Origin: Candidatus Fermentithermobacillaceae bacterium
Lineage (GTDB): Bacteria; Bacillota; Sulfobacillia; Fermentithermobacillales; DUSS01
Assembly: GCA_020725645.1 (NCBI GenBank)
Contig: DYEQ01000029.1
Span: 43,109-107,108 of the forward strand
Direction of reading: 5' to 3'
Length of the DNA: 64,000 bases
A model generated the notes under the pieces. That model had not been told where the DNA came from. It did not search any database and worked only from the letters and a program-made list of their open reading frames with translations. Below are positions 1 to 64,000 of the stretch, one piece after another. Both the position numbers and the translations under genes were made by a program. Within the stretch, counting starts at the first letter, position 1, and the number at the start of each line of letters is the position of its first letter.

Positions 1-731
1 TGACGGCGGAACGAATGGGGAGGGACCTTGCCCTCGCTGGGATAACCGTCGTTTCGGGTCTTGCGAGAGGAGTTGATTCCCAAGCTCATCGCGGCGCCGT
101 CCGAGCTGGAGGCAGGACCGGGGCTGTGCTGGGTTCGGGTCTCGATGTGATTTATCCCCCGGAGGAGAGGAGGCTTTTCGAGGAAGTCCGGCAGTGTGGC
201 TGGGTCATCTCGGAATACCCCCCGGGGTCCCCGCCGCTTAAATGGCATTTTCTCGAACGTAACCGCCTCCTCAGCGGATTGTCCATAGGTGTGGTGGTGG
301 TCGAGGCGGGTCCCAGGTCCGGAGCTCTTTCCACCGTGGAGTACGCTATAGCTCAGGGGCGTCCCGTAATGGCGGTCCCCGGAAGCGTTACAAACCCGTC
401 GGCGGCAGGCACCAACAAGCTCCTGGCGGATGGTGCGGGACTGGTTACCTGCGCCAAGGATGTGCTATGCTTTCTCAGGCATGAGACTGAATACGTTCCC
501 GAGTTCAAAGAGAATCGGAACTCAGGCGTTTCGGTTACCTTGGAGGAAGGAGAGATCCTCAGAATCGTCGGGGACGACGTTCTTTCCCGCGATGAGATCC
601 TGAGGAAATCGCCGTTTCCCCCGGGAAAGTCGTGCGCCCTGATATCGGCGCTGGAAGTAAAAGGACTGCTCGAGCGGATGCCTGGCGGGCGACTTACCCG
701 TCGCCCAACGGCATCCTCCTTTGTGAGGTGA
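1..731 (+). CDS. dprA: DNA processing protein DprA (Smf), 5'-truncated by the window edge
   Basis: ORF 15..731 translation matches the DprA Rossmann core (GLARGVDSQAHRGA... VVVEAGPRSGALSTVEYAIAQGRPV). The frame is open to position 1. Confidence 0.85.
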   Translation, partial: TAERMGRDLALAGITVVSGLARGVDSQAHRGAVRAGGRTGAVLGSGLDVIYPPEERRLFEEVRQCGWVISEYPPGSPPLKWHFLERNRLLSGLSIGVVVVEAGPRSGALSTVEYAIAQGRPVMAVPGSVTNPSAAGTNKLLADGAGLVTCAKDVLCFLRHETEYVPEFKENRNSGVSVTLEEGEILRIVGDDVLSRDEILRKSPFPPGKSCALISALEVKGLLERMPGGRLTRRPTASSFVR

Positions 732-803
732 GACCCTACGGGCAAAGGAAAGCCACTGATAATCGTCGAGTCGCCGGCGAAGGCCAGGACGATCCAGAGG
801 TTC

Positions 804-2867
804 ATGAAGAGGAAGTATGACGTAGCTGCGTCCCTCGGGCACGTGCGGGATCTGCCCAAGAGCCAGATGGGCGTGGACGTTGACGACGGCTTTAAGCCAA
901 GGTACATCAACATAAGGGGTAAGGGCGAGGTAATCAAGAAACTCAGGGAGATGGCGAAGACCGCCCCCCAGGTGTACCTGGCCACCGACCCGGACCGGGA
1001 GGGCGAAGCTATTTCATGGCATCTATGTCATGTACTTGGACTCGATCCCTCCGAGGCGCGGCGGGTTACGTTCCACGAGATAACCGATGGGGCGGTGACC
1101 GAGGCTTTCAAGCACCCCCGGCCCATCGACCAGAACCTGGTCGACGCTCAGCAGGCCCGTAGAATCCTGGACAGGCTCGTGGGCTATAGTTTGAGCCCGC
1201 TTTTGTGGCACAAGGTGAAAAGAGGTCTGTCAGCGGGAAGGGTGCAGTCAGCTGCCCTACGCCTGATTTGCCAGAGGGAAAAGGAGATCGAGGAGTTTAA
1301 GCCAGAGGAATACTGGACTCTCGACGCAAAGCTCGAGTCCTCAGGCGAGGTATTTCTCGCCAGGTACCACGGAACCGGGGGCAAGAAAGTCGATCTTCGT
1401 TCACGTACGGATGTAGATGAGATCGTCGCCTCCTTGAAGAACGAACTCTTTGTCGTAAAATCAGTGGAACAGAAGGAAAAGCGAAGATACGCTCCGTTCC
1501 CCTTTACGACCTCCACTTTGCAGCAAGAAGCTTCAAGACACCTCGGTTTTTCGGTGAAACGAACCATGGCGGTAGCTCAAACCCTCTATGAAGGAGTCAA
1601 CCTGGGGAAGGAAGGTCCCCGGGGTCTCATAACGTACATGAGGACCGATTCGACGAGAGTGTCCCAGGCGTCTCAAGCACAGGCGAGAGCTCTTATCTCG
1701 GAGAAATTCGGCCGGGAATATATCGGGCCCGTGAGGCAAGCAAAAGAAGGTCCCGGGGTTCAAGGAGCTCACGAGGCCATAAGGCCCACAGACGTTTCGA
1801 GGACCCCTGAATCGTTAAAGCAATACCTCAGTCAGGACCAGTACAGATTGTACTCCCTCATATGGAAGCGGTTCGTGGCGAGCCAGATGGCGCCCGCTGT
1901 ATACGACACGATTTCGGCGGAGATCGAAGCGGGTAGGCATTTATTCAAGGCCGGAGGCCAGAGGCTCAAGTTCGACGGATTTACCAGGGTGTACACGGAA
2001 AGGAGCGATGATCCCGAAAAAGACACACCCCCGCTACCACCGCTTAAAGAAGGAGAAGTTCTGATCCTGCGGGATCTTTTGGCCGCCCAGCACTTTACCG
2101 AGCCTCCGTCCAGGTACACCGAAGCTTCTCTCGTGAAAGCGATGGAAGAGAGGGGAATAGGTCGTCCGTCGACATACGCCCCCACCATTTCAGTGCTTCT
2201 CGAGAGGGACTACGTTACAAAAGAAAAGAAAAAGCTCGTTCCGACCGAGCTGGGACGCGTGGTCGACAAGCTCCTGGTGGAGAACTTCCCTTCCGTCCTG
2301 GACCTGGATTTCACCAGGGAGATGGAGGAAAAACTCGACAAGATCGAGGCAGGCGAAGGACATTGGCAGGCGGTGGTAAGGGAATTCTGGGAGCCCTTTA
2401 AGGCCCTCGTGGATAAAGCTGAGGAGTCCTTAGGGCGTCAGGAGCTCCCGGCGGAACCGGCCGGGGTCAATTGCGAGGTTTGCGGAAAGCCCATGGTGAT
2501 AAGGACCGGAAGGTTCGGTAAATTCATAGCATGCTCCGGTTATCCTGAGTGTAAGAACACCAAACCTTTCCTGGACAAGATCGGGGTACCCTGTCCTAAA
2601 TGCGGTGGTGACTTGGTCCGTCGAAGGTCGAAAAAGGGCAGGGAGTTCTTCTCCTGCGTGAATTACCCCACTTGTGACTTTCTGAGCTGGTCCAGGCCGG
2701 TGGGGAGAAACTGTCCGGTTTGCGGTGAGCCCCTGGTGGAAGGGCCCGGCAATGCGGTTCGATGTTCCCGAAAGGGTTGCGATTACCGGGAAAAGGCTCT
2801 CGTGGGAAAATCTCTCTCGGCCCCGGAAACCCCGAAGGAAAATGCGGTAAATAGTCTAGAAAATTGA
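804..2867 (+). CDS. topA: DNA topoisomerase I with three C-terminal CxxC zinc ribbons
   Basis: TOPRIM and topo IA motifs (GHVRDLPKSQMGVD, DPDREGEAISWHL) and three C-terminal CxxC...CxxC ribbons. The conserved N-terminal KPLIIVESPAKARTIQRF is encoded in frame upstream of the first ATG (804), so the true start is probably near 738; see findings. Confidence 0.95.
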   Translation: MKRKYDVAASLGHVRDLPKSQMGVDVDDGFKPRYINIRGKGEVIKKLREMAKTAPQVYLATDPDREGEAISWHLCHVLGLDPSEARRVTFHEITDGAVTEAFKHPRPIDQNLVDAQQARRILDRLVGYSLSPLLWHKVKRGLSAGRVQSAALRLICQREKEIEEFKPEEYWTLDAKLESSGEVFLARYHGTGGKKVDLRSRTDVDEIVASLKNELFVVKSVEQKEKRRYAPFPFTTSTLQQEASRHLGFSVKRTMAVAQTLYEGVNLGKEGPRGLITYMRTDSTRVSQASQAQARALISEKFGREYIGPVRQAKEGPGVQGAHEAIRPTDVSRTPESLKQYLSQDQYRLYSLIWKRFVASQMAPAVYDTISAEIEAGRHLFKAGGQRLKFDGFTRVYTERSDDPEKDTPPLPPLKEGEVLILRDLLAAQHFTEPPSRYTEASLVKAMEERGIGRPSTYAPTISVLLERDYVTKEKKKLVPTELGRVVDKLLVENFPSVLDLDFTREMEEKLDKIEAGEGHWQAVVREFWEPFKALVDKAEESLGRQELPAEPAGVNCEVCGKPMVIRTGRFGKFIACSGYPECKNTKPFLDKIGVPCPKCGGDLVRRRSKKGREFFSCVNYPTCDFLSWSRPVGRNCPVCGEPLVEGPGNAVRCSRKGCDYREKALVGKSLSAPETPKENAVNSLEN

Positions 2868-2934
2868 GAACTTCGCCTTGCCCCAGCCCAGCGGCGGGTG
2901 TTAAGATAACCTGGCGGAAACGAGGCGAGAGGTT

Positions 2935-3912
2935 TTGACGGAACTGGACGAGATGATAGACAGGTTCCTCGAGGAACTGGCGGTCACGAGGACAGGCTCG
3001 TTGCATACCAGGACCGCTTATGCCCGGGATCTCAAGGATTTCGTCGAGTACCTCCGGGAAGCGGGGCTACCCCTCGAAGGTTCTTCCGTGAGCGCCCGGG
3101 CGATCGGCGGCTTTATTCAGAGCTTATCCAGGCGAGGGTTCCGTCAGTCATCGGTTTCAAGGAAGGCATCGGCGGTGAAGTCCTTCGCCCGGTTTCTCGT
3201 CAGACGGGGTATCCTTCGGGTTAATCCCGCAAAGGATCTCGCGCCCCGCAAGACGAGCTTCACCTTGCCCAGGGTTCTTTCGGAGGGAGCCGTTTCTTCC
3301 CTCCTGGAGATTCCAAGTCCCGATTCTCCACTGGGTCTCCGGGACAGAGCGCTTCTTGAGACCCTCTATGGTGCGGGGTTGCGCGTATCTGAAGTGGTGA
3401 GTTTGAACCTGGGAGACATCGACTACTCTCTGGGTTTTGTCCAGGTCACCGGAAAGAGGGGGAAGCAGAGGATCGTACCTCTGGGTTCGGAGGCCATAGC
3501 TCGCCTGGGAGATTACTTGGAGCGAGGGCGACCGGTTCTCCTCTCCAAAGCCCGGAAAAGATCGAACGCCCTCTTTCTCAACAGGTGGGGAGGCAGGCTT
3601 TCGTCGAGGAGCGTCCGGCGGATCCTCGAAGCTTATCTGCTAAAATCGGGACTGGGAAAAAGAGATGCTTCTCCTCATACCCTCCGGCACTCCTTCGCTA
3701 CACACCTTTTGGCGAACGGAGCTGATTTGAGGTCCGTCCAGGAGATGCTCGGACATTCCAGCATCAGGACTACACAAATTTACACCCACGTCTTGCCCGG
3801 CAGGCTTCGCCGGGTTTACGACCAAGCTCATCCCCGGTCGGGAAAAAGAAACGGGGACGACGGGGAGCGAGAGAGCGGAGGCGGTGACGATGAACTCGTT
3901 TCGTCATTGTAG
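2935..3912 (+). CDS. xerC: Tyrosine recombinase XerC/CodV
   Basis: Phage-integrase C-terminal motifs ([24 protein letters not shown]). Its position between topA and hslVU is the same as B. subtilis codV. TTG start. Confidence 0.85.
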
Positions 3913-4459
3913 AGTGCCAGTCTTTTACGGCACCACGATAGTGGCGGTAAGGGCGAAGGGTAAGTCGGCCATGGCCGGGGACGGTCAGGTCACGATGGAA
4001 TCCGGTTCTTCGCCTACGGTAATCAAAGCTTCCGCTCGAAAGGTCCGCAAACTCTACGGCGACAGGGTTCTGTGCGGATTTGCGGGTTCCGTGGGGGACG
4101 CCTTCACGCTCTTCGACAAACTCGGCTCGCACCTGGAAGAATCCAGCGGCGACCTGATGCGGGCCGCCGTGAATCTGGCGAAAGAATGGAGGACCGACAG
4201 GGTGCTCCGGCAGCTCCAGGCCGTTCTCCTGTGTATGGACGCGGAACATATCTTGCTCGTCTCGGGTACAGGGGAGGTCATCGAACCGGATGAGCCCGTT
4301 CTGGCCATCGGATCGGGCGGACCGTACGCGCTGGCAGCTGCGAGGGCTCTTTTGCGTCACACGGATCTCGACGGACCTGCTATCGCCCGGGAGGCCTTGA
4401 AGCTGGCAGCTGAGATATGCATATATACCAATGACAACATAACTGTGGAGGAAATCTGA
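3890..4459 (+). CDS. hslV: ATP-dependent protease subunit HslV (ClpQ)
   Basis: [21 protein letters not shown]... is the HslV core. ATG at 3890 sits 8 nt after a GGAGGCGG Shine-Dalgarno; the ORF as listed opens at GTG 3884. There are 14 residues N-terminal to the catalytic Thr-Thr, as in B. subtilis CodW. Confidence 0.9.
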
Positions 4460-4464
4460 CCGTT

Positions 4465-5889
4465 ATGACCGACGCGAAGAGTTATCTTGATGAGCTTACC
4501 CCCGCAAAGATCGTGGAAGAACTGGATAAATACATTGTCGGACAGGCACGAGCTAAACGGGCGGTCGCCGTTGCGCTGCGGAACAGAATACGCCGGCAGA
4601 GGGTCGCTCCGGAACTTCAAGAGGAGATCGTCCCTAAGAACATCCTCATGATAGGTCCCACGGGAGTCGGAAAGACGGAAATCGCAAGACGTCTGGCCAA
4701 GCTCGTTAACGCTCCCTTCGTTAAGGTCGAAGCCTCTAAGTTTACCGAAGTCGGCTACGTTGGGCGAGACGTCGACTCCATCATAAGGGATCTGGTCGAA
4801 ACTTCCGTCAGGATGGTTCGGAACGAGAAGTTCGCGGAAGTTGAACCGAAAGCGCTGGCGCTGGCCCAGGATAGGCTCGTCGACGTACTCGCGCCCCTTC
4901 CCAAGCGACCGAGACCCATGCGGAACCCGTTTGAGATGCTGTTCGGCCCGCAGCAGGAAGAACGGGATGAGACTTCCGACTACGATTTCGAGGATAAGCT
5001 TTCCGCCGCGAAAGCTCATAGGCGGGAAATCCGGGAAAAGCTCGAAGCGGGCGAACTCGAAGACGAGTATGTGGAGATCGAGGTGGAAGACACCTCTGTT
5101 CCGATGATCGAGTTTTTCGACGGTTCGGGGATGCAGGAAATGGGCCTCAACATGCAAGACCTTCTAGGCGGTATACTGCCCAAGAGGAAGAAGCGACGCA
5201 GGGTGAGGGTAAGGGAAGCCAGGAGGATCCTAGCTCAGGAGGAAGCTTCGAAGCTCCTGGATCAGGACGCTATCACAGCAGAAGCTATCTCCAAAGCGGA
5301 AAACGTAGGGATAGTGTTTATCGACGAAATGGACAAAATCGCCGGGAGAGAAAAGGGCATCGGTCCCGACGTCTCTAGAGAAGGCGTTCAAAGGGACCTC
5401 CTTCCGATAGTCGAGGGCACCACCGTGGTGACGAAATACGGCCCGGTGAAGACAGACCACATTTTGTTCATCGGCGCTGGCGCTTTTCACGTGTCAAAAC
5501 CCTCCGACCTCATCCCCGAGCTTCAAGGGCGGTTTCCCATCCGGGTGGAGCTCGACGCTTTGAGCAGGGATGATTTTGTGAGGATTCTCGTGGAGCCCGA
5601 AAACGCGCTCACCCGCCAGTATAAAGCGCTTCTTGAGACGGACGGAGTAGAGCTGGAGTTCACCGAGGACGGCATCAGGGAACTGGCCGATATGGCTTAC
5701 AGGGTGAATCAAGAGACAGAGAACATCGGCGCCAGGCGCCTCCATACCGTCATGGAGAAGCTTCTGGAAGATGTGCTCTTCCAGGCGCCGGCGGTGTCCG
5801 AGAAGAAGGTGATCGTTGATTCCAAGTATGTAAGAGAAAAGCTTTCTGATCTCGTCAAGAGCGCCGACGTGTCGAGATACATCCTCTGA
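4465..5889 (+). CDS. hslU: ATP-dependent protease ATPase subunit HslU (ClpY)
   Basis: AAA+ Walker A ([15 protein letters not shown]), sensor motifs, 474 aa. Confidence 0.95.
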
Positions 5890-5930
5890 GGCGCACCACG
5901 GGGCTGACGAAGGGAAAGGAGAGATATGGT

Positions 5931-6707
5931 TTGAAGACTCTTTTGGATAAAACAAGGTATGTCAACAGAATGCTGGCACATACAGCTCGAGAGGTCGATT
6001 TTTCCGAAACCACCAGAGTTCTCATGGATGTTCTCGAATCCAACGTTTACCTTCTGGACGGGGAAGGGCGGATCCTCGGGTACGCCCTCAAGGATGATTT
6101 CGATTGCCGGGTAGTCAAAGATGGGCTCCTAAAAGACAAAGAATTCCCCGAAGCTTACAACCAGAATCTTCTCGCCTACCGGGAAACCGCTGCCAATATC
6201 GAAGAGTCTAGAGGGGTATGCGTCTTTAAGGATGGAACCCCGTGCATCTACCGGTCGAAGATCACCACGGTGGTCCCGGTGGTTGGCGGCGGGCGGCGTC
6301 TGGGCACCCTGGTTCTAGCCAGGACCCAGGGACGCTTTACCGAGGAGGACCTGGTTTTAGCGGAACACGCCACGGCCATCGTAGCTTTGGAGATGCTAAG
6401 ACACGCCGGAGAGGCCAGGGAAGAGGAGGCGCGGCAGCGCGCCGCCGTTCAGGTTGCCCTGGGAACTCTCTCCTTCTCCGAGCTCAACGCGGTAAAGCAC
6501 GTTTTCGCCGAGCTAAAAGGCGAAGAAGGATTCTTGGTGGCATCCAAGGTTGCGGATCGAGTGGGCATAACGAGGTCGGTCATCGTCAACGCCTTGAGAA
6601 AGTTCGAATCCGCCGGGGTCATCGAGTCGAGGTCCCTGGGGATGAAGGGTACCTATATTCGGGTGTTGAATCCGCTTCTCCTCGAAGAACTTCGCAAGCT
6701 CAGGTAA
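5931..6707 (+). CDS. codY: GTP-sensing pleiotropic repressor CodY
   Basis: 258 aa with an N-terminal GAF domain and C-terminal HTH (ASKVADRVGITRSVIVNALRKFESAGVIES). Sits immediately upstream of the flagellar operon, as in B. subtilis. Confidence 0.95.
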   Translation: MKTLLDKTRYVNRMLAHTAREVDFSETTRVLMDVLESNVYLLDGEGRILGYALKDDFDCRVVKDGLLKDKEFPEAYNQNLLAYRETAANIEESRGVCVFKDGTPCIYRSKITTVVPVVGGGRRLGTLVLARTQGRFTEEDLVLAEHATAIVALEMLRHAGEAREEEARQRAAVQVALGTLSFSELNAVKHVFAELKGEEGFLVASKVADRVGITRSVIVNALRKFESAGVIESRSLGMKGTYIRVLNPLLLEELRKLR

Positions 6708-6768
6708 CGAAACCTTTTTACACGCCGGCATGAAAACGCAGCGGGTTTCAAAACCCACTGGGAAAAGG

Positions 6769-6811
6769 CCGGGGTTGTCCCCAAACGGGGGTCCCCGGTT
6801 ACTTATTTTTT
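6769..6811 (+). terminator. Rho-independent terminator after codY
   Basis: Nested GC hairpin CCGGGGttgtCCCCaaacGGGGgtCCCCGG followed by TTACTTATTTTTT. Confidence 0.5.
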
Positions 6812-7056
6812 GATCACTTTTTTCGATCACTTTTTTGAGAAGAAGGAATCTGGTAGGGTTATGTCGAATGGAGGACCTTGCCAAGGAATATATACCGCGT
6901 TACCGATAAAGGCAAACCCGTCGAAAGGCGGGGACGCAAAGCTGCGGGTCTAAAGCCGTAAGGCCATGATAGCCGGGCTGCCGAAGAACGGGGTTACTTA
7001 TTATTTAGCCTCCTGCGGTAACGCGGGGGGCTTTTGTCGTCCAGGGGGGATGACAG

Positions 7057-7437
7057 GTGCAGTCCATTTCATCTTTGCTGGCAAAAGCTCTTGACGCGTC
7101 TTGGGCGAGGCACGAATTCCTCGCTTCGAATCTGGCCAACGCCGAGACCCCGGGTTTCAAGAGACAGGACTTGGATTTCCAATCCTACCTTAGATCCGCT
7201 CTGAGCCCGGGCGTTGTCGTCAGTACGACCCATCCGCGGCACATTTCCTCATCCGGACCCCGGCCGCTGTACGTCACGAGGGATTCCTCCAGCCTTACCC
7301 CGGATGGAAACAACGTCGACGTTGATAGAGAAATGGCCGAGGTATCCTCGAACGCGCTCTATTACACCGCCGTCCTGCGACAGCTCGGCGAACATATGAG
7401 CTTGCTGCGAAAAGCCATCACCGAAGGGAGGAGGTAA
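7057..7437 (+). CDS. flgB: Flagellar basal-body rod protein FlgB
   Basis: N-terminal SNLANAETPGFK rod motif; 126 aa. Confidence 0.9.
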   Translation: MQSISSLLAKALDASWARHEFLASNLANAETPGFKRQDLDFQSYLRSALSPGVVVSTTHPRHISSSGPRPLYVTRDSSSLTPDGNNVDVDREMAEVSSNALYYTAVLRQLGEHMSLLRKAITEGRR

Positions 7438-7439
7438 CC

Positions 7440-7895
7440 GTGAGGTTATTTTCAGCTATCGAAGCCAGCGCCTCCGGGCTGACGGCCCAGAGGCTACGCC
7501 TGGACCTTATTGCGTCCAACCTGGCTAACGCCGAAACGACGAGGACTCCCGAGGGGGGACCATACGTCCGCAAGGTAGCTATCGTCGCACCCAGGAACCC
7601 GAGGTACTCCTTTCGAGAACTCCTCGCCCTGAAGTGGGGCTCTCTTCCGGGGGACGGTTCTCCCGTAGGTGTTGAGGTGGTTTCAGTGGCGCGGGACCCG
7701 ACGCCGCCCCGAAGGGTGTACATGCCGGGTCATCCCGATGCCGACGACGATGGATACGTCACGTTTCCCAACGTGAACGTGGTTACGGAAATGGTCGATA
7801 TGATGGCAGCTACCAGGGCTTATGAAGCGAATGTGACGGCCATCGAAGCGGCCAAGGCGATGGCCACCCGGGCATTGGAAATGCTCAGAGTTTAA
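7440..7895 (+). CDS. flgC: Flagellar basal-body rod protein FlgC
   Basis: SNLANAETTRTPEGGPY and C-terminal rod motif; 151 aa. Confidence 0.9.
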   Translation: MRLFSAIEASASGLTAQRLRLDLIASNLANAETTRTPEGGPYVRKVAIVAPRNPRYSFRELLALKWGSLPGDGSPVGVEVVSVARDPTPPRRVYMPGHPDADDDGYVTFPNVNVVTEMVDMMAATRAYEANVTAIEAAKAMATRALEMLRV

Positions 7896-7937
7896 TGCAC
7901 CAGCACAGTTTTCCGGCAAGAACAGGGGGGCTTTGGA

Positions 7938-8246
7938 ATGTATATAAGGCCGGTCGGTACAGTTAAAACGCTGGGAACTCTTCCGCTTACACCGCCTCGT
8001 TCTGCAAGGACATCCGCGGCGCCCGCCGAGAGCTTTCAGGACACTTTGAGGAGGGCGGTTTTCTCCCTTGAGCAGATGGATAAGGAGCTTTTGAAAAGCA
8101 ACATCGAGCTTGTGGCGGGCACGGCCAAGGACATGCACACCGCAGTTCTGGCCGCAGAAAAAGCTTCTCTCGCGCTTGACCTCATCATCGCGATCCGGAA
8201 CAAGGCCATCGAAGCTTATCAGGAAATCATGAGGATGCCCATCTAG
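7938..8246 (+). CDS. fliE: Flagellar hook-basal body protein FliE
   Basis: 102 aa with a FliE-like C-terminus (LAAEKASLALDLIIAIRNKAIEAYQEIMRM); sits between flgC and fliF. Confidence 0.8.
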   Translation: MYIRPVGTVKTLGTLPLTPPRSARTSAAPAESFQDTLRRAVFSLEQMDKELLKSNIELVAGTAKDMHTAVLAAEKASLALDLIIAIRNKAIEAYQEIMRMPI

Positions 8247-8273
8247 TCCCGTGGGGCCGGGGTATGAAAAGGG

Positions 8274-9824
8274 ATGGTGATACGGATGGCGCAGGCGAGG
8301 CGGCTTCTGGAGAGCGTGAAAGAGGTCTTAGGGAAGCTTTCCAGGATCCAGCGCATCGTGCTCGTTGGCGTGACGGCCCTGATTTTCCTTTCCCTGCTTC
8401 TCGTTGCCATCTTCGGCTCGCGCGGAACGGAGTACGACATCCTCTGGTCCGATTTGAGCTCTCAAGATGCAGGGGCTATCGTCAAAGAATTGGAGAAAGA
8501 AGGGGTGCCTTATAAACTCGAGGCGGGCGGCCGGGTCATAAAGGTTCCTAAAGATTCGGTCTACAGATTGCGACTTACTTTTGCCTCCATGGGGCTTCCG
8601 GCGTCGGGCGTCGTCGGTTTCGAATCCATCTCGGTAAATCAGCTGTGGTCCACCGACTTCGAAAGACAGGTTCAATACACGAGAGCGCTTCAGGGGGAGA
8701 TCGTCAGGACCATCAAGTCGATGGACCCGGTGGAAGATGCCAGGGTCCATATCGTCCTTCCCGAACCTTCGGTTTTCGTCACGCAGCAAAAACCGGCGAC
8801 CGCCGCGGTCATGCTGAAGCTCCGCCCCATGGAGGAACTCACGAAGGCCCAGGTGAAGGCCATCGTGAAGCTGGTATCCAGCTCGGTCCGGGGCCTTTCT
8901 CCGGAAAACGTCACGGTGGTGGACTCCACCGGGAGACTTCTTTCCCAGGATATCTCCGGGGGAGCCCTGGAAGAGGGCTTTTCATCTCTGGATTCTCTGG
9001 AAATAACTTACCAGTTCGAGCGGACCCTGGAAAAGCGGTTGACGAACTTGCTCAACCCTATCCTGGGACCGGGCAACGTGGTTTGCCAGGTAAGAGCTGA
9101 GCTCAACCTGGATTTGGTTAAGCGCGAAACTGTAACTTACAGCCAGGACCAGCAGCCTGTGTTGAGGAGCACTCAGGAAGTACACGAAACCTTCCAGGGG
9201 TCAGGCACGCCGTCGGGCGGACCTGCCGGCGGGCTGGACGTTCCATCTTACGTAACCCCCGGCACTCAGGAATCGCAGTACCAGAGAACCGAGACCATCC
9301 ACAACTACGAGGTGAGCGAAGTGAGGGAGGCCACCACGGTCGCGCCGGGGACGGTGAAGAGACTGTCGGTAGCTGTGGTGTTAAACAAAGCGGAGATGGA
9401 TGAAGATTTCCGCGACTCCATCGTGCAAACCGTGACGATGGCGCTCGGGCTCGACCCTGCGAGGCAGGACCAGATATCCGTCATAAACATGCCGTTCAGC
9501 TCGGGTCCGTTCGAGGAGGCGCCCGCGCCTGTACCGATCTGGCAGAGAACGTACGTCATCTACGGGGCCGCGGTGGCCGCTGCCCTCGTGGCCGGTACGG
9601 TCATCTTGCTCCTCCTGAGAAGGCGCCGGCTCGCGAGAGAGAAAGAGCTCGAAGCTGAGGAGGTGGTAGCTCCGGAAACCCTTCCCACCGAGGCGGCGCC
9701 GGCCGCCACTCCGGAGATGATGGCATTGCAGAGGGCGAGGGAGGGCGTGGAGAGGCTGGCCAGGACGAATCCGGAGCTTGTGGCGCGGATATTGAGAACG
9801 TGGCTTGTGGAGGATGAGCGATGA
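8274..9824 (+). CDS. fliF: Flagellar MS-ring protein FliF
   Basis: 516 aa with N- and C-terminal transmembrane segments and FliF/YscJ core. Confidence 0.9.
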   Translation: MVIRMAQARRLLESVKEVLGKLSRIQRIVLVGVTALIFLSLLLVAIFGSRGTEYDILWSDLSSQDAGAIVKELEKEGVPYKLEAGGRVIKVPKDSVYRLRLTFASMGLPASGVVGFESISVNQLWSTDFERQVQYTRALQGEIVRTIKSMDPVEDARVHIVLPEPSVFVTQQKPATAAVMLKLRPMEELTKAQVKAIVKLVSSSVRGLSPENVTVVDSTGRLLSQDISGGALEEGFSSLDSLEITYQFERTLEKRLTNLLNPILGPGNVVCQVRAELNLDLVKRETVTYSQDQQPVLRSTQEVHETFQGSGTPSGGPAGGLDVPSYVTPGTQESQYQRTETIHNYEVSEVREATTVAPGTVKRLSVAVVLNKAEMDEDFRDSIVQTVTMALGLDPARQDQISVINMPFSSGPFEEAPAPVPIWQRTYVIYGAAVAAALVAGTVILLLLRRRRLAREKELEAEEVVAPETLPTEAAPAATPEMMALQRAREGVERLARTNPELVARILRTWLVEDER

Positions 9825-10846
9825 TGCTTGAGCGAAGGGGACCCCTCAAGGGTAGAGAGAAAGCTGCGATACTCCTCATATCGCTCGGTCCGGATCTGTC
9901 CGCCGCCGTGATGAAACATCTGAGAGAACCGGACATCGACGCTTTAACCCTGGAAATAGCGGCGACTCGCCGGGTTAGCCAGGATATAAGAGACCAGGTG
10001 CTTCAAGAGTTCTACGAGATGTGCATAGCCCAGGAGTACATAGACGAGGGTGGGATCGAGTACGCGAAAGTGGTCTTGGAAAAGGCCCTGGGACCGCAGA
10101 AGGCCTCGGACGTCCTTGCGCGACTCACGGCGTCGCTGGAGGTAAGACCCTTCGACTTCACCCGCAAAGCGGATCCGAGCCAGCTCGTGAATTTCCTGTC
10201 GGGCGAATCGCCTCAGACCATAGCTCTGGTTTTAAGTTACATGAACCCGGCGCAGGCGGCGCAGGTCATGTCCGCGCTCGAGCCGGAAATTCAGGTGGAT
10301 GTGGCAAGACGCATCGCCACGATGGATCGAACCATTCCAGACCTGGTGAAAGAGGTTGAGCGGGTTTTGGAGCGGAGGATCGTCTCGACCGTGGGAGGGC
10401 GGGATTACGCCCAGGCCGGAGGAATCCAGGCCATCGTGGACATCTTGAACCATGTAGACCGTCAAACCGAGAAGACCATTTTAAACTCGCTGGAAATGGA
10501 CAACCCGGAGCTGGCCGACGAAATCAAGCGGCGCATGTTCCTGTTCGAAGATATCGTTTACCTGGACGACAGGTCCGTCCAGAGGTTCCTCAGAGACGTC
10601 GACCTCCAGCGCGACCTGCCTCTGGCCCTGAAAAACGCTTCCGAGGAAGTGAAAGCCAAGATCTTCAGGAACATGTCCTCCCGCGCCGTCGAGATGCTCA
10701 AGGAAAACATCGCGTATCTCGGACCTGTGCGTTTAAGGGACGTGGACGAAGCTCAGCAAAGGATAGTCTCGCTCATACGCCGCCTGGAGGAGCAAGGCGA
10801 GATCATCCTCGGGAGAGGGAGAGGAGGGGAGGAGATAATTGTCTAG
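9821..10846 (+). CDS. fliG: Flagellar motor switch protein FliG
   Basis: 341 aa with FliG middle and C-terminal domains; start overlaps the fliF stop. Confidence 0.9.
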   Translation: MMLERRGPLKGREKAAILLISLGPDLSAAVMKHLREPDIDALTLEIAATRRVSQDIRDQVLQEFYEMCIAQEYIDEGGIEYAKVVLEKALGPQKASDVLARLTASLEVRPFDFTRKADPSQLVNFLSGESPQTIALVLSYMNPAQAAQVMSALEPEIQVDVARRIATMDRTIPDLVKEVERVLERRIVSTVGGRDYAQAGGIQAIVDILNHVDRQTEKTILNSLEMDNPELADEIKRRMFLFEDIVYLDDRSVQRFLRDVDLQRDLPLALKNASEEVKAKIFRNMSSRAVEMLKENIAYLGPVRLRDVDEAQQRIVSLIRRLEEQGEIILGRGRGGEEIIV

Positions 10847-11675
10847 GGTTCTGCGCCTGAAAAGGGACGAACGGGCGGGGATTCTCATCCCCGTTGTTGC
10901 GGTGCACGCGTCGCCTCAGAGCCGCGACCTGACGGACGCCTTGGAGGAGAAAGCCCTGACGGGTCAGCTTGAGGCGGTCGAAGAACAGGTGGACATCCCG
11001 ACCGCAGTAGATCTGGAAGAAGCTTCTCGGGCGGCCGGGGCCATGCTCGAGGAGGCGAAAAGAGCTCGGGATGAGATCATCGAAAGCGCCCGGAGAGAAG
11101 CCCAAAACATCCTGGAAAGCGCCGCGAGAGAGCGGGAGGAGGTTCTTCAACGGGCGCACCGGGAAGGTTACGAGGCCGGCTACAAAGAGGGCCTTGAAGA
11201 CGCGGCGACGGAAGGGGAAAGTCTCCTCCTGCAGGCCAGGGAAGCGCTGGAAGATGCGAGGTCCAGCTTACCTGTCATGCTGAAAGAGCTCGAACCAAGG
11301 ATCTTAGCTCTGTGTCTCGAGATAGGTCGCAAAGTGCTGGAAAGGGAGCTCCGGGAAGATCCCGAGACCATCCTTGACATGGCCAGGAAAGGCCTGAAAG
11401 CTCTGAAAGATGAAAGGGAGTTTTCCCTCAGAGTGAACCCGTCTCTCGTTGCGCTTCTGGACGGTTCCAAAGACGAACTCATCGCGGAGTTCTCCGCAAA
11501 GAGTTTCGAGGTAATTGGGGATGAAGAGATTCCCCCCGACGGCGTCGTGGTGAAAACACCCCACGGACTGATCGATGCGAGGATCGAGACTCAAATCACC
11601 AACATCGCCCGGGCCATCGCCGAGCTCAGGCAAAAGGCTAAAGCTCAAGAGGAGGGAGTGGATGAGGGTGTCTGA
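10839..11675 (+). CDS. fliH: Flagellar export/assembly protein FliH
   Basis: 278 aa, Glu/Ala-rich coiled coil; sits between fliG and fliI. Confidence 0.75.
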   Translation: MSRVLRLKRDERAGILIPVVAVHASPQSRDLTDALEEKALTGQLEAVEEQVDIPTAVDLEEASRAAGAMLEEAKRARDEIIESARREAQNILESAAREREEVLQRAHREGYEAGYKEGLEDAATEGESLLLQAREALEDARSSLPVMLKELEPRILALCLEIGRKVLERELREDPETILDMARKGLKALKDEREFSLRVNPSLVALLDGSKDELIAEFSAKSFEVIGDEEIPPDGVVVKTPHGLIDARIETQITNIARAIAELRQKAKAQEEGVDEGV

Positions 11676-13008
11676 CCCGGCGAAGAGCTTCATTTCTGAA
11701 GAGAGTCTCTTGGAGGCGGTTCGTCGCGCGCGGACGCTTTCCTTCAGGGGGACCGTGACCGACGTCATAGGTCTCACCATAGAAGCTTCGGGTCCCAGGG
11801 CGAGACTAGGCGAATTGTGCAGGATCTTCCCTCGAGCTCAAAACCCGGTCCTCGCAGAGGTGGTTGGATTTCGCGAAGGAAAAGTCCTCCTCATGCCCCT
11901 TAACGGAATGGACGGCATATCTCCCGGCGCTCTCGTGGAGGCCACCGGGAAGGAGCTTCAGGTCCGGGTTGGGCGGAAGATGCTGGGGCGGGTAATCGAT
12001 GGTCTCGGAAGACCCATCGACGGAAAACCGATGTGGCCCGTGGAAGCCTATTACCCGGCGGTAGCACCTCCTCCCAAGGCCATGGAGAGAGAGAGGATCA
12101 AAAAACCCGTGAGCTCCGGGATACGGTGTATAGACGCGGTGCTCACGTGCGGCGAGGGCCAGAGGGTCGGCATATTCTCCGGTTCGGGAGTGGGCAAGTC
12201 CACCCTCATGGGCATGATCGCGAGAAACACCGGCGCCGACGTGAGCGTCATCGCCCTGGTTGGTGAAAGAGGACGGGAGGTGAAGGACTTCCTCGAAAAG
12301 GACCTGGGCCCGAAGGGCTTGGAGAGGTCCTGCGTCGTGGTGGCCACGTCGGACCAGGGTGCGCTCGTCAGGATAAGGGCCGCCTGGGTGGCGACAGCGG
12401 TGGCCGAATACTTCCGGGAACAAGGCCTTTCGGTGGTCCTCATGATGGATTCGGTGACGAGATGGTGCATGGCCCAAAGAGAGGTGGGACTGGCGATCGG
12501 GGAGCCCCCCACAACAAGGGGATACACTCCTTCCGTCTTCGCGAACCTTCCGAGGCTCCTCGAACGCGCCGGCAAGACCCGGAAGGGCTCCATCACCGGT
12601 TTCTATACGGTGCTCGTGGAGGGGGACGACATGGACGAGCCGGTAGCTGACGCGGTCAGAGGCATCCTCGACGGTCATATCGTTCTGTCCAGGGATCTCG
12701 CCGAACAGGGACATTATCCCGCCATTGACGTGCTGGCATCGGTCTCCAGGTTAATGCCGGACATCGTGCCCCCCGAGCAAATGGCGCTTGCCCAAAGGAT
12801 CCGGAGCATTCTCGCAACATACAGGAAATCGGAGGACCTCATCAACATCGGAGCTTATGTCCGGGGTTCGAATCCCAAAATAGACGAAGCTTTGAAATAT
12901 GTCGATAGAATCAACACCTTCCTTAAGCAGGGAATATACGAGTCTTATTCGATGGAAGAAGCTCTTTCGGACCTGCAAGCTATCTTCGAAGCGGAAAATG
13001 TCGATTAG
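11662..13008 (+). CDS. fliI: Flagellum-specific ATP synthase FliI
   Basis: Walker A GSGVGKST and F1/T3SS-ATPase core. ATG 11662 is preceded by GAGGAGGGA and overlaps the fliH end; the longer ORF from 11575 would overlap fliH by 100 nt. Confidence 0.9.
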   Translation: MRVSDPAKSFISEESLLEAVRRARTLSFRGTVTDVIGLTIEASGPRARLGELCRIFPRAQNPVLAEVVGFREGKVLLMPLNGMDGISPGALVEATGKELQVRVGRKMLGRVIDGLGRPIDGKPMWPVEAYYPAVAPPPKAMERERIKKPVSSGIRCIDAVLTCGEGQRVGIFSGSGVGKSTLMGMIARNTGADVSVIALVGERGREVKDFLEKDLGPKGLERSCVVVATSDQGALVRIRAAWVATAVAEYFREQGLSVVLMMDSVTRWCMAQREVGLAIGEPPTTRGYTPSVFANLPRLLERAGKTRKGSITGFYTVLVEGDDMDEPVADAVRGILDGHIVLSRDLAEQGHYPAIDVLASVSRLMPDIVPPEQMALAQRIRSILATYRKSEDLINIGAYVRGSNPKIDEALKYVDRINTFLKQGIYESYSMEEALSDLQAIFEAENVD

Positions 13009-13023
13009 ATCCAGGGAGGAGTC

Positions 13024-13512
13024 ATGAAAAGGTTTTCGTTCAACCTCCAGAAAGTAGCGGACGTGCGGGAGCTTAGAAGGCGCGTGGCCGAGGAAAAGCT
13101 CGGCTTGGCTCTGGGGGAGAAGATCCGGGCGGAATGCGAGCTCGGACGGGCCCTATCCGCGGAAGAACGGGTCCGCAAAGAGATCGCCGGCATGACCCGG
13201 GGAATCGTGGATACGGTTCTCGTGATCTACGCGTTCAGGTACAGAAGCAGGGCCGAGGAAGATGTTGTAAGATGCCGGAACCTCGTCGAACAGGCCGAAG
13301 CTAAGCTCGAGTCCGCCAGGGAGGAAGCTTTGAAGCGCATCACCGAGCATGAGGTGATGGTGAGACTCAGAAAACGCAGATTTGAGGGATATATGGACGC
13401 TTACTGGTGGGAATACTCCAAAACCCTCGATGAAGCCGGTCTCTTGCGACATGTCAGGCGCGAAAAGTTCTCCCCCAATAGGGAGGACCGCGCGAGCGGG
13501 CATGAATCTTGA
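13024..13512 (+). CDS. fliJ: Flagellar export chaperone FliJ
   Basis: 162 aa helical coiled-coil protein immediately after fliI. Confidence 0.7.
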   Translation: MKRFSFNLQKVADVRELRRRVAEEKLGLALGEKIRAECELGRALSAEERVRKEIAGMTRGIVDTVLVIYAFRYRSRAEEDVVRCRNLVEQAEAKLESAREEALKRITEHEVMVRLRKRRFEGYMDAYWWEYSKTLDEAGLLRHVRREKFSPNREDRASGHES

Positions 13513-14975
13513 AAAGAAGGGAGGTGATGAAGACGAACGGATCTGTGGTAACCAGTGCAACCGGCCAAGGTGTGGAGGCGAAGCCCGCGGTGTCCTTCAC
13601 CAGGCGCGGGGCGGGTTCGGCGCTGGGCCGCACCCTCGCGGACGTTCCAGTTTCTTTTCAAGCGCTGGTGATGGCCCTTCTAGGGGTCGAACTGGCGGGG
13701 TCACCGGGTTTGCCCGGTACGGCGGCGGATGTCGTAGAGGGTGTCCCGGACGACGCTTTCGGCACCGCTATCTCCTCGATCGAAGCGGTCCGTGGCACTG
13801 CCGGCGGGGTTAATTTGGAAGGGATGACGCGTCTTTCTGCGCATTCCGGACCGGAAGGGCTTTTCTCCAGTTCGCCGGGCGAGTCCCGGGCCGAGGGGCT
13901 TGGCGGCTCAAAGACGGGGGAAGCTCGTCCCGAGAGCGCTCAACCGGGGTCCGGACCTATCCTGACCGTGTCCGGAACAAAGACTGCCCGGGCGGCGGAA
14001 ACGGGTGGAAAGCTCTTGCGCTTGTCCACCGCTCCTGGTTCGGGGGCCTTAACGCCAGCACAAGTGGGGGTGGCGGGCGGTAACGCGTCAGGGGGATCTC
14101 CGGACACTATGGACAAGGTCGGTCTTCCCACCGTGGACAAGCTTGCCGGACTAGTGGGATCGAGAGCACCTGGCGAAGGTTGGGGCGGAGCTTTTACGAT
14201 CAGAGAAATCCCCGTCACCGGAACCGGGTCTCAAGCGAGAGGAGCTTCGGGCCAAGTCCTCGAGTCCCCCGAGAACCCCGGGCATAAAGTTCCCGCTGCC
14301 ACGATGGACGGCCTTCCCGATCTCGCCCCAGGCGCCCAAACTCCCGGAGCGATAGGCGACGGACGGTGTACCAATGCCCCCGGGGCAACGCCGGTGAGCG
14401 ATGGAAACGGGGCAAAGGCCGGTGGGGACGGAGGAGCCAGCCTGTCGGGGGAAAAGCAGAAGTCCCGCGGGACACCACAGGTGCTGGCGGCAGAACCCGG
14501 GATCACCAGGACGGGTCCCGAACTTCCTGTGGACAAGACGCCCGCCGTTCCCGGCAGGGTGGCGGGAGAGCCTTCCCTGAAGCTTCCCGAGAGCGCCATG
14601 TCGCCCCAGTCCGGCGAAGGAGCTCGACCGAAAGCTTTAGAGATGCAGATAGTCGAGCCCGAGCTCGGCAAACTCACGGTGCTCTTGACGTCAAGAGGAA
14701 GCGACTTGAATATCCGTTTCCTTTCGCCCGATGCCCGCGTCAGGGAGGTTCTCTGGGAAACCAGGTACGAGCTTTACGACGCCATGTCGGGGAGAGGGCT
14801 CAACCTCGCCGGATTTACTGTTGAGTCGGGATGGAGCTCCGCCGGGGGGGGCGCGCCGAAGGGACGAGACCGGGTTGCGGCTAGGGCCGTTACGGTATCC
14901 CGGCCGGTGGTACAAGCCGACCCTATGGCAGCTCTACGAACCCGGGGTTGGGGATTGGTGGACTATCTTGTCTAG
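13509..14975 (+). CDS. fliK: Flagellar hook-length control protein FliK-like
   Basis: 488 aa; long Gly/Pro/Ala/Ser-rich disordered N-terminus and a conserved FliK C-terminal domain (LGKLTVLLTSRGSDLNIRFLSPDARVREVLWETRYELYDAMSGRGLNLAGFTVE). Confidence 0.65.
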   Translation: MKRREVMKTNGSVVTSATGQGVEAKPAVSFTRRGAGSALGRTLADVPVSFQALVMALLGVELAGSPGLPGTAADVVEGVPDDAFGTAISSIEAVRGTAGGVNLEGMTRLSAHSGPEGLFSSSPGESRAEGLGGSKTGEARPESAQPGSGPILTVSGTKTARAAETGGKLLRLSTAPGSGALTPAQVGVAGGNASGGSPDTMDKVGLPTVDKLAGLVGSRAPGEGWGGAFTIREIPVTGTGSQARGASGQVLESPENPGHKVPAATMDGLPDLAPGAQTPGAIGDGRCTNAPGATPVSDGNGAKAGGDGGASLSGEKQKSRGTPQVLAAEPGITRTGPELPVDKTPAVPGRVAGEPSLKLPESAMSPQSGEGARPKALEMQIVEPELGKLTVLLTSRGSDLNIRFLSPDARVREVLWETRYELYDAMSGRGLNLAGFTVESGWSSAGGGAPKGRDRVAARAVTVSRPVVQADPMAALRTRGWGLVDYLV

Positions 14976-15019
14976 AGTTCCGCCTGACGGCGGCGGACGG
15001 AGAAAGGAGGAGGCGAAGG

Positions 15020-15442
15020 ATGGTTAGTGCGACCGGTACTGTAATGAATATCCCGGCGGGGACCATCTCTTCCCGGACGGCGGTCGAGAGCTTGCAGAAC
15101 CATTTCATGACCCTGCTTCTCACCGAGCTCAGGTATCAGGACCCGACGGATCCCATGAAAGACCGGGAGTTTTTCACTCAGCTTGCTCAGTTCACTCAGG
15201 TGAAGGAGACGGTTTCCCTCAGAGAGACGATGGACAAGGCGCTCGAACTTCTGACCGCGCAGGGGAGCGCTTCCCTCTTGATGGCGGCGTCGAACCTCCT
15301 GGGTCACGAGTTCAAGGCAGCCTTGGCGGATGGCGAGTTCCGAGGTATCGTGGAAAGCGTCGGTCTCGAGAGCAGGTCACTTTACCTGGTATCCGGGGGA
15401 TCCAAGGTTCCTCTGGATAAGGTGACCTGGATCGGAGGTTAA
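15020..15442 (+). CDS. flgD: Flagellar hook capping/assembly protein FlgD
   Basis: FlgD motif LTELRYQDPTDPM. ATG 15020 is preceded by AAAGGAGGAGG; the ORF as listed opens at 14948. Confidence 0.85.
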   Translation: MVSATGTVMNIPAGTISSRTAVESLQNHFMTLLLTELRYQDPTDPMKDREFFTQLAQFTQVKETVSLRETMDKALELLTAQGSASLLMAASNLLGHEFKAALADGEFRGIVESVGLESRSLYLVSGGSKVPLDKVTWIGG

Positions 15443-15446
15443 GCGG

Positions 15447-15851
15447 ATGACGGAACGAATTGACCCGGCTTTGCTAATCCCCCAGACGCTGGAGCGCACG
15501 GGCTCTGTTCAGACCCGGAAACCGCTGCCCTCGTCGCCGGGGGCGGCGCCCGGTTCTTTCCGCAACGTCCTCCAGAAAACCCTGGAGACGAGTTCGCTGA
15601 AGTTCTCAAAGCACGCTGCGGAGAGACTCATTTGGAGCGAGCGCGCGATCCGGCCCGACGAAATAGAGGAGCTCGAAAGAGCATGCGCTAAAGCGGAGGC
15701 GAAGGGGGCCAGGTCAACGCTGGTGCTTATGCCGGGTGTAGCTTTCGTGATCGCTCCCCAGTCAAGGACTGTGGTGACGGTCATTCCGGAGGAGCGCTTT
15801 AAGGAAAACGTGTTCACTTCGATAGACAGTGCGGTCATCGTGGGAAAGTAG
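15447..15851 (+). CDS. Small flagellar operon protein (TIGR02530-like) between flgD and flgE
   Basis: 134 aa ORF at the position of the Firmicute flgD-flgE intergenic 'flagellar operon protein'. No recognisable motif beyond position and size. Confidence 0.45.
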   Translation: MTERIDPALLIPQTLERTGSVQTRKPLPSSPGAAPGSFRNVLQKTLETSSLKFSKHAAERLIWSERAIRPDEIEELERACAKAEAKGARSTLVLMPGVAFVIAPQSRTVVTVIPEERFKENVFTSIDSAVIVGK

Positions 15852-15953
15852 GGCTTCCGAATGAGCTGGACCCCTTTTCGGGGAGGCTCGAGCGCGTCCG
15901 ACCGACTGAGGACGTGCCGGAACCCGGAAAACGAGAAAGGGGTGTAAACGACC

Positions 15954-17192
15954 ATGATGCGGTCGCTTTTCAGCGCGGTTTCTGGTCTCAGGAGTCACCA
16001 GACGCGCATGGACGTAATCGGCAACAACATCGCCAACGTGAACACCGCGGCTTTCAAATCGAGCCGGGTCACGTTCCAGGAGATATTCGCCCAGACCCTG
16101 AGGGGCGCCACAGCTCCCACGGCCGGCGCGACCGGCAGGGGCGGGTCGAACCCCCTTCAGGTCGGCCTGGGTGTGAACCTCGCTTCGATTGACACAATCC
16201 ATACTCCCGGTAACCTCCAGCCCACTGGGAAGAGCACCGACTTGGCCATTGAAGGAAACGGCTTCTTCGTCGTGAAAGACGGGGAACGCATCGTCTACAC
16301 CAGGGCTGGTAACTTCGACAGGGACGCTTGGGGGACCCTGGTGGATTCGGAAGGGCGAAAGGTGCTGGGATGGGCTGCGGTGAACGGGGTTCTGCCACCG
16401 GATAGAGGGGCGGGTAACCTCGCTTCGATTTCGATCAAGGTAGGCGAAATGATGCCCGCATCCGCCACGGCTAACGTGGTCTGGTCCAAGAACCTCGACG
16501 CCGAAGCTGCGGCCGGATTTTCCAGGACCATCGCCGTTCCCGTCTACGACTCGCTGGGAAGAGTGCAGAACCTCCTCGTGACCTTCACGAAGACGGCCAA
16601 TGCCAATGAATGGCAGTGGTCGTGCAACTGGGACCAGCCACCCTCTCAGAACATCGGATCCGGAACCATACAGTTCGACACCAGCGGGACCGTCTCCAAT
16701 GGTGGCACGGCGACGCTTAACTCCTTCACCCCGCCTGGAGCGGCGGCGATGATCATTACCTTCAACTTCAGCGCGATGACCCAGGTTGCCGGCCCCACCA
16801 CAGCTGAGCCCAGCGAGGTCGACGGCTCGAGCACGGGCACGCTGGAGTCGTTCGCTTTCGATACCAACGGTGTCATCTCCGGGTTCTACTCCAACGGAAG
16901 GTCGCGGATTCTGGGCCAAATCGCCCTGGCTGACTTCGACAACCCCGGAGGCCTTCAGAAAGTGGGCAAGAACCTGTTCATCGAGTCGAACAACTCGGGC
17001 AAGGCCAAGATAGGTGCGCCAGACACCGGTGGGCGAGGTAGGATAGCTCCCAGCGCCCTCGAGATGTCCAACGTGGACCTGGCCGAGGAGTTCACCCAGA
17101 TGATCATCACCCAAAGAGGTTTTCAGGCTAACTCCAGGATCATCACGGTGTCCGACGAGATGCTTCAGGAGCTCGTGAATCTGAAGAGGTAG
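15954..17192 (+). CDS. flgE: Flagellar hook protein FlgE
   Basis: N-terminal SGLRSHQTRMDVIGNNIANVNTAAFK and C-terminal IITQRGFQANSRIITVSDEMLQELVNLKR. Confidence 0.9.
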   Translation: MMRSLFSAVSGLRSHQTRMDVIGNNIANVNTAAFKSSRVTFQEIFAQTLRGATAPTAGATGRGGSNPLQVGLGVNLASIDTIHTPGNLQPTGKSTDLAIEGNGFFVVKDGERIVYTRAGNFDRDAWGTLVDSEGRKVLGWAAVNGVLPPDRGAGNLASISIKVGEMMPASATANVVWSKNLDAEAAAGFSRTIAVPVYDSLGRVQNLLVTFTKTANANEWQWSCNWDQPPSQNIGSGTIQFDTSGTVSNGGTATLNSFTPPGAAAMIITFNFSAMTQVAGPTTAEPSEVDGSSTGTLESFAFDTNGVISGFYSNGRSRILGQIALADFDNPGGLQKVGKNLFIESNNSGKAKIGAPDTGGRGRIAPSALEMSNVDLAEEFTQMIITQRGFQANSRIITVSDEMLQELVNLKR

Positions 17193-17258
17193 TCCTACAG
17201 GTACGGGCCGGGCCGGCGGGTTTGAGGTCCCCGGCCCGGCCGGAAGACCGGGGAGAAG

Positions 17259-18098
17259 GTGGGCCAATTGGATAGAGCCACTATAGCTGGGATACTGACC
17301 GGCGTGATACTCTTGGGATGGGCGCTGGCGCAAGGCGGGAATCTGCGGGTTTTCTGGGATCCCCCTTCCGTCGCCATTACGATGGGAGGTACCCTCGCCG
17401 CGACTCTCATGAGCTTTTCTCTTTCCACTTTCCTTGATGTGATGAAAGTGGCGAAGAACGTGTTCGTTAGAAAGCACGGAGACATCAAGGAAACCATCGC
17501 CACCCTGGTTTCCTTCGCCGAGAAGGCGAGGCGGGAGGGGCTTTTGGCGCTCGACGCCGATGCGGACAGACTTGAGGACCCTTTTATGCAGAAAGGTATC
17601 AGGCTCGTGGTGGACGGCACCACCCAGGAGCTGGTGAAAAGCATCCTCGAGACCGAGCTCGCCTTTCTCTCTTTCAGGCACAAGGTGGGCCAGAGACTGT
17701 TTGAAACCATGGGAGCTTTCGCCCCAGCTTTTGGAATGCTGGGGACGCTCATCGGTCTCATCCAGATGCTCACCGTGCTGGACAAGCCAGAGCAAATCGG
17801 CCCTGGGATGGCCACCGCCCTGGTGACGACGTTCTACGGCTCCGTGCTGGCGAACCTGTGTTTCTTGCCGATCGCCAAAAAGCTCAAGCAGGCCAGCGAG
17901 GAAGAGATCATGATTAAGGAGGCCATAATCGAAGGAGTCCTCTCGATTCAGGCCGGGGATAACCCCAGGATCGTTCAGGAGAAACTCATGTCTTTCGTAT
18001 CGCCCAAAAAACGTAGCGAACTCCGGGATATTCGGAGAAGCCCTTCGGGCATGGGGGAGGTGATGGGCGGTGAATCGGCAGCTCAGGGTAGAAAATGA
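17259..18098 (+). CDS. motA: Flagellar motor stator protein MotA
   Basis: 279 aa with four transmembrane segments and the MotA/TolQ/ExbB plug and C-terminal motifs; GTG start with GGGGAGAAGG Shine-Dalgarno. Confidence 0.85.
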   Translation: MGQLDRATIAGILTGVILLGWALAQGGNLRVFWDPPSVAITMGGTLAATLMSFSLSTFLDVMKVAKNVFVRKHGDIKETIATLVSFAEKARREGLLALDADADRLEDPFMQKGIRLVVDGTTQELVKSILETELAFLSFRHKVGQRLFETMGAFAPAFGMLGTLIGLIQMLTVLDKPEQIGPGMATALVTTFYGSVLANLCFLPIAKKLKQASEEEIMIKEAIIEGVLSIQAGDNPRIVQEKLMSFVSPKKRSELRDIRRSPSGMGEVMGGESAAQGRK

Positions 18099-18825
18099 AG
18101 ATGAAAACGTGCAACCCTGGCTCGTCACCTACGCGGACATGATGACGCTTCTCCTGTGCTTCTTCGTGCTTCTGTTTGCCATGTCTTCTCTGAACTTGCA
18201 CAAGTTCGAGAGAGCTCTCGGGTCTTTGCAAGGCGCCCTGGGCATAATGCCGGGCGCCGTTCTGCCTCGACCTATGGAACCCCTGGAGGAACTGGATATT
18301 CAGGACTTCCAGCAGCGGCTCATGCAGATGGAAATGAGAGAAATGGAGATCATCTTCAGGAGGTTTCAGGAAGAGATAGCGAAGACCGGCGTGGGCAACA
18401 GGGTCAGTGTGGAGATGGACGAACGAGGCATCGTATTCAGGTTCGCCGATACGGTGTTGTTTGACCTGGCCAAGGCGGATCTGAGGCCGGACGCGAGAAA
18501 GGTCCTGGATGAGGTAGCTTTGTTGTTGAAGACCACCTCCAACCCTATTCGCGTGGAAGGGCATACCTGCAATCTGCCCATTCACACCGAGCGGTTCGCA
18601 TCCAACTGGGAGCTTTCCACCGCCCGAGCTACTACGGTAGTCAGGTATTTCATCGAAAAGCACGGGATTTCCCCGGAGAGACTGCAAGCGGCCGGATATG
18701 GTGAGTACCGGCCGATTGCCCCGAACGATACGGAGCAGGGAAGACGGCAGAACAGGAGGGTCGACGTGGTGCTCCTGAGGCCGTCGCTGGCCGGTCAGGA
18801 GCCAAGAGCGAAGACCGGGAAGTAG
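18070..18825 (+). CDS. motB: Flagellar motor stator protein MotB
   Basis: N-terminal transmembrane segment with conserved Asp, then an OmpA-like peptidoglycan-binding domain (NWELSTARATTVVRYFIE...GYGEYRPIAPNDTEQGRRQNRRVDVVLL). Confidence 0.9.
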   Translation: MNRQLRVENEDENVQPWLVTYADMMTLLLCFFVLLFAMSSLNLHKFERALGSLQGALGIMPGAVLPRPMEPLEELDIQDFQQRLMQMEMREMEIIFRRFQEEIAKTGVGNRVSVEMDERGIVFRFADTVLFDLAKADLRPDARKVLDEVALLLKTTSNPIRVEGHTCNLPIHTERFASNWELSTARATTVVRYFIEKHGISPERLQAAGYGEYRPIAPNDTEQGRRQNRRVDVVLLRPSLAGQEPRAKTGK

Positions 18826-18842
18826 ACGACGGGAGGTAGGGG

Positions 18843-19265
18843 ATGATGAAGAGTCGACGTTTGCTGGTGGTAGTTCTGCTCTTAGCTCTGGCGGTGGCCG
18901 GGTACGCCGTCGCCTCGAGGGTATACGGATTTCCCTTTTTCGGGCTGCCTGCGCCGCGCAGCCCGGAACCGGTTCCCGGGATGTACAGCTTGGGCCTGAT
19001 GATAACGAACCTGGATGACCCCGGGAGGTTCATAAGGGTGCAAATCGAGCTCGAGTTGTACGACGGTTCGAAATCGACCCTGGTTTCGCAAAGAGTCTCC
19101 GAAATAAAAACGGACATCTACGCGCTACTAAGGGCCAAGAAATATGACGACCTCGCTGGCGAGTCAGGTCTCAGAAACCTCCAAACGGAGATACTGGAGA
19201 GGTTGAACAAAAAGTTTCCCGGACTTGTGAAAAACGTCTACTTTTCGGAATTCCTTATTCAATAA
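18843..19265 (+). CDS. fliL: Flagellar basal body-associated protein FliL
   Basis: 140 aa; N-terminal transmembrane segment plus FliL domain, immediately before fliM. Confidence 0.75.
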   Translation: MMKSRRLLVVVLLLALAVAGYAVASRVYGFPFFGLPAPRSPEPVPGMYSLGLMITNLDDPGRFIRVQIELELYDGSKSTLVSQRVSEIKTDIYALLRAKKYDDLAGESGLRNLQTEILERLNKKFPGLVKNVYFSEFLIQ

Positions 19266-19304
19266 TGACCGGTGGCGAGACCGGCGAGAACAGGGGGGGA
19301 TAGT

Positions 19305-20312
19305 GTGAGCGCTCTATCGCAGAAAGAGATCGAAGAGCTCATAAAGGGCTTGGTGCCTAAGCCCGAGGCAGGCGGGGGCGCCCACGTAGCCAGGCCCAGG
19401 TTGCGGGTGTACGACTTCAAGAGACCGGATAAGTTTTCCCGCGACCAGCTTCGGGGAATGCAGCTCATATACGATAACTTTTCCCGCCAGCTTACGGCCT
19501 TCTTATCCACGTTTTTCCGCAAGGCCGTACACGCGACCGTGAGCCTGGTGGACCAGATCACCTACGGGGAGTTTTCGTCTGGGCTCTCCGATCCATGCTG
19601 CGTAGTTGCCGCCCAGTGGAAGCCCCTGCCTTCCACGGTGCTCATGAACCTCGGCCCCGAAATGGCCGTAGCTATGGTGGACAGGCTCCTGGGGGGAGAG
19701 GGAAAACTCGGGCTCTCGAGGCAGCTTACCGACATCGAAGCAACCATTTTCAGAAAAGTGGCGGGTGCCATATTCGACCTCTTCGGGCAGGTTATCGAGG
19801 ACCTCGGCATTGGAAAGTACTCCATAAGCGTATCGGCTATCGAAACCAATCCCCTTTTCATACAGCAGGCGATAGCTCCCAACGAAATAGTCCTGTCCGT
19901 GTCCATCCAGTTGAGTTTCGGGGGCGAAAGCGGCACGGTCGAATTCATAACGCCCTATGTGACGCTGGAACCCATCCTGCCCAGAATATCGCAGCGGCAA
20001 TGGTTCGCCAGATACCAGCCGGAGGAGTCGTCCGGGGATTCTGACCGGGCGCTCGAAGCTTTCAAGGACGTAGAGATCCCCCTTTCAATACGGTTTGGGG
20101 AGGCGCTCCTCACGGTGAGGGAAGTGATGTCGCTGGAACCCGGGGACACCATCGAACTTGACACCGTTCCCGGTAAAGAAGCTGTTGTTTACATCCTGGG
20201 AGAACCCAGGTTCAGAGCCAGGGTGGGGCGGGTCAAGAATCACCTTGCGGTGAAAATCGTGGAGCGAATAGGCAGCCCGAAGGAGGCGGATGACCATGAC
20301 GAAAAGAGGTAA
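19305..20312 (+). CDS. fliM: Flagellar motor switch protein FliM
   Basis: FliM middle domain and C-terminal SpoA-like domain. GTG 19305 ([15 protein letters not shown]) is preceded by GGGGGGA; the ORF as listed opens at 19272. Confidence 0.9.
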
Positions 20313-21051
20313 CTCAAAAGAAAATGAAAAGATGAAGCCTGCTGGCGAGTCCGGAATGGTCACGGAACCGGAGAGCGGCCCGAACGATACCGTCGTTGAG
20401 GAACTCAAAGAGCAGGCCGGGACGGTGGAGGAAAAGGAAGGCTCCGCGCTCCCAGGAAACCTCCCGGAGGCCTCCGGGGGCGGGCTGCCCCACAGAAAGG
20501 GCCTGGAGGGGGAAGCTGGTGATAGCGCGGCGCCAGCTTTCCGAGCGGCGGAAGAGGTTGCTGGGGGAGCGGCTGTCTCCGTTCTTGAACAGCTCAAGCT
20601 TTCTCCCTCGGAGCAAAAAGAGGCAGACATGCTGATATCCAGCCTGCTTTCGGGGAGAGATGATCCCAGAGACTCCGGCAAGACTTCCGGGACCAAAGCT
20701 GAGGAGGAATCCGCCGGTCCGGTGATTCGGCCCGCGGTATTTGAGGAGTTCACACCGGAGCCGGGAGCACAAGCTACCATCGGAGGGTTGGATCTTTTGA
20801 TGGATGTGCCTCTCTCGGTTACGGTGGAGCTCGGAAAAGCCCGGTGTTACGTCAGAGACATTCTGAACCTGACCGTTGGATCCGTCATCGAACTCGAGAA
20901 ACTCGCGGGCGACCCGGTGGACGTCCTGGTTAACGGAAAGCTCATCGCAAAGGGAGAGGTAGTTGTCCTCGACGAGAATTTCGGCGTGAGGATTCAAGAG
21001 ATAGTTTCTGGAACGGCAAAGCCCAAAAAGAGCGCGGCCGGTAACCGGTAA
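20290..21051 (+). CDS. fliY: Flagellar motor switch protein FliN/FliY
   Basis: 253 aa; acidic N-terminus and C-terminal SpoA domain ([71 protein letters not shown]). Confidence 0.85.
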
Positions 21052-21112
21052 GAAGCTCGATATTGGAGACGAGCTGAAAAAGGGGGGGACCCGCCGGAGA
21101 CGGCGGTTAAAG

Positions 21113-22306
21113 ATGAGCTCGTATTCTCTGACTTTGGAGCTTATTAAAATCGCGGTGTTTCTGGCGATTCTCTTTGCCGCAGCTTATCTGCTTCTGCGAC
21201 TATCGGGGCGCTCGAGACCCCGGAGGGGAGCCGGAAAGGAACTTACCATCCTGGAGACGCTCAGCCTGGGTGGACCGAGGTTTCTCTGCCTTGTCAAGTT
21301 CGGCCGAAGGCGCCTCTTGCTTGGGGTCACGGACCATTCTATCACCTGTTTATCCCGTTATCCGGATGAAACGGGCGGGCCGGACGAGAACTCCGTGGGA
21401 GATCGCGGTTCTGCCGGCCTGGATCAAGGGGCTTCCGCAGGCGGCTTGGAGGGAACGGGCGAGAGGGGTATTCCAGGGACGTCCTTTCTCGATACCCTCC
21501 GCAGGGAATTCGGATCCTCCTGGAGACGGCTCAGGCGAAAAGGACCCTTCTTCCTCGTTTTTGCGGCGATGTTCCTGGTGGCGGCTTTCCCCCGCTACGG
21601 CGCGTGCCAGCCTACCCCAACTGTTCCCCTTCCCATCCCCAACATTGACATAAGGATCGGGGGAGAAGGGGGGGACGGCGGGCTCCTCTCAGCTCTGGGT
21701 ATTCTCGCGGTTCTCACCGTGCTTTCCCTGGCGCCGGCTATCCTGATACTCACTACTTCGTTTACCAGGATAATCGTGGTGTTCTCTTTTCTCAGGGCGG
21801 GGCTCGGCACCCAGCAGACCCCGGCGAATCAGATACTCATCGGACTTGCCCTCCTCATGACCTTTCTGATCATGGCTCCCGTGTGGAATCAGGTGAACGC
21901 AGTGGCCGTTCAGCCTTACGTGCGGGGGGAGATCGCCGCGGCCGAAGCGTGGCAACGGGGCATAGTGCCCGTGCGGGATTTCATGTTGAGGCAGACGAGG
22001 CAGAAAGATCTCGCCCTGTTCCTGGACATGCAGGGGGGAAATCCCCCCGCCGGACCCGAGGACCTGTCCATATTCGTGGTGGCCCCCGCCTTTGTCATCT
22101 CCGAACTGAAAACCGCCTTCGAAATAGGGTTCATGCTGTTTTTGCCGTTCCTCGTAATAGACATGATAGTGGCGTCCACTCTGATGTCCATGGGAATGCT
22201 GATGCTTCCTCCGATTTTGATCTCACTGCCTTTCAAGATTCTTCTATTCGTGCTCGTTGATGGTTGGGGGCTTCTAGCTCAATCGCTCATGAAGAGCTTC
22301 AGATAG
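21113..22306 (+). CDS. fliP: Fused FliO-FliP flagellar export apparatus protein
   Basis: One 397-aa ORF. Residues 1-95 are FliO/FliZ-like (single transmembrane segment, LSLGGPRFLCLVKFGRRRLLLGVTDHSI). A Gly/Asp-rich linker follows, then a signal-peptide-like FFLVFAAMFLVAAF and a full FliP core (LTTSFTRIIVVFSFLRAGLGTQQTPANQILIGLALLMTFLIMAPV...). No in-frame stop separates the two parts. Confidence 0.8.
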   Translation: MSSYSLTLELIKIAVFLAILFAAAYLLLRLSGRSRPRRGAGKELTILETLSLGGPRFLCLVKFGRRRLLLGVTDHSITCLSRYPDETGGPDENSVGDRGSAGLDQGASAGGLEGTGERGIPGTSFLDTLRREFGSSWRRLRRKGPFFLVFAAMFLVAAFPRYGACQPTPTVPLPIPNIDIRIGGEGGDGGLLSALGILAVLTVLSLAPAILILTTSFTRIIVVFSFLRAGLGTQQTPANQILIGLALLMTFLIMAPVWNQVNAVAVQPYVRGEIAAAEAWQRGIVPVRDFMLRQTRQKDLALFLDMQGGNPPAGPEDLSIFVVAPAFVISELKTAFEIGFMLFLPFLVIDMIVASTLMSMGMLMLPPILISLPFKILLFVLVDGWGLLAQSLMKSFR

Positions 22307-22324
22307 AGTGGGAGGTAAGGCGTC

Positions 22325-22591
22325 ATGGTCCTGGAAGAAGTACTGAAACTCGGGCGGGAAGCTCTTTTCGTAACCCTGCTGGTTTCGGCTCCCGTACTTT
22401 CCATATCGGTGTTGGTGGGGCTCGTCATCTCCTTTTTGCAAGCCACAACGCAGATACACGAGCAAACCCTAACTTTCGTCCCGAAGATCGTAGCTGTCCT
22501 CATTGCCATCTTCGTCTTTGGAGGCTGGATGCTCCGGATGGTCGTGGAATTCGCGGCCAGAGTGTTCGCACGGATTCCGGGGATAGGATGA
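22325..22591 (+). CDS. fliQ: Flagellar export apparatus protein FliQ
   Basis: 88 aa with two transmembrane segments (EALFVTLLVSAPVLSISVLVGLVISFLQATTQIHEQTLTFVPKI). Confidence 0.9.
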   Translation: MVLEEVLKLGREALFVTLLVSAPVLSISVLVGLVISFLQATTQIHEQTLTFVPKIVAVLIAIFVFGGWMLRMVVEFAARVFARIPGIG

Positions 22592-22633
22592 AAGCTCAGA
22601 GGGAGGAGCACCGGAAGGGGAGACGTCTGGAAA

Positions 22634-23401
22634 ATGGAGTCGTACATGGCCCTGGTCATGCCCTTTCTGTGGATCGTCCTGCGGACGGGCGGCGTTCTGG
22701 TTACCGCACCCGTTCTCGGTACCAGGTATGTACCGTGGACCATAAAGGTAACGGTCAGCCTGGTGACGGCGTTCTTTTTGTGGAACGTGGTTCCCAGGGC
22801 AACGGTGCCGGAAGGCCTTCCCGGGCTTGCGGTCGCCGCTTTGGGTGAGGTGTTGTTCGGAATCGTAATCGGATTCATGGGTACCGTGATGCTCGCGGCG
22901 ATTGAGATGGCGGGGCACATCGCCGATGTGGAGATCGGATTCGGTATAGCTAACGTGATAGACCCTCATTACGGTCAGCCCGCGCCTCTTTTGGGGACGC
23001 TCCAATACCTTCTGGTCCTTCTCGTTTTTCTGGAAATCGATGGTCACCACTTGTTTTTGAGGGCACTCGGTCGGTCGTTCGATCTGGTTCCGGCGGGAGG
23101 GGCTTTTGTCCCCATCCAATGGGCCCACGCAGGTCTCGGGGGTGCCAGGGAGATGTTATGGGTCGCTCTGGGGTTGTCGGCACCCGTATGGGTCGCCATG
23201 CTGGTGACGGACGTAGCCCTGGGGGTCATATCCCACGGCATCCCCCAGATGAATGTGTTCGTGGTAGGAATACCCCTCAAGATCCTGGTAGGTCTGGGAA
23301 TCCTCAGCGCATCCGTAGCTTTTTACGGGGCATTCGGCCAGCGGATCGTCCTGGAGATGTCGAGACTCGTAGACCTGCTCCTGGGGGTGTTCGCCCGGTG
23401 A
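22634..23401 (+). CDS. fliR: Flagellar export apparatus protein FliR
   Basis: 255 aa polytopic membrane protein of the FliR family. Confidence 0.85.
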   Translation: MESYMALVMPFLWIVLRTGGVLVTAPVLGTRYVPWTIKVTVSLVTAFFLWNVVPRATVPEGLPGLAVAALGEVLFGIVIGFMGTVMLAAIEMAGHIADVEIGFGIANVIDPHYGQPAPLLGTLQYLLVLLVFLEIDGHHLFLRALGRSFDLVPAGGAFVPIQWAHAGLGGAREMLWVALGLSAPVWVAMLVTDVALGVISHGIPQMNVFVVGIPLKILVGLGILSASVAFYGAFGQRIVLEMSRLVDLLLGVFAR

Positions 23402-24495
23402 CGGCCGCCGACCTTTTGTATGTCGATCTTCAAATCTTCGCCGAGGAAAAGAGAGAGCCCCCGACGCAAAGGCGCCGGCAGCAGGCGAGGGAAAAAGGTC
23501 AGATTCCCTCAAGCCAGGACCTGACGAAATCTGCGGGTCTTCTGGCGGGAGTACTTGCCTTGATATCCGCGGGAATGCCGGTCTTAAAATACGTGGCGGC
23601 GAAGATGACTTCGTTCTTTTCCATGGATGTACCGGCCGAACCCGGCATACCGTGGGCCCTGTGGTGCTTGCGGGAGAGCTTCATAACAGCTTTCGTTGGA
23701 ACTGCCCCCGTGGCGCTGGCTGCGGTCGTGATAGGAACTCTGGTGGCGGCTTTGCAGGTCGGGCTCAACTTCCGTCTTTCCCTGGTCATGCCGGACTTCG
23801 AAAGAGTAAATCCGCTGGCCGGGGTGAGGAGGCTCTTTTCCAGGCGGGGACTGGAGGCGTCTTTGCGCTCGATAGTGAAAGTCGCGCTGGTGGCGTTCTG
23901 CGCCTGGAAAGCTCTATCGGGGCTCTGGGGACAGGTTGGAGCCCTCGTTATCCGGGACGTACGGGATTCGGTGCTCTTGGCGATAGACGGGATAAAAGAC
24001 GTCCTCTTAACCTGTTCGGCGCTGCTCGTCCTGGTGGGTGCGTTTGACTTCGCGTACCAGTGGTGGGAAAACGAGCGCAGCCTTATGATGAGCCCGAGGG
24101 AGCTCAGAGAGGAACTCAAGGAAACCGAAGGGAAACCGGAAGTGAAATCAGCTATCCGGGCCCGGCAACGCGCCATAGCCAGGCGACGCATGATGAAAAG
24201 GGTACCCGAGGCCGATGTGGTCGTGACCAACCCGACTCACTATGCGGTGGCCTTGAAGTACGATGAGAAAACCATGAGGGCGCCGGAGGTCGTGGCTAAG
24301 GGGCTTGATCATCTGGCCCAGCGCATACGGGACCTGGCCCGAAAGTCCGGCGTGGAAATCGTGGAGAATCCTCCCCTGGCTCAGGCGCTCTATCGAGCTG
24401 CTGACGTTGGAGAGGAGGTTCCACCTGAGCTATACCAGGCCGTCGCCGAGATCCTTGCCTACGTATACAGGAAGCGCGGCCGCAAGCTTGCATAG
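23398..24495 (+). CDS. flhB: Flagellar export apparatus protein FlhB
   Basis: GTG 23398 overlaps the fliR stop (GTGA). N-terminus TAADLLYVDLQIFAEEK...; the C-terminal cytoplasmic domain ends in the FlhB autocleavage region NPTHYAVAL. The ORF as listed opens at 23119, inside fliR. Confidence 0.9.
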   Translation: MTAADLLYVDLQIFAEEKREPPTQRRRQQAREKGQIPSSQDLTKSAGLLAGVLALISAGMPVLKYVAAKMTSFFSMDVPAEPGIPWALWCLRESFITAFVGTAPVALAAVVIGTLVAALQVGLNFRLSLVMPDFERVNPLAGVRRLFSRRGLEASLRSIVKVALVAFCAWKALSGLWGQVGALVIRDVRDSVLLAIDGIKDVLLTCSALLVLVGAFDFAYQWWENERSLMMSPRELREELKETEGKPEVKSAIRARQRAIARRRMMKRVPEADVVVTNPTHYAVALKYDEKTMRAPEVVAKGLDHLAQRIRDLARKSGVEIVENPPLAQALYRAADVGEEVPPELYQAVAEILAYVYRKRGRKLA

Positions 24496-24531
24496 CGCCG
24501 GAAGCGTTCGCAACACCAGGAGGGACTAGAT

Positions 24532-26574
24532 TTGAAGAGACTGGAAGGGGTTACATCCGTGCTGATAGTGTTCGTCGTGGCGATCATGGTAATCCCGTTG
24601 CCCTGGTATGTTCTGGACCTCCTCCTCGCCCTGAACTTCAGTCTTTCCATCGCTATCTTACTCCTCACCATGTATACCAGGGAGCCCTTGGATTTCTCGG
24701 TTTTCCCGTCCCTTCTTCTGGTTATGACCCTCTACAGGCTCGCCCTGAATGTGTCGTCGACCCGTTTGATACTGCTTCGGGCTCACGCGGGGCGCATCAT
24801 CGAAGCTTTCGGCCGGTTCGTCGTGGGAGGTAATGAGGTTGTAGGAATCGTGGTGTTCCTCATTCTCGTCATCATCCAGTTCGTGGTCATAACCAGGGGC
24901 GCGGAGCGGGTAGCCGAAGTCGCCGCCAGGTTCACCCTGGACGGGATGCCCGGAAAGCAAATGTCCATAGACGCGGACCTCAACGCGGGCGTTATTACGG
25001 AAGAGGAGGCCAGGCAAAGAAGGGATGAAGTTCAGAGGGAAGCTGACTTTTATGGTGCCATGGACGGCGCGGTCAAGTTCGTCAAAGGGGACGCGGTAGC
25101 TGGACTCATCATCACGGTGATAAACCTGGTAGGGGGCTTCGCCGTGGGTATGCTCCAGCACGGCCTGAGCGCCCAGGAAGCCTGGCATCGCTTCGCCCTT
25201 CTCACGGTGGGAGATGGTCTCGTGGCCCAGCTCCCGGCCCTGGTGATTTCCGCGGCCACCGGTATAATCGTGACCAGAAGCGCCTCTCAGGAGAACCTGG
25301 GTGTTGACGTGACCAGGCAAATTACATCGGAACCCCGGGTGCTGAAGATCACGGGATTTGCTCTCATTGGATTAGCTCTCGTCCCGGGCTTGCCCACCAT
25401 CCCCCTCCTGTGCCTGGGCGGTCTGTGGCTTCTTCTGTCATCTTCCGTCGAGCGAGCGAGGATGAGGAAGGAGGTAGCTTTGAGGGAGGCGGAGTCCCAG
25501 AGGAAGCTGGACGAAACGAAAAGTCCCGAAGCAGCTAGAGCGCTTATAAAGGTCGATCCTTTGGAGATAGAGTTCGGAATCGGACTTCTCGCCCTGGCCG
25601 ACCCCTCCCAGGGCGGCGACCTGATGGATAGGATCGTGATGGTGAGGAGACAGATCGCCTCGGAGCTCGGCATCCTGGTACCCATGGTCAGGGTAAGAGA
25701 CAACTTCGGCGAGCTCGGGCCCAATACCTACGTGATCAACTTAAGGGGTGCCGAAATCGCCAAAGGTGAGGTGTACGCGGACAGACTCATGGCCATGGCC
25801 TTTGGGACGACCGAAGGTGAGATATCCGGGATAAAAGGTCAGGACCCCACGTTTGGTTTGCCCGCCGTATGGATTCCCAGAGAGGCCCGGGAGGAAGCGG
25901 AACTTAAGGGTTATACGGTAATAGAACCTTCTGCCGTAATCGCCACACACTTCAGCGAAAGCATGAAGAAACATGCAGCCGACCTTCTGACCCGTCAGGA
26001 AACGCAACGTCTTCTCGATCTCGTAAAGTCCGAGGATGCGGTAGCTGTAGACGAACTCGTTCCCAATCTCCTCACCGTGGGAGAGGTGCAGCGAGTCCTT
26101 CAGAACCTTTTGAGGGAAGGAATACCCATAAAGGACCTGGTATCCATAGTTGAGAGTATGGGAGACGCGGCCAGGGTCTCGCGGGATGTGGAATACGTGA
26201 CGGCGAAGGTGAGGCAAGGACTGTCGAGGCTCATCACCCGCAAGTGGCTTTCCAACCGGGACCCGTATCCAGTAGCCACGATCGACCCAGACCTGGAGAA
26301 AGAAATCCTGGATGCGACGAAGAGGGTTGACGGCGGCTCGTATGTGGCCATGCCTACGGAAAGGCTGACGGCGATAATGAAGTCCATGGTGGAAGCTGGA
26401 AGGGAACTTCAGACGAGGGCTTCACGCCCCGTGTTCCTGAGTTCGTCGGCGGTGAGGAGTCAGGTTTACCAGATCGCGTCGAGGGTGGTTCCGGACGTGG
26501 TGTGCCTGGCTTATGAGGAACTCGACGAAACCGCGCGCATTGAGGGAGTGAAGGTGGTAAGAGTTGAAACGTGA
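24532..26574 (+). CDS. flhA: Flagellar export apparatus protein FlhA
   Basis: 680 aa with an N-terminal polytopic domain and C-terminal FlhA cytoplasmic domain; TTG start with CAGGAGGGAC Shine-Dalgarno. Confidence 0.95.
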   Translation: MKRLEGVTSVLIVFVVAIMVIPLPWYVLDLLLALNFSLSIAILLLTMYTREPLDFSVFPSLLLVMTLYRLALNVSSTRLILLRAHAGRIIEAFGRFVVGGNEVVGIVVFLILVIIQFVVITRGAERVAEVAARFTLDGMPGKQMSIDADLNAGVITEEEARQRRDEVQREADFYGAMDGAVKFVKGDAVAGLIITVINLVGGFAVGMLQHGLSAQEAWHRFALLTVGDGLVAQLPALVISAATGIIVTRSASQENLGVDVTRQITSEPRVLKITGFALIGLALVPGLPTIPLLCLGGLWLLLSSSVERARMRKEVALREAESQRKLDETKSPEAARALIKVDPLEIEFGIGLLALADPSQGGDLMDRIVMVRRQIASELGILVPMVRVRDNFGELGPNTYVINLRGAEIAKGEVYADRLMAMAFGTTEGEISGIKGQDPTFGLPAVWIPREAREEAELKGYTVIEPSAVIATHFSESMKKHAADLLTRQETQRLLDLVKSEDAVAVDELVPNLLTVGEVQRVLQNLLREGIPIKDLVSIVESMGDAARVSRDVEYVTAKVRQGLSRLITRKWLSNRDPYPVATIDPDLEKEILDATKRVDGGSYVAMPTERLTAIMKSMVEAGRELQTRASRPVFLSSSAVRSQVYQIASRVVPDVVCLAYEELDETARIEGVKVVRVET

Positions 26575-26971
26575 AGAAGAAGAGAAGCGGAGAGATTTCC
26601 GGTTTAGCCTCCTCGTGCCCGTAAGGCTCGTGCACCTGGAGAAGGGGTGGAAGGTGGAAGGGCACACCGATAACCTCTCGGCCGGAGGGTGCCTTATGGT
26701 TGTCGCCCGGGGTGACCCCGCTCCTTTCGAACCAGGTTCTTTATGTGAGGTGGACCTGGGGCTTCCCGATGGAAAAGTATTCCTGGTGAGCAAGGTGGCA
26801 AGGAAAGCTTCCGGTCAGGACGGAAAGGAGTACCTTGCCCTTCAGTTCGTTTCGGTAGCAAAAAAGGATCAGGATAGGATCGCCAGATTTGTATTGCAGG
26901 CTGAAGTTCAAACGAAGCGTGCGGGATGCGGGGAGGAGACGGAACCGGGTGGCGGAGGTTTCCAGAGGTGA
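26564..26971 (+). CDS. PilZ-domain (c-di-GMP-binding) protein in the flagellar operon
   Basis: 135 aa. Carries both PilZ signature motifs: RxxxR (RRDFR) and DxSxGG (DNLSAGG). Confidence 0.7.
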   Translation: MKREEEEKRRDFRFSLLVPVRLVHLEKGWKVEGHTDNLSAGGCLMVVARGDPAPFEPGSLCEVDLGLPDGKVFLVSKVARKASGQDGKEYLALQFVSVAKKDQDRIARFVLQAEVQTKRAGCGEETEPGGGGFQR

Positions 26972-27710
26972 CCAGGATCTCTGGCGTGCCTATAAGGTGA
27001 ACGGAGACAAGGGCGCCAGAGACGAACTGATCGTAAAATACGCTCCGCTGGTCAAGTATGTGGCCGGCAGGATGGCGATTCATCTTGCCCGGCGCGTCGA
27101 GGAGGACGACCTGATAGGCTATGGAGCTTGCGGTCTTATCGACGCGATTCAGCGGTTTGACCCTTGGAGAGGCGTCCGCTTCGAGACTTACGCCATCGCA
27201 CGGATAAGGGGCGCCATGATAGACGGGTTAAGAGCTATGGATTGGGTTCCCGCTTCTCTCAGGCAAAAATCAAAACAGGTCGAAAAGGCCATGAGGGATC
27301 TGGAAAACAGGCTCGGGAGAAGTGCCACCGACGAAGAAATCGCAGCCGAGCTGGGGTGGACGATGGACGAGTTCTATTCGAGAATGAACGCTCTCGCAGG
27401 AACTTCCATCTTATCCGTGGAAGACATCTGGACCAACGCCGAGGAGCAAACGGGGCTTGGCACGCCGGATATGAAAGACGAAAAGGCGGCGAATCCCCTG
27501 GACGAGGCGGAATGGATCTCGAAAAAGGAGGAGCTAGCTCAGGCCATACAAAACCTGCCGGAACGCGAGAGGATCGTCGTCACCCTGTATTACTACGAAG
27601 GCCTGACCGTGAAGGAGATCGCCCAGGTGCTTGGGGTTTCTCCCTCCAGGGTCTCGCAGATACATACCAGGGCGGTCATGCGCCTCAGGGCGCACCTCAC
27701 GTCCGGTTAG
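26949..27710 (+). CDS. sigD: Flagellar sigma factor sigma-28 (SigD/FliA)
   Basis: Sigma-70 regions 2 to 4 (DLIGYGACGLIDAIQRFD..., LPERERIVVTLYYYEGLTVKEIAQVLGVSPSRVSQIHTRAV). GTG 26949 sits 11 nt after GGGAGGAG; the ORF as listed opens at 26889. Confidence 0.9.
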   Translation: MAEVSRGDQDLWRAYKVNGDKGARDELIVKYAPLVKYVAGRMAIHLARRVEEDDLIGYGACGLIDAIQRFDPWRGVRFETYAIARIRGAMIDGLRAMDWVPASLRQKSKQVEKAMRDLENRLGRSATDEEIAAELGWTMDEFYSRMNALAGTSILSVEDIWTNAEEQTGLGTPDMKDEKAANPLDEAEWISKKEELAQAIQNLPERERIVVTLYYYEGLTVKEIAQVLGVSPSRVSQIHTRAVMRLRAHLTSG

Positions 27711-27728
27711 TGCCGGGAGGTTTTTCGC

Positions 27729-28802
27729 TTGAGGCAGCAGCGGAGAGTGGTGTTCGTGCCGGGTTTCGGCGGGGTTTCCCTGGGGAAACCTCCCGACACT
27801 TACAAAGTGGGTCCGGGTTTCAGGGATGCGTGGTCGGGTCTTCTAGCCAGAGGGTTCTGCAGCCCGGGCTCGGTCTTGGGTTTCCTGCGGGAAGTGGACG
27901 AACCCCGCACGCCCGCGCTGGAAAGCATCGGGGAGAATGTGGAGATATCCGAAGACAGGACGAAAGTACTGGCCCGGACAGCTGGTGTTCCTTATGTGGA
28001 GGACGGAATCCCGGGCGTCCTCAGGCGCGTGGTCATTGATGGGGATGTGGGCGTCGAGACCGGAGACATAAACTTCCCCGGCGATGTGGTAATCACCGGG
28101 AACGTCTCCCGGGGCTATCGCGTTTCAGCATGGGGGACGGTCGCCGTTGAGGGCACCTGCGCGGGGGCGGTTTCCTGCACCGAGGATCTGGTAGTCAAGG
28201 GAGGCATAAACTGCCCGGGGACTCCCGTGGAAGCTGGAAGGGACGTAATAGCTAAATTCATCGAGAATTCGGTTGTTTGGTCGCGGCGGAACATCGTGGT
28301 GAGCCACGCCATCCTCCACAGCCGGGTGGAGGCGGAAGGGCAGATAACGATCACCGAGCCGCGCGGGCGGTTGGTAGGAGGTCAGTCGAGGGCGGGCGTC
28401 GGGGTAATCGTCCCGGTCCTTGGCGCCCTCATGGGCGTCAAAACCGTTGTGGAACTGGGCGTGAGTCCCAGGGAGCGCCGGATCTACGATTCCGTGGAGC
28501 GGGACCTGAAAGCTGTGGAGAAGGAAATAGATGAAGTCAAAAGGATGATAAGCCCCAAAGCTAAGGGCGGATCTGTGGACGTCTTGAGGCTGAATCGTTA
28601 CCTGGCAAGACTCGATGAAAAGAGAAAGGGCTTGTTGCAAAGGATCGCGACGATGAAGGAAGAGTTCAAAGAGGGCAAAGGCTTCCTTTGGGCGGACCTG
28701 ATCCTGCCCGGGGTTGTCATAGTGATGGGGACCGAGCTGGTCGAGTTCAACGAGGAGAGCCGCTTCGTGAGGATGGGGGTGGCGCCTTCTGAAACCCATT
28801 GA
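27729..28802 (+). CDS. DUF342/FapA-like beta-helical protein at the B. subtilis swrB position
   Basis: 357 aa. Gly/Val-rich repetitive segments (GDVVITGNV..., GTVAVEGTCAGAVSCTEDLVVKGGINCPG...) typical of a bactofilin/FapA beta-helix, with a C-terminal coiled coil. Confidence 0.4.
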   Translation: MRQQRRVVFVPGFGGVSLGKPPDTYKVGPGFRDAWSGLLARGFCSPGSVLGFLREVDEPRTPALESIGENVEISEDRTKVLARTAGVPYVEDGIPGVLRRVVIDGDVGVETGDINFPGDVVITGNVSRGYRVSAWGTVAVEGTCAGAVSCTEDLVVKGGINCPGTPVEAGRDVIAKFIENSVVWSRRNIVVSHAILHSRVEAEGQITITEPRGRLVGGQSRAGVGVIVPVLGALMGVKTVVELGVSPRERRIYDSVERDLKAVEKEIDEVKRMISPKAKGGSVDVLRLNRYLARLDEKRKGLLQRIATMKEEFKEGKGFLWADLILPGVVIVMGTELVEFNEESRFVRMGVAPSETH

Positions 28803-28806
28803 CGCA

Positions 28807-29106
28807 GTGAGCCCGCTGCCGAGATCGGCGGATATCGCCCGTATGGTTGAGGCGCAAGGAAGAGCCCAGGAATCGCAGGCACAGGCGGTTTCGCAGGCGT
28901 TCTCCAGCGAAATGGCCCAGAAAATGGAGCACGTGCCCGATACCCCGAAGACGGTTGGATCCCGTATTGAGGGGGATAGTGCCGGGGCGGGGGAAAGTTG
29001 CGCCGGAGAGAGAAAGGGCAAGGGCCAGAAGAAAGGGGCAGAAAACCCGGAAGAGAAACCTGAGCACCCGTTTAAAGGGAAGATGCTGGACATCAGAGGT
29101 TCATAG
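28807..29106 (+). CDS. Hypothetical small hydrophilic protein
   Basis: 99 aa, GTG start, weak RBS, low-complexity Gln/Ala/Glu/Lys-rich; no recognisable motif. Codon usage looks gene-like. Overlaps the 5' extension of the rpsB frame. Confidence 0.3.
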
Positions 29107-29233
29107 GGATATACTACCTTGGGCTGAAAGGCCCGGGAATACTCACGTCGCCGGACGCTTCCGGAGGTGCCCCTTCGGGGAACCGGGGGCGGATGATGGC
29201 GGCGGCGGCAAAACCACAGGAGGTGTTGGGTTT

Positions 29234-29938
29234 TTGTCTATCGTTTCCATGAAACAGCTTTTGGAAGCTGGAGTGCACTTCGGACACCAGACCCGCCGCT
29301 GGAACCCCAAGATGAAGCCGTACATCTTCATCGAGAGAAACGGAATCTACATCATAGACCTCCAGAAGACTGTCGAAGCCATAGAAGAAGCGTACGATTT
29401 CATCAGAAATGTAGCTCTTAATGGGGGTCGGATCGTCTTCGTGGGGACAAAAAAGCAGGCCCAGGAAGCGGTGGAGGAAGAAGCCAAGAGATGCGGGGAA
29501 TTTTACGTAAACCAGCGCTGGCTGGGCGGGACCCTCACCAACTTCGTGACCATCAGAAAGAGAATCGAGCGGCTTCAGGAGCTCGAAGAATGGGAGGAAA
29601 CCGGTTATATCGAGCGGCTACCCAAGAAAGAAGTTACTAAGCTCAGGCGGGAGCGGGAAAAGCTCGAGAAGTATTTCGGCGGTATAAAAGGGATGACCGA
29701 ACTTCCCAGCGCTCTCTTCATCGTGGATCCCAGAAAAGAGAGAATTGCCGCGCTGGAGGGAAGGCGCTTGGGAATCCCTGTCATAGCGATCGTGGATACT
29801 AACTGCGACCCCGATGACGTGGACATCGTCATTCCGGGAAACGACGACGCCATACGGTCGGTGAAGCTCATCACATCGAAGATGGCCGATGCGGTTCTCG
29901 AAGGTAAACAGGGAGTTCAGGTAGTTGAGGAGGCGTAG
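29234..29938 (+). CDS. rpsB: 30S ribosomal protein S2
   Basis: [27 protein letters not shown]... The conserved N-terminus begins at TTG 29234, 9 nt after AGGAGGTG; ATG 29249 is the alternative start. The ORF as listed opens at 28847. Confidence 0.9.
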
Positions 29939-29943
29939 CAAGC

Positions 29944-30540
29944 ATGGCCGCGATAACTCCAGCGATGATAAAGGAACTCCGGGCCCGGACGGGTTCGGGA
30001 ATGATGGATTGCAAAAGAGCCCTGGAAGAGACAGGAGGAGATATGGATAAGGCGGTGGACTACCTCCGCAAGAAGGGACTTGCGACCGCCGAAAAGAAGT
30101 CGGGACGCGCGGCGGAAGAAGGAGTAATCGAATCCTACATTCATCATAACCGCCGCGTGGGAGTCCTGGTGGAACTCAAGTGTGAGACGGACTTCGTGGC
30201 CAGGACCGACCAGTTCCTGGAGCTCGCGCGGGAAATCGCCATGCACATCGCGTGGGCCAATCCGCGGTACATTTCGAGGGACGAGGTCCCCGCGGATGTC
30301 CTCGAGCGGGAGCGGGCGATCGAGAGGGAGCGCGCTTTGCAAGAGGGGAAGCCTGCCAATATAGTGGATAAGATCGTCGAAGGAAGGCTCGGAAAGTTCT
30401 ACTCGAGCGTCTGTCTGCTGGACCAGCCCTTTATCAAGGATGATTCCAGGAAGGTTTCGGAGATCATCGCGGAGAAGATAGCGGTACTGGGTGAAAACAT
30501 CGTCGTAAAGAGGTTCTGCAGGTTCGAGCTGGGTGAATAG
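29944..30540 (+). CDS. tsf: Elongation factor Ts (short form)
   Basis: N-terminal UBA-like [26 protein letters not shown]; 198 aa. Confidence 0.95.
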
Positions 30541-30545
30541 AGGGC

Positions 30546-31283
30546 ATGACGGCGATGGAAGAAAGGAAGCCGAAGTACCGTAGGATAGTCCTGAAGATAT
30601 CCGGGGAAGCCCTGGCGGGACCGTCCGGGTTCGGGATTGACTTCAATGTACTGGACAGCATAGCGAGGCAAGTTAAGGACGTTCACGAGAAGAAAGTTCA
30701 GGTTTCAATGGTCGTCGGCGGCGGGAATTTCTGGCGCGGGGCCAAAGGGGAAGCTTACGGGATGGACCGGGCTACTTCCGACTATATGGGGATGCTAGCT
30801 ACGGTCATCAACTGCATGGCTCTTCAAGAAAGGATGGAAAAACTCGGCCTGGAGACAAGACTCATGACATCCATCGAGATGAGAGAGGTAGCCGAGCCGT
30901 ATATCCGGCGCAAGGCCATACATCACCTTGACATGGGCCGGGTAGTCATCTTCGGCGCCGGTTCCGGCAACCCGTACTTTTCCACCGATACGACCGCTGC
31001 GTTGAGGGCCGCGGAAATAGGGGCGGACATCATCCTCATGGCTAAACGGGGAACGGACGGGGTCTACGACTCGGACCCCAATCTCAACCCGGATGCCAGG
31101 AGGTTTTCCAGGCTCGACTACATGGATTTGATTCAGAAACGGTTGAAAGTTATGGACGCTACGGCCACTACGCTCTGCATGGATAATCGCATACCCATGA
31201 TCGTGTTCGATATCGACATCTACGGGAACATTGAACGCGCGGTCATGGGAGAGGAGATCGGTACATTCGTCGGGAGGGATTAG
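30546..31283 (+). CDS. pyrH: UMP kinase
   Basis: [15 protein letters not shown]... amino-acid kinase fold; 245 aa. Confidence 0.95.
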
Positions 31284-31285
31284 TT

Positions 31286-31846
31286 ATGGACGAAACCGGC
31301 GTTATGCGGCGAGCTGAGGAGCGTATGAAGAAAGTCATCGAGACCCTTAAGAAGGACTTTGCCGGAGTCAGAGCTGGTCGTGCCAGCCCAGCTTTACTTG
31401 AAAAAGTGATGGTGGATTACTACGGAATCCCCACTCCCGTAAACCAAGTCGCCACCATCGGCGTCGTACCCCCGAGAACCCTCGTGGTTCAACCGTGGGA
31501 TAAGAAGATGCTGGGAGCTATCGAAAAAGCTATTTTAAAGGCTGACCTGGGTGGCCCACCCGTTTCCGATGGGAATGTCGTACGGGTGAGTATCCCTTCG
31601 CCCTCAGGCGAAAGACGGCAGGAGATCGTGAAGCAGCTCAGGAAAATGGCGGAGACGCAGAGGGTTGCGATAAGGAACATACGAAGGGAGATCAATGAAG
31701 AAATCAAGAAGAGCGAGAAGGACGGGGAACTATCCGAGGACGAATCCAGGCGGGCCCAGGAAAAGGTCCAGAAGCTGACGGATAAGTATATAGAAACCAT
31801 CGACGAGATGCTCGAGGCCAAAGAGAAAGAGGTCATGGAAGTGTGA
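31286..31846 (+). CDS. frr: Ribosome recycling factor
   Basis: 186 aa with the Frr signature (GVRAGRASPALLEKVMVDYYG..., RNIRREINEEIKK). Confidence 0.95.
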   Translation: MDETGVMRRAEERMKKVIETLKKDFAGVRAGRASPALLEKVMVDYYGIPTPVNQVATIGVVPPRTLVVQPWDKKMLGAIEKAILKADLGGPPVSDGNVVRVSIPSPSGERRQEIVKQLRKMAETQRVAIRNIRREINEEIKKSEKDGELSEDESRRAQEKVQKLTDKYIETIDEMLEAKEKEVMEV

Positions 31847-32622
31847 CGGAAGGATCGTTCCAGTCGCGGGACTCTCACGACGGCGATGAAGAGATCTGGC
31901 TTCGACGAGCTCGGGCGGGGAGCGTTCCCCGCCATGTCGCCTTCATTATGGATGGAAACGGGCGGTGGGCTCAAAAGAGGGGGCTTCCGCGCACGGAAGG
32001 GCACCGGGCAGGAGTGGAGAGCTTAAGAGCTGTGATCCCAGCTCTTGTCAATCTGGGCGTACCTTTCGCCACTTTCTATGCATTCTCTACGGAAAACTGG
32101 AAACGTCCCGCCGAAGAGGTGCGCTTCTTGTTCGATCTCCTGGTCCAGTACTCGAAGGAAGACCGCAGGGAATTGATGGAGCGAGGGGTTAAGCTTCGAG
32201 CTATAGGCCAAGTGGACGAGCTACCCAGAGCGGTTAGAGCAGCTATTTGGGAGCTGGAAAGAGAGACCTCTAGCGGCAGAAATCTTACTGTAAACGTGGC
32301 CCTGAACTACGGGAGCCGGCAGGAGATCCTGAGAGCTGTAAAGGAGATAGCCAGGTCTTTCGTCGGCGGTGAAATCGACCTGGAGAAATTGTCGGAGGCC
32401 CAGTTTGCCGCCTATCTTTATACCGCCGGACAGCCCGATCCGGACCTCATCATCAGGACATCGGGGGAAATGAGGCTTTCCAACTTCCTGCTATGGCAAG
32501 GAGCTTACTCTGAACTTTACTTCACCGAAGTGCTCTGGCCGGAATTTCGTCCTATTCATCTTTACAAGGCGGTTGTGGATTACGCCGGGCGGCGCCGGCG
32601 GTTCGGCGGGATCGAGGCTTGA
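31843..32622 (+). CDS. uppS: Undecaprenyl diphosphate synthase
   Basis: HVAFIMDGNGRWAQKRGLPR, ENWKRP and RTSGEMRLSNFLLWQ motifs. Confidence 0.95.
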   Translation: MTEGSFQSRDSHDGDEEIWLRRARAGSVPRHVAFIMDGNGRWAQKRGLPRTEGHRAGVESLRAVIPALVNLGVPFATFYAFSTENWKRPAEEVRFLFDLLVQYSKEDRRELMERGVKLRAIGQVDELPRAVRAAIWELERETSSGRNLTVNVALNYGSRQEILRAVKEIARSFVGGEIDLEKLSEAQFAAYLYTAGQPDPDLIIRTSGEMRLSNFLLWQGAYSELYFTEVLWPEFRPIHLYKAVVDYAGRRRRFGGIEA

Positions 32623-32667
32623 CTCTCCGGACAGGACGACCGGAGACTACCATGGGGGGAACGGTGT

Positions 32668-33462
32668 GTGCTGAGGGAGCGGGTGTTGTCCGCAGCTGTG
32701 TTCGTTCCCATAATGGTCGCTGCCTTTTATTTGGGCGGAGCGGCGTTTTATGTTTTTCTGGGTGTAATGGCGTTTCTCGGTGGGTTGGAATACCGGGAAA
32801 TGCTCAGAAAGAAAGATGTGGAGATACACGGGGCATTTCCGTTCCTTGTGGCCGTCGTAGCTACCTCAAGCGCTGCCCGGCATCCGGGGGCCATCATCGT
32901 GGCCTTGGTCGGGGCAGCTATGATCGTTTTGGTGCTGGGGTTGTGGCAGGGCGGTTTCGCTTCGGCCGGAGGTGGGCTCGCCGGGCTGGTGTACCTAGGA
33001 GCTTTTTCGGCGCTTTTGGGCGTTCTTCGCGGGACATCCGGCGGCAGGGAATGGGCCTTTCTAGTCCTGGGCGCCACTTGGGCCACGGACGTCGTCGCCT
33101 ACTTCGTAGGGTCGCTTGCGGGCAAGCGGCGGATAGCTCCGGGCATAAGTCCCGGGAAGACCTGGGAGGGCGCGGTATCGGGAGTGATAGCTGCGTCCGG
33201 GGCGGCGTATGGTTTATCGCGGCTTTGGGGGATGGACCCGCTGTTCGCCCTCATGGCCGGGGCGTTGCTGGGTGTAGCGGCGGAGCTCGGTGACCTCGTG
33301 GAGTCAGCTCTGAAGCGGTTTGCGGGGGTCAAAGATTCGGGCAAGATTATCCCCGGTCACGGAGGTGTGCTCGATAGATTTGACAGCCTCTTGTTTAGCG
33401 GCGCCACCGGGTTGTTCTTGTTCTTGCTTTACCGTATCCTCATCCTGGGACGGATTCGGTGA
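32668..33462 (+). CDS. cdsA: Phosphatidate cytidylyltransferase
   Basis: 264 aa polytopic protein with the CTP-transferase 1 signature (GKTWEGAVSGVI... HGGVLDRFDSLLF). Confidence 0.9.
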   Translation: MLRERVLSAAVFVPIMVAAFYLGGAAFYVFLGVMAFLGGLEYREMLRKKDVEIHGAFPFLVAVVATSSAARHPGAIIVALVGAAMIVLVLGLWQGGFASAGGGLAGLVYLGAFSALLGVLRGTSGGREWAFLVLGATWATDVVAYFVGSLAGKRRIAPGISPGKTWEGAVSGVIAASGAAYGLSRLWGMDPLFALMAGALLGVAAELGDLVESALKRFAGVKDSGKIIPGHGGVLDRFDSLLFSGATGLFLFLLYRILILGRIR

Positions 33463-33484
33463 TCCAGCGTAAATCGGTCTAGGG

Positions 33485-34519
33485 GTGTTCTTGTTGAGCA
33501 CGCGTACGATTTCCTACGTGGTATTGCTGTTTATACTCATATATCTTTTCCTTCGGTTCGTTCTTCCTTACGTGATGCCGTTTGCCCTCGGTGTCTTTCT
33601 CGCATTTCTTCTGGAACCGATAGTGTCGTTTTTCGTCTTCCGGTTACGACTGAAACGCTCGTGGAGCGCGCTCCTTACGATTATCGTGGTTCTGGCGATT
33701 TTCTCCTACCTGGTTTCGCTCGGAGTTACGAGGCTGTTTAACGAAATAGCTGACCTTTATCAGTACTTTCCCCAGTATTATGCGGACATCCAGGAGCTCG
33801 TGGAGCTCGTTTTGAGTTACGCCGGAGAAGTGTCGGGGCGGCTTCCCCGTCCTCTCCAAGCTATACTCCAGGACCAGTGGAACCGGGTTTACGAGGTCCT
33901 GGCGAGGGTGGTGAGCGGCGCAGGGGGAGTCATCAAAGCTCTTCCGGGGGTGACGGTTTCCGCCATCTTCACGCTTCTCAGCGCGTATTTTGTCATCCGC
34001 GACCGCGCTCACATAAGTGAGTTCTTGCGGGATCTGGTCCCTGCCGGACTCTTTCAAACCGTGAAGAACGTCGAACTCGACATCCTGCGGGGAGTCGCCG
34101 GCTTCATAAGAGTTCAAACGGTCCTCATAGCCCTCAGCATGCTGGTGAACGTAGCGGGCCTCAGTCTTCTGGGAGCGAGGTACGCCGTGGTCGTGGGCAT
34201 ACTGGTCGCTCTCCTTGACTTGCTTCCCGTGGTCGGACCCGGGGTTGTGTACGTACCATGGGTGGTGTATGAGTTTACCTGGGGAAGCCCCGCCAGAGCT
34301 ATCGGCCTTCTGGGCCTGTACGGCGGCGTTTCGGTGTTCAGGCAAATAGCCCAGACTCACCTGGTTGGAAGGGAATTGGGGCTTCACCCGCTGGAGACTC
34401 TCGTCTCCCTTTACGTGGGCTACAAGGTTTTCGGTACGATCGGTCTCGCATACGGTCCTCTGGTGGCTATCTTCGTAAAGGGTTTGTGGAAATCCGGGGT
34501 GATTCCGCGGGAGAGGTGA
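33485..34519 (+). CDS. AI-2E family transporter (PerM/YtvI-like membrane protein)
   Basis: 344 aa with eight transmembrane segments and UPF0118 features (LPVVGPGVVYVPWVVYEF). Not present at this position in B. subtilis. Confidence 0.7.
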   Translation: MFLLSTRTISYVVLLFILIYLFLRFVLPYVMPFALGVFLAFLLEPIVSFFVFRLRLKRSWSALLTIIVVLAIFSYLVSLGVTRLFNEIADLYQYFPQYYADIQELVELVLSYAGEVSGRLPRPLQAILQDQWNRVYEVLARVVSGAGGVIKALPGVTVSAIFTLLSAYFVIRDRAHISEFLRDLVPAGLFQTVKNVELDILRGVAGFIRVQTVLIALSMLVNVAGLSLLGARYAVVVGILVALLDLLPVVGPGVVYVPWVVYEFTWGSPARAIGLLGLYGGVSVFRQIAQTHLVGRELGLHPLETLVSLYVGYKVFGTIGLAYGPLVAIFVKGLWKSGVIPRER

Positions 34520-34556
34520 ATCCCCCGCTGAACCCGCTGAAGGAGAAGGGGAATCA

Positions 34557-35732
34557 TTGAGGAAAGTCGTCATTCTCGGCGCAACAGGGTCCATCGGCAG
34601 GCAGTGTCTTGAGGTAATCCAGGATCAAAGCGGCTTTTCGGTAATCGGACTTGCTGCTGATTCGAGCTGGGAAGAGCTCCTCGACGCTGCCGTCCGTCAC
34701 CGTCCGTCCTTCGTTGCAATGGTCAACGCCCAAGCTTCGGGGCGCTTAGCTCAGGCCCTTTCCGAACGGGGGTGCCCCGGTATTCAGATCTTCCACGGCC
34801 AGGAAGGGGTATGCAAACTGGCGGCGCTGGAAGAAGCGGACATCGTGGTCCACGCGATACCGGGCTTTGAAGGTTTACGTTCCCTGCTGGCCGCTCTCGA
34901 GGCCGGCAAAACCGTAGCTTTCGCAGGAAAGGAGGCACTGGTGTCCGCCGGAGATCTCGTTACGAGGACGGGGGAAAGGACGGGGGCGAAAATCGTCCCA
35001 GTAGATTCGGAGCATAACGCAATCTTCCAGTGTCTGGCGGGGGAAGATAGGGAGGATATATCCGGTATTATTCTGACCGCCTCGGGTGGTCCCTTCTGGG
35101 AATTGAGTATCGAGGAGATGGCGACGGTCGGGCCGGCGGAAGCTCTCCGGCACCCGACGTGGCGCATGGGACCGAAGATAACTGTGGATTCGGCCACCTT
35201 TTTCAACAAAGCGCTGGAGGTTATCGAAGCTCACTACCTGTTCGGAGTGGGCTACGACCGAATTTCCGTGCTTGTTCATCGCGAAGCTATCGTCCACTCT
35301 ATGGTGGTATTCAAGGACGGGAGCATCAAAGCTCTCATGTCCTATCCTGACATGCGCCTTCCCATATCGTATGCGCTTAATTACCCGGAGCGGGGTCAAG
35401 CTGTCACTTCCCAGCTGGATTTGAAAGGAAAGACGCTCACCTTCACCCAGCCTGACCCCGAGCGCTTTCCCTGCCTGGACCTGGGCTTTCGGGCGGGTAG
35501 GATGGGGGGAACTGCGCCTTGCTTCATCTCGGCGGCGGATGAAGAGGCGGTGAAGCTGTTTTTGTCGGGCGTCATTCCGTTTACCGCCATCTACCGTGTT
35601 CTCGACCTGGCTCTCTCCGGATACGAACCGGTCGAGGCATCATCCCTCGAAGTTTTGGAGAAAGAAGCTCACCGGGGTAAACTCAGGGTCAGAGAGATCG
35701 TCGATAAAGGCCTGGCATTCTCGTGGGTTTGA
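34557..35732 (+). CDS. dxr: 1-deoxy-D-xylulose 5-phosphate reductoisomerase
   Basis: N-terminal NADPH motif ILGATGSIGRQ, followed by PVDSEHNAIFQCL and ALRHPTWRMGPKITVDSAT. Confidence 0.95.
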   Translation: MRKVVILGATGSIGRQCLEVIQDQSGFSVIGLAADSSWEELLDAAVRHRPSFVAMVNAQASGRLAQALSERGCPGIQIFHGQEGVCKLAALEEADIVVHAIPGFEGLRSLLAALEAGKTVAFAGKEALVSAGDLVTRTGERTGAKIVPVDSEHNAIFQCLAGEDREDISGIILTASGGPFWELSIEEMATVGPAEALRHPTWRMGPKITVDSATFFNKALEVIEAHYLFGVGYDRISVLVHREAIVHSMVVFKDGSIKALMSYPDMRLPISYALNYPERGQAVTSQLDLKGKTLTFTQPDPERFPCLDLGFRAGRMGGTAPCFISAADEEAVKLFLSGVIPFTAIYRVLDLALSGYEPVEASSLEVLEKEAHRGKLRVREIVDKGLAFSWV

Positions 35733-36841
35733 GGGTGATCTCGTTGTCAATGTGGTCGGTTACGTTCGCTGTAGCTGTATCGCTGGTTGCGCCCGGCGAT
35801 TCTCCGGCATTCCGGATAGCCGTGGCCATCGTCTTCTTAGGAATCATGGCGTTTTTTCACGAACTCGGGCATTTTCTCGCGGGCAAGAGATTCGGTGTGT
35901 TTGTCCACGAGTTTGGTCTGGGATTCGGTCCGTCGCTGGTATCCTTTAGGGTGGGCGAAACCAGGTACTCGCTGAAGCTTTTTCCCCTTGGCGGATTCGT
36001 CCGATTCGCGGGAGAACCGGGAAGCGGCGCTGTGGGCGACGACGCAGCGGTTCCCGTCGAAAGACGGTTTTACTCCCAGCCGGCGTTGGGAAAAGCTGTG
36101 ATCGTGGCGGCCGGTCCGACCATGAATCTTATCCTGGCTGCCCTTTTGTTTTTCCTTGTGTTTTCCGTTACCGGGCTCGATCGGACCACGCCTTTCATCG
36201 GCGAGGTCACTGCCGGAAAGCCAGCGGCCCAAGCGGGGATGCTTCCGGGGGATCGGGTGGTGGAAGTAGAGGGACATCCCGTGAAAGAGTGGGAAGATAT
36301 GGTTACAGTGGTGCGCCGCCGTCCGGGGTTGCCCACCAGATTTGTAGTGGAGCGGGATGGACGGCAGCTGGAGATGGTGATTACACCGGAAAACGTAAAC
36401 GGCACCGGCATGATCGGGGTACAATCGCGGCTCGAGAGATCGCGGCTGCATCCGATCGAAGGCATGGTCAGCGCTTTCAAAGAAACCGTTTACGTGGTGA
36501 CCTTCTGGGTGAAAGGTCTCATTGAAACCATTGCCGGGAAGGTACGCCCGGAGATCACCGGGCCTGTCGGGATCAGTCAAATTTTAGGAGAAGCTGCTTC
36601 AGCGGGCATAGCTCCTTTCCTCTATTTCCTCGGGGCGATCTCAGCTAACCTCGGGCTCATCAACCTCCTTCCCATTCCCGCGCTGGACGGGTCGAGGTTG
36701 CTTTTCGCGGCGGTGGAGGGTGTCAGAGGAAAGCCGGTGGATCCGGAAAAGGAGAATTTCATACACTTCATCGGATTTGCCATCCTCATGGCGCTTTTCG
36801 TCATCATCACCTACAGGGATATCATGCGGCTTATCATGTGA
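35723..36841 (+). CDS. rseP: Site-2 protease RseP (regulated intramembrane proteolysis zinc metalloprotease)
   Basis: HELGHFLAGKRFGV zinc site, PDZ domain, and LDGS in the last transmembrane segment. Confidence 0.9.
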   Translation: MGLRVISLSMWSVTFAVAVSLVAPGDSPAFRIAVAIVFLGIMAFFHELGHFLAGKRFGVFVHEFGLGFGPSLVSFRVGETRYSLKLFPLGGFVRFAGEPGSGAVGDDAAVPVERRFYSQPALGKAVIVAAGPTMNLILAALLFFLVFSVTGLDRTTPFIGEVTAGKPAAQAGMLPGDRVVEVEGHPVKEWEDMVTVVRRRPGLPTRFVVERDGRQLEMVITPENVNGTGMIGVQSRLERSRLHPIEGMVSAFKETVYVVTFWVKGLIETIAGKVRPEITGPVGISQILGEAASAGIAPFLYFLGAISANLGLINLLPIPALDGSRLLFAAVEGVRGKPVDPEKENFIHFIGFAILMALFVIITYRDIMRLIM

Positions 36842-36862
36842 ACCGGCCGGAGGCGGAAACTC

Positions 36863-37942
36863 ATGAGGAAGGTAAGAACCCCCGTGAGGGTAGGTTCCAT
36901 CGTCATCGGCGGAAACGCTCCTATCTCCGTCCAGGCGATGACCAAGACGGACACCAGGGATTTCGAAGCAACCCTTGCCCAGATTCGCTCGCTGGTTGAA
37001 GAGGGAGCGGAAATAGTCCGGGTAGCTATTCCCGACGAGGAGTCATGCCGGGTACTGGGGCGTCTCAAGAGAGAGGTAGAAGTGCCCCTGGTAGCTGACA
37101 TTCATTTCGACCCGAAGCTCGGCCTCAAAGCTCTTGAAGCTGGTGTGGACAAGATCAGGGTCAACCCGGGGAACATCGGAGGGAAAGATGCCCTTCTCGA
37201 ACTGGCCAAGGAGGCGAGGAGGCGCGGAGCTGCCATAAGGATCGGTGTGAATTCGGGTTCGGTCGAAAGGGAGATCCTTGCCCGGTACGGCAGGCCCTCC
37301 GCCGAAGCTATGGTGGAAAGCGCCCTCGGTCATGTGCGCTTCCTCGAAGACCACGGGGTGGACGGAATAGTCATCTCCCTGAAATCGTCCTCAGCGTGGG
37401 AGACGGTAAAAGCTTACCGGCTCATCCACGAAAAGACTTCCTGGCCTCTTCACGTCGGAGTCACGGAGGCGGGGCCGGGCATGTCAGGCGTGGTGAAGTC
37501 GGCTGTGGGTATCGGTGCTCTGCTGGCGGAGGGAATCGGTGATACGGTGAGGGTATCTCTTTCGGCGTCCCCCGAAGAAGAAGTGAGAGTAGCCCGGGAT
37601 ATCCTTCAATCTCTCGAACTTCGCACGTTCGGGCCGGACGTGATCGCGTGTCCCACCTGTTCCCGCTGTCAGGTTGAGGACCTTCCCGTTGTGGCGATCA
37701 GGGTGAAAAAGGCCCTGGAGGGCGTCAAAGAGCCGCTCAAAGTAGCTGTGATGGGTTGCCCGGTGAACGGGCCCGGGGAAGCTAAAGAAGCTGATGTGGG
37801 CATCGCCTGCGGCAGGGACGGCGGAATCCTCTTCCAGAGAGGCGAGCCCCGCGGGCGGGTGGAAAAGGAAGGGATGGTCGAAGCCCTTGTAGCTCTGTGC
37901 AGGGAGGAAATCGAGGCCAGGAGGCGGGGGGACTTCCGGTGA
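36863..37942 (+). CDS. ispG: 4-hydroxy-3-methylbut-2-enyl diphosphate synthase IspG/GcpE
   Basis: 359 aa TIM-barrel with a C-terminal CxxC...C Fe-S motif (CPTCSRCQV...GCPVNGPGE). Confidence 0.9.
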   Translation: MRKVRTPVRVGSIVIGGNAPISVQAMTKTDTRDFEATLAQIRSLVEEGAEIVRVAIPDEESCRVLGRLKREVEVPLVADIHFDPKLGLKALEAGVDKIRVNPGNIGGKDALLELAKEARRRGAAIRIGVNSGSVEREILARYGRPSAEAMVESALGHVRFLEDHGVDGIVISLKSSSAWETVKAYRLIHEKTSWPLHVGVTEAGPGMSGVVKSAVGIGALLAEGIGDTVRVSLSASPEEEVRVARDILQSLELRTFGPDVIACPTCSRCQVEDLPVVAIRVKKALEGVKEPLKVAVMGCPVNGPGEAKEADVGIACGRDGGILFQRGEPRGRVEKEGMVEALVALCREEIEARRRGDFR

Positions 37943-40900
37943 GCGTGAGATTCGTGACACCCGAAACTCAAGTCTTCCTCGGCGACCTTTTATCGTGCAT
38001 CCCCGGAGAGGGCGATGCTGGGAAGGGGCTCGAGATGATTTCCCGCCTTTTGGTTGTAGGAATCGAAGTGGATACCTCCGCCGGCACCTGGACCCTTTGT
38101 CTTGAAGCGGATAATGGCCGGCTCCCTTCTGGTACGCCCAGAGAGGAGCTGGACAGGCGGCTCAGAGAAGCTGCGGTGAAGCTCGAGCGGTTTGTCCCGG
38201 AAGCCCTGGAGGTCGGGTTCAGGATTCAGGGAGTCTCAAGGGAACCCGGGGAGGTCAAGCGGAAGGGAGCGTCCGGCGGCGCTGACGAAGACGGCGTGAT
38301 CCTTGGCAGACCGGTTCGCTCAACGCCGGTAGATATATCGTCGCTCACGGGCGGAGAAAAGGAGAACGTGACGGTAAGGGGCACCATTTGCGACGTATCC
38401 GTGAGAAAGGGCCGTTCGGGAGATACCGTCGTCGAAATGGTCATAACCGACAGGAAAGATTCTGTTTTCGCCAGGGCGTTTTTCTCTGACGAGAAGTTCC
38501 TGCAGCTGTCCCCCGGCGTTACCGTCACGGTACGCGGCCGGTCATCTTTGGACAAGCTTTCCATGGAGCCTTTCATCCTCTGCCATGATATCTGCTTGGC
38601 CGAACCGGAAATGAGAAGGGATGATTACCCCGATAAGAGGGTCGAGCTTCACCTCCACACGAAAATGAGTGCTCTCGACTCCGTACTCGATCTCGAAAAA
38701 GCTATCGAAAGGGCCGCGTTTTGGGGGCACGGAGCTTTAGCCATCACCGACCACGGCGTGGTGCAGGCGTTTCCCGAGGCGGAGCATCTGGCAAGGAAAT
38801 ACGGAGTGAAGGTGATTTACGGGCTCGAGGGATACTTGGTGGAAGACGGGGGTGATACCGGGCCCAGTTACCACATCACGCTTCTCGTGAAAGATCAAGT
38901 AGGCTTGAAGAATCTCTACCGGATCGTGACCGAGTCCCATCTTCACCACTTTTACAGAACCCCGCGCATTCCCCGTGGGCTTCTGTCTCAATTTAGAGAG
39001 GGAATCCTGGTAGGGTCGGCGTGCGAGGCCGGCGAGGTGTTCCAGGCGGTCCTGTCGGGGCGGGGGTCCCTCCAGGACGTGGCCTCGTTTTACGATTACC
39101 TGGAAATTCAGCCTAGCGACGTGAACGCTTTTCTCGTAACGGACGGTCGCGTCAAGTCCAGAGAGGAACTCGGCCTTTTGAATAAGAAGATCGTCGAACT
39201 CGGCCTAGCTTTAGGTATCCCCGTGGTCATGACGGGGGATGCCCACTACCTCGACCCGGAAGACGAGATTTACAGGAGGATTCTGCTCTCGGTCAAAGGT
39301 ATGGAGCAAGGAGAAAGGCCCGCCCCCCTCCATTTCAGGAGCACTGCCGAACTCATGGATGAAGCCCGGTCGTACTTAGACCCTGACCTGGCAAGGCTCG
39401 TGGTGGTGGAAAACCCCAGGCGCATCGCGGAGCAGGTAGCTCCGGTCACTCCGGTCCGCCCGGGCCTTCACTGCCCGCGGCTAGATGACCAGGACGATCT
39501 CTTGCGGAGCATGGCCGAAGAAGGAGTACGGAAACTTTACGGGCCCGATCCGTCTCCCCTTGTAAAAGAGCGGTTGGAACGGGAGCTTCGGGCCATCATC
39601 GGAAACGGATATGCTCCCATATACCTCATAGCTGCCAGAATGGTGGCCAAGTCGGAAAGGGACGGTTACATGGTGGGGTCAAGAGGCTCCGTCGGTTCCT
39701 CCCTCGTAGCGAGGGCCGTAGGGATCACCGAGGTAAACCCGTTGCCTCCCCACTACGTATGTCCTAACTGTTACTGGTGCGAGTTGCCCAACGCCGAAGG
39801 AGCCGGGTCAGGTTTCGATCTCCCTCCCAAAAACTGCCCCCGGTGCGGACGAGATTTGATAAGGGATGGTCAGGATATTCCATTCGAAACGTTCATGGGG
39901 TTCGGCGGAGACAAGGTACCCGATATCGACCTGAACTTCTCTGGAGAGGAACAGCAGGAGATGTTCAAGTTCATTACGGAGCTCCTCGGGGAAGGCAACG
40001 TGTTCAGAGCTGGCACCATATCCACGGTGGCGCGAAAGACCGCGTTTGGATTCGTCAAACACTTTACAGAAGAAACGGGTAGAAAGCTTAGACGAGCCGA
40101 GGAAATCCGGCTGGTCAAGGGGATAGAGGGCGTCAAGAGGACGACGGGGCAGCATCCCGGCGGTGTGATGGTGGTCCCCCGGGGCGAAGACGTGCTGGAT
40201 TTCACGCCGCTTCAGTATCCCGCGGACGATAGGGAGGCGGGCGCAATAACCACCCATTTCGACTACGAATCCATTCAGGGGCATCTCATCAAGGTGGATA
40301 TCCTGGGACACGATGACCCGACCGTCCTGAAGATGCTTCAGGAGCTCACCGGGGTCGACCCGCGCAGTATACCCATGGACGACCCGGAGACTTTGAAGCT
40401 CTTTTCCGGGGAAAACCCTGACGATGCCCTGGGCATTCCCGAATTCGGGACTAGGTTCGTCCGGACGATGCTCACCGAAACCAGGCCGGCCACCTTTGCT
40501 GACCTCGTTCGCATTTCCGGGCTCTCTCACGGGACCGATGTTTGGGCTAATAACGCCAGGGACCTGATACGGGAGGGCAAAGCTAAACTCTCCCAGGTCA
40601 TCGCAACCCGAGAGGATATCTTCCTTTATCTCATGAAGATGGGCCTTCCTCCCGAAAGGGCATTTGGCATATCGGAAAAGGTGCGAAAGGGCAAACCTCT
40701 CGATGAGGAGGATATCTCCCTCATGCGCGAGAAGGGGGTACCCGACTGGTACATCCAGTCTTGCAGGAAGATCACCTATCTCTTTCCGAAAGCTCACGCC
40801 GTCGCTTACGTGACCACGGCCTTCCGCATCGCCTGGTACAAGAGGCATTACCCCGAAGCGTTTTACGCCGCGTACTTCACATTTCACGGATCCGCTCTTA

Positions 40901-41331
40901 CGCTGGACATTATCGTTCAGGGCCCCGAAGGCTGGAGGAGGTTCATCGAGCGGGTGTCGAATTCGGAAGGACCTTCCCCCAGGGACGAAGAGATCTCCGG
41001 AGCTGTCGAAGTCTGCCTCGAGATGGAAAGCCGCGGCATATCCTTCGGTGAACTGGATCTATACGCTTCGCACCCGACGAAGTATCTGCCGCGAGGTAAA
41101 AAACTCATACCTCCGCTTATTTCGATACCTGGCTTGGGTGCAAAAGCTTGCGAGGGGATAGCGGTCGCCCGGTCTCAGGGACGGTTTTCCTCCATCGAAG
41201 ATCTGAGGAAGAGGGCCGGGCTGACCAGACGCGCCATAGACACCCTCAAGCAGTATGGGTGTCTCGAAGGGCTGGGGGAAACGGACCAGCTTTCGCTCCT
41301 CGATTTCCTTTCACAGGGAGAAAACCTCTAA
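37939..41331 (+). CDS. polC: PolC-type DNA polymerase III alpha subunit with no recognisable 3'-5' exonuclease insertion
   Basis: N-terminal and OB domains, a contiguous PHP domain (HLHTKMSALD...ITDHG...YGLEGYLVEDG...HITLLVKDQVGLKNLYRIV), the PolC zinc finger CPNCYWCE...CPRCGRDL, and the polymerase core to the PolC C-terminus (AHAVAYVTTAFRIAWYKRHYPEAFYAAYFT). Only 1130 aa. GTG 37939 overlaps the ispG stop. Confidence 0.9.
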   Translation: MSVRFVTPETQVFLGDLLSCIPGEGDAGKGLEMISRLLVVGIEVDTSAGTWTLCLEADNGRLPSGTPREELDRRLREAAVKLERFVPEALEVGFRIQGVSREPGEVKRKGASGGADEDGVILGRPVRSTPVDISSLTGGEKENVTVRGTICDVSVRKGRSGDTVVEMVITDRKDSVFARAFFSDEKFLQLSPGVTVTVRGRSSLDKLSMEPFILCHDICLAEPEMRRDDYPDKRVELHLHTKMSALDSVLDLEKAIERAAFWGHGALAITDHGVVQAFPEAEHLARKYGVKVIYGLEGYLVEDGGDTGPSYHITLLVKDQVGLKNLYRIVTESHLHHFYRTPRIPRGLLSQFREGILVGSACEAGEVFQAVLSGRGSLQDVASFYDYLEIQPSDVNAFLVTDGRVKSREELGLLNKKIVELGLALGIPVVMTGDAHYLDPEDEIYRRILLSVKGMEQGERPAPLHFRSTAELMDEARSYLDPDLARLVVVENPRRIAEQVAPVTPVRPGLHCPRLDDQDDLLRSMAEEGVRKLYGPDPSPLVKERLERELRAIIGNGYAPIYLIAARMVAKSERDGYMVGSRGSVGSSLVARAVGITEVNPLPPHYVCPNCYWCELPNAEGAGSGFDLPPKNCPRCGRDLIRDGQDIPFETFMGFGGDKVPDIDLNFSGEEQQEMFKFITELLGEGNVFRAGTISTVARKTAFGFVKHFTEETGRKLRRAEEIRLVKGIEGVKRTTGQHPGGVMVVPRGEDVLDFTPLQYPADDREAGAITTHFDYESIQGHLIKVDILGHDDPTVLKMLQELTGVDPRSIPMDDPETLKLFSGENPDDALGIPEFGTRFVRTMLTETRPATFADLVRISGLSHGTDVWANNARDLIREGKAKLSQVIATREDIFLYLMKMGLPPERAFGISEKVRKGKPLDEEDISLMREKGVPDWYIQSCRKITYLFPKAHAVAYVTTAFRIAWYKRHYPEAFYAAYFTFHGSALTLDIIVQGPEGWRRFIERVSNSEGPSPRDEEISGAVEVCLEMESRGISFGELDLYASHPTKYLPRGKKLIPPLISIPGLGAKACEGIAVARSQGRFSSIEDLRKRAGLTRRAIDTLKQYGCLEGLGETDQLSLLDFLSQGENL

Positions 41332-41421
41332 AAGCTCGAAGAGCACTGTGCACCACTTTTCTGCGAAAATTCCGAGCGCTCAACCAGCATATGCTTTGCC
41401 GGCCGAGTAGCGCCGGGCCGG

Positions 41422-42009
41422 TTAAGCGTCGCTCGGGCAGGCCGTCTGTCTCAACCTGAACAACGGGTCGGATACGGACTTGATGAGATAGACCGAGACG
41501 GGCACCTCCAGGACGAAAGAGATGATCCTAGGGGGAATGAGTACCGGCCAGGGTAATCCGAAGAGGGAATGGAGGAAATAGGGCGTCAACCCCAGAGAGA
41601 CGGTCAGCTGTCCGGCCATGACGGACAGGACCGTGGCCCAGACCTCCAGCTTTTCCCCGCGCTCTTTGCGGAGAAACCGGTAGACGGCACCGGGGATAAA
41701 ACCGGCCAAAGCTGCCGTAACCGTGAAGTGGGGCATATAAGGACCCATCGGGCTTAAGAAAAAGCCCGCCACGTCGGCGACGGCCCCCGAAACGGCGCCT
41801 GCGACCGGAGAAATCACGAACCCTGCGATGATATTGGGGATCCTCCCGAAACCGATCCTGATCCCTTCAATCCCTCCGATAGCTACCCTTATCGAAGCAT
41901 ATCTGGTAAGCACCACGGACAATGCTGCCGTCATAGCGACGAAGGCGACGTCTCGTACCCGGTGGCGGCCCGGGGATTCGCGCGTAGGCTTTTCACCGTA
42001 GCGTGTCAT
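41422..42009 (-). CDS. ECF transporter S component (substrate-capture subunit, vitamin/folate-type)
   Basis: Small six-transmembrane protein of the ECF-S type. ATG 42009 is preceded by GAGAGGAGGA; the ORF as listed extends to 42084. Confidence 0.6.
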   Translation of the reverse strand: MTRYGEKPTRESPGRHRVRDVAFVAMTAALSVVLTRYASIRVAIGGIEGIRIGFGRIPNIIAGFVISPVAGAVSGAVADVAGFFLSPMGPYMPHFTVTAALAGFIPGAVYRFLRKERGEKLEVWATVLSVMAGQLTVSLGLTPYFLHSLFGLPWPVLIPPRIISFVLEVPVSVYLIKSVSDPLFRLRQTACPSDA

Positions 42010-42712
42010 GCGTGTCCTCCTCTCGCGGCTGGAAACCTGGTTGCCGGCGCGCCCAAAAGACACAAGCTCCGGGGCTACCGGCAAATAACCCGCCTTTCAC
42101 TGTACATCAGCTGACGTCCGAAGCCAAGATGCCACGGGACAGCTGCGACGGATAGGAGATTCCCCCGACCTTTCCAACGGGTGGCACTTGCGAACTCTAA
42201 ATGCGGGGTGGTAAGATCGTGTTGCCGAAAGGCACCTTTCCCTGCTGTGTGCGTGGGTCACGGTGAGCTTGAGCCAACACCGTTGACAAGGGAGCCTGGG
42301 CTCCGTTGCGTGGCGTGCAGGCCTCCTGGTCCTGCAGGAGGAAGCACATAAGCCGCGGGAGGGCACCCACCTGCGAGAGCGGGTTCAACGTCCTCCGAGA
42401 TTCACGGCACGGCGGGGATTTATAGCGCGGTCCCACAAGGTCGTCCTCCATCCTCCCGCTTTGGTGCCTCTGCGACTTCGGAAATGTGAGCTTCGTAATC
42501 CTCAGCCCCGATATGAAACACCGGCATATCCGAATTTCCGCAGGAATTAGCTTCCGGGCAGCCTGTAGGTACGGCTTCACGTCGAATCGAATGCTATTTG
42601 CTGGTGGTGCTCAAGACAAGAATGAAGCCTTCAGATCGTGAAACCTTTCGGCGGCTCCGTTGTATAGGTCAGATGGAAGAAGGTCAATGAACACCTAAAA
42701 GGAGGTTCCGCT

Positions 42713-43090
42713 ATGGATCTTCAAGAAATGCTGGGTCAAGTCACTTCCAGACTGGAGCAGTTTATATCCACAAAAACGGTGGTAGGGGAGCCCATAACCA
42801 TCGGGAACGTTTCGATCGTACCCCTTCAAACGGCGAGCTTCGGATTCGGTTCCGGCGGTGGTGAAGGGAAGACCGCCAACAACACCGGGACCGGCGGCGG
42901 CGCCGGCGCAGGAGCGAGCTTACGTCCTGTAGCTCTCGTAGTGGTTAAGGGCGACGACGTAAAGGTGTACGGGCTCGGGCGCAAAGGAATGCTCGAGGCC
43001 CTCATCGACCTGATACCCGAGGCGGTCTGCAAAGCTAAGCAGACGGTGAAAGAGCGGGAAAGCTCACCTGGCGAAGCCGAGAATAGCTAA
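42713..43090 (+). CDS. ytfJ: Sporulation protein YtfJ/GerW family
   Basis: 125 aa with VVGEPITIGNVSIVPLQTASFGFGSGGGEG...LRPVALVVVKGDDVKVYGL, the GerW/YtfJ signature; AAAGGAGG RBS. Confidence 0.8.
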   Translation: MDLQEMLGQVTSRLEQFISTKTVVGEPITIGNVSIVPLQTASFGFGSGGGEGKTANNTGTGGGAGAGASLRPVALVVVKGDDVKVYGLGRKGMLEALIDLIPEAVCKAKQTVKERESSPGEAENS

Positions 43091-43639
43091 TAGGGGATTA
43101 CCCAGGAGGGACACCGTCGGCGAGCCAACGGGGGGAGGAGGCACCGTTCCCGGAGACCAGATTGACTTCGAAACGCCCTGTCTCAAGCTCAAGTTCTCAG
43201 TTTCGTATAAGTTTTTTACGAGGCCGGATAGGGAGGCCGAATACTTGCCCGCGGTCGTCCCTCACCACTTGTTTCAGCCAGACGCTGGAAGACTACCGGA
43301 AAGGCGAAGACACGGTTTTAAACTGGTTGATTCAGCACCACCGTGACCTCTAGGTCCGCTAGAGGCCGGCCGCCGTATCCGGGGAGGAATGTTCGATTGC
43401 TGACAGTGTTCATTCTGACGAAAAGCATGACCGAACAATGAGCTTCCAGCCGAACAGTACCCGGGAGGTGCAGGACAAACCGACATGGAACTGTACTCAA
43501 AGCCGTATCCAAAACTAGTGATGAGAGCCTCGCTGGGCCTGTTAGCGGACCCCGGTTCCACCTGTATCGTCGGGAGACGGCAGAAGCGGTTGGCCTGCAG
43601 CGTACATACGGAGAAGGGTGAGTCAGGGTCTATTCCCCA

Positions 43640-44251
43640 TTGGACTGGAGTGGAATCGTGGAGGAAATAGACGGTGAGACCCTGCGGCGATGCGTCCGTG
43701 GCGATGAGGAAGCGTTGAGGAAGCTCTTCCGGGCGTACGAGCGCTATGTCTATGCCCTATGCTTCGGGTTTACGCAGGATCGGGAAGAAGCTTTGGACTT
43801 GTGCCAGGAATCTTTCGTCCGGGTTTTTCGGGGGCTCAAGGATTTCGATTTAAACCGGCCTCTCAAACCGTGGATCCGCCGGGTAACCATCAATGTGTGT
43901 ATCAATTATGGCCGGAAAAAGGAAAGGTACCCGCAAACTGTGAGTCTCCAGGCGAATTTCGAGGGAAATCCGAACCTGGAGCTTCCTCCGCCTTTCCGAG
44001 GTATATCGCGGGATGTGAACCCCGAAAGGCACGTTGAACTTCGCGAGACCATGGAAGAGGTGCGTGAAGCTCTGCGGGAACTTCCGCCCGAGGAACGGTT
44101 AGCTTTGGTCTTGCGCCACCAAGAAGGCCTCAATTACGCGGAGATAGCGGCGGTAACGGGCTGGCCTCTCGGCACGGTTAAGACCCACCTCTACCGTGCA
44201 CGGCAATCATTGAAACAAAAGCTGGTTCATCTCCGGGGCGGTCCCCGGTAA
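43640..44251 (+). CDS. ECF-type RNA polymerase sigma-70 family factor
   Basis: Region 2 (ALCFGFTQDREEALDLCQESFVRVFRGL) and region 4 (LPPEERLALVLRHQEGLNYAEIAAVTGWPLGTVKTHLYRARQSLK). TTG 43640; GTG 43658 is the alternative start. Confidence 0.85.
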   Translation: MDWSGIVEEIDGETLRRCVRGDEEALRKLFRAYERYVYALCFGFTQDREEALDLCQESFVRVFRGLKDFDLNRPLKPWIRRVTINVCINYGRKKERYPQTVSLQANFEGNPNLELPPPFRGISRDVNPERHVELRETMEEVREALRELPPEERLALVLRHQEGLNYAEIAAVTGWPLGTVKTHLYRARQSLKQKLVHLRGGPR

Positions 44252-44265
44252 CGGGGGGTCATGTC

Positions 44266-44895
44266 ATGGTCAGCGAAAGGTTAGGGGAAAGTCATCTGGA
44301 TGAAGAGATCCTGTCGCGAACGTTCGACGGGGAGGTGAGTCCCGCCGAATTCGTGGATGTCTTGAGACATCTCGGCCGCTGCGACCGCTGCCGGCGAGAT
44401 GCCCGCGAGTTTTGGCACGTCATCTCGGTTCTCTCGGACCTTTCCCCGACTCTGTCCAAAGAGGCCGGGGACCCTTCGGACAACCTCGCCACCCTCGAAG
44501 AGGTAGTGCTCTCAAAGCTTTCCGACCTCATTTCCATTCACTGGACCTCGTGTATTCCTGGCGTGCGCCCATCGAAGGCGAAGATGGTTCGCTTGAAGGC
44601 GGACATCGAGCTACACACGAGGAGAGCTGTCAGGGTGAAGCTCGGCCAATTAAAGAGCGGGATTCTAAGCTGCATTGCACAGGGTTCTCCGTCTGACTTC
44701 GAGATGCGGCCGCACCGCCGGAGGTCACTTCTCCAGGTATGCCTCCGGGCGAGGCGGTTTCCCCGGCTGCTCCACGTCCTCGGGAAGCGCATCCGTCGCC
44801 CCCTCGGCAAAGTAGCTCTTATCGCATGGTCCAGCGGGCAGTTGTTCGCCCGGGCTTTCAAGAAGCTTTGCGTAGGGACGCCGGAGGTGAGCTGA
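44266..44895 (+). CDS. Putative zinc-binding anti-sigma factor (ZAS, HxxxCxxC)
   Basis: N-terminal HLGRCDRCRRDAREF (H-x3-C-x2-C) directly after the ECF sigma gene. 209 aa with a basic C-terminal half and no transmembrane segment. Confidence 0.55.
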   Translation: MVSERLGESHLDEEILSRTFDGEVSPAEFVDVLRHLGRCDRCRRDAREFWHVISVLSDLSPTLSKEAGDPSDNLATLEEVVLSKLSDLISIHWTSCIPGVRPSKAKMVRLKADIELHTRRAVRVKLGQLKSGILSCIAQGSPSDFEMRPHRRRSLLQVCLRARRFPRLLHVLGKRIRRPLGKVALIAWSSGQLFARAFKKLCVGTPEVS

Positions 44896-44896
44896 C

Positions 44897-45769
44897 GTGG
44901 AATACGTTGTTTTCATCCTAGCCTTTCTGGGTAAGGTCCTGGGGACAGTAATCCTGTTCCTTTTGGTTGGGTTCTTGTTCGCGCTCGTCGCCCCCGTTCG
45001 CTTGGGATGCTCCGCAGCCGGAATCTTCCGCGGTTGGGCAGCTCTTTTGGAAGAGGACCTTCCAGATGCCGGGTCAGGGGTGCGAAGCGAGGGGCGCTTT
45101 GAGGGAGAGGTATCGGTGCTGGGAGGCCTTGTCCAAGCTTGGGTGTCGGGACCGGGTACAAACAGAGATGCGAGTCCTTCGCGGGGCGGGATCGACACCC
45201 AGATCCGTCTCTTTAAGCTGTTTACGATAGGACCGGGGAAGTCGCCGGGTAAACCCGGAGCTGTCCCTTCCAAAACGACGGACGCCATGAGGCCGGCCGG
45301 TGAAACAGGCGAAAGGGCAGGCAAACTTAAGCGGAAGCGGGGCCGGACGCCCAAGGTTCCGTCGCCCAAAGGGCATGGAACGTTTTCCAAGGTCTTCGAG
45401 AGTCTTTCTAAAGAAGATTTCCGCGCCGAGGTCATTCGCGCATTACGAGCGCTGTCCCGGGCAATTCATCTCAAAATCAGGGGCGAGGCGGATTTCGGTC
45501 TGGGTGACCCCGGCGCGACGGGGATGGTCTACGGTATAGCTCAAAGCTTTATGGGCTCTCTTGGAATCACGGAGCTTACCCTAACCCCCAACTTCGAGGA
45601 AGATGTCCTGCGAGTGAAAGCTTCCATGGAGGCCTGGTTCATCCCCGTGGCCGTTCTCTTGATACTGGTCAGGACCGTGTTCTCTGCGCAGGTGAGATCC
45701 CTCTGGTGGAAAAGGGAGAAGGCGCGTCAATCTAAGCTCCGCACCGCTGTGAAGGGGCCTGCGAGCTGA
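44897..45769 (+). CDS. Hypothetical membrane protein (DUF2953-like) downstream of the sigma/anti-sigma pair
   Basis: 290 aa with N- and C-terminal transmembrane segments, a basic low-complexity middle, and a conserved-looking GEADFGLGDPGATGMVYGIAQSFMGSLGI segment. Confidence 0.45.
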   Translation: MEYVVFILAFLGKVLGTVILFLLVGFLFALVAPVRLGCSAAGIFRGWAALLEEDLPDAGSGVRSEGRFEGEVSVLGGLVQAWVSGPGTNRDASPSRGGIDTQIRLFKLFTIGPGKSPGKPGAVPSKTTDAMRPAGETGERAGKLKRKRGRTPKVPSPKGHGTFSKVFESLSKEDFRAEVIRALRALSRAIHLKIRGEADFGLGDPGATGMVYGIAQSFMGSLGITELTLTPNFEEDVLRVKASMEAWFIPVAVLLILVRTVFSAQVRSLWWKREKARQSKLRTAVKGPAS

Positions 45770-45780
45770 TCATTGCGCCA

Positions 45781-45797
45781 TGTCAGAAAATCTTACA
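45781..45797 (+). promoter_or_regulatory. GlnR/TnrA box TGTCAGAAAATCTTACA upstream of glnRA
   Basis: Exact match to TGTNAN7TNACA, 6 bp upstream of the -35 of the glnR promoter. Confidence 0.7.
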
Positions 45798-45803
45798 TAA
45801 ACA

Positions 45804-45832
45804 TTGACCCTCTGTCCGACCGGGGATACAAT
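45804..45832 (+). promoter_or_regulatory. Sigma-A promoter of glnRA (TTGACC-N17-TACAAT)
   Basis: -35 TTGACC at 45804-45809 and -10 TACAAT at 45827-45832 with a 17-bp spacer, 30 bp upstream of glnR. Confidence 0.6.
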
Positions 45833-45861
45833 GCTGGCATAGCTAGACTCGGGGCTGGTGG

Positions 45862-46290
45862 ATGATGCGGGATAAGACGACTCCGGTATATCCCATGGGG
45901 ACTGTCTCCAGACTGACGGGTTTGTCTCCGCGGCAGATTCGTTACTACGACAAGCTCGGCCTCGTAACCCCTTTCCGAAGCAAAGGAGGACACCGTCTTT
46001 ACTCCCAGCAAGATGTCGACGATCTGCTCTTCATCGGCGGCCTTTTACAAAAGGGATACTCCATGACGGAAATCCGCGCGGAGATGGGGAGGAGAAGACA
46101 AGCGGCGAAGGAGGCGCGGGTGAGGCGTCCTGTGACGGAGATGGACGCAAGTTTCCGCTTCAACTCCATTTCCGAACCGTCTTCGCTGTTTCCGGTGATT
46201 AAGCGGCCGGAGGTGCTGAAGAGAGTACGACCACGCCCGCATCCGTCCCGGGAAGCGAAAACCCGTCACCAGGAGGATAAGGGAAAATGA
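45862..46290 (+). CDS. glnR: MerR-family glutamine synthetase repressor GlnR
   Basis: PMGTVSRLTGLSPRQIRYYDKLGLVTPFRSKGGHRLYSQQDVDDLLFI, a MerR HTH. Directly precedes and overlaps glnA. Confidence 0.85.
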   Translation: MMRDKTTPVYPMGTVSRLTGLSPRQIRYYDKLGLVTPFRSKGGHRLYSQQDVDDLLFIGGLLQKGYSMTEIRAEMGRRRQAAKEARVRRPVTEMDASFRFNSISEPSSLFPVIKRPEVLKRVRPRPHPSREAKTRHQEDKGK

Positions 46291-47633
46291 ATTGTCTCAA
46301 TGTAAAGAAAGACGTTTGCGAGAGAGTTCTCAACGAAGCGAGGGCAAAAGACGTAAAGTTTGTCATGCTTCAGTTTTCTGACATCCTGGGCATCGTGAAG
46401 AACGTCGCCATCCCCGTGGAGAGGCTGGGAGAAGCTCTCGCGGGACACGTCTTTTTCGACGGTTCGTCCATCGAGGGGTTCGTCAGAATCGAAGAGTCCG
46501 ATATGGTGCTTCTCCCCGACCCCGGCACTTTCGCGGTATACCCGTGGAGGACCAACGGAGGAACGACGGCGCGGCTTATCTGCGACGTATATACGCCCGA
46601 GGGAAAGCCCTTTGAAGGATGCCCGAGAGGTGTTCTATCGAGGGCGAGGGAAGAGGCCCGGCGCATGGGGTTCTCCATGATGGCCGGACCGGAGCCCGAG
46701 TTCTTCCTTTTCGAACGGGACGCCCAGGGAAAGCCGTCTCTCGTGACCCACGATCAGGCAAGTTACTTCGACCTTTCCCCGGTGGATACGGGGGAAGAAG
46801 CTAGGCGCGATATGGTGCTCGCTCTTACTGCGATGGGATTCGACGTGGAGGCTTCCCACCACGAGGTGGCGCCGGGACAGCATGAAATCGATTTCAAGTA
46901 CGCGGATTGCCTCACCACTGCCGACAACATCGTCACTTTCAGGTTCGTGGTCAGAATGTGCGCCATGGAGCACAACCTTCATGCTACCTTCATGCCGAAG
47001 CCGATTTTTGGTGTCCCTGGTTCGGGGATGCACATACATCTTTCCCTTTACGACGAAAAAGGAAACGCCTTTTGGGATCCTGACGGGGAATACCAGCTTT
47101 CGGACACCGCCCTTTACTTCATCGGGGGCCTCGTGAAGCACGCCCGGGGATTCACGGCAATTTGTAACCCCGTGGTCAACTCATATAAACGCTTGGTGCC
47201 GGGATACGAAGCTCCCGTCTACGTGGCCTGGTCGCTGAAGAACAGGAGCCCACTCATACGAGTTCCGGCAGCCAGAGGCGACAAGACCAGGATAGAGCTG
47301 AGGAGCCCCGACCCGTCCTGTAACCCGTATCTCGCTCTCGCGGTGATACTCAAGGCTGGTCTCGACGGAGTGAAGAACAGAATCGCTCCGCCTCCACCCG
47401 TATCCGAGAACGTTTACTCCATGCAGGATGAGGAAAGGGAATCTCTGGGCATCGATGTGCTTCCCGGGAGTCTCAAGGAAGCTCTCGACGCCATGGAGGA
47501 TGATCCCCTTATCAGAGAGACCCTGGGGGACCACATCTACTTCCGTTTCCTCGATGCCAAGCGGCTCGAATGGGACATATACCGGAAGCAAGTTCATGAA
47601 TGGGAGATTAAGCAGTATTTCACCATGTTCTAA
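46287..47633 (+). CDS. glnA: Glutamine synthetase type I
   Basis: 448 aa GS-I with beta-grasp and catalytic domains (FDGSSIEGF..., NPYLALAVILKAG). Confidence 0.95.
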   Translation: MNCLNVKKDVCERVLNEARAKDVKFVMLQFSDILGIVKNVAIPVERLGEALAGHVFFDGSSIEGFVRIEESDMVLLPDPGTFAVYPWRTNGGTTARLICDVYTPEGKPFEGCPRGVLSRAREEARRMGFSMMAGPEPEFFLFERDAQGKPSLVTHDQASYFDLSPVDTGEEARRDMVLALTAMGFDVEASHHEVAPGQHEIDFKYADCLTTADNIVTFRFVVRMCAMEHNLHATFMPKPIFGVPGSGMHIHLSLYDEKGNAFWDPDGEYQLSDTALYFIGGLVKHARGFTAICNPVVNSYKRLVPGYEAPVYVAWSLKNRSPLIRVPAARGDKTRIELRSPDPSCNPYLALAVILKAGLDGVKNRIAPPPPVSENVYSMQDEERESLGIDVLPGSLKEALDAMEDDPLIRETLGDHIYFRFLDAKRLEWDIYRKQVHEWEIKQYFTMF

Positions 47634-47801
47634 CAGGGGAGATACCGGGAGGCCGGACGGTTCGCCGCGGAACGTCCGGCCCCGGAGGAACCAGTTCACC
47701 GGCTCCGGGCAGGTACCCAGAGCTGGTTTCCGCCAATGCCGCACATAAACGTTCAAACGGACCCACTAGCTTTGCAAGACGAGAGGCGGGCCACTCGGGT
47801 C

Positions 47802-48668
47802 CTAAGAACGGTCGATTGCAAGCCAGCGCTCCATGTTCAGGCGAGCTGCCTGCCTCCCGGTCTCGATGAGTCTCCTTACCTCCTTTGGAGTGGGAAAGCT
47901 GGTGGGACCTGTCTCGGGTTGTATGACCAGAGAAGCGTACTCCGCCAGATGTCTTGCGGTTGCATCTCTCTCCATGATGGCAAAGGTCCGAAGTAACACT
48001 CCGATCATGCCGGAGACCTTCTGCGGTTTATCCGACTGCGATGACACGTCCACTGCGACCACTTCCTCGGCGCCCATCCTTCTTACCTCGTAGGCGGGAA
48101 CGAGTTCTCTGACGCCTCCGTCCACCAAAATCCTTTCTCCCAGGATTTTCGGAGCGAAAACGACCGGGATGGAGATGCTGGCCCGTACCGCCTGAGATAC
48201 CGTGGCGTCTAGGATATACGATCGCCCCGGTCTTGAGGAATAAGGGGATGGCGGAGATTCCGATGTGAAGACCACCGTCTCGCCGGTGACCAGGTCGACG
48301 CTGACGATGGAAATGGGCAGGTTGACTTCGGCAAGCTTCTTTCCCCGCGTGACCTCGTGGAGGATGGCCTCGATGATTTCGCCTCCGATGAGGCCTTTAA
48401 CCCTCGGCAGCGACAGAGCGTGAAAGCGGGGAACACACGGAGAAAGCGCTTTTTCCTGTTCGAGGGATAGGGTTTCCATCGCCGAGGCGATATCGGGTAG
48501 CGGAATGTCCAAGGCGTATAACGCCGCGACGATCGCGCCCGCGCTTGTCCCGGCGATGCAAGACGGACGAAGTCGGTGTTCCTCCATTGCCTCGAGGACT
48601 CCAAGATGGGCAAAGCCCAATACGCCGCCTCCGCCCAGGCAAAGCCCCCACTTCGCCATGGCGAGCAC
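47802..48668 (-). CDS. Patatin-like phospholipase
   Basis: GGGVLGFAHLGVLEAM oxyanion glycine-rich loop, GTSAG nucleophile elbow, and DGG motif. Confidence 0.85.
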   Translation of the reverse strand: MLAMAKWGLCLGGGGVLGFAHLGVLEAMEEHRLRPSCIAGTSAGAIVAALYALDIPLPDIASAMETLSLEQEKALSPCVPRFHALSLPRVKGLIGGEIIEAILHEVTRGKKLAEVNLPISIVSVDLVTGETVVFTSESPPSPYSSRPGRSYILDATVSQAVRASISIPVVFAPKILGERILVDGGVRELVPAYEVRRMGAEEVVAVDVSSQSDKPQKVSGMIGVLLRTFAIMERDATARHLAEYASLVIQPETGPTSFPTPKEVRRLIETGRQAARLNMERWLAIDRS

Positions 48669-48743
48669 CTCGTTTTTGAGAGGAAACTGCGGTAGAATTA
48701 CCTTATTAATGATACTCAGCCCAATGCGGAGGCGTTACCGTCG

Positions 48744-49772
48744 ATGTTCGGCAGAGCCCCTCGTGCGGTTTTTGCCGTCTCAGTGGTCCTCGCGTTTTTA
48801 GCTTCCCTGCCTGGATGTGCCGGTAAGAGGCTGGCAGGCGAACCCACCCAATCCGGAGGCCCAAACTCGCCTCCGGCTTCAGGCGAGGTGCCCGGCGGGT
48901 CTCAGGGGTCGCCACCTTCTGGTCCTTCCGGCAAAGCTCAGGAGCTTCCCGGGATGGTCATGGTAACCGTCGGAAACAATGAAGAGGCCAGACCCCAATC
49001 GGGAATCAACGAAGCGGCGGTGGTGTTCGAGGTTCCCACGGAAGGGGGCATAACTAGACTGTTCCTGGGTTTTACGAGACAGGTGGATCGCATCGGTCCC
49101 GTGAGAAGCGCGAGGAAAGCTATGGTGGAGATCGCATTGGGTTACGCCGCCCCCTTTGGTCATTGCGGAGCTTCCAACGATGCGTACGCCTTGATTCGGG
49201 AGACGGCGGCGCCGAGCCTCGACGACATAAAAACAGCTGGAGGGTGTTTTTGGAGGGACAGAAGCGGCGAGCCCCCGGATAACCTCTATACCTCCACGCA
49301 AGACCTGGTTAAATTCGCCCAAGCGAGGGGGTACCGGTTGCCGAAGCTACCGGAGTTCCGGCGAGGGGTTTCTCAGGGAAAAGAAGCTACCTACATAGAG
49401 TACGACTTTTCGTGGCTTCCTCGTTACCCGAACGTCGTGAGCTACGTGTTCGAAGGAGGCGAGTACAAGCGGTCTCAGGCGGGTAAAGAACATTTCGACT
49501 TCGCAGAGGTCCGCGTAGGGCCGGAAAACCTCGTCTTCATGGAAGTGAAGACGGATTTCGTAAGAGGGGAGGCGATTGAACTCAAACTCCACCTTTGTTC
49601 GGAGGGTAAAGCTCTCTTTTTCTCGGGAGGGAGGGTGCGAGAAGGTACCTGGAGGAAAAAGTCCCTTCGCTCACCAGTGGAGTTCTTCATCGGGCAGGAG
49701 CCAGCTTCGTTTGAAGAAGGGCAAATTTGGATTCACATCGTAAGGGATATATCCCTGGTCAAGTACCGCTAG
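48744..49772 (+). CDS. DUF3048 (YerB-like) lipoprotein
   Basis: Signal peptide with lipobox (LASLPGCAG), Ser/Pro-rich linker, then the DUF3048 core. Confidence 0.6.
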   Translation: MFGRAPRAVFAVSVVLAFLASLPGCAGKRLAGEPTQSGGPNSPPASGEVPGGSQGSPPSGPSGKAQELPGMVMVTVGNNEEARPQSGINEAAVVFEVPTEGGITRLFLGFTRQVDRIGPVRSARKAMVEIALGYAAPFGHCGASNDAYALIRETAAPSLDDIKTAGGCFWRDRSGEPPDNLYTSTQDLVKFAQARGYRLPKLPEFRRGVSQGKEATYIEYDFSWLPRYPNVVSYVFEGGEYKRSQAGKEHFDFAEVRVGPENLVFMEVKTDFVRGEAIELKLHLCSEGKALFFSGGRVREGTWRKKSLRSPVEFFIGQEPASFEEGQIWIHIVRDISLVKYR

Positions 49773-49804
49773 AAGGCGGAAAGCAAGGAGACGGAGGTTT
49801 TAAC

Positions 49805-50695
49805 GTGGCAAAGATTAAGGTCGCTGTGGTAGGTTACGGCAACGTGGGACAGGAAGCTTGCAGGTGCGTACTGGAGGCGCCTGACATGGAACTCGCCGGG
49901 GTTGTCCGGCGGAGTCCAGGGTCCGAGCGGTACCCGTTTCCCGTCGCCAACGACGTCACGAAACTCGGGCCGGTCGATGTAGCTGTCCTGACGATTCCGT
50001 CCCGGTCGGTGCCAGAAGTAGCACCGAACTATCTGAAACTGGGAATCAACACAGTGGACAGCTACGACATCCATGGTGATTCCATGATCGAGCTCAAAAG
50101 CGCCCTCGATTCCCTCGCCAGGGAGATGGGGAGGGTGTCGGTGATCGGGGCGGGTTGGGACCCGGGCACGGATTCGATGGTAAGATGCATCTTCCGGGCG
50201 ATAGCTCCCCGGGGGGTTACGTACACCAATTTCGGCCCGGGGATGAGCATGGGTCATACCGTCGCGGTCAAAGCGGTACCGGGCGTCAAAGAAGCTCTAT
50301 CGATGACACTTCCGGCGGGCTTCGGTCACCACAGGAGGGATGTATACGTCGAGCTCGAACCCGGAGCTGACCTCGCCGAAGTCACCAGGTTGATTAAGGA
50401 AGACCCTTATTTCCGCAACGACGAGACCAGGATCACCGCTGTCCCATCGGTTGAGGAAGTGACCGCCATGGGCCACGGTGTCGTTTTACAGCGTTTCGGA
50501 AGCTCGGGGACGGCGCAAAACCAGGTGCTGGAGCTGAGGATGAGATTGTCCAACCCCTCAGCTACGGCGCAGGTGATGGTATCTGCTGCCAGGGCGTCCA
50601 CCAGGCTCCAACCGGGAGCGTATACTCTTGTGGAGATAGCTCCCGCCGACCTTCTTCCGGAGGACAAGGAGACCGTCGTCAGGACCATGGTTTAA
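49805..50695 (+). CDS. ddh: meso-diaminopimelate D-dehydrogenase
   Basis: KVAVVGYGNVG Rossmann fold, then GAGWDPG and GPGMSMGH Ddh motifs. GTG 49805 is preceded by AGGAGACGGAGG; the ORF as listed opens at 49727. Confidence 0.85.
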   Translation: MAKIKVAVVGYGNVGQEACRCVLEAPDMELAGVVRRSPGSERYPFPVANDVTKLGPVDVAVLTIPSRSVPEVAPNYLKLGINTVDSYDIHGDSMIELKSALDSLAREMGRVSVIGAGWDPGTDSMVRCIFRAIAPRGVTYTNFGPGMSMGHTVAVKAVPGVKEALSMTLPAGFGHHRRDVYVELEPGADLAEVTRLIKEDPYFRNDETRITAVPSVEEVTAMGHGVVLQRFGSSGTAQNQVLELRMRLSNPSATAQVMVSAARASTRLQPGAYTLVEIAPADLLPEDKETVVRTMV

Positions 50696-50848
50696 GGAGC
50701 TTCCGAAGATAGCGGTACAATCAGCGGTACAATCCGGAGGTAAAAGATACAAATAAGCCATCTAAAAAGCCGTCCCGAGCCGAAAAGAAGTACGAAGGTC
50801 GGTGACCGCCCTTCGTACTGTCTTGAGGTTGATGATATATCGTTCGGG

Positions 50849-51790
50849 TCAGACCCTGATAACTACGGTTCCGGCCTGTCCGGACGCGGCCTCGATCGCG
50901 CGGTCCAGCGAAGCGATCACGCCGGTCCGTCCGCCGTTATGGAGGAAACGGATTATCGCTTCAACCTTCGGCCCCATACTACCTTTGCGGAAGTGGCCTT
51001 CCGCCTGATAGCCCTCGAGTTCCTCAAGGGAGACCTTCCCGAGCCACCGCTGGGACGGGGTGCCGAAGTCCACCGCGGCGCCCGGTACGTCCGTCAGAAT
51101 GAGTAAGGTGTCCGCGCCGATATACGCGGCGAGCCTTTCCGCAGCGAGATCCTTGTCTATGACGGCCTCGACCCCTGCGAGTTTGCCGTCGGGGGACATG
51201 ATCACCGGGATACCTCCGCCTCCGGACGCTACTACCAGGTGACCTGCTTCGACCAGGGCCTTTATCGAGGGGCCTTCGACTATGAACTTAGGGTCGGGGG
51301 AGGGCACGACGCGGCGCCAGCCTCTCCCGCTGTCTTCGATCCACGTCTCGCCCGCTTCTTTCATCCTCTTTTCCGCCCAAGCTTTATCGTAAAAAGGTCC
51401 TACCGGCTTGGAAGGATTCGCAAAGGCGGGATCCTTCGAGTCCACGACAGTTTGGGTGATTATCGTCGCCACCGGAATGTCGAGCCCCACTTCCCGCAGG
51501 CGGTTTCGTATGTACATTTGCATCATGTAGCCGATCATGCCCTGACTTTCCGCCCCGGCGATGTCCATGGGCATTGCGGGCACCTGGTCCCGCGCCGCCT
51601 CGTTTTGGATCATGATATTGCCCACCTGAGGCCCGTTTCCGTGCGTCACGACGACTCTGTGCCCCTGTTTCACCAGAAGGGCGATTTGCTGCGCCGTGGT
51701 GTCCACATTCTTTCTCTGCTCCTCGGCAGTGCCTCTTTCGCCTCTCTGCAGTATAGCGTTTCCGCCCAGCGCGACGACGAGCGTTGCCAC
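50849..51790 (-). CDS. arcC: Carbamate kinase
   Basis: VVALGGNAIL... amino-acid kinase family with carbamate kinase motifs (VVVTHGNGPQVG). GTG start after GAGGTGA; the ORF as listed extends to 51904. Confidence 0.8.
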   Translation of the reverse strand: MATLVVALGGNAILQRGERGTAEEQRKNVDTTAQQIALLVKQGHRVVVTHGNGPQVGNIMIQNEAARDQVPAMPMDIAGAESQGMIGYMMQMYIRNRLREVGLDIPVATIITQTVVDSKDPAFANPSKPVGPFYDKAWAEKRMKEAGETWIEDSGRGWRRVVPSPDPKFIVEGPSIKALVEAGHLVVASGGGGIPVIMSPDGKLAGVEAVIDKDLAAERLAAYIGADTLLILTDVPGAAVDFGTPSQRWLGKVSLEELEGYQAEGHFRKGSMGPKVEAIIRFLHNGGRTGVIASLDRAIEAASGQAGTVVIRV

Positions 51791-51949
51791 GAGATTCACC
51801 TCACAGGTCCATTCATTGATGAATATTCCTTTTTGCATATTCGATGAACATGCCGGAGATACCTTCTCCGAATACGGTACAAGCTCGTACGCGCCCAGCT
51901 TCAACAGTCGGTGCGGGTCCGAGGCCAGCTTGAGCTCGTCATCGTCTTA

Positions 51950-53146
51950 TCACGCCCGACCGAAAGCTTTGAGCAGCGCTCGGGCGAGACTGTCCCATAT
52001 GACTCGCAGAAAATTCCCCTTCGGCACATCTTCTTTAGCTACCAGCGGAGCGCGTCCGACCTCCTGGCCTTCCACCGAGAAAGCCACTTCCCCCAGAAGC
52101 GTGCCGGCCCTGACCGGGGCGACCAGGTCTTTCCTGAAGACTACCGAATGGGTGAGTACGCCCTCCTTGCCTCGCGCAACCGTTGCGCCTATCTCGTAAG
52201 GGGCGACAGCCGTCGCATATTTGCCCCTACCCTTCCAGACTCTAGCTTTTCCCATTTCTCTTCCGGGCTCCGCGACCTTGACGTACGCGAAGTTGCGATA
52301 AGCGTAGTCCAGGAGCGTGGCGGCGAGGTCAGCCCTTTCGGTTTCTCCGATCTCCCTGGGTTTTCCCTTGGCAGCTCCCATAACCATAGCTATCACGTCA
52401 AAACCATCCCGTTCGCAGGTGGCGCCGATGTTGAATCCCGCAGCGCTGATGTGTCCTGTTTTCAAGCCGTAGCAACCCGGGTATGACCAAAGGAGCTTAT
52501 TGTAACTGAGGAGGACGATTTCGTGTTCTCCCGGAGGGGTGTACCTGAACTCCTTTATCGAATGGAATTGCTTAGCTTCCGGATGCTCTCGCAAGTATGC
52601 CCTGGCCAGGGTGAAGAAGTCCCTGGGACTCATGCGGTTCTCCTCGGATAGGCCGTGGGGATCGACGAAGTGAGTCTTGGTAAGACCCAGCGCCTTAGCT
52701 TTTTCGTTCATCCTAGCTACAAAACTTTCTACGCTGCCCGCCACGTGCTCCGCCACAGCTACGCAGGCGTCGTTTCCCGATGCCACCGTGATGCCCTTTA
52801 CGAGGTCTTCCAGTTTGACCTTGGAGCCGACCAGCACGAACATCTTGGATCCCTGAGTGGACCAAGCTCTTTCGGATATCTCTACGTCGTCGGTGAGAGA
52901 GACTCTGCCTTCCTTGATTTCGTCGAACAGGACATACAGAGTCATGATCTTCGTCAGACTGGCCGGGATTAAGGCCTCGTCCGGGTTTTTCTCGGCGAGT
53001 ATCCGGCCGGTTCTGAGATCGGCGACGATGTAAGCGTCAGCGGGAATCTCCGGCGGTGCCGGCTGGGCCAGACCACACCCGGGTTTGAGGATGCTTAAGG
53101 CAACAGCAACCGTTAAAGTCAACGCCGAATAGTTGACACGGCGCAT
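51950..53146 (-). CDS. dac: D-alanyl-D-alanine carboxypeptidase (low-MW PBP, PBP5 family)
   Basis: Signal peptide, SxxK (SLTKIM), SGN (VASGNDA) and KTG-like motifs. ATG 53146 is preceded by GGAGGGGG; the ORF as listed extends to 53638. Confidence 0.85.
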   Translation of the reverse strand: MRRVNYSALTLTVAVALSILKPGCGLAQPAPPEIPADAYIVADLRTGRILAEKNPDEALIPASLTKIMTLYVLFDEIKEGRVSLTDDVEISERAWSTQGSKMFVLVGSKVKLEDLVKGITVASGNDACVAVAEHVAGSVESFVARMNEKAKALGLTKTHFVDPHGLSEENRMSPRDFFTLARAYLREHPEAKQFHSIKEFRYTPPGEHEIVLLSYNKLLWSYPGCYGLKTGHISAAGFNIGATCERDGFDVIAMVMGAAKGKPREIGETERADLAATLLDYAYRNFAYVKVAEPGREMGKARVWKGRGKYATAVAPYEIGATVARGKEGVLTHSVVFRKDLVAPVRAGTLLGEVAFSVEGQEVGRAPLVAKEDVPKGNFLRVIWDSLARALLKAFGRA

Positions 53147-53195
53147 CAAAAACCCCCTCCATATCTTCGCAGGTAATATTATCATTAAGACGGAG

Positions 53196-53259
53196 AAACA
53201 AAAGCAAAAAGCAAAACGCAAAAGGTAGAAAGCAAAAAGCACAAAGCCAAAAGCCAAAT
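53196..53259. repeat. Tandem heptamer repeat (GCAAAAN)x8-9 in the dac/DUF523 divergent intergenic region
   Basis: aaacaaaa gcaaaaa gcaaaac gcaaaag gtagaaa gcaaaaa gcacaaa gccaaaa gccaaat. An A-rich 7-bp periodic tract that stands out in a high-GC genome. Confidence 0.7.
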
Positions 53260-53297
53260 GAAATGGCACACAGAAGACAAAGGAGCGTATTATCGGG

Positions 53298-53765
53298 GTG
53301 TACGTCATCTCCTCGTGTCTCCTGGGATATCGGTGCAGGTACGATGCGAGATCGTGTCCTTTCGAGTTCCTCACCAGAAAGGGCATCAGGGAGCTTTTGA
53401 TCCCGGTCTGTCCGGAGGTTCTGGGTGGCCTGGGCATTCCGAGGCGTCCTGCGGAGGTCCAGGGAGGTGACGGCGAAGACGTGCTGGCCGGTAAGGCGAG
53501 GGTTTCGGATATCTCCGGACGAGACGTAACGGAGGAGTATCTAAGGGGCGCCTGGATTTCTCTGGGAATCGCTTTGCAGTCCGGGGCGAAAGCGGCGATA
53601 CTGAAAGCTAGAAGTCCTTCGTGTGGGTTGGGTTCCATCTACGACGGCACCTTTTCCCGCACACTCCGTCCGGGGGACGGGGTTTTTGCGGCGCTCTTGC
53701 GGAAGCATGGGATCGAAGTTTACTCCGAAGAGACCGCCCGGGGGGTCCTAGATAGATTCCTGTGA
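53298..53765 (+). CDS. DUF523 family protein (TudS-like Fe-S protein)
   Basis: 155 aa with SSCLLGYRCRYDA... and SPSCG cysteine motifs typical of DUF523. GTG start after AAGGAGCG. Confidence 0.6.
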   Translation: MYVISSCLLGYRCRYDARSCPFEFLTRKGIRELLIPVCPEVLGGLGIPRRPAEVQGGDGEDVLAGKARVSDISGRDVTEEYLRGAWISLGIALQSGAKAAILKARSPSCGLGSIYDGTFSRTLRPGDGVFAALLRKHGIEVYSEETARGVLDRFL

Positions 53766-53799
53766 TAATCGCGGCTCTCCCGGGCGGCCTCGAGCAGCG

Positions 53800-54282
53800 T
53801 CAAGATCGGGGTTCGCCCCGGTCCGGTCCCATCTCCCGCTGTACTGGAATCCGGCGTATTCCGTCACCCTCCGCGAGACGCTTCGGGGCCGTGATCTTCA
53901 GAACTCCGTCCCTGAAAGAAGCTTTAGCTTTATCCGCTTCGACGGGTGTGGGGAAACTCACGGTTCTCGAGAATTCCCCGACCTGCCGTTCCCTCAGGTA
54001 GTAGTCGTCTCTCTGGACGTTTCCTTCCTCGGTTCGCCTTCCTTTCAGGTGAAGTCCATGCGGTCCCACCTGCACGGTAATATCCTCGGGGCTGTATCCA
54101 GGCACTTCAGCTTCGACCACGACGTCGTCCTCGGTTTCGTACAGGTCGATGCTGGGCCCCCTGCCGAAACCCCAGCGTCCCCAGTCACCTGTGAGGTTCC
54201 AGTCCAAAAGGTCGTTGAAGAGGCGTCCCCAGTGAGGCCATGGCCGACCCCAAGGTTCTATGTCCCTACGTCTTTCCAGCAT
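53800..54282 (-). CDS. Hsp20/alpha-crystallin family small heat shock protein
   Basis: Alpha-crystallin domain (SIDLYETEDDVVVEAEVPGYSPEDITVQVGPHGLHLKG...FRDGVLKITAPK). ATG 54282 is preceded by GAGGAGGG; the ORF as listed extends to 54528 across the tRNA. Confidence 0.85.
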   Translation of the reverse strand: MLERRRDIEPWGRPWPHWGRLFNDLLDWNLTGDWGRWGFGRGPSIDLYETEDDVVVEAEVPGYSPEDITVQVGPHGLHLKGRRTEEGNVQRDDYYLRERQVGEFSRTVSFPTPVEADKAKASFRDGVLKITAPKRLAEGDGIRRIPVQREMGPDRGEPRS

Positions 54283-54415
54283 GATTTTCCCTCCTCGGCA
54301 AAAGCGTTTGGCGAGAGTAGGGTGTACACAGTGAAAAACGCTTATCCACGGATGGGACCGCCCGACTTTGTAAGAGAACCCGGGACGAACGGGGGAATCG
54401 CAGAGGAAAAAGAAC

Positions 54416-54502
54416 TGGTGCCGAAGGTGGGAGTTGAACCCACACAGGCGTAAGCCTACGGCGCCCTGAACACCGCGTGTCTGCCATTTCCACCACTTCG
54501 GC
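54416..54502 (-). tRNA. tRNA-Leu (anticodon CAG), class II with long variable arm, 3' CCA encoded
   Basis: On the minus strand: acceptor GCCGAAG/CUUCGGC, 3-bp D stem with an 11-nt D loop, anticodon stem CGGUG/CGCCG with loop UUCAGGG, variable arm UAGGCUUACGCCUGU, T arm GUGGG-UUCAACU-CCCAC, then ACCA. A TTGGCG-N17-TAGACT promoter sits about 10 nt upstream. Confidence 0.8.
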
Positions 54503-54794
54503 ACCTTGCGCAGCCAATAGTCTAGCACAAACCCGCTCGTACGCCAATACCCGTCTCATTCCTCCTTTGCGGCCCTTCCCAGGTAGTCCCTTATCAGGGC
54601 ACCTGCCCACATCGCTAAAACTACGAGAGCTATGTGCCCAAGCCACCATCCCAGGGAAAACCTCGCGCACAAACCCTTCTCTTCGTCCACATCGGTCACC
54701 CCCGGACTCTAGGATTCCCTGTAGGTGCGAGAAGGATGAAGGTTGCTCAGAGCACTTTTCAAAGGATCCTCGCGTCCGCCCACTCGGTCCAATT

Positions 54795-55220
54795 AAGCAG
54801 TTCTGGACCGATGTGCTCTGGGGCGATCTCGACTACCTTGTGGTAGACCTTCCTCCGGGAACTGGGGACGCTCCTCTTACGGTGTTGCAGTTGCTTCCCG
54901 TGGACGGTGTAGTAATAGTGACGACGCCTCAGCTCCTTACCCTCAGCATCGTTAAGAAAGCTGTGACCATGGCCCAGCTCCTGGATGTTTCTGTCTTGGG
55001 ATTTGTCGAGAATATGGCCTATATTACCTGCCCCGAGTGCGGAAAACGCATTGAGCCGTTTGGGAGTGAGAGGGCAGAGGAAGTATCCTCCTACCTGTGC
55101 AGGTTTGACGCTATCGTGGATTTGCATGTAGACCCCTTTTCGTGTGAGGGATGGGGACGAATTCTGGCCGTGTGCAAGCATTTTGCCGCGCGGCATAGTT
55201 TTTTATCTCGCAAACTTTGA
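54795..55220 (+). pseudogene. 5'-truncated Mrp/ApbC (NBP35) Fe-S cluster carrier ATPase remnant
   Basis: Only the C-terminal ~140 aa of Mrp is encoded (WGDLDYLVVDLPPGTGDAPLTV..., CPECGKRIEPFG). No Walker A region in any frame upstream. The listed ORF 54477..55220 has an unrelated N-terminal extension overlapping the tRNA. Confidence 0.5.
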
Positions 55221-55652
55221 CTTGCGGTACGCATCCAGGTTATCCGCAACCTTCCTGAGTACTTCGACGAACTCTTCGATCTTTGCTTCGGGTATTCCGG
55301 AGGAGGCGGCGACCACGAGGTCCTCGTAGTGCTTCTGAATGAAGGCTTCTTCCCTGCGGGACTTGTCTGTAAGCCAGATGACATACGATCGCTTGTCAGC
55401 TTCGTTTTGAACCCGTTTCACGTATCCTTTCTTCACCAGGGACATGATGGTTCGGGATACAGCTGGCTTACTCACATCGACTCCGGCGACGATGTCTTCC
55501 TGGCGGATGCCATCGCCATGGGTGTAGAGGAACATGAGGATGTTAGCCTCTGCGCTACGCAGCTGCTTTTCGCGGAGAGCGGTGTTGAGGTACAGCTGAC
55601 CAGATTGTATTATTCTTCCTGCTAGACTTACGAGAAGTCGAAAGCGAGTCAT
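55203..55652 (-). CDS. MarR family transcriptional regulator
   Basis: 149 aa winged-helix MarR fold (EANILMFLYTHGDGIRQEDIVAGVDVSKPAVSRTIMSLVKKGYVKR). Confidence 0.85.
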   Translation of the reverse strand: MTRFRLLVSLAGRIIQSGQLYLNTALREKQLRSAEANILMFLYTHGDGIRQEDIVAGVDVSKPAVSRTIMSLVKKGYVKRVQNEADKRSYVIWLTDKSRREEAFIQKHYEDLVVAASSGIPEAKIEEFVEVLRKVADNLDAYRKSKFAR

Positions 55653-55845
55653 CCATCAACCATCCTCTTTCCGGCGATTTCCACCCTGCGTGTATACCTT
55701 CACCTGAGGTCCGGGTGCTTCTCGAGGAAGGACTCCAGACCGTGGAGAGCCAGTCTCAGCGGCGGCAGGAATGGGTCTTTCGAGAACACTTCCGAATACT
55801 TGGTACAATACTTCTATTGCCCCCGGCGTGTCCCGCCCTTTACCT

Positions 55846-56835
55846 TTAAATGAGACCGGCCTTTCTGAACCACTCGACGGTGTCCCGGATGGTATCTCTT
55901 ATCGGCCTCGGCGAATAGCCCAGTTCGCGCTCAGCTTTTTCGCTTGAAACCAGGGAGTTGCTTTTGAGGATATCCACCGATTCCCTGGTGATGAGAGGCT
56001 TCTTCCCCGTGATCCGGCCGTAAAGCGTGGCGAGGGAGGCCAGCGTGCTGGCGACTCCGGCGCCGAGTCGCAGGCGAGGCATCGGAACCCCTGTGGCCCG
56101 CGAAAGCTCCTCCATCACCTGATCGACGGAGATCCACTCTCCCGCAAGGATATACTTCTCACCCGTCCGGCCCCTTTCCGCAGCCAGGATGAGCCCCTGT
56201 GCGGCGTCCCGGACATCGACGAAGTCAAACCCTCCTTCCAGTCGCACGGGGACCTTTCCGCGGGCGAAATCGAGGATGAACTGGCCGGCCTCGGAGGGCC
56301 TGAAATCATACGGACCGATCACGCCGGTAGGAAGGACGACCACGGCGTCGAGACCCTTTGAGGTTGCCTCGAGGACTTCAAGGGTGGCTTTGGCCTTGGA
56401 CCTACCATATTCCGTGGGTATTCTCGCCGGGTCACAGGGCGTTGATTCATCGATCACCGTTCCACGGGGTGGTTCCACCAGGGCGTGGATCGAGCTCGTA
56501 TAAACAAGGCGTCGCACCCCGGCTTTGAGACAGGCCTCGGCGACATTGCGGGTGCCTCTCACGTTGACTTCCTCTAGAAGATTCCGATGGCCCGGGGTTA
56601 GGCTTATCACGGACGCGAGGTGATATACGGTTTCCGCCCCCTCGAAGGCCCGGCAGAGAAACGAGATGTCTCTTACATCTCCCTCCACGACTTCGACATT
56701 AAGTCCCTCCAGCGAGACAAGGTTCTCGCCTGGGAGGGCCATCCCGCGGACGCGGGCTCCTCCTCTCAGCAGAGCTCTTACGAGGTTATTTCCCAGGTGC
56801 CCCGGAGCTCCCGTGACGACTACCATCTTTAGCAC
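55846..56835 (-). CDS. NAD-dependent epimerase/dehydratase family protein
   Basis: N-terminal VVVTGAPGHLGNNLVRALL Rossmann fold and an extended SDR fold; 329 aa. Confidence 0.85.
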   Translation of the reverse strand: MLKMVVVTGAPGHLGNNLVRALLRGGARVRGMALPGENLVSLEGLNVEVVEGDVRDISFLCRAFEGAETVYHLASVISLTPGHRNLLEEVNVRGTRNVAEACLKAGVRRLVYTSSIHALVEPPRGTVIDESTPCDPARIPTEYGRSKAKATLEVLEATSKGLDAVVVLPTGVIGPYDFRPSEAGQFILDFARGKVPVRLEGGFDFVDVRDAAQGLILAAERGRTGEKYILAGEWISVDQVMEELSRATGVPMPRLRLGAGVASTLASLATLYGRITGKKPLITRESVDILKSNSLVSSEKAERELGYSPRPIRDTIRDTVEWFRKAGLI

Positions 56836-56881
56836 CCCCGCAGGCTCTTAAAACGCCCCAGACCTGTTCCAACGTGTCTGG

Positions 56882-56934
56882 ATAGTTGAGCTGTTAACCA
56901 AACTATATTCCTAAGTAGTTAACACGTCAACTAT
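56882..56934. promoter_or_regulatory. Imperfect 17-bp inverted repeat operator candidate in a divergent promoter region
   Basis: ATAGTTGAGCTGTTAAC ... 19 bp ... GTTAACACGTCAACTAT, flanked by AACCAAA/TTTGGTT. AT-rich. Sits about 80 bp upstream of a TTGACA-N18-TATACT promoter (57012-57041). Confidence 0.5.
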
Positions 56935-57079
56935 TTTTGGTTTTGCCGGAATGCTGAGGTCAAGGCAGGCCGTGGACTAGCGTGTCGCATGACGTGAACT
57001 AGTACAAACCGTTGACAGCTTGTCCCAGCCGGTCATATACTCGTGCCGGGAGTATATTTTGGTTTGTTGGGAGTGGATC

Positions 57080-57766
57080 TTGTTGCGTTTAAGTGCGCGA
57101 CGGTACGCGTTTCTCGAGACCCTTTTCCGTATGGCTCGTTCCGGTGGTGGTCCCGTTCATTATGCCGACCTGGCCAAGGAAATGGGTGTTTCGAGGTGGA
57201 CCGCTTACGATATGATGAGAGAACTTGCCAAGGACGGCCTGGTCGCTGCGGTGTACGCGCGGTCTGACCCCGGGTATCCGGGGAGGTCCCATGTGCTATT
57301 TGTAACGACCGAAAAAGGGGCCCGCTTGATCGAGTCCCGAATGGAAGCCTCGAGTACCACGACGGAATGGTCCAAACTCAAACACAATATGCTATCGAAG
57401 TTCGGTGTCGCCCTGGAGCAAAAGAAAGGGTTTGAGTTTTTCAGAAAGGAACTGGCCTCGAATTCACCTGCGCTGTTCTGCGCCGCAGTCGTTACCGCGT
57501 TGATCGTTGAAGCAAGGCGAGCAGGGCTTGATCTGGTGCTTGCCGGGCGCTTGTTGAGCACGGGAGCCGATCTGGAATCGGCCCCTTTGCTTTTCGTAGG
57601 GCTCGTGGCAGGTAGTCTACTGGTAAGCGGTCTTGCTCGAAAGCTGCCCGGTATCGGACCCCTTCTGGAAAGATTTGCCGAGGAGGTCCGGTCTTTCGGC
57701 GGTGAAGAGAGGCGGGCGCTAGCGGGTTTCACAAGAGAAGTCCTAGGAATGGCCACTTTAGCATAG
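57080..57766 (+). CDS. Putative winged-helix transcriptional regulator with a C-terminal hydrophobic domain of unknown function
   Basis: The N-terminus (RYAFLETLFRMARSGGGPVHYADLAKEMGVSRWTAYDMMRELAKDGLV) is HTH-like. The listed ORF opens at 57020, which lies upstream of the predicted transcription start; TTG 57080 after GGGAGTGG is the likely start. Confidence 0.45.
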   Translation: MLRLSARRYAFLETLFRMARSGGGPVHYADLAKEMGVSRWTAYDMMRELAKDGLVAAVYARSDPGYPGRSHVLFVTTEKGARLIESRMEASSTTTEWSKLKHNMLSKFGVALEQKKGFEFFRKELASNSPALFCAAVVTALIVEARRAGLDLVLAGRLLSTGADLESAPLLFVGLVAGSLLVSGLARKLPGIGPLLERFAEEVRSFGGEERRALAGFTREVLGMATLA

Positions 57767-57877
57767 GTATCTCGGGAGGTGATCGGTCTCTTTGCATCTC
57801 TTTTTTTCGAGGGTTTTTTGGTCTTTTTGGTCAAATGGCCTGTTAATCTGGATGATCCTTCCACGGAGGTGTTTTGG

Positions 57878-59266
57878 ATGGCTTTCGAATGGGCTAAGAC
57901 CGCCATAGGTGAAGCTGCTCTCCGACAGGGTCTGCGTTACCTGGCCGGAGATCCTGAGAAAAACCTGTTAAACCTGGCCAGGTGGGCCGAAGCGGTCGCC
58001 AGGGATGACAAGCACAAAGAGTACGCTAGAAACGCCCTTCGCGTTTTCTCGGAACCGGATAATCCCTGGCGCAAGTTGGCGCTGCGGATATTCCGGCAGG
58101 TTTCGCCGGCGGTCCGGGAGAAGCTCGGGGTGAACTTCTTTGTCCACGCTGGGATGCTGGGAATTCCCAAACAGAGGGAAATGGGGAAGAAGTACGGAAT
58201 CCACGTCCCCTGGGCGATGCTGATAGACCCGACAGGTCGGTGCAACCTTCGCTGCAGGGGGTGTTGGGCCGCGGAATACGATAGAAGTCTCGATATGGAC
58301 TATGCCACCCTGGACCGCGTCATCCGTGAGGCAGAAGACCTGGGCATTCACTTCATAGTAGTGTCGGGCGGCGAACCCACCGTAAGGATGGATGATCTCG
58401 TATCCCTGGCGGAAAAGCACGATGAGTCCGTTTTTCACGTGTTCACCAACGGTACCCTCATCGACGAAGCTGCCGCCAGGAAATTCGGGGAACTGGGCAA
58501 CGTAACGTTCGCCATAAGTGTCGACGGGTTTGAGGAGGCCACCGATACCCGAAGAGGGAAAGGGGTTTTCTCCCGAGTGATGCGGGCGATGGATAACCTC
58601 AAAAATGCAGGGGTCGTGTTCGGGTTCTCCGCGACGTACACCAGGGACAATACCGAAGAAGTGGGCAGCGACGCATTTATTGACTTTATGATCGACAAAG
58701 GCTGCGTACTCGGGTGGTATTTTACTTACGTGCCCGTCGGTGGCGGGCCCGATCTCGAGTACATGGCCACGGTCGACCAAAGAATGTTCATGTATAACCA
58801 GGTGCGCAGGTGGCGACAGGAAAAGCCGGTTTTCGTGATAGACTTCTGGAACGACGGGGAACTTGCAGGTGGATGCATCGCTGGGGGAAGAAACTACTTC
58901 CATATCAACGCCATGGGGGATGTGGAACCCTGCGCCTTCGTACACTACGCCAACGTGAATATCAAGAATACAAGTCTCGTGGAAGCTCTCGGGTGTCCGC
59001 TGTTTCGCTCCTACCAAGACCGTCAGCCGTTTAATCACAATCTGATGAGACCCTGTCCCATCATTGATAACCCGTGGGCGCTGGAAGAGATCGTGACCTC
59101 AACCGGTGCTTACTCCACTCAAAACAACCGGATTTCCACGGCGGACCTTTGCAGGCCGCTTCACTCTTACGCGCGTGCGTGGGGCGAGAAGACGGACCCC
59201 ATCTGGTTCGAGAGGCATCCGGCGGAAGCTGCGGCGACGCGGTCTTGCGATGATGGGGAGAAGTAA
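57878..59266 (+). CDS. Radical SAM/SPASM domain enzyme with a ~95-aa helical N-terminal extension
   Basis: CNLRCRGC (CxxxCxxC), the GGEP-like VVSGGEPT, and a C-terminal SPASM twin-cysteine region (GGCIAGGRNYFHINAMGDVEPCAFV...CP...RPCP). ATG 57878 after ACGGAGGTG; the ORF as listed opens at 57779. Confidence 0.8.
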   Translation: MAFEWAKTAIGEAALRQGLRYLAGDPEKNLLNLARWAEAVARDDKHKEYARNALRVFSEPDNPWRKLALRIFRQVSPAVREKLGVNFFVHAGMLGIPKQREMGKKYGIHVPWAMLIDPTGRCNLRCRGCWAAEYDRSLDMDYATLDRVIREAEDLGIHFIVVSGGEPTVRMDDLVSLAEKHDESVFHVFTNGTLIDEAAARKFGELGNVTFAISVDGFEEATDTRRGKGVFSRVMRAMDNLKNAGVVFGFSATYTRDNTEEVGSDAFIDFMIDKGCVLGWYFTYVPVGGGPDLEYMATVDQRMFMYNQVRRWRQEKPVFVIDFWNDGELAGGCIAGGRNYFHINAMGDVEPCAFVHYANVNIKNTSLVEALGCPLFRSYQDRQPFNHNLMRPCPIIDNPWALEEIVTSTGAYSTQNNRISTADLCRPLHSYARAWGEKTDPIWFERHPAEAAATRSCDDGEK

Positions 59267-59308
59267 AGCTCGAGTAAGGTAATCAGTGGGAGCTGGGGAT
59301 AGAAGAAC

Positions 59309-61216
59309 CTACCGGGACACCGTGAAAGGAAATCCCGTTGAAATCCCCAGCTCCTTCAGTTTTTGATAGAAGGTAGTGCGGGAAATGCCGAGAATTCTCA
59401 CGGCCTCTGAGAAGTTCCCGTGGGAAAACTCTATAGCTTGGAGTATTGCGTTTCTCTCCGCCTCTTTACGCGCCTCGTCGAGGGTGACCGGTAAGCGTTT
59501 GGGTATGGAAACCGGCGGGGAGTGTTCATCCGGGCAGATGTCGGGCGGAAGGTGACCCAAGTCTATGAATCCGTCTTCCGCCAGGGCGCAAGCTCTCTCC
59601 AGTACGTTCTCGAGCTCGCGGACGTTTCCGGGCCAGTCGTGGGAAAGAAGTGCTGTGAGGCACTTCTGGGTGATGTTGAAGTCTTTACGGTACATGGCGG
59701 AAAAGGTCCAGAGGAAGACCTCGACGAGCTCGAGTATATCCTCGGGCCTTTCCCGTAAAGGAGGCACCCAAATGGGGAAGACGTTGAGCCGGTAATAAAG
59801 GTCGCGCCTGAATTTCCCCTCCTGAACTAGCTCCTTGAGGTCTTGGTTTGTAGCGGCGATGATCCTCACATCCACTTTGATGTTGCGAGAGCTACCCAAG
59901 GGTTGGATAACTCCTTCCTCGATGGCGTGTAGGAGTTTGGCCTGGCACGCCAGATCGAGGTCAGCCACCTCGTCCAGGAGGAGAGTGCCTTCGTGAGCTT
60001 CCTGGAACTTTCCTTTCTTTCCGGTCTTGAGAGCGCCGGTAAAGGCGCCTCCCGCGTAGCCGAAGAGTTCGCTTTCCATGAGGTTGGGAGGAACGGCGGC
60101 GCAGTTCACCACCACAAAGGGCTTTCCGCGCCGGGGAGAAGCATCGTGGATAGCTCGGGCCAGCACGCTCTTGCCCGTGCCGCTTTCCCCTAGAAGAAGC
60201 ACATTGGATCGGAGATATGCAGCTTTCTCGGCAAGCGCCACGCATTCCCTGATGGCCTTGCTCCGCCCGACTATGCCTGCGAAAGCAGGGTTCGACGACG
60301 CTGACTTACCCAGCCGCATGCGAAGAAACGAGGCGTACTTGGAGGCGGCGTCGGCCCGGCTGGAAAGAGCGGTCACCTCGAGGATGTCGTCCAGGATGAT
60401 GACGGCGTATTCCGGTTTCGGCCCTTCTCCTACCGGCAGGATCGAGTAGCGCATTGGAATGCCGTTTACGTGAGCTTCATGAGGACCAAACCTCGTCCTG
60501 AGTCCGGATAACGCCTGGGCGATTGCCGCGGTATCGAGGCCCTCAGGGCAAATCTTCCAGATGGCCTCGCCCGTTATGTCCATGGACTCCTTGCCCGGAT
60601 GTTTGGCCCTGTACTTCGAGCCCATGAGGATGCTGCGGACATCCTCCCGGCGCGGAGTGTATCCGAGAGTTTGGTAGAACCTCACTTCGAGGGTCTCCGG
60701 ATCGACGATCACCATGTGTCCGACTGCAACCTGGTATTCAAAGGAAAACGCTTGGTCATCGATGCCGGCTGACGCAAGCCTGTCCGGCTCGGAAAGCTTA
60801 ACCCAGAGCTTGTGGGTCTTTCCGTCTTTTCCTGGCCAGAGCCGGTAAAGGGCCAGAGGATCTTTAGGAGGTTCGTGCCGGACAGCTATAGAACCGTTCC
60901 CCGGCATGCCTTTGTATATCCCTATCAGAACGAAAGCGTCACCGACCTTCACGAGGTCGGAGCGGACGCCGAGTAGTTTGAGATCCTTCGGGGTAAGACC
61001 TCCGTCGTCCAGGCCAAGGCAGCTGTCGGCGATCAGCACTATGTCGCCTTCCCGGATCCGGCCCTCAGGGTGACCCGGACCCACGCTTTCACCGAGTCCG
61101 AGGAGGGCTTTGGCCCTTCGATTCGAGAACACCACAACGCCAGTTCGGTCCACGATGATCACGCCTTCGCGCATGAGGTCGAAGGACCGGTTTAGTAGGT
61201 ACTCAGGGAGTTGCAT
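59309..61216 (-). CDS. Sigma-54-dependent transcriptional activator (enhancer-binding protein) with an N-terminal PAS-like sensor
   Basis: AAA+ sigma-54 interaction domain ([28 protein letters not shown] motif) and a C-terminal Fis-type HTH ([21 protein letters not shown]). Confidence 0.9.
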
Positions 61217-61577
61217 CTTTCACTCCTTATAGCTCCCGAATAGGCAATGAGTGAACACAGGTCGCAGGGTGCCTTCACCGCTTTCACCCGCATACGGGGT
61301 ATTTTCTATTCATTCGCCGAAACGCCGTCGATTCCTGCATCCTCAATACAAACATGGACTTACCACAAGGTGGACCTTTTCGGTCGGATGCGGAGGGACG
61401 TCGGGGAATCGGTGTTTACCATAGAGCGTTCCGGTTTGTCCTCCTTGCCCTGGATGCTCGATGCAAAATCCGACGTTGTCCAATGTTATATGCCGATACC
61501 CTCGCTACTGTCAGAAGGAAAAGACACTCATGCGTCGAAATAGCCATCCTAGACTGTCCATTGGGAGGGGTTAACAA

Positions 61578-62696
61578 ATGTCAAAGCAAGCGGTCAAGGT
61601 GTTGTCGGTACTTGTTCTCTTTGTGCTTCTCCTGGGTCTGGGGGGATGCACGGAGAAGACTCCAAAAGAGTTCAAAATCGGTGTGGTTACCGGAACGGTG
61701 TCTCAGGGTGAAGACGAGTACAGGGCGGCCGAAAGGGTAAAGGCGAAGTACGGCGACAGGATCATCCACGTGACCTATCCCGACAACTTCATGCAGGAGC
61801 AGGAAACCACCATCGCCCAGATAACCGGTCTAGCCGCTGACAAGTCGGTTAAGGCCATAGTGATCTGCCAGGCGGTTCCGGGCACCGCGGCGGCGATAGA
61901 CAAGATACGCCAGACCCGGAAGGATGTGCTCATCCTCGTTGGGGTACCTCACGAAGATCCCAAGATCATAGCGGAAAAGGCCAACCTCGCATTTGAGACG
62001 GACAACCTGGAGCGCGGGCGCACCATTGTAAGGCTGGCCAAGGAGATGGGAGCCAAGAAGTTCCTTCACTACTCGTTCCCGCGGCACATGTCCATGGAAC
62101 TCCTTGCCAGACGCAGGGATATAATGAGGGAAGAATGCGAGAAGCTGGGCATGGAGTTCATCTTTGTCACGGCGCCGGACCCGATGGGGCCCGAAGGCAT
62201 TCCCGGAGCTCAGAAGTTCATATTGGAGGACGTACCCCGGCAGGTGGCAGCTCACGGTAAGGATATCGCCGTTTTCTCCACGAACTGCGCGATGCAGGAA
62301 CCTCTGATCAAAGCTTGTCTTGAGACAGGCGCGATCTTCCCCGAGCAGTGTTGCCCCAGCCCGACCCACGGATATCCTGGAGCTCTCGAGATCGACGTTT
62401 CTGGAATGGCGGGGGACATGAGAGCTATCCTGGCAGCTATCGAACAGAAGATCGTAGCCAGGGGCAGAGCCGGAAGGTTTGCCACTTGGCCGGTTCCCAT
62501 CAACATGGTATTCATCGAGACCGCGGTCGAGCTTGCCTTTAAAGCAGTCGAAGGGAAGGTCAAACTCGACGACATGGAAGCCGTCAAGGCAGCCATGAGG
62601 GAAGTCGCCGGCGTTGACGTTCAGATGAAGAGGTACGAAGAAGGCAAAAACATGTACCTCGTGGTATCCGGATCGTACATCTTCGGAAAGAAGTAG
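61578..62696 (+). CDS. DUF3798 lipoprotein, ABC transporter substrate-binding-like
   Basis: Lipobox LLLGLGGCTEK and periplasmic-binding-protein type I fold. Immediately followed by an ABC ATPase gene and divergent from the sigma-54 activator. Confidence 0.65.
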   Translation: MSKQAVKVLSVLVLFVLLLGLGGCTEKTPKEFKIGVVTGTVSQGEDEYRAAERVKAKYGDRIIHVTYPDNFMQEQETTIAQITGLAADKSVKAIVICQAVPGTAAAIDKIRQTRKDVLILVGVPHEDPKIIAEKANLAFETDNLERGRTIVRLAKEMGAKKFLHYSFPRHMSMELLARRRDIMREECEKLGMEFIFVTAPDPMGPEGIPGAQKFILEDVPRQVAAHGKDIAVFSTNCAMQEPLIKACLETGAIFPEQCCPSPTHGYPGALEIDVSGMAGDMRAILAAIEQKIVARGRAGRFATWPVPINMVFIETAVELAFKAVEGKVKLDDMEAVKAAMREVAGVDVQMKRYEEGKNMYLVVSGSYIFGKK

Positions 62697-62783
62697 CTTC
62701 GCTCCCGGGAGATCGAACCGGGCGGGTAGACCACCCGCCCGGTTCAGTATGCCCCGATGCGTTGGAAAGGAGATGGGTAGCTT

Positions 62784-64000
62784 TTGCCATCGGCCGCGAC
62801 GGTGCTCGAAATGAAGGGGATTACCAAGGAGTTTTACGGTAACCCCGTCCTGAAAAGGGTAAACCTCGATGTGAAGCAAGGGGAAATTCACGGGCTCGTA
62901 GGGGAAAACGGGGCCGGAAAGACCACCCTGATGAACATTCTCTTCGGTATGCCTGTGATTCACGAGACAGGGGGGTTTTCCGGCCAAATCGTATTCGACG
63001 GCAAGGAGTTCCTGCCCCGGGAACCCCGGCAGGCGATGACGGCCGGCATCGGCATGGTTCACCAGGAGTTCATGCTCATCCCCGGGTTCTCAGTCACCGA
63101 GAACATAAAACTGAACCGGGAGATCACCAAACAAAACCTCCTGAGCAAACTCTTCTCCAGGAAGCTCGAGACTCTGGATATGACCACGATGGCCGCCCAT
63201 TCTAGAAAGGCCATCGATGCACTAGATTTCGAAGGCATCGACGAGTGGGCCTCCGTCGCGGGAATGCCAGTGGGCCACAAACAGTTTGTGGAAATCGCCC
63301 GGGAAATCGATAAAGAGAACGTAAGACTTCTCGTATTCGATGAGCCGACCGCTGTTTTGACCGAGTCCGAAGCGGCCATCCTGCTTGACGCTCTAAAACG
63401 GCTAGCTTTACGCGGAATCGGCATCCTCTTCATCAGCCACCGGTTGGACGAGGTGTTGGCCATCTGCGACAGGGTTACCGTCCTACGGGATGGGGAAGTC
63501 GTGGCGGAGAGGAAGGCTGGGGAAACGACCGTAATAGAACTGGCCGAGCTGATGGTAGGACGGAAGATGGACGGGCTCCGTAGCCTGGACGGGCCAAAAC
63601 TGCTCGAAGCAGGGGAAGATGTTCTCGTCGTGGAGAATCTCATAGTGAACATGCCTGGAGAAAGAGTGAAAGGAGTGAGTTTCACCGTAAAACGCGGGGA
63701 GATCCTGGGCATCGGAGGACTTGCCGGCCACGGCAAACTCGGGATAGCCAACGGAATCATGGGCCTTCAACCGGCGTCCGGTTCGGTAAGGTTCATGGGG
63801 AGGGAAATACGGCTGAACGATCCCGTCTCGGCATTGAGGGCTGGGCTCGCCTTCGTGTCCGAAGACCGTCGGAATATAGGTGTCCTCCTCGATGAAACAC
63901 TCGAGGACAACCTCGTGCTTACGGCCGTGCAGGTCCACGGACGGTTCTTGCGTAAGGCCGGACCGTTTACGATGAGGGATGCTGGAAGTATTTGGAGGCA
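62784..64000 (+). CDS. Sugar-type ABC transporter ATP-binding protein with two nucleotide-binding domains, 3'-truncated by the window edge
   Basis: Walker A GENGAGKTTLMNIL. A second nucleotide-binding domain starts near 63600 (LGIGGLAGHGKLG). TTG 62784 after AGGAGA; the frame runs off the window. Confidence 0.8.
   Translation, partial: MPSAATVLEMKGITKEFYGNPVLKRVNLDVKQGEIHGLVGENGAGKTTLMNILFGMPVIHETGGFSGQIVFDGKEFLPREPRQAMTAGIGMVHQEFMLIPGFSVTENIKLNREITKQNLLSKLFSRKLETLDMTTMAAHSRKAIDALDFEGIDEWASVAGMPVGHKQFVEIAREIDKENVRLLVFDEPTAVLTESEAAILLDALKRLALRGIGILFISHRLDEVLAICDRVTVLRDGEVVAERKAGETTVIELAELMVGRKMDGLRSLDGPKLLEAGEDVLVVENLIVNMPGERVKGVSFTVKRGEILGIGGLAGHGKLGIANGIMGLQPASGSVRFMGREIRLNDPVSALRAGLAFVSEDRRNIGVLLDETLEDNLVLTAVQVHGRFLRKAGPFTMRDAGSIWR

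Follow-up and report, generated by a model that had tools for sequence, protein, structure and literature searches.

Near-cognate initiation is a familiar feature of some bacterial housekeeping genes, the standard examples being infC (encoding IF3) and pcnB, which start at AUU in E. coli and its relatives. Genetic-code table 11 allows seven start codons, and ACG is not among them. Elsewhere, ACG starts are found in plant organelles, where editing converts them to AUG, and in some viral and other mRNAs of eukaryotes, including AAV and paramyxovirus C′. Among the near-cognate codons tested in CAT reporters in E. coli, ACG was the weakest, yielding 48–78 units vs. 7314–7838 for AUG (about 0.7–1%), with CUG at 327–906, AUA at 238–313 and AUC at 352–631 units (PMC3643588). 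Initiation at ACG in E. coli takes place with Met (bioRxiv 10.1101/063800; PMC3643588), and near-cognate efficiencies fall at 1–2% of AUG for CUG, AUA and AUC vs. 0.1–1% for the group that includes ACG (bioRxiv 10.1101/063800). In the literature searched, we found neither a natural bacterial ACG start nor a report on topA start codons.

Here, we analyzed the 5′ region of topA in a 64,000-nucleotide stretch of DNA (the window) from a Candidatus Fermentithermobacillaceae bacterium. Sequence comparisons indicate that topA in this uncultured Fermentithermobacillaceae-like Bacillota clade is read from a near-cognate, non-canonical start, and we consider the chances about even that this is ACG at positions 738–740, the most probable candidate. 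As in infC and pcnB, this would be a housekeeping gene with a conserved near-cognate start behind a functional Shine–Dalgarno (SD) sequence, here a predicted one. The parallel may extend to control, since inefficient initiation at those AUU codons, with discrimination by IF3, limits or tunes a dosage-sensitive protein. Unlike infC and pcnB, the topA codon is not AUU but ACG, with a second-position mismatch, and no sign of autoregulation was seen; further, the topA ACG occurs in a single genus-level clade only, in contrast to the widespread infC AUU. The E. coli ACG reporters share with the proposed start a good SD, a native initiator tRNA and insertion of Met, at about 0.1–1% of AUG (bioRxiv 10.1101/063800; PMC3643588), but they were engineered, while the ACG of topA would serve an essential gene as its natural and conserved start. 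Organellar and eukaryotic ACG starts have the same triplet at the start position and differ in that the topA host is a bacterium. They are served by C-to-U editing and by scanning, respectively, and to our knowledge neither mechanism operates in bacteria.

The topA reading frame and its encoded N-terminus

The gene upstream of topA is dprA, whose 3′ part occupies positions 15–731 of the forward strand in the list of open reading frames, its 5′ end being cut by the window start. Its product matched the Pfam profiles DNA_processg_A (positions 68–211 of 212) and DprA_WH. The dprA stop codon, TGA 729–731, falls within the topA SD and in the same frame as topA. From this stop, the topA frame is open through the first ATG at 804 and encodes DPTGKGKPLIIVESPAKARTIQRF. 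Re-reading of the frame bore out the initial annotation in that no in-frame ATG, GTG or TTG occurs between TGA 729–731 and ATG 804. The 22 residues it had listed from T onwards are correct, but the interval (732–803) actually comprises 24 codons, D-P-T-G-K-G-K-P-L-I-I-V-E-S-P-A-K-A-R-T-I-Q-R-F, the leading D-P having been omitted. Near-cognate candidates in this frame are ACG 738–740, CTG 756, ATA 759 and ATC 762. An in-frame GTG is also present at 723–725, upstream of TGA 729–731; as the codons after it are AGG TGA, it cannot serve topA. The coding sequence as proposed runs from 738 to 2867 on the forward strand (709 codons plus TGA).

Pfam and PDB sequence matches identify the topA product as a type IA DNA topoisomerase I, in which Toprim, Topoisom_bac and Zn-ribbon domains are present. 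PF01131 (Topoisom_bac) was covered at profile positions 2–410 of 411 (E = 2e-133), PF01396 (Zn ribbon) matched two stretches, and the best PDB match was 6ozw, DNA topoisomerase 1 (E = 5e-94). With the upstream codons included, the Toprim profile (PF01751) was matched at positions 2–96 of 96 with 78.8 bits, whereas translation from Met804 matched only positions 23–96 with 56.1 bits. The extension thus contributes 21 profile positions (2–22), together with the catalytic Glu encoded by GAG 768–770 (forward strand), 12 codons upstream of ATG 804, which corresponds to E. coli TopA Glu9 in the alignment with 1cy0, a fragment of E. coli TopA. In type IA topoisomerases, this Toprim Glu is required for catalysis. 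A complete Toprim domain, Glu9 equivalent included, was therefore obtained with the upstream codons and not from ATG 804. In line with this, the upstream stretch aligned residue by residue with MGKALVIVESPAKAKTI, the N-terminus of E. coli TopA, and its earlier identification as the conserved topoisomerase IA N-terminus is confirmed by both the profile and the alignment.

Substitution patterns were also analyzed. The 48 nt at 756–803 of the forward strand, comprising the codons from Leu to Phe, form a block of low synonymous variation in which three of 16 informative codons vary, compared to 47% over the whole gene (P about 0.018). The substitutions AAG>AAA, AGG>CGG (a first-position change) and TTC>TTT are all synonymous. 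Directly before LIIVESP, the Lys-Pro codons AAG CCA (750–755, forward strand) show only synonymous third-position changes within the ACG clade (AAG/AAA and CCA/CCC), and a [K/R/S/H]-P pair before LIIV is retained in all listed family members with canonical starts. Across the five lineages described below, the dN/dS of topA was 0.07–0.14. These results show that the N-terminal codons upstream of ATG 804 are under coding constraint.

Conservation of the start region in related lineages

The arrangement GAGGTGA-N6-ACG-N15-CTGATAATC, lacking any ATG, GTG or TTG in frame, was found in the window and at ten related loci (L081–L088, L092 and L093) from nine further assemblies. The independent samples behind these loci number at least seven, with assemblies from three sources (Logan, ENA and NCBI MAGs), namely SRR6186653, ERZ925058/DRR0666xx, ERR14788554, SRR24392716, SRR24635346, SRR29635773, GCA_012842495.1 and GCA_014896535.1. 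They fall into five lineages with topA dS values of 0.20–0.76 and 85–94% nucleotide identity. In all five, no canonical start lies between the upstream in-frame stop and the conserved, necessary N-terminal residues, and no revertant to ATG at the ACG position was detected among the known ACG-clade sequences. A search of JGI metagenomes with a degenerate pattern for IIVESPAKARTIQRFMK gave no matches and so added no lineages, and a scan of GTDB representatives returned nothing closer than 63% identity among the matches listed.

More distant family members (60–65% amino acid identity) carry ATG or GTG 4–16 codons, mostly 7–8, before the Leu of LIIVESP; ACG 738–740 sits six codons before it. The canonical starts are ATG in L001–L003 and P0003–P0056 and GTG in L089–L091. 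Both these members and the ACG clade share the gene order dprA-topA-xerC-hslV and an N-terminus of the form x(3-8)-[K/R]-P-LIIVESP, and in both, topA opens a few codons beyond the dprA stop. Every one of the 79 other TopA loci examined among GTDB species representatives had a canonical start, located either at the LIIVESP motif or upstream of it. Three database proteins starting at the internal Met (P0057, P0058 and P0063) were considered as a second independent case, which was rejected: the corresponding DNA (L089–L091) has a GTG start and the full N-terminus, and the short N-termini are gene-caller truncations only.

On these comparisons, the absence of a canonical topA start is a real, inherited feature of the clade. 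The initial annotation had weighed a genuine non-canonical start against either a sequencing error or a substitution of ATG by ACG. The former is supported by the inherited lack of a canonical start and of any ATG in close relatives. The substitution, too, finds support as fixed history, since distant family members have similarly placed ATG or GTG starts; a single transition separates the ACG clade from an ATG ancestor.

Candidate initiation codons

Upstream of ACG, the SD sequence GAGGTGA (725–731, forward strand) shows 7-nt complementarity to GAUCACCUCCUUUCU, an assumed Bacillus-type 16S 3′ end. Its location six nt before ACG 738–740, as initially annotated, was verified in the sequence. 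For ACG, every lineage had an SD:anti-SD ΔG of −11.5 to −12.3 kcal/mol, a value reached by 2.9% of window positions and within the range of typical gene starts here (−9 to −17). GAGGTGA is invariant in all five lineages, including those where it is intergenic. In three of the five (L081/82/85/86), a 1-nt indel puts the end of dprA into a different frame and 26 nt further upstream, so that dprA coding cannot explain the conservation of the SD. The probability that seven neutral sites are all invariant by chance is about 0.005.

Between the SD and ACG, the spacer GACCCT (732–737, forward strand) varies at four of six positions while its length is constant, and the codon preceding ACG reads P, P, L, H and S across the lineages; the spacer variation is thus of a non-coding-like type, as far as can be judged from these alignments. 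The ACG itself (738–740, forward strand) is invariant in the window and the ten related loci. The resulting footprint consists of an SD with 7/7 positions invariant, a spacer with 4/6 variable and an ACG with 3/3 invariant. Only 47% of four-fold sites are invariant, and ten invariant sites are expected by chance with a probability of about 0.0005; the invariance of ACG alone (chance about 0.10) is weak evidence. Codons 2–6 after ACG showed near-neutral variation (6/15 nt), and the ten variable columns do not distinguish the reading frame. No other near-cognate codon in this frame lies at a working distance from the conserved SD, and ACG is kept among relatives with dS up to 0.76. Among the codons put forward initially (ACG, CTG and ATA), the evidence favours ACG, the first choice at the time, although the exact codon is unproven.

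Initiation at ACG would proceed as follows. Pairing of GAGGUGA 725–731 with the 16S 3′ end, over about 7 bp, would dock the 30S subunit on the mRNA and put ACG, 6 nt downstream, into the P site. There, the initiator fMet-tRNA (anticodon CAU) would pair with ACG despite the central mismatch. The 709-aa protein would begin fMet-Gly-Lys-Gly-Lys-Pro-Leu-Ile-Ile-Val-Glu-Ser-Pro, with Met as its probable N-terminal residue, and the expected peptides would be (f)M-GKGKPLIIVESPAK, GKPLIIVESPAK or PLIIVESPAK. The host is probably thermophilic, and heat should further destabilise the mismatched codon–anticodon pair, which counts against ACG.

The main rival to ACG is CTG 756, or the adjacent ATA 759 or ATC 762 (756–764, forward strand), from which a 703-aa protein starting MIIVESPAK would be made, the upstream ACG and SD being incidental or a standby site. 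CTG is the NCBI-annotated start in two related MAGs: the type I DNA topoisomerases MBE3518708.1 and HHY35527.1 (P0121 and P0122; Candidatus Fermentithermobacillaceae bacterium) begin MIIVESP, and their coding sequences open on CTG (L092:301 and L093:301). Both come from the topA locus considered here, in two of the clade's lineages, and the databases thus already accept that topA has no canonical start there. ACG is not in table 11, so the NCBI pipeline could not have chosen it. In E. coli reporters, CUG, AUA and AUC initiate about 4–19 times better than ACG (PMC3643588). Further, AAAGGA lies 6 nt ahead of CTG in four of five lineages, and the conserved 48-nt block of low synonymous variation opens exactly there. 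However, the SD ΔG for these three codons (−4.4 to −6.6 kcal/mol) is at background level, with 24% of random positions reaching −6.6 or better, and AAGGA is not conserved, L085 having CAGAAGAAAG instead. CTG, 18 nt downstream of ACG, is without a conserved SD: GAGGTGA is 25 nt away, too far to serve it, and a start at CTG would leave unexplained why GAGGTGA is conserved in intergenic DNA. A CTG start would also drop the Lys-Pro kept by every canonically starting family member, and CUG makes up 0.024% of bacterial start codons (PMC11497404). We regard initiation within 756–764 as possible, though rather doubtful.

Recoding, in any of three forms, appears very unlikely. The first would combine a start at GTG 728–730 with a +1 shift, e.g., at AAA-G/A 749–752. 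GTG 728, within the SD and one frame off, is present in all lineages, as is an open +2 frame, and tRNA-Lys could re-pair after a +1 slip where AAA precedes G or A; but GTG 728 has no SD at working distance, since the SD overlaps it, no conserved stop or rare codon marks the putative shift sites, and L085 no longer has the SD-like AGG ahead of AAA. No shift motif was found, and with three of ten variable columns at third positions this frame is not favoured. The elements of a prfB-type programmed +1 frameshift (own start with SD, shift site and stimulatory SD) were thus missing, and the candidate was rejected. The second form, a DprA–TopA fusion made by read-through of the dprA TGA, draws on the frame that dprA and topA share; this holds only in the window and L087, the dprA frame and stop are not conserved, and it was likewise rejected. 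The third, C-to-U editing of ACG, has its precedent in the ACG starts edited to AUG in plant organelles, but we know of no bacterial machinery for editing start codons.

Slightly less probable still is initiation at the first canonical ATG (804–806, forward strand), an internal Met in the context RFMK, which would give a 687-aa, N-terminally truncated protein and turn the upstream stretch into a conserved 5′ UTR. ATG 804 is the sole canonical codon available, has AGAGG 3 nt upstream (ΔG −7.5) and is the start chosen by Prodigal-type gene callers. Its product, however, would be without Toprim profile positions 1–22 and the Glu9 equivalent in a gene under strong purifying selection, and the excluded stretch, LIIVESPAKARTIQR, carries at 756–803 only substitutions that are synonymous in the topA frame. 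In addition, a spacing of 3 nt between SD and ATG is too short, and the Met is conserved as an internal residue in family members starting upstream. Finally, a sequencing or assembly error masking a true ATG at 738–740, for which one T>C change suffices and to which the ATG or GTG of more distant relatives would lend support, is rejected with practically no probability left to it, because the identical C recurs at ten further loci, which span five lineages and come from independent samples and assemblers, so that the close relatives checked for ATG all carry ACG.

Additional searches for other elements gave negative results. No Rfam match at E ≤ 1 was obtained in 400–1100, the RNA fold around the topA start was not significant (z-score +0.6), and RNAalifold gave an unfavourable covariation term (+0.84), with two-sided change in 2 of 43 pairs and stems otherwise invariant or one-sided. 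No internal promoter for a leaderless mRNA was found in 300–1000. Regarding relaxed start use elsewhere, none of ten other window ORFs with long pre-start gaps had a Pfam domain beginning upstream of its first canonical start. An unusual initiator tRNA was also considered; the sole tRNA gene in the window is that of tRNA-Leu(CAG).

Implications of the proposed ACG start for topA

Whichever codon is used, the locus poses an annotation problem. Prodigal-type callers cut 22 residues off TopA and thereby remove the catalytic Glu, and both this ATG 804 call and the NCBI CTG call have spread into the protein database entries of the clade. If true, the ACG start would be a natural bacterial start with a second-position mismatch, comparable to the infC AUU but outside the codons that standard annotation permits (table 11). 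In addition, it would provide a natural test case for a strong SD compensating a central codon–anticodon mismatch and, being conserved, would widen the set of start codons used in evolution beyond the seven of table 11.

Start-codon choice sets protein dosage, and supercoiling balance depends critically on how much topoisomerase I is made. An inefficient codon, which in E. coli reporters reaches about 1% of the AUG level, would throttle topoisomerase I synthesis, with the strong SD partly offsetting the effect; inefficient initiation at ACG would thus amount to a built-in throttle, and the low efficiency may be selected rather than merely tolerated. Tentatively, and with less confidence than in ACG as the start codon, we suggest that ACG could be the sole start of this essential gene clade-wide, a selected throttle whose output would follow initiation fidelity (IF3 level and temperature).

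The topA frame upstream of its first canonical start codon

The window begins inside dprA, whose 3' part (15–731; Pfam domains DNA_processg_A and DprA_WH) ends in a TGA (729–731) that shares its frame with a 2.1-kb topA open reading frame (ORF). Inspection of this ORF placed its earliest ATG, GTG or TTG at 804, as stated in the initial annotation, and the 24 codons between the TGA and ATG 804 read DPTGKGKPLIIVESPAKARTIQRF. The peptide reported there was borne out in sequence, although the first two of the 24 codons had been left out; the positions assigned to the Shine-Dalgarno (SD) sequence GAGGTGA (725–731), ACG (738–740), CTG (756) and ATA (759) were all correct. When the upstream codons were included, positions 2–96 of the 96-position Toprim profile were matched (Pfam, 78.8 bits), while the match from Met804 began only at profile position 23 (56.1 bits). 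Further, the stretch aligned to the E. coli TopA N-terminus, with GAG 768–770 as the Glu9 equivalent, in agreement with the earlier proposal that these codons encode the N-terminus of TopA. The open stretch upstream of ATG 804 is thus not due to chance. Among the matches listed, all 79 other TopA loci of GTDB species representatives offered a canonical start, either at the hhhVESP motif or ahead of it.

Inheritance and translation of the upstream codons

The protein search returned one cluster of close relatives (P0001, nine members, at least 90% identity), followed by matches at ~65% identity. The DNA of relatives (loci L081–L088, L092 and L093) was fetched from the Logan assemblies SRR6186653, DRR066667, DRR066656, ERR14788554, SRR24392716, SRR24635346 and SRR29635773, an ENA biogas-fermenter assembly and the NCBI MAGs GCA_012842495.1 and GCA_014896535.1. 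Among the five lineages represented (window/L088; L081–84/L092; L085; L086/L093; L087), topA showed 85–94% nucleotide identity, dS of 0.20–0.76 and dN/dS of 0.07–0.14, and is under strong purifying selection. The arrangement GAGGTGA-N6-ACG-N15-CTGATAATCGTCGAG was present in every related locus of all five lineages, and no in-frame canonical start preceded the Met804 equivalent in any of them. A sequencing or assembly error was rejected, as the same ACG recurred across independent samples and five lineages; the suggestion that an ATG had been misread is thus refuted by the close relatives.

Distant members (Candidatus Fermentithermobacillaceae and allies, 60–65% amino acid identity) start with ATG or GTG 4–16 codons, mostly 7–8, before the Leu of LIIVESP (e.g., MTAETSPLIIV, MAAETKRPLIIV, MKNQVKRPLIIV and V(M)AASKRPLIIV). 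The ACG state is therefore derived, one transition from ATG, and has been fixed and then kept through substantial divergence.

TopA of three distant relatives (P0057, P0058 and P0063; 674 aa) was called from the internal Met equivalent to Met804, and a GTG start with the full N-terminus (V/M-A-[AV]-S-...-R-P-L-I-I-V) is present in L089 (399–480) and in L090 and L091 (~1420–1501); truncation of TopA by gene callers is a recurrent annotation error in the family. In another homologue (P0002, ENA, 959 aa), ~270 C-terminal residues are tandemly duplicated, with DEEKQSGNVMVKSID... occurring twice, which is probably an assembly artefact.

Within 756–803 (16 codons, Leu to Phe), three substitutions were observed among lineages (AAG>AAA, the first-position change AGG>CGG, and TTC>TTT), all synonymous in the topA frame. 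Three of 16 informative codons varied vs. 47% gene-wide (six sequences), a low synonymous variation (P about 0.018) that ranks in the lowest ~2% of 16-codon windows. The Glu9-equivalent residue is needed for catalysis in type IA topoisomerases, and a product from Met804 would be without it and the first Toprim strand; in relatives starting upstream, Met804 is a conserved internal residue (RFMK). Given the synonymous-only changes, the catalytic N-terminus and the internal position of Met804, translation must start at a non-canonical codon between 732 and about 764. This supports the non-canonical branch of the initial annotation, with a conserved, translated N-terminus devoid of a canonical codon in all lineages. 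Ten other window ORFs with a long gap before a canonical start showed no domain beginning upstream; within the window ORFs checked, the feature appears specific to topA.

Candidate start codons and other mechanisms

On sequence grounds, we give ACG 738–740 an even chance of being the topA start codon. Across the five lineages, the SD heptamer and ACG are invariant, the 6-nt spacer varies at four positions, and the codon preceding ACG encodes P/P/L/H/S. Taking as baseline the 47% of 4-fold degenerate topA sites that are invariant, the chance of ten neutral sites all being invariant was ~0.0005, and ~0.005 for the heptamer alone. The heptamer is intergenic in three lineages, so its conservation is not owed to dprA. 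Counting against ACG are its invariance by itself, which has a chance of ~0.10, and the near-neutral variation of the five codons after it; the ten variable columns fail to tell reading frames apart. SD:anti-SD energies, which assume a Bacillus-type 16S 3' end, were −11.5 to −12.3 kcal/mol before ACG in all lineages, matched by 2.9% of window positions and as good as at ordinary gene starts in the window (−9 to −17 kcal/mol). Lys/Arg-Pro precedes LIIV in essentially all canonically starting family members, and the Lys-Pro codons of the clade sharing ACG show third-position synonymous changes only.

Initiation at CTG, ATA or ATC (756–764) instead is possible, though less probable. The block of low synonymous variation starts exactly at CTG, and in E. 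coli CAT reporters CUG reached roughly 4–12% and AUA/AUC 3–8% of AUG, with ACG at about 0.7–1% (PMC3643588); both points count against ACG. A 64-codon survey placed AUA, AUC, AUU and CUG at 1–2% and ACG in the 0.1–1% group, its product carrying N-terminal Met and some Thr (bioRxiv 10.1101/063800). However, SD energies before CTG, ATA and ATC were −4.4 to −6.6 kcal/mol, and 24% of positions reach −6.6 or better; GAGGTGA lies 25 nt from CTG, too distant to serve it, and the lineage L085 has changed AAAGGAAAG to AGAAGAAAG, so that the weak SD before CTG is gone. Initiation may also be shared between two or more of the codons ACG, CTG, ATA and ATC.

All remaining mechanisms, even combined, are very improbable. 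In every lineage, GTG 728–730 within the SD begins a +2-frame ORF, 30 codons long in the window (region 728–820), the stop of which is not conserved in L081. Formally, translation could start there and then slip by +1 on AAA-G/A, but an SD at working distance is absent, and a stop, a rare codon or a stimulator of the shift conserved across lineages was not found. DprA–TopA read-through was rejected because the arrangement is not conserved, DprA running to the TGA inside the topA SD in the window (690–731; ...RRPTASSFVR*) and L087, and ending 26 nt earlier in another frame (...GGRLVRR*; L081 4895–4930), via a 1-nt indel, in L081, L082, L085 and L086.

No promoter-like site was detected in 300–1000, which makes co-transcription of topA with dprA probable; where the TGA lies within the SD (the window and L087), ribosomes ending on it could also reinitiate 6 nt downstream. 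No Rfam family matched around the topA start, and the predicted fold of the region was not more stable than those of shuffled sequences (z = +0.6). Two stems were predicted by RNAalifold, with no covariation support found for either. In one, pairing of GAGGTG (725–730) with CATCCTC (712–718), a CCUC motif resembling an anti-SD, is possible in all five lineages, with one-sided changes only, and the predicted hairpin at 712–730 may sequester the SD. The other, invariant, pairs AUCGUC (762–767) with GACGAU (789–794) within the low-variation block 756–803.

Genomic context and precedents

The gene order in 1–41331 is dprA-topA-xerC-hslV-hslU-codY, then flagellar FlgD, FliO/FliP and FlhB, followed by uppS, dxr and a PHP/Pol III alpha gene, a Bacillus-like synteny in a genome placed by NCBI in Candidatus Fermentithermobacillaceae. 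The stop-to-stop ORF 21005–22306 matched Pfam FliO (residues 61–127) and FliP (residues 236–428), and is either a FliO-FliP fusion or two same-frame genes.

Near-cognate starts are of a known kind, such as the AUU of infC and pcnB in E. coli; genetic-code table 11 does not include ACG among its start codons. Rare CUG starts make up 0.024% of those in bacteria (PMC11497404). In the literature searched, ACG starts were found only in engineered bacterial reporters, plant organelles (edited) and eukaryotic or viral mRNAs. The lack of a canonical start is implicitly on record, since NCBI annotates a CTG start in two MAGs (P0121 and P0122, proteins beginning MIIVESP, with the CDS starting on CTG); new here are the clade-wide conservation of the feature and the evidence toward ACG. 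The essential gene topA has a real, inherited non-canonical start, most likely the ACG behind a strong SD, which plausibly throttles the synthesis of TopA.

Follow-up and report, generated by a model that had tools for sequence, protein, structure and literature searches.

A natural PolC-type DNA polymerase III that lacks the DnaQ-like exonuclease domain and keeps a complete PHP metal site

The polC gene in the 64-kb window (the whole stretch of DNA analyzed, 64,000 nucleotides) encodes a PolC-type DNA polymerase III α subunit of the known variant without an integral DnaQ-like exonuclease (exo-less), and the product still passes the equivalog cut-offs of the PolC family. Direct support exists for the domain architecture, for how it is conserved, and for the nine-residue metal site of the PHP domain, which is intact. 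The protein is a real, ordinary addition to a class known since 2014. We consider it probable, with some reserve, that this is an orthologous, functional chromosomal PolC whose ancestors lost both the DnaQ-type exonuclease and the NII N-terminal subdomain, and that its fidelity is kept by its own PHP exonuclease.

The polC reading frame starts with a GTG that overlaps the ispG stop codon as GTGA, and its product matches an NCBI entry of equal length (P0001, 1130 aa) at 100% identity. The NCBIfam PolC equivalog NF001688 matched in two stretches with 1296.6 bits (cut-off 873); in the better one, profile positions 614–1445 align with PolC residues 310–1122. A further PolC equivalog, TIGR01405, scored 1204.7 bits (cut-off 1043.45). 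The NCBIfam DnaE models scored far under their cut-offs. The protein is thus a bona fide PolC, as an earlier note made from the sequence had proposed, and the motifs listed there (HLHTKMSALD, YGLEGYLVEDGGDTGPSYHITLL, TGDAHYLDPEDE, and CPNCYWCE...CPRCGRDL) are all found in the translation. A Pfam scan matched the PHP, DNA_pol3_alpha, finger-domain, and HHH_6 models (Table 1). Its nearest genomes belong to Candidatus Fermentithermobacillaceae (Bacillota), an uncultured and thermophilic lineage, which places this exo-less PolC in a Clostridia-type Firmicute. The closest relatives are already annotated as 'PolC-type DNA polymerase III' in databases.

Table 1. Features of PolC and its locus, with nucleotide positions in the window
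Feature	Position	Strand	Basis
dxr, rseP, ispG, directly upstream of polC	34557..37942	+	Pfam, ORFs; rseP and ispG inferred from translations and known gene order
polC, exo-less PolC-type DNA polymerase III α subunit	37939..41331	+	1130 aa; HMM scores, identity to P0001
NI-like α/β subdomain, residues 1–98, followed by disordered linker 99–119	37939..38232	+	hhalign, AF2
OB fold, β-barrel strands at residues 143–221, ahead of PHP at 236	38365..38601	+	AF2, pLDDT around 90
Contiguous PHP domain	38644..39303	+	Pfam PHP 236–382, E = 4.9e-30
Junction at the canonical DnaQ-like exonuclease site (E297 ... H312)	38827..38874	+	Alignment, 200-aa gap, AF2
Pol III α palm/thumb/fingers core	39499..40698	+	PF07733 E = 2.3e-53, PF17657 E = 5.9e-25
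Cys4 zinc module, C608, C611, C633, C636	39760..39846	+	Invariant in 120/120
Tandem helix-hairpin-helix (HhH) domain	41050..41283	+	HHH_6 at 1038–1115, E = 2.2e-09
Putative β-clamp-binding motif QLSLL, residues 1117–1121	41287..41301	+	C-terminal comparisons

We aligned PolC with 119 homologues using MAFFT and took the PolC of Desulforamulus reducens (P0059) as the reference for gaps. One gap of 200 aa follows PolC residue 305 and corresponds to P0059 residues 398–597; the Pfam RNase_T match of P0059 (residues 415–569) falls within it. The excision is flanked by YGLEGYLVEDGG and DTGPSYHITLL, so that exactly the 200-aa exonuclease domain is absent compared with canonical PolC. The insertion point lies between residues 305 and 306 (nt 38853 and 38854), where PolC has a 10-residue hairpin loop; in the AF2 model this is a short loop (pLDDT 82) connecting strands 291–301 and 311–317. 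The exonuclease model PF00929 gave no match over the whole protein even at E ≤ 1.

We also built an HMM from 35 canonical PolC exonuclease domains and, with filters off, searched the window and three related loci (L001–L003) with it in all six frames. The best score for an exonuclease remnant in these sequences was only E = 1.7, and a frameshifted or split exonuclease domain nearby was rejected on this search. The same search, together with a Pfam scan of 40 ORFs along the window, found no DEDDh/DnaQ ORF. Pfam, the alignment gap, and the custom HMM therefore agree with the earlier note that this PolC has no DnaQ-like insertion and that its PHP domain is contiguous. Proofreading must then be the work of either the PHP domain or another protein.

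A missing 0.6 kb would be conceivable a priori as an assembly deletion or a pseudogenizing lesion, the window being part of a MAG-type contig; we assign this explanation a negligible probability. The loss is in frame and lies precisely at the domain boundaries. Three independent Candidatus Fermentithermobacillaceae MAG assemblies (L001, L002, and L003) are collinear through the same junction, two of them (L001 at 84% and L003 at 87% nucleotide identity) in one unbroken HSP over polC, and the window has zero N runs. Of the 120 nearest homologues in databases, 85 show the same clean excision, and the sources are several (NCBI, JGI, ENA, and Logan). The lineage is under purifying selection: these 85 exo-less homologues share 47–89% identity with PolC and have lost none of the catalytic, zinc, or PHP ligands. 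With all catalytic residues intact and the in-frame junction common to independent assemblies and 85 homologues, an assembly deletion or pseudogene is ruled out as far as the sequence goes.

A second segment is missing at the N-terminus. NI aligns over residues 30–59 (hhalign, 95.6% probability), and Pfam matched neither NI nor NII on PolC. The MAFFT alignment has a 108-aa gap after PolC residue 86 (P0059 residues 66–173), and Pfam places NII at residues 89–197 of P0059; by this comparison the NII subdomain (about 108 aa) is absent. The OB fold gave a weak PF01336 match on PolC (residues 144–203) that is significant in homologues. The statement in the earlier note that all other PolC hallmarks are present therefore stands for the OB fold, the zinc module, and the core of the polymerase; the N-terminal domain is incomplete.

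The polymerase itself is intact: it retains its Asp triad and Cys4 zinc module along with an OB fold, an HhH domain, and a putative clamp motif. The columns of the catalytic aspartates D662 and D664 (PDIDLNF) and D787 (DILGHDD) are invariant in 120/120 sequences. Most homologues terminate in QLxLF; the putative clamp motif of PolC is followed by a 9-residue tail (DFLSQGENL), and its near-invariant Phe column is Leu. The AF2 model (mean pLDDT 88.4) superimposes on the crystal structure of Geobacillus PolC delta-N/delta-Exo with a TM score of 0.90 and an rmsd of 3.3 Å. The gene order rpsB-tsf-pyrH-frr-uppS-cdsA-dxr-rseP-ispG-polC is syntenic with L001–L003, and because this block upstream (rpsB-...-rseP-...-polC) is conserved, polC is placed at its ancestral Bacillota chromosomal locus.

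All nine PHP metal ligands are intact (H238, H240, D247, H272, E297, H312, C362, D434, and H436; HHDHEHCDH), and their columns are invariant in the 85 exo-less homologues. This sequence corresponds to the motif that defines an active PHP exonuclease, HHDHEH[C/H]DH (PMC12926913). The nine-residue site binds three zinc ions, and zinc-dependent 3'-5' proofreading by the PHP domain has been demonstrated for Thermus Pol III α and Mycobacterium tuberculosis DnaE1 (PMC5636811). Geobacillus PolC, reported to be without PHP exonuclease activity (PMC5636811), has N (GNVH) at the position aligned with D434. PHP sites of clostridial PolCs are conserved according to Timinskas et al. (PMC3919608). We found no biochemical demonstration of proofreading by a PolC PHP domain in the literature consulted, and PMC3656037 makes no statement on residual exonuclease activity of S. 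aureus delta-Exo PolC. The earlier suggestion that this PolC is unable to proofread in cis goes too far, because the PHP domain is on the same polypeptide and keeps the nine ligands of an active PHP exonuclease.

We extended the comparison to 191 PolCs, 64 exo-less and 127 exo-containing. The PHP site was perfect in 63 of the 64 exo-less proteins versus 84 of the 127 exo-containing ones (Fisher p = 3.4e-8, phylogeny ignored). This wider survey suggests that PolC can do without the DnaQ domain almost exclusively when its PHP site is intact, and that the domain was lost repeatedly. The closest exo-containing clostridial PolCs have the same perfect motif in 34 of 35 cases, so an intact motif is no proof that the PHP domain took over.

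We also inferred a neighbor-joining (NJ) tree of the 191 PolCs with E. coli DnaE as outgroup and reconstructed the exonuclease state by Fitch parsimony with 100 bootstrap replicates. The PolC root was exo-containing in 84/100 bootstraps and exo-less in 1/100, and the tree required 19–29 changes of exonuclease state. An exo-containing ancestor with this number of changes indicates that exonuclease loss in PolC was probably recurrent and secondary. That the exo-less form with a short N-terminus is instead the ancestral PolC, older than the DnaQ insertion, is very improbable. When the 120 closest homologues are placed in an NJ tree with midpoint rooting, exo-less, short-NTD clades are basal, as this history would predict; that tree is ambiguous, however, and the DnaE-rooted tree with parsimony and bootstraps favors loss. 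Remnants at the insertion site of three homologues (67 aa of low complexity in P0081 and 18 aa in P0052 and P0078) and the continuous gradation of N-terminal lengths also argue against an ancestral exo-less state.

The favored reading is thus that an ancestral PolC lost the DnaQ-type 3'-5' exonuclease from its PHP loop, plus the NII subdomain, and that its own PHP domain would most likely serve as a zinc-dependent 3'-5' proofreading exonuclease, the older solution of the C family. A DnaE1 would presumably partner PolC in the same genome; no dnaE lies within the 64-kb window. Alternatively, a separately encoded DnaQ/ε-like protein could supply proofreading in trans by docking to the PHP domain of PolC, in the way that ε binds E. 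coli DnaE, although we regard this as unlikely. Stand-alone DnaQ homologues average more than three per bacterial proteome (PMC12926913), mycobacteria proofread with a PHP as well as a DnaQ enzyme (PMC11348249), and the sequence covered here is 64 kb of the genome, so that such a protein or a second PolC could be encoded elsewhere. Nonetheless, no DnaQ-like ORF occurs in any frame of the window or the three syntenic loci, the near-universal perfect PHP site among exo-less PolCs suggests that the PHP domain is needed, and we found no stand-alone ε partner of PolC described in the literature consulted.

A somewhat less likely reading denies PolC the place of main high-fidelity replicase: a DnaE1 in the same genome, with an active PHP domain of its own, would replicate most of the DNA and leave the trimmed PolC a restricted or lower-fidelity role. 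Timinskas et al. raised DnaE1 as the possible main replicase for PolC + DnaE1 systems, and noted that exo-less PolCs of primary replicases are confined to clostridial-type genomes (PMC3919608); loss of both NII and the exonuclease would also fit a reduced PolC role. Strong conservation of PolC over its full length and the position of polC within an ancestral replication/translation gene block speak against such a demotion. Rather doubtful, too, is a variant in which the doubly trimmed PolC ceded the main replicase role to DnaE1 and acts as its specialized or lower-fidelity partner, or in which some unrecognized factor other than DnaQ binds at the emptied loop of the PHP domain; if true, either would imply a replisome organization unlike the E. 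coli and B. subtilis models.

The value of the finding is modest. It provides a clean natural example of a thermophile-derived minimal PolC of 1130 aa whose PHP metal site is complete, the structural equivalent of an engineered delta-Exo crystallization construct, and these properties make it convenient for asking if a PolC PHP domain proofreads. It is also convenient for studying the still uncharacterized PolC + DnaE1 replication system.

The novelty implied by the earlier note does not hold, as Timinskas et al. 2014 (NAR 42:1393, PMC3919608) had already described exo-less PolCs. In that survey they make up 6% of PolCs and come from Clostridia or Negativicutes that pair PolC with DnaE1, the sole exception being an extra copy in Thermotogae. 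Like the window PolC, those of Clostridia and Negativicutes are described there with a PHP domain without the Exo insertion, a conserved metal site, and a host among the non-Bacilli Bacillota. The part of the survey consulted does not mention Candidatus Fermentithermobacillia, a lineage known from MAGs, and the window PolC additionally lacks NII.

Geobacillus kaustophilus PolC delta-N/delta-Exo (PDB 3F2B/3F2C) aligns end to end with window PolC residues 140–1121 (1023 bits, 48% identity) and has the same domain order without the exonuclease. That construct is an engineered deletion of a canonical PolC whose PHP domain has N instead of the eighth ligand and is reported inactive, whereas the window PolC is natural and has D434. 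Thermus thermophilus Pol III α and Mycobacterium tuberculosis DnaE1 (PMC5636811) share the nine-residue His/Asp/Glu/Cys site and have no integral DnaQ; they are DnaE1-type enzymes with the OB fold and CTD C-terminal and about 20% identity to the window PolC. Canonical PolC (Bacillus subtilis, Staphylococcus aureus; PDB 9QPC) belongs to the same equivalog family and shares the OB-PHP-Pol3-HhH order, the Cys4 zinc module, the C-terminal clamp motif (putative in the window PolC), and the place downstream of rseP. It differs in having a roughly 200-aa DEDDh exonuclease within the PHP domain and a two-part N-terminal domain, both of which the window PolC lacks, and the PHP site is degraded in many PolCs of the Bacilli type.

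The polC ORF begins with a GTG codon that shares GTGA with the TGA stop codon of the upstream gene ispG, and its 1130-residue product is identical (100%) to an NCBI-deposited protein (P0001). The product passed both NCBIfam PolC equivalog models, NF001688 (1296.6 bits, cut-off 873) and TIGR01405 (1204.7 bits, cut-off 1043.45), and Pfam matched the Pol III α catalytic and finger domains and HhH in addition to PHP. Every motif quoted in the earlier note was found in the translation, and its claim that the ORF encodes no exonuclease domain held in the Pfam scan, which gave no RNase_T/DnaQ match in the protein even at E ≤ 1. The NF001688 alignment is split in two, the larger part placing residues 310–1122 on profile positions 614–1445. 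The top PDB sequence match, 3F2B, covers residues 140–1121 in one continuous stretch; 3F2B is the crystallization construct of Geobacillus kaustophilus PolC, from which the N-terminus and exonuclease domain were removed by design.

We aligned the window PolC with its 119 best database homologues. Compared with the canonical, exonuclease-containing PolC of Desulforamulus reducens (P0059, 1426 residues), it has just two large gaps. The 200-residue gap corresponds to the entire exonuclease domain, since RNase_T of P0059 falls within it. The Exo I (D-x-E-T-T-G), Exo II (H-N-A-x-F-D) and Exo III (H-H-R-A-x-x-D) motifs are visible in the aligned canonical sequences; at the junction the window PolC reads YGLEGYLVEDGG and then runs straight into DTGPSYHITLL. 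The 108-residue gap corresponds to most of NII, one of the two subdomains of the canonical N-terminal domain, as positioned by Pfam. The other, NI, is retained (95.6% probability in profile-profile comparison). The N-terminal domain had been counted among the preserved hallmarks, which stands for NI but not for NII; judged from the alignment, NII is lost in addition to the exonuclease.

A deletion in the assembly, raised earlier as a concern, is not supported. The window contains no N runs, and two independent MAG assemblies, from isolates Bu31 (L001, 84% nucleotide identity) and AS04akNAM_61 (L003, 87%), are collinear with it, a single uninterrupted HSP spanning rseP-ispG-polC in each. Candidatus Fermentithermobacillus carboniphilus, represented by a complete MAG chromosome (L002), has a 60%-identical PolC of the same architecture. 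The exonuclease is absent at the same point in 85 of the 120 nearest protein clusters, drawn from NCBI, JGI, ENA and Logan assemblies, and in all of the 45 closest (51–89% identity). The collinear assemblies and the shared absence thus rule out an artefact. An HMM trained on 35 exonuclease domains of canonical PolCs and run with all filters off found nothing in the six frames of the window and these three related loci (best E = 1.7), so there is no frameshifted remnant or split-off exonuclease gene nearby.

The polymerase aspartates (D662, D664, D787) and the zinc-module cysteines (C608, C611, C633, C636) are the same in all 120 aligned sequences. The nine PHP metal ligands (H238, H240, D247, H272, E297, H312, C362, D434 and H436; HHDHEHCDH) are unchanged in 85/85 exo-less homologues, and this motif is the literature criterion for an 'active' PHP domain (PMC12926913). 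An AlphaFold2 model computed from a 50-sequence alignment (mean pLDDT 88.4, pTM 0.77) superposes in Foldseek on 3F2B/3F2C (TM score 0.90 when normalised by the crystal structure, rmsd 3.3 Å). The C-terminus departs slightly from the usual form: the protein ends in a presumed β-clamp motif, QLSLL, followed by the nine-residue tail DFLSQGENL, an ending found otherwise only in P0002 (89% identical); most relatives end in QLxLF.

The gene order upstream of polC is dprA, topA, a xerC-like recombinase gene, hslV, hslU, codY, a flagellar operon, a sigma factor gene, rpsB, tsf, pyrH, frr, uppS, cdsA, a transporter gene (AI-2E family), dxr, rseP and ispG. This closely parallels the established order of Bacillus subtilis, with two differences: ispG rather than proS stands between rseP and polC, and the AI-2E family transporter gene is an insertion between cdsA and dxr. 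The gene occupies its ancestral chromosomal position rather than being an additional, mobile-element copy. The nearest genomes to the window are Candidatus Fermentithermobacillaceae (Bacillota, class Candidatus Fermentithermobacillia). A full-length 6S RNA follows polC at a distance of about 0.9 kb, flanked by an ECF-transporter S-component gene and a ytfJ-like sporulation gene; of the intergenic segments it is the best conserved relative to the distant L002 (82% nucleotide identity). A c-di-GMP-I riboswitch aptamer separates codY from the first flagellar rod genes, a placement suggesting that c-di-GMP controls the flagellar operon. It resembles the Clostridioides difficile riboswitch that precedes flgB.

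Coordinates of features in the window (nucleotides), the window PolC and P0059 (residues)
Feature	Sequence	Position	Strand	Source or score
dprA-to-polC block	window	15–41331	+	
c-di-GMP-I riboswitch aptamer	window	6902–6986	+	RF03167, 77.7 bits
polC (GTG start to stop)	window	37939–41331	+	
Presumed β-clamp motif and tail	window	41287–41328	+	
ECF-transporter S-component gene	window	41422–42084	−	
6S RNA	window	42236–42422	+	Rfam RF00013, 98.6 bits, E = 1.4e-18
Small α/β N-terminal domain (a disordered linker follows)	window PolC	1–98		AlphaFold2
NI-aligned segment	window PolC	30–59		profile-profile comparison
OB barrel	window PolC	143–221		AlphaFold2
PHP	window PolC	236–382		Pfam
PHP barrel, old insertion site as short hairpin loop	window PolC	between strands 291–301 and 311–317		AlphaFold2
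108-residue gap (after window PolC residue 86)	P0059	66–173		alignment
NII	P0059	89–197		Pfam
200-residue gap (after window PolC residue 305)	P0059	398–597		alignment
RNase_T	P0059	415–569		Pfam

A search of 1.84 billion cluster representatives yielded 2584 relatives at E ≤ 1e-30; the full-length sequences among the best 150 of these, together with a thinned selection from the 120 sequences of the initial alignment, gave a survey sample of 191 PolCs, to which E. coli DnaE was added as outgroup. A complete exonuclease domain is missing from 64 (60 have none at all and 4 a partial segment), and 63 of these 64 carry a perfect PHP motif, as do 84 of the 127 exo-containing PolCs, the motif being degraded in the other 43 (Fisher's exact p = 3.4e-8, a statistic that ignores shared ancestry). 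Exonuclease loss thus appears nearly restricted to PolCs whose PHP site is intact. The sole exo-less PolC with a degraded motif (P0243, 1178 residues, 39% identity; HRSLENSDQ) would lack both recognised proofreaders and might represent an additional copy, as in the Thermotogae case that Timinskas et al. mention (PMC3919608).

That the PolC ancestor simply had no exonuclease domain is disfavoured by DnaE-rooted neighbor-joining trees, on which Fitch parsimony gave an ancestor with the exonuclease in 84 of 100 bootstraps, an ambiguous one in 15 and an exo-less one in 1. Groups of exo-less PolCs that keep the whole N-terminal domain, such as P0068 from Thermanaeromonas toyohensis, are scattered among exo-containing Desulfotomaculia-type sequences. 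At the old insertion site P0081 has a 67-residue low-complexity segment, and P0052 and P0078 have 18-residue unrelated or low-complexity segments; these resemble decayed remnants, or linkers that replaced the domain. The parsimony, the scattered groups and the P0081 segment therefore point to repeated, secondary loss. The reconstruction requires 19–29 state changes, a number indicative at most because the trees are neighbor-joining with one distant outgroup. From the architecture of the window PolC, its conservation and the integrity of its PHP site, we infer that the enzyme probably proofreads in cis through a PHP zinc exonuclease. In a lineage whose PolC, and probably also DnaE1, kept active PHP sites, the DnaQ domain would no longer have been needed. 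Proofreading by a trans-acting DnaQ-like protein encoded elsewhere is unlikely, and no DnaQ-like gene emerged from the six-frame search of the window and three related loci. Timinskas et al. themselves raise the possibility that DnaE1 is the main replicase and PolC plays a lesser part (PMC3919608); we consider it quite improbable here.

The earlier reading of this PolC was essentially right and its observation is confirmed; to it are added the loss of NII, the completeness of the PHP site, and the recurrence of exonuclease loss and its near restriction to PHP-intact PolCs. The exo-less architecture is already known, and the window PolC adds a member to the class, which Timinskas et al. described. 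According to that paper (PMC3919608), all exo-less PolCs but one extra Thermotogae copy come from Clostridia and Negativicutes. PolC partners with DnaE1 there, not DnaE3, and its PHP metal site is as a rule conserved. In a 2026 follow-up the authors state that Clostridia usually have three 'active' proofreaders, the PolC PHP, the DnaE1 PHP and the PolC DnaQ domain (PMC12926913). Banos-Mateos et al. (2017) identified the nine-residue PHP site as a trinuclear zinc exonuclease in M. tuberculosis DnaE1 and noted that the DnaQ domain of PolC is inserted in the loop adjoining this metal site (PMC5636811). In Geobacillus PolC a single ligand of the nine is mutated, and the enzyme shows no PHP exonuclease activity (PMC5636811). 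At that ligand position it reads GNVH, compared with GDAH in the window PolC, whose PHP site is, by its ligand residues, complete, unlike that of the Geobacillus enzyme used in structural work.

Follow-up and report, generated by a model that had tools for sequence, protein, structure and literature searches.

The 703-nt non-coding gap between folT and ytfJ in this Candidatus Fermentithermobacillaceae genome almost certainly has, as its structured element, a canonical 6S/SsrS RNA gene located at 42236–42422 on the plus strand and reading from folT toward ytfJ (positions refer to the window, i.e. the whole 64,000-nt stretch of DNA that was analysed). The assignment to the 6S family is backed by sequence, structure, covariation and selection, and the gene is of an already known kind, which standard annotation would label as a 6S gene. 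The initial annotation had placed a structured RNA in this gap and was right as to the kind of element, but wrong about which strand it occupies, how long it is, where it begins and ends and how it relates to the transporter gene: instead of a minus-strand leader of the ECF S-component gene, about 430 nt in size, the RNA is a free-standing 187-nt 6S gene encoded on the plus strand, with its transcription leading away from folT. The coordinates of the features are collected in Table 1.

Table 1. Features of the folT–ytfJ region, in order of position in the window. L002 and L003 are two closely related metagenome-assembled genomes (MAGs).
Feature	Position	Strand	Basis
folT, folate-family ECF transporter S component	41422–42009	−	TIGR04518, 121 bits (cut-off 60); PF07155, PF12822
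folT upstream region, with possible promoter TTGGCT (42127–42122), 17-nt spacer, TACAGT (42104–42099)	42010–42127	−	By eye
Putative sigma-A promoter of the 6S gene: TTGCGA (42188–42193), 18-nt spacer, TGg-TAAGAT (−10 at 42212–42217)	42188–42217	+	By eye
GCC-GAAA-GGC mini-hairpin, after the putative −10 and before the start of the 6S model	42224–42233	+	Invariant in three relatives
6S (ssrS-type) RNA gene, covering the whole Rfam model	42236–42422	+	RF00013; fold z-score; relatives
Closing stem, 5′ arm, pairs with 42404–42418	42239–42254	+	Rfam consensus; compensatory changes
Internal stem, 5′ arm (GCUUGAGCC), pairs with 42382–42391	42267–42275	+	Rfam consensus
Central bubble, 5′ strand, 14 nt (AACACCGUUGACAA)	42276–42289	+	Unpaired in the Rfam consensus alignment
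Terminal stem-loop, apical loop at 42327–42336	42290–42368	+	Rfam consensus; holds both previously quoted hairpins
Central bubble, 3′ strand, 13 nt (ACCUGCGAGAGCG)	42369–42381	+	Rfam consensus
Closing stem, 3′ arm, pairs with 42239–42254	42404–42418	+	Rfam consensus; compensatory changes
Unconserved spacer after the 6S gene	42423–42640	+	About 50% identity, 98–106 gapped positions vs. L002 and L003
Conserved block upstream of ytfJ, with ribosome-binding site AAAGGAGG	42641–42712	+	85% and 69% identity to L002 and L003
ytfJ/gerW-family sporulation protein gene	42713–43090	+	PF09579, 72.3 bits

The gap and its flanking genes

The gap (42010–42712) extends from the start of folT at 42009 on the minus strand, where the ATG is preceded 7 nt upstream by a GAGGAGG ribosome-binding site, to the start of ytfJ at 42713 on the plus strand. 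Against TIGR02874 the ytfJ product scored 69.8 bits, which is under the equivalog cut-off of 116.3. The earlier description of the gap as non-coding and devoid of a plausible ORF was confirmed over the 703 nt, as no Pfam match above noise was obtained for any of the five ORFs in 42010–42712 and indels with respect to the close relatives break their frames; protein coding in the gap was rejected on these grounds.

The gap had also been described as rich in hairpins, which is true of the central 187 nt only (z −5.86), whereas the flanks fold at or below the level of shuffled sequences (z −0.26 and +1.84). The two hairpins quoted as examples are both present (GGAGCC-TGG-GCTCC at 42291–42304 and CCTCCTG-GTCCTG-CAGGAGG at 42322–42341), and both are located within the 6S gene. 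The remainder of the gap is probably ordinary intergenic DNA, with a divergently oriented promoter and a short leader on the folT side, a spacer that is not conserved after the 6S gene, and the promoter and ribosome-binding site of ytfJ at the far end.

Identification of the 6S RNA gene

Rfam 15 was scanned with the whole window at the gathering threshold and with both strands of 41900–42800 at a permissive E ≤ 10. The 6S model RF00013 matched the plus strand only, along its full length (model positions 1–187 of 187), scoring 98.6 bits, twice the gathering score of 46.4, with E-values of 1.4e-18 in the whole window and 2e-20 in the local scan. The comparison with Rfam by Infernal that the initial annotation had proposed as a check was in this way answered by a strong match, to a family that had not been considered there; the lack of any Rfam match, named there as a ground for refutation, did not occur. 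With the exception of a chance-level group II intron match of 12.3 bits, no other Rfam family was detected on either strand of 41900–42800 at E ≤ 10, and the ARAGORN search for tmRNA, also proposed earlier, found none in the gap. Neither were tmRNA, RNase P RNA or SRP RNA found anywhere in the window (ARAGORN; Rfam at the gathering threshold), and the covariance model described below matched the 64-kb window once, without a second 6S copy.

At the gathering threshold, the only Rfam families found in the whole window were 6S and the c-di-GMP-I-GGC riboswitch, whose aptamer (RF03167) is located at 6902–6986 on the plus strand (77.7 bits vs. a gathering score of 59). The only tRNA reported in the window by ARAGORN was a tRNA-Leu (CAG) at 54416–54502 on the minus strand.

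The 6S gene, with a length of 187 nt, inside the range of about 180–200 nt expected for the family, and a GC content of 64%, was predicted to fold on its plus strand at −104.4 kcal/mol, much below its dinucleotide shuffles (z −5.86), compared to a z of −2.72 for the antisense strand. When its parts were mapped from the Rfam consensus structure onto the window sequence, the two ends paired into a long closing stem, a large central bubble with G-C pairs at both borders followed further in, and the terminal stem-loop lay beyond it; these features are the ones by which the family is defined (PMC4064990). The bubble is bordered on one side by the C-C/G-G end of the internal stem, which contributes two G-C pairs at the bubble edge, and on the other by GGG/CCC, with which the terminal stem begins. 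The hairpin quoted at 42322–42341 corresponds to the apical part of the terminal stem, and that at 42291–42304 is a local alternative inside the 5′ arm of the same stem. At the sequence level, the gene shares with the 6S family the blocks CCCUGC..GUG, UUGAGCCAACAC, GGGAGCC, GGGCACCCACCUG, GGUUCAA and ACGGCA..GCGGGG.

A different structure had been proposed initially for this region, in which a large minus-strand RNA of about 430 nt would run from 42509 to 42071 and be closed by the pairing of GGGGCUG with UAGCCCC. Both 7-mers do exist at the positions given for them (GGGGCTA at 42071–42077 and CAGCCCC at 42503–42509, plus-strand letters), they can pair with one G-U, and the minimum-energy fold of the stretch uses them as its outer helix. 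However, this complementarity is one of about 90 equal 7-bp pairings with at most one G-U that can be drawn within the 703 nt (66 ± 11 in shuffles) and is at chance level, and the 439-nt minus-strand RNA (42071–42509) folds no better than its shuffles (z +0.12). Moreover, its 5′ arm (42503–42509) falls in an unconserved stretch that is largely absent from the relatives, its interior is the antisense of the 6S gene, which folds much better on the plus strand, and no Rfam family matched it. A minus-strand RNA of this size has practically no probability left and is effectively refuted; the closing helix of the 6S gene is instead the one between the two arms given in Table 1.

Covariation of the 6S helices

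A retrieval pattern taken from the conserved 3′ half of the 6S gene yielded 120 metagenome loci. The three close 6S sequences and the Rfam-derived structure were combined into a covariance model, which gave 82 matches over its full length, with a single one in the window; covariation was evaluated on 63 distinct sequences. All 17 of the comparators that were sampled matched RF00013, with 67–121 bits and at the same coordinates. In the alignment of the 63 distinct sequences, which was fitted to the model, 93.9% of the cells were paired, compared with 81.2% in shuffled alignments and 37–48% when the partners were slid, and compensatory changes were detected at 31 of the 44 pairs; none of 500 shuffles attained any of the covariation measures. 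As the retrieval pattern covers part of helices 5 and 6, which are uninformative for this reason, the covariation evidence comes from helices 1–4 and 7–9, with compensatory changes at 14 of the 15 pairs of helices 1–3 and at every one of the 14 pairs of helices 7–9. The invariance of the 3′ arm of the internal stem is uninformative because this arm lies partly inside the pattern.

RNAalifold applied to a MAFFT alignment of 41 sequences recovered the core helices only, because the variable arms were misaligned, and therefore the model-based alignment was used. A small hairpin with a GAGA loop can form between the 3′ strand of the bubble and the beginning of the internal stem's 3′ arm; it was also obtained de novo by RNAalifold with the 41 sequences, most of its columns being fixed by the retrieval pattern. 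At two of the metagenomic loci, the 6S gene is preceded, at a distance of about 95 nt, by a tRNA gene of the same orientation (L028, 1579–1652; L099, 3717–3790), a context unlike that of the window.

Conservation of the gene and of its neighbourhood

Relatives were retrieved by a YtfJ search of contigs from one genome per species, which led to two Candidatus Fermentithermobacillaceae MAGs, L002 and L003. The order folT / 6S / ytfJ is kept in both of them, with FolT proteins 88% and 81% identical to that of the window, and their 6S genes scored 96.6 and 93.5 bits against RF00013. The identity of these 6S genes to that of the window was 98.9% (L002) and 95.7% (L003), compared to 58–76% at the third codon positions of folT and ytfJ, and the differences among the three close relatives were confined to the apical loop, the bubble and the 3′ tail. 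Purifying selection is thus much stronger on the 6S gene than on the sequences around it. A contig identical to that of the window occurs in SRR29635773.

In the more distant relatives L004 and L005, no 6S gene was found upstream of ytfJ; therefore, the adjacency of 6S and ytfJ is recent and narrow. In these two genomes, an ORF of about 305–309 amino acids on the same strand directly precedes ytfJ (L004, 3050–3979; L005, 3053–3970). A wider linkage of 6S with folT or ytfJ was also considered and rejected, as homologues of the folT, ytfJ or polC genes of the window were found near the 6S pattern match at none of 113 metagenomic loci.

Putative promoter and ends of the 6S transcript

A putative sigma-A promoter was recognised by eye upstream of the 6S gene, with 8 of 12 hexamer matches plus the TG, a degree of similarity that is below the threshold of the promoter scan, by which none of the putative 6S or folT promoters was reported. 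L002 and L003 have the same two hexamers and the same TG, and the stretch 42188–42235 is 94% and 83% identical to the relatives. From this putative conserved promoter, the 6S transcript would start near 42224 and carry a 12-nt leader with a GNRA hairpin. The mini-hairpin of this leader was predicted as a separate hairpin at both 37 and 60 °C, and the base that follows it (42235 or 42236) varies among the relatives. The hairpin may represent a short 5′ precursor leader of 6S. The 6S-1 RNA of B. subtilis also has a 5′-extended precursor (about 11 nt).

Regarding the 3′ end, the scan found no terminator-like site or intrinsic terminator between the 6S gene and ytfJ. Therefore, this end may be generated by processing, or else by weak termination at the closing stem, which is followed by UUUAU. 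Processing is the case in E. coli, whose primary 6S transcript extends into the next gene, ygfA, and ends inside it (PMC3299989).

The folT leader

Folate-family S-component genes are often preceded by THF riboswitches, and control of the S-component gene by a riboswitch had been suggested for this locus. A riboswitch, most plausibly of the THF type, could be supposed in the minus-strand 5′ leader of folT, where it would control expression of the transporter. The gene downstream is indeed a folate-family S component, and the 226 nt between folT and 6S (42010–42235) are 74–85% identical to the relatives (up to 94% at 42188–42235), somewhat above the identity at third codon positions. The possible promoter motifs of folT are conserved in L002 and L003 and would give a leader of about 80 nt, in which a GC-rich hairpin at approximately 42039–42079 (minus strand) is retained in the three relatives.

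However, no riboswitch model (THF, TPP, FMN, B12, preQ1 or others) of Rfam 15 matched either strand of 41900–42800 at E ≤ 10, and the minus strand of 42010–42235 folds at the level of its shuffles (z −0.26). The leader hairpin did not show covariation (the covariation term was +0.23, at the low power of three sequences), the candidate leader carries a 12–13-nt indel among the relatives, and no terminator-like site that could serve as an expression platform was found in the scan. Besides, two divergent promoters plausibly occupy more than half of the 226 nt, and the conserved structured core of the gap belongs to the plus-strand gene. What is shared with the known THF riboswitches (the THF and THF-II/folE families) is the context only, namely a folate S-component gene with a sizeable non-coding region upstream, and the differences are the lack of a model match, a leader that is not unusually structured and the location of the structured element on the other strand. 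Hence, riboswitch control of folT from this leader is judged very improbable, and the structured RNA next to folT is best read as the divergent 6S gene.

The spacer between 6S and ytfJ

The sequence that follows the 6S gene is conserved only close to ytfJ (Table 1). About 100 nt of 42423–42640 are absent from L002 and L003, and no repeats of this segment were found elsewhere in the window. A mobile or repeated element was also considered for the window-specific extra sequence and discarded, as no repeats were present in the window or in the fetched loci. The block adjacent to ytfJ is presumably its promoter and leader, and a G(T/C)ATA motif upstream of ytfJ is conserved out to L004 and L005. 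A comparison by eye with sigma-F and sigma-G consensus sequences gave no ground for assigning ytfJ a promoter of either type, as only G(T/C)ATA is conserved.

The absence of a terminator-like site between 6S and ytfJ, the processing of E. coli 6S from a transcript that reaches ygfA (PMC3299989) and the conservation of the last 72 nt before ytfJ could all be taken to mean that 6S and ytfJ form a single regulatory transcription unit, or that the 290 nt between them (42423–42712) encode a second, undescribed functional RNA or small protein. Against this, 42423–42640 is only about 50% identical to the relatives, which lack around 100 nt of it, the whole spacer folds worse than its shuffles (z +1.84), and its sole ORF (42486–42641) is not conserved and has no Pfam match. 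Also, ytfJ has no 6S gene upstream in L004 and L005. A second element or a single unit is consequently considered unlikely. Still somewhat fainter is the chance that 6S is co-transcribed with the forespore-type ytfJ or processed from its leader, by which the supply of 6S would be linked to sporulation, or that the 226 nt on the other side constitute an undescribed folate-transporter leader. The reading preferred here is a free-standing 6S gene followed by an unconserved spacer and by the upstream region of ytfJ.

A second long spacer of 549 nt (43091–43639) separates ytfJ from an ECF sigma-factor gene (43640–44251). Approximately 390 nt of it (roughly 43117–43508) are absent from L002 and L003, in which this gap measures about 160 nt. 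No Rfam match at E ≤ 5, no Pfam match for its ORFs, and no notable terminal repeats or other copies were found for 43091–43639. The extra sequence in both 42423–42640 and 43091–43639 suggests a lineage with expanded intergenic spacers.

Predicted fold of the free RNA and the pRNA template

6S RNAs bind the Eσ70 and EσA holoenzymes and are released by synthesis of a short product RNA (pRNA) (PMC3299989). By analogy, the RNA described here would mimic an open promoter and bind the RNA polymerase holoenzyme containing the housekeeping sigma-A, which it would sequester when growth slows; when nucleotides return, the polymerase would copy the 5′ strand of the bubble into pRNA, and 6S would be released. 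In the window gene, the template for the pRNA would be the 5′ bubble strand at 42276–42289, and the predicted pRNA would be expected to be complementary to CCAACACCGUUGAC. Synthesis of pRNA is not universal in the family, as B. subtilis 6S-2 does not make it efficiently (PMC3299989).

Due to its high GC content (64%), the free 6S RNA is predicted to shut the bubble into local hairpins, and this is the state of both bubble strands in the minimum-energy fold (−104.4 kcal/mol). An open-bubble rod is also feasible, with −89.6 kcal/mol, about 15 kcal/mol costlier by prediction, and the Rfam consensus structure imposed on the window sequence reached only −49.1 kcal/mol, with 6 of its 50 consensus pairs non-canonical. 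The segment GUCACGGUG (42257–42265) is complementary to the part CACCGUUGAC (42279–42288) of the 5′ bubble strand, both on the plus strand, and therefore the pRNA template is predicted to be masked in a hairpin in the free RNA. The GUCACGGUG segment is invariant in the three relatives and is thus uninformative as to covariation, and its pairing with CACCGUUGAC was not seen by eye in the few more distant 6S sequences that were aligned.

Comparison with known 6S loci and significance

In length and architecture, the window gene is similar to ssrS of E. coli and to 6S-1 (bsrA) and 6S-2 (bsrB) of B. subtilis, and it is distinguished from the known 6S RNAs by its richness in GC (64%) and by the possible 12-nt 5′ leader with a GNRA hairpin. 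As in the ssrS-ygfA locus of E. coli, the gene is free-standing and located upstream of a protein gene on the same strand, without a strong terminator (PMC3299989, PMC4064990); unlike there, its context is provided by the divergent folT and the downstream ytfJ in place of ygfA. In the proteobacterial ssrS-ygfA arrangement, 6S likewise lies beside a folate-related gene, as ygfA encodes 5-formyltetrahydrofolate cyclo-ligase (PMC4064990), but the folate gene of the window encodes a transporter component and is divergently transcribed. The pairing of 6S with folT appears to be confined to Candidatus Fermentithermobacillaceae, and its resemblance to ssrS-ygfA is most likely a coincidence.

The main value of the finding is the correct annotation of the gap, which does not merit further pursuit as the site of a new riboswitch or large RNA. 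Neither the folT gene of the window, which is without any known folate riboswitch, nor the presence of 6S would surprise a specialist, and the gene adds a 6S sequence for an uncultivated thermophilic family of the Bacillota.
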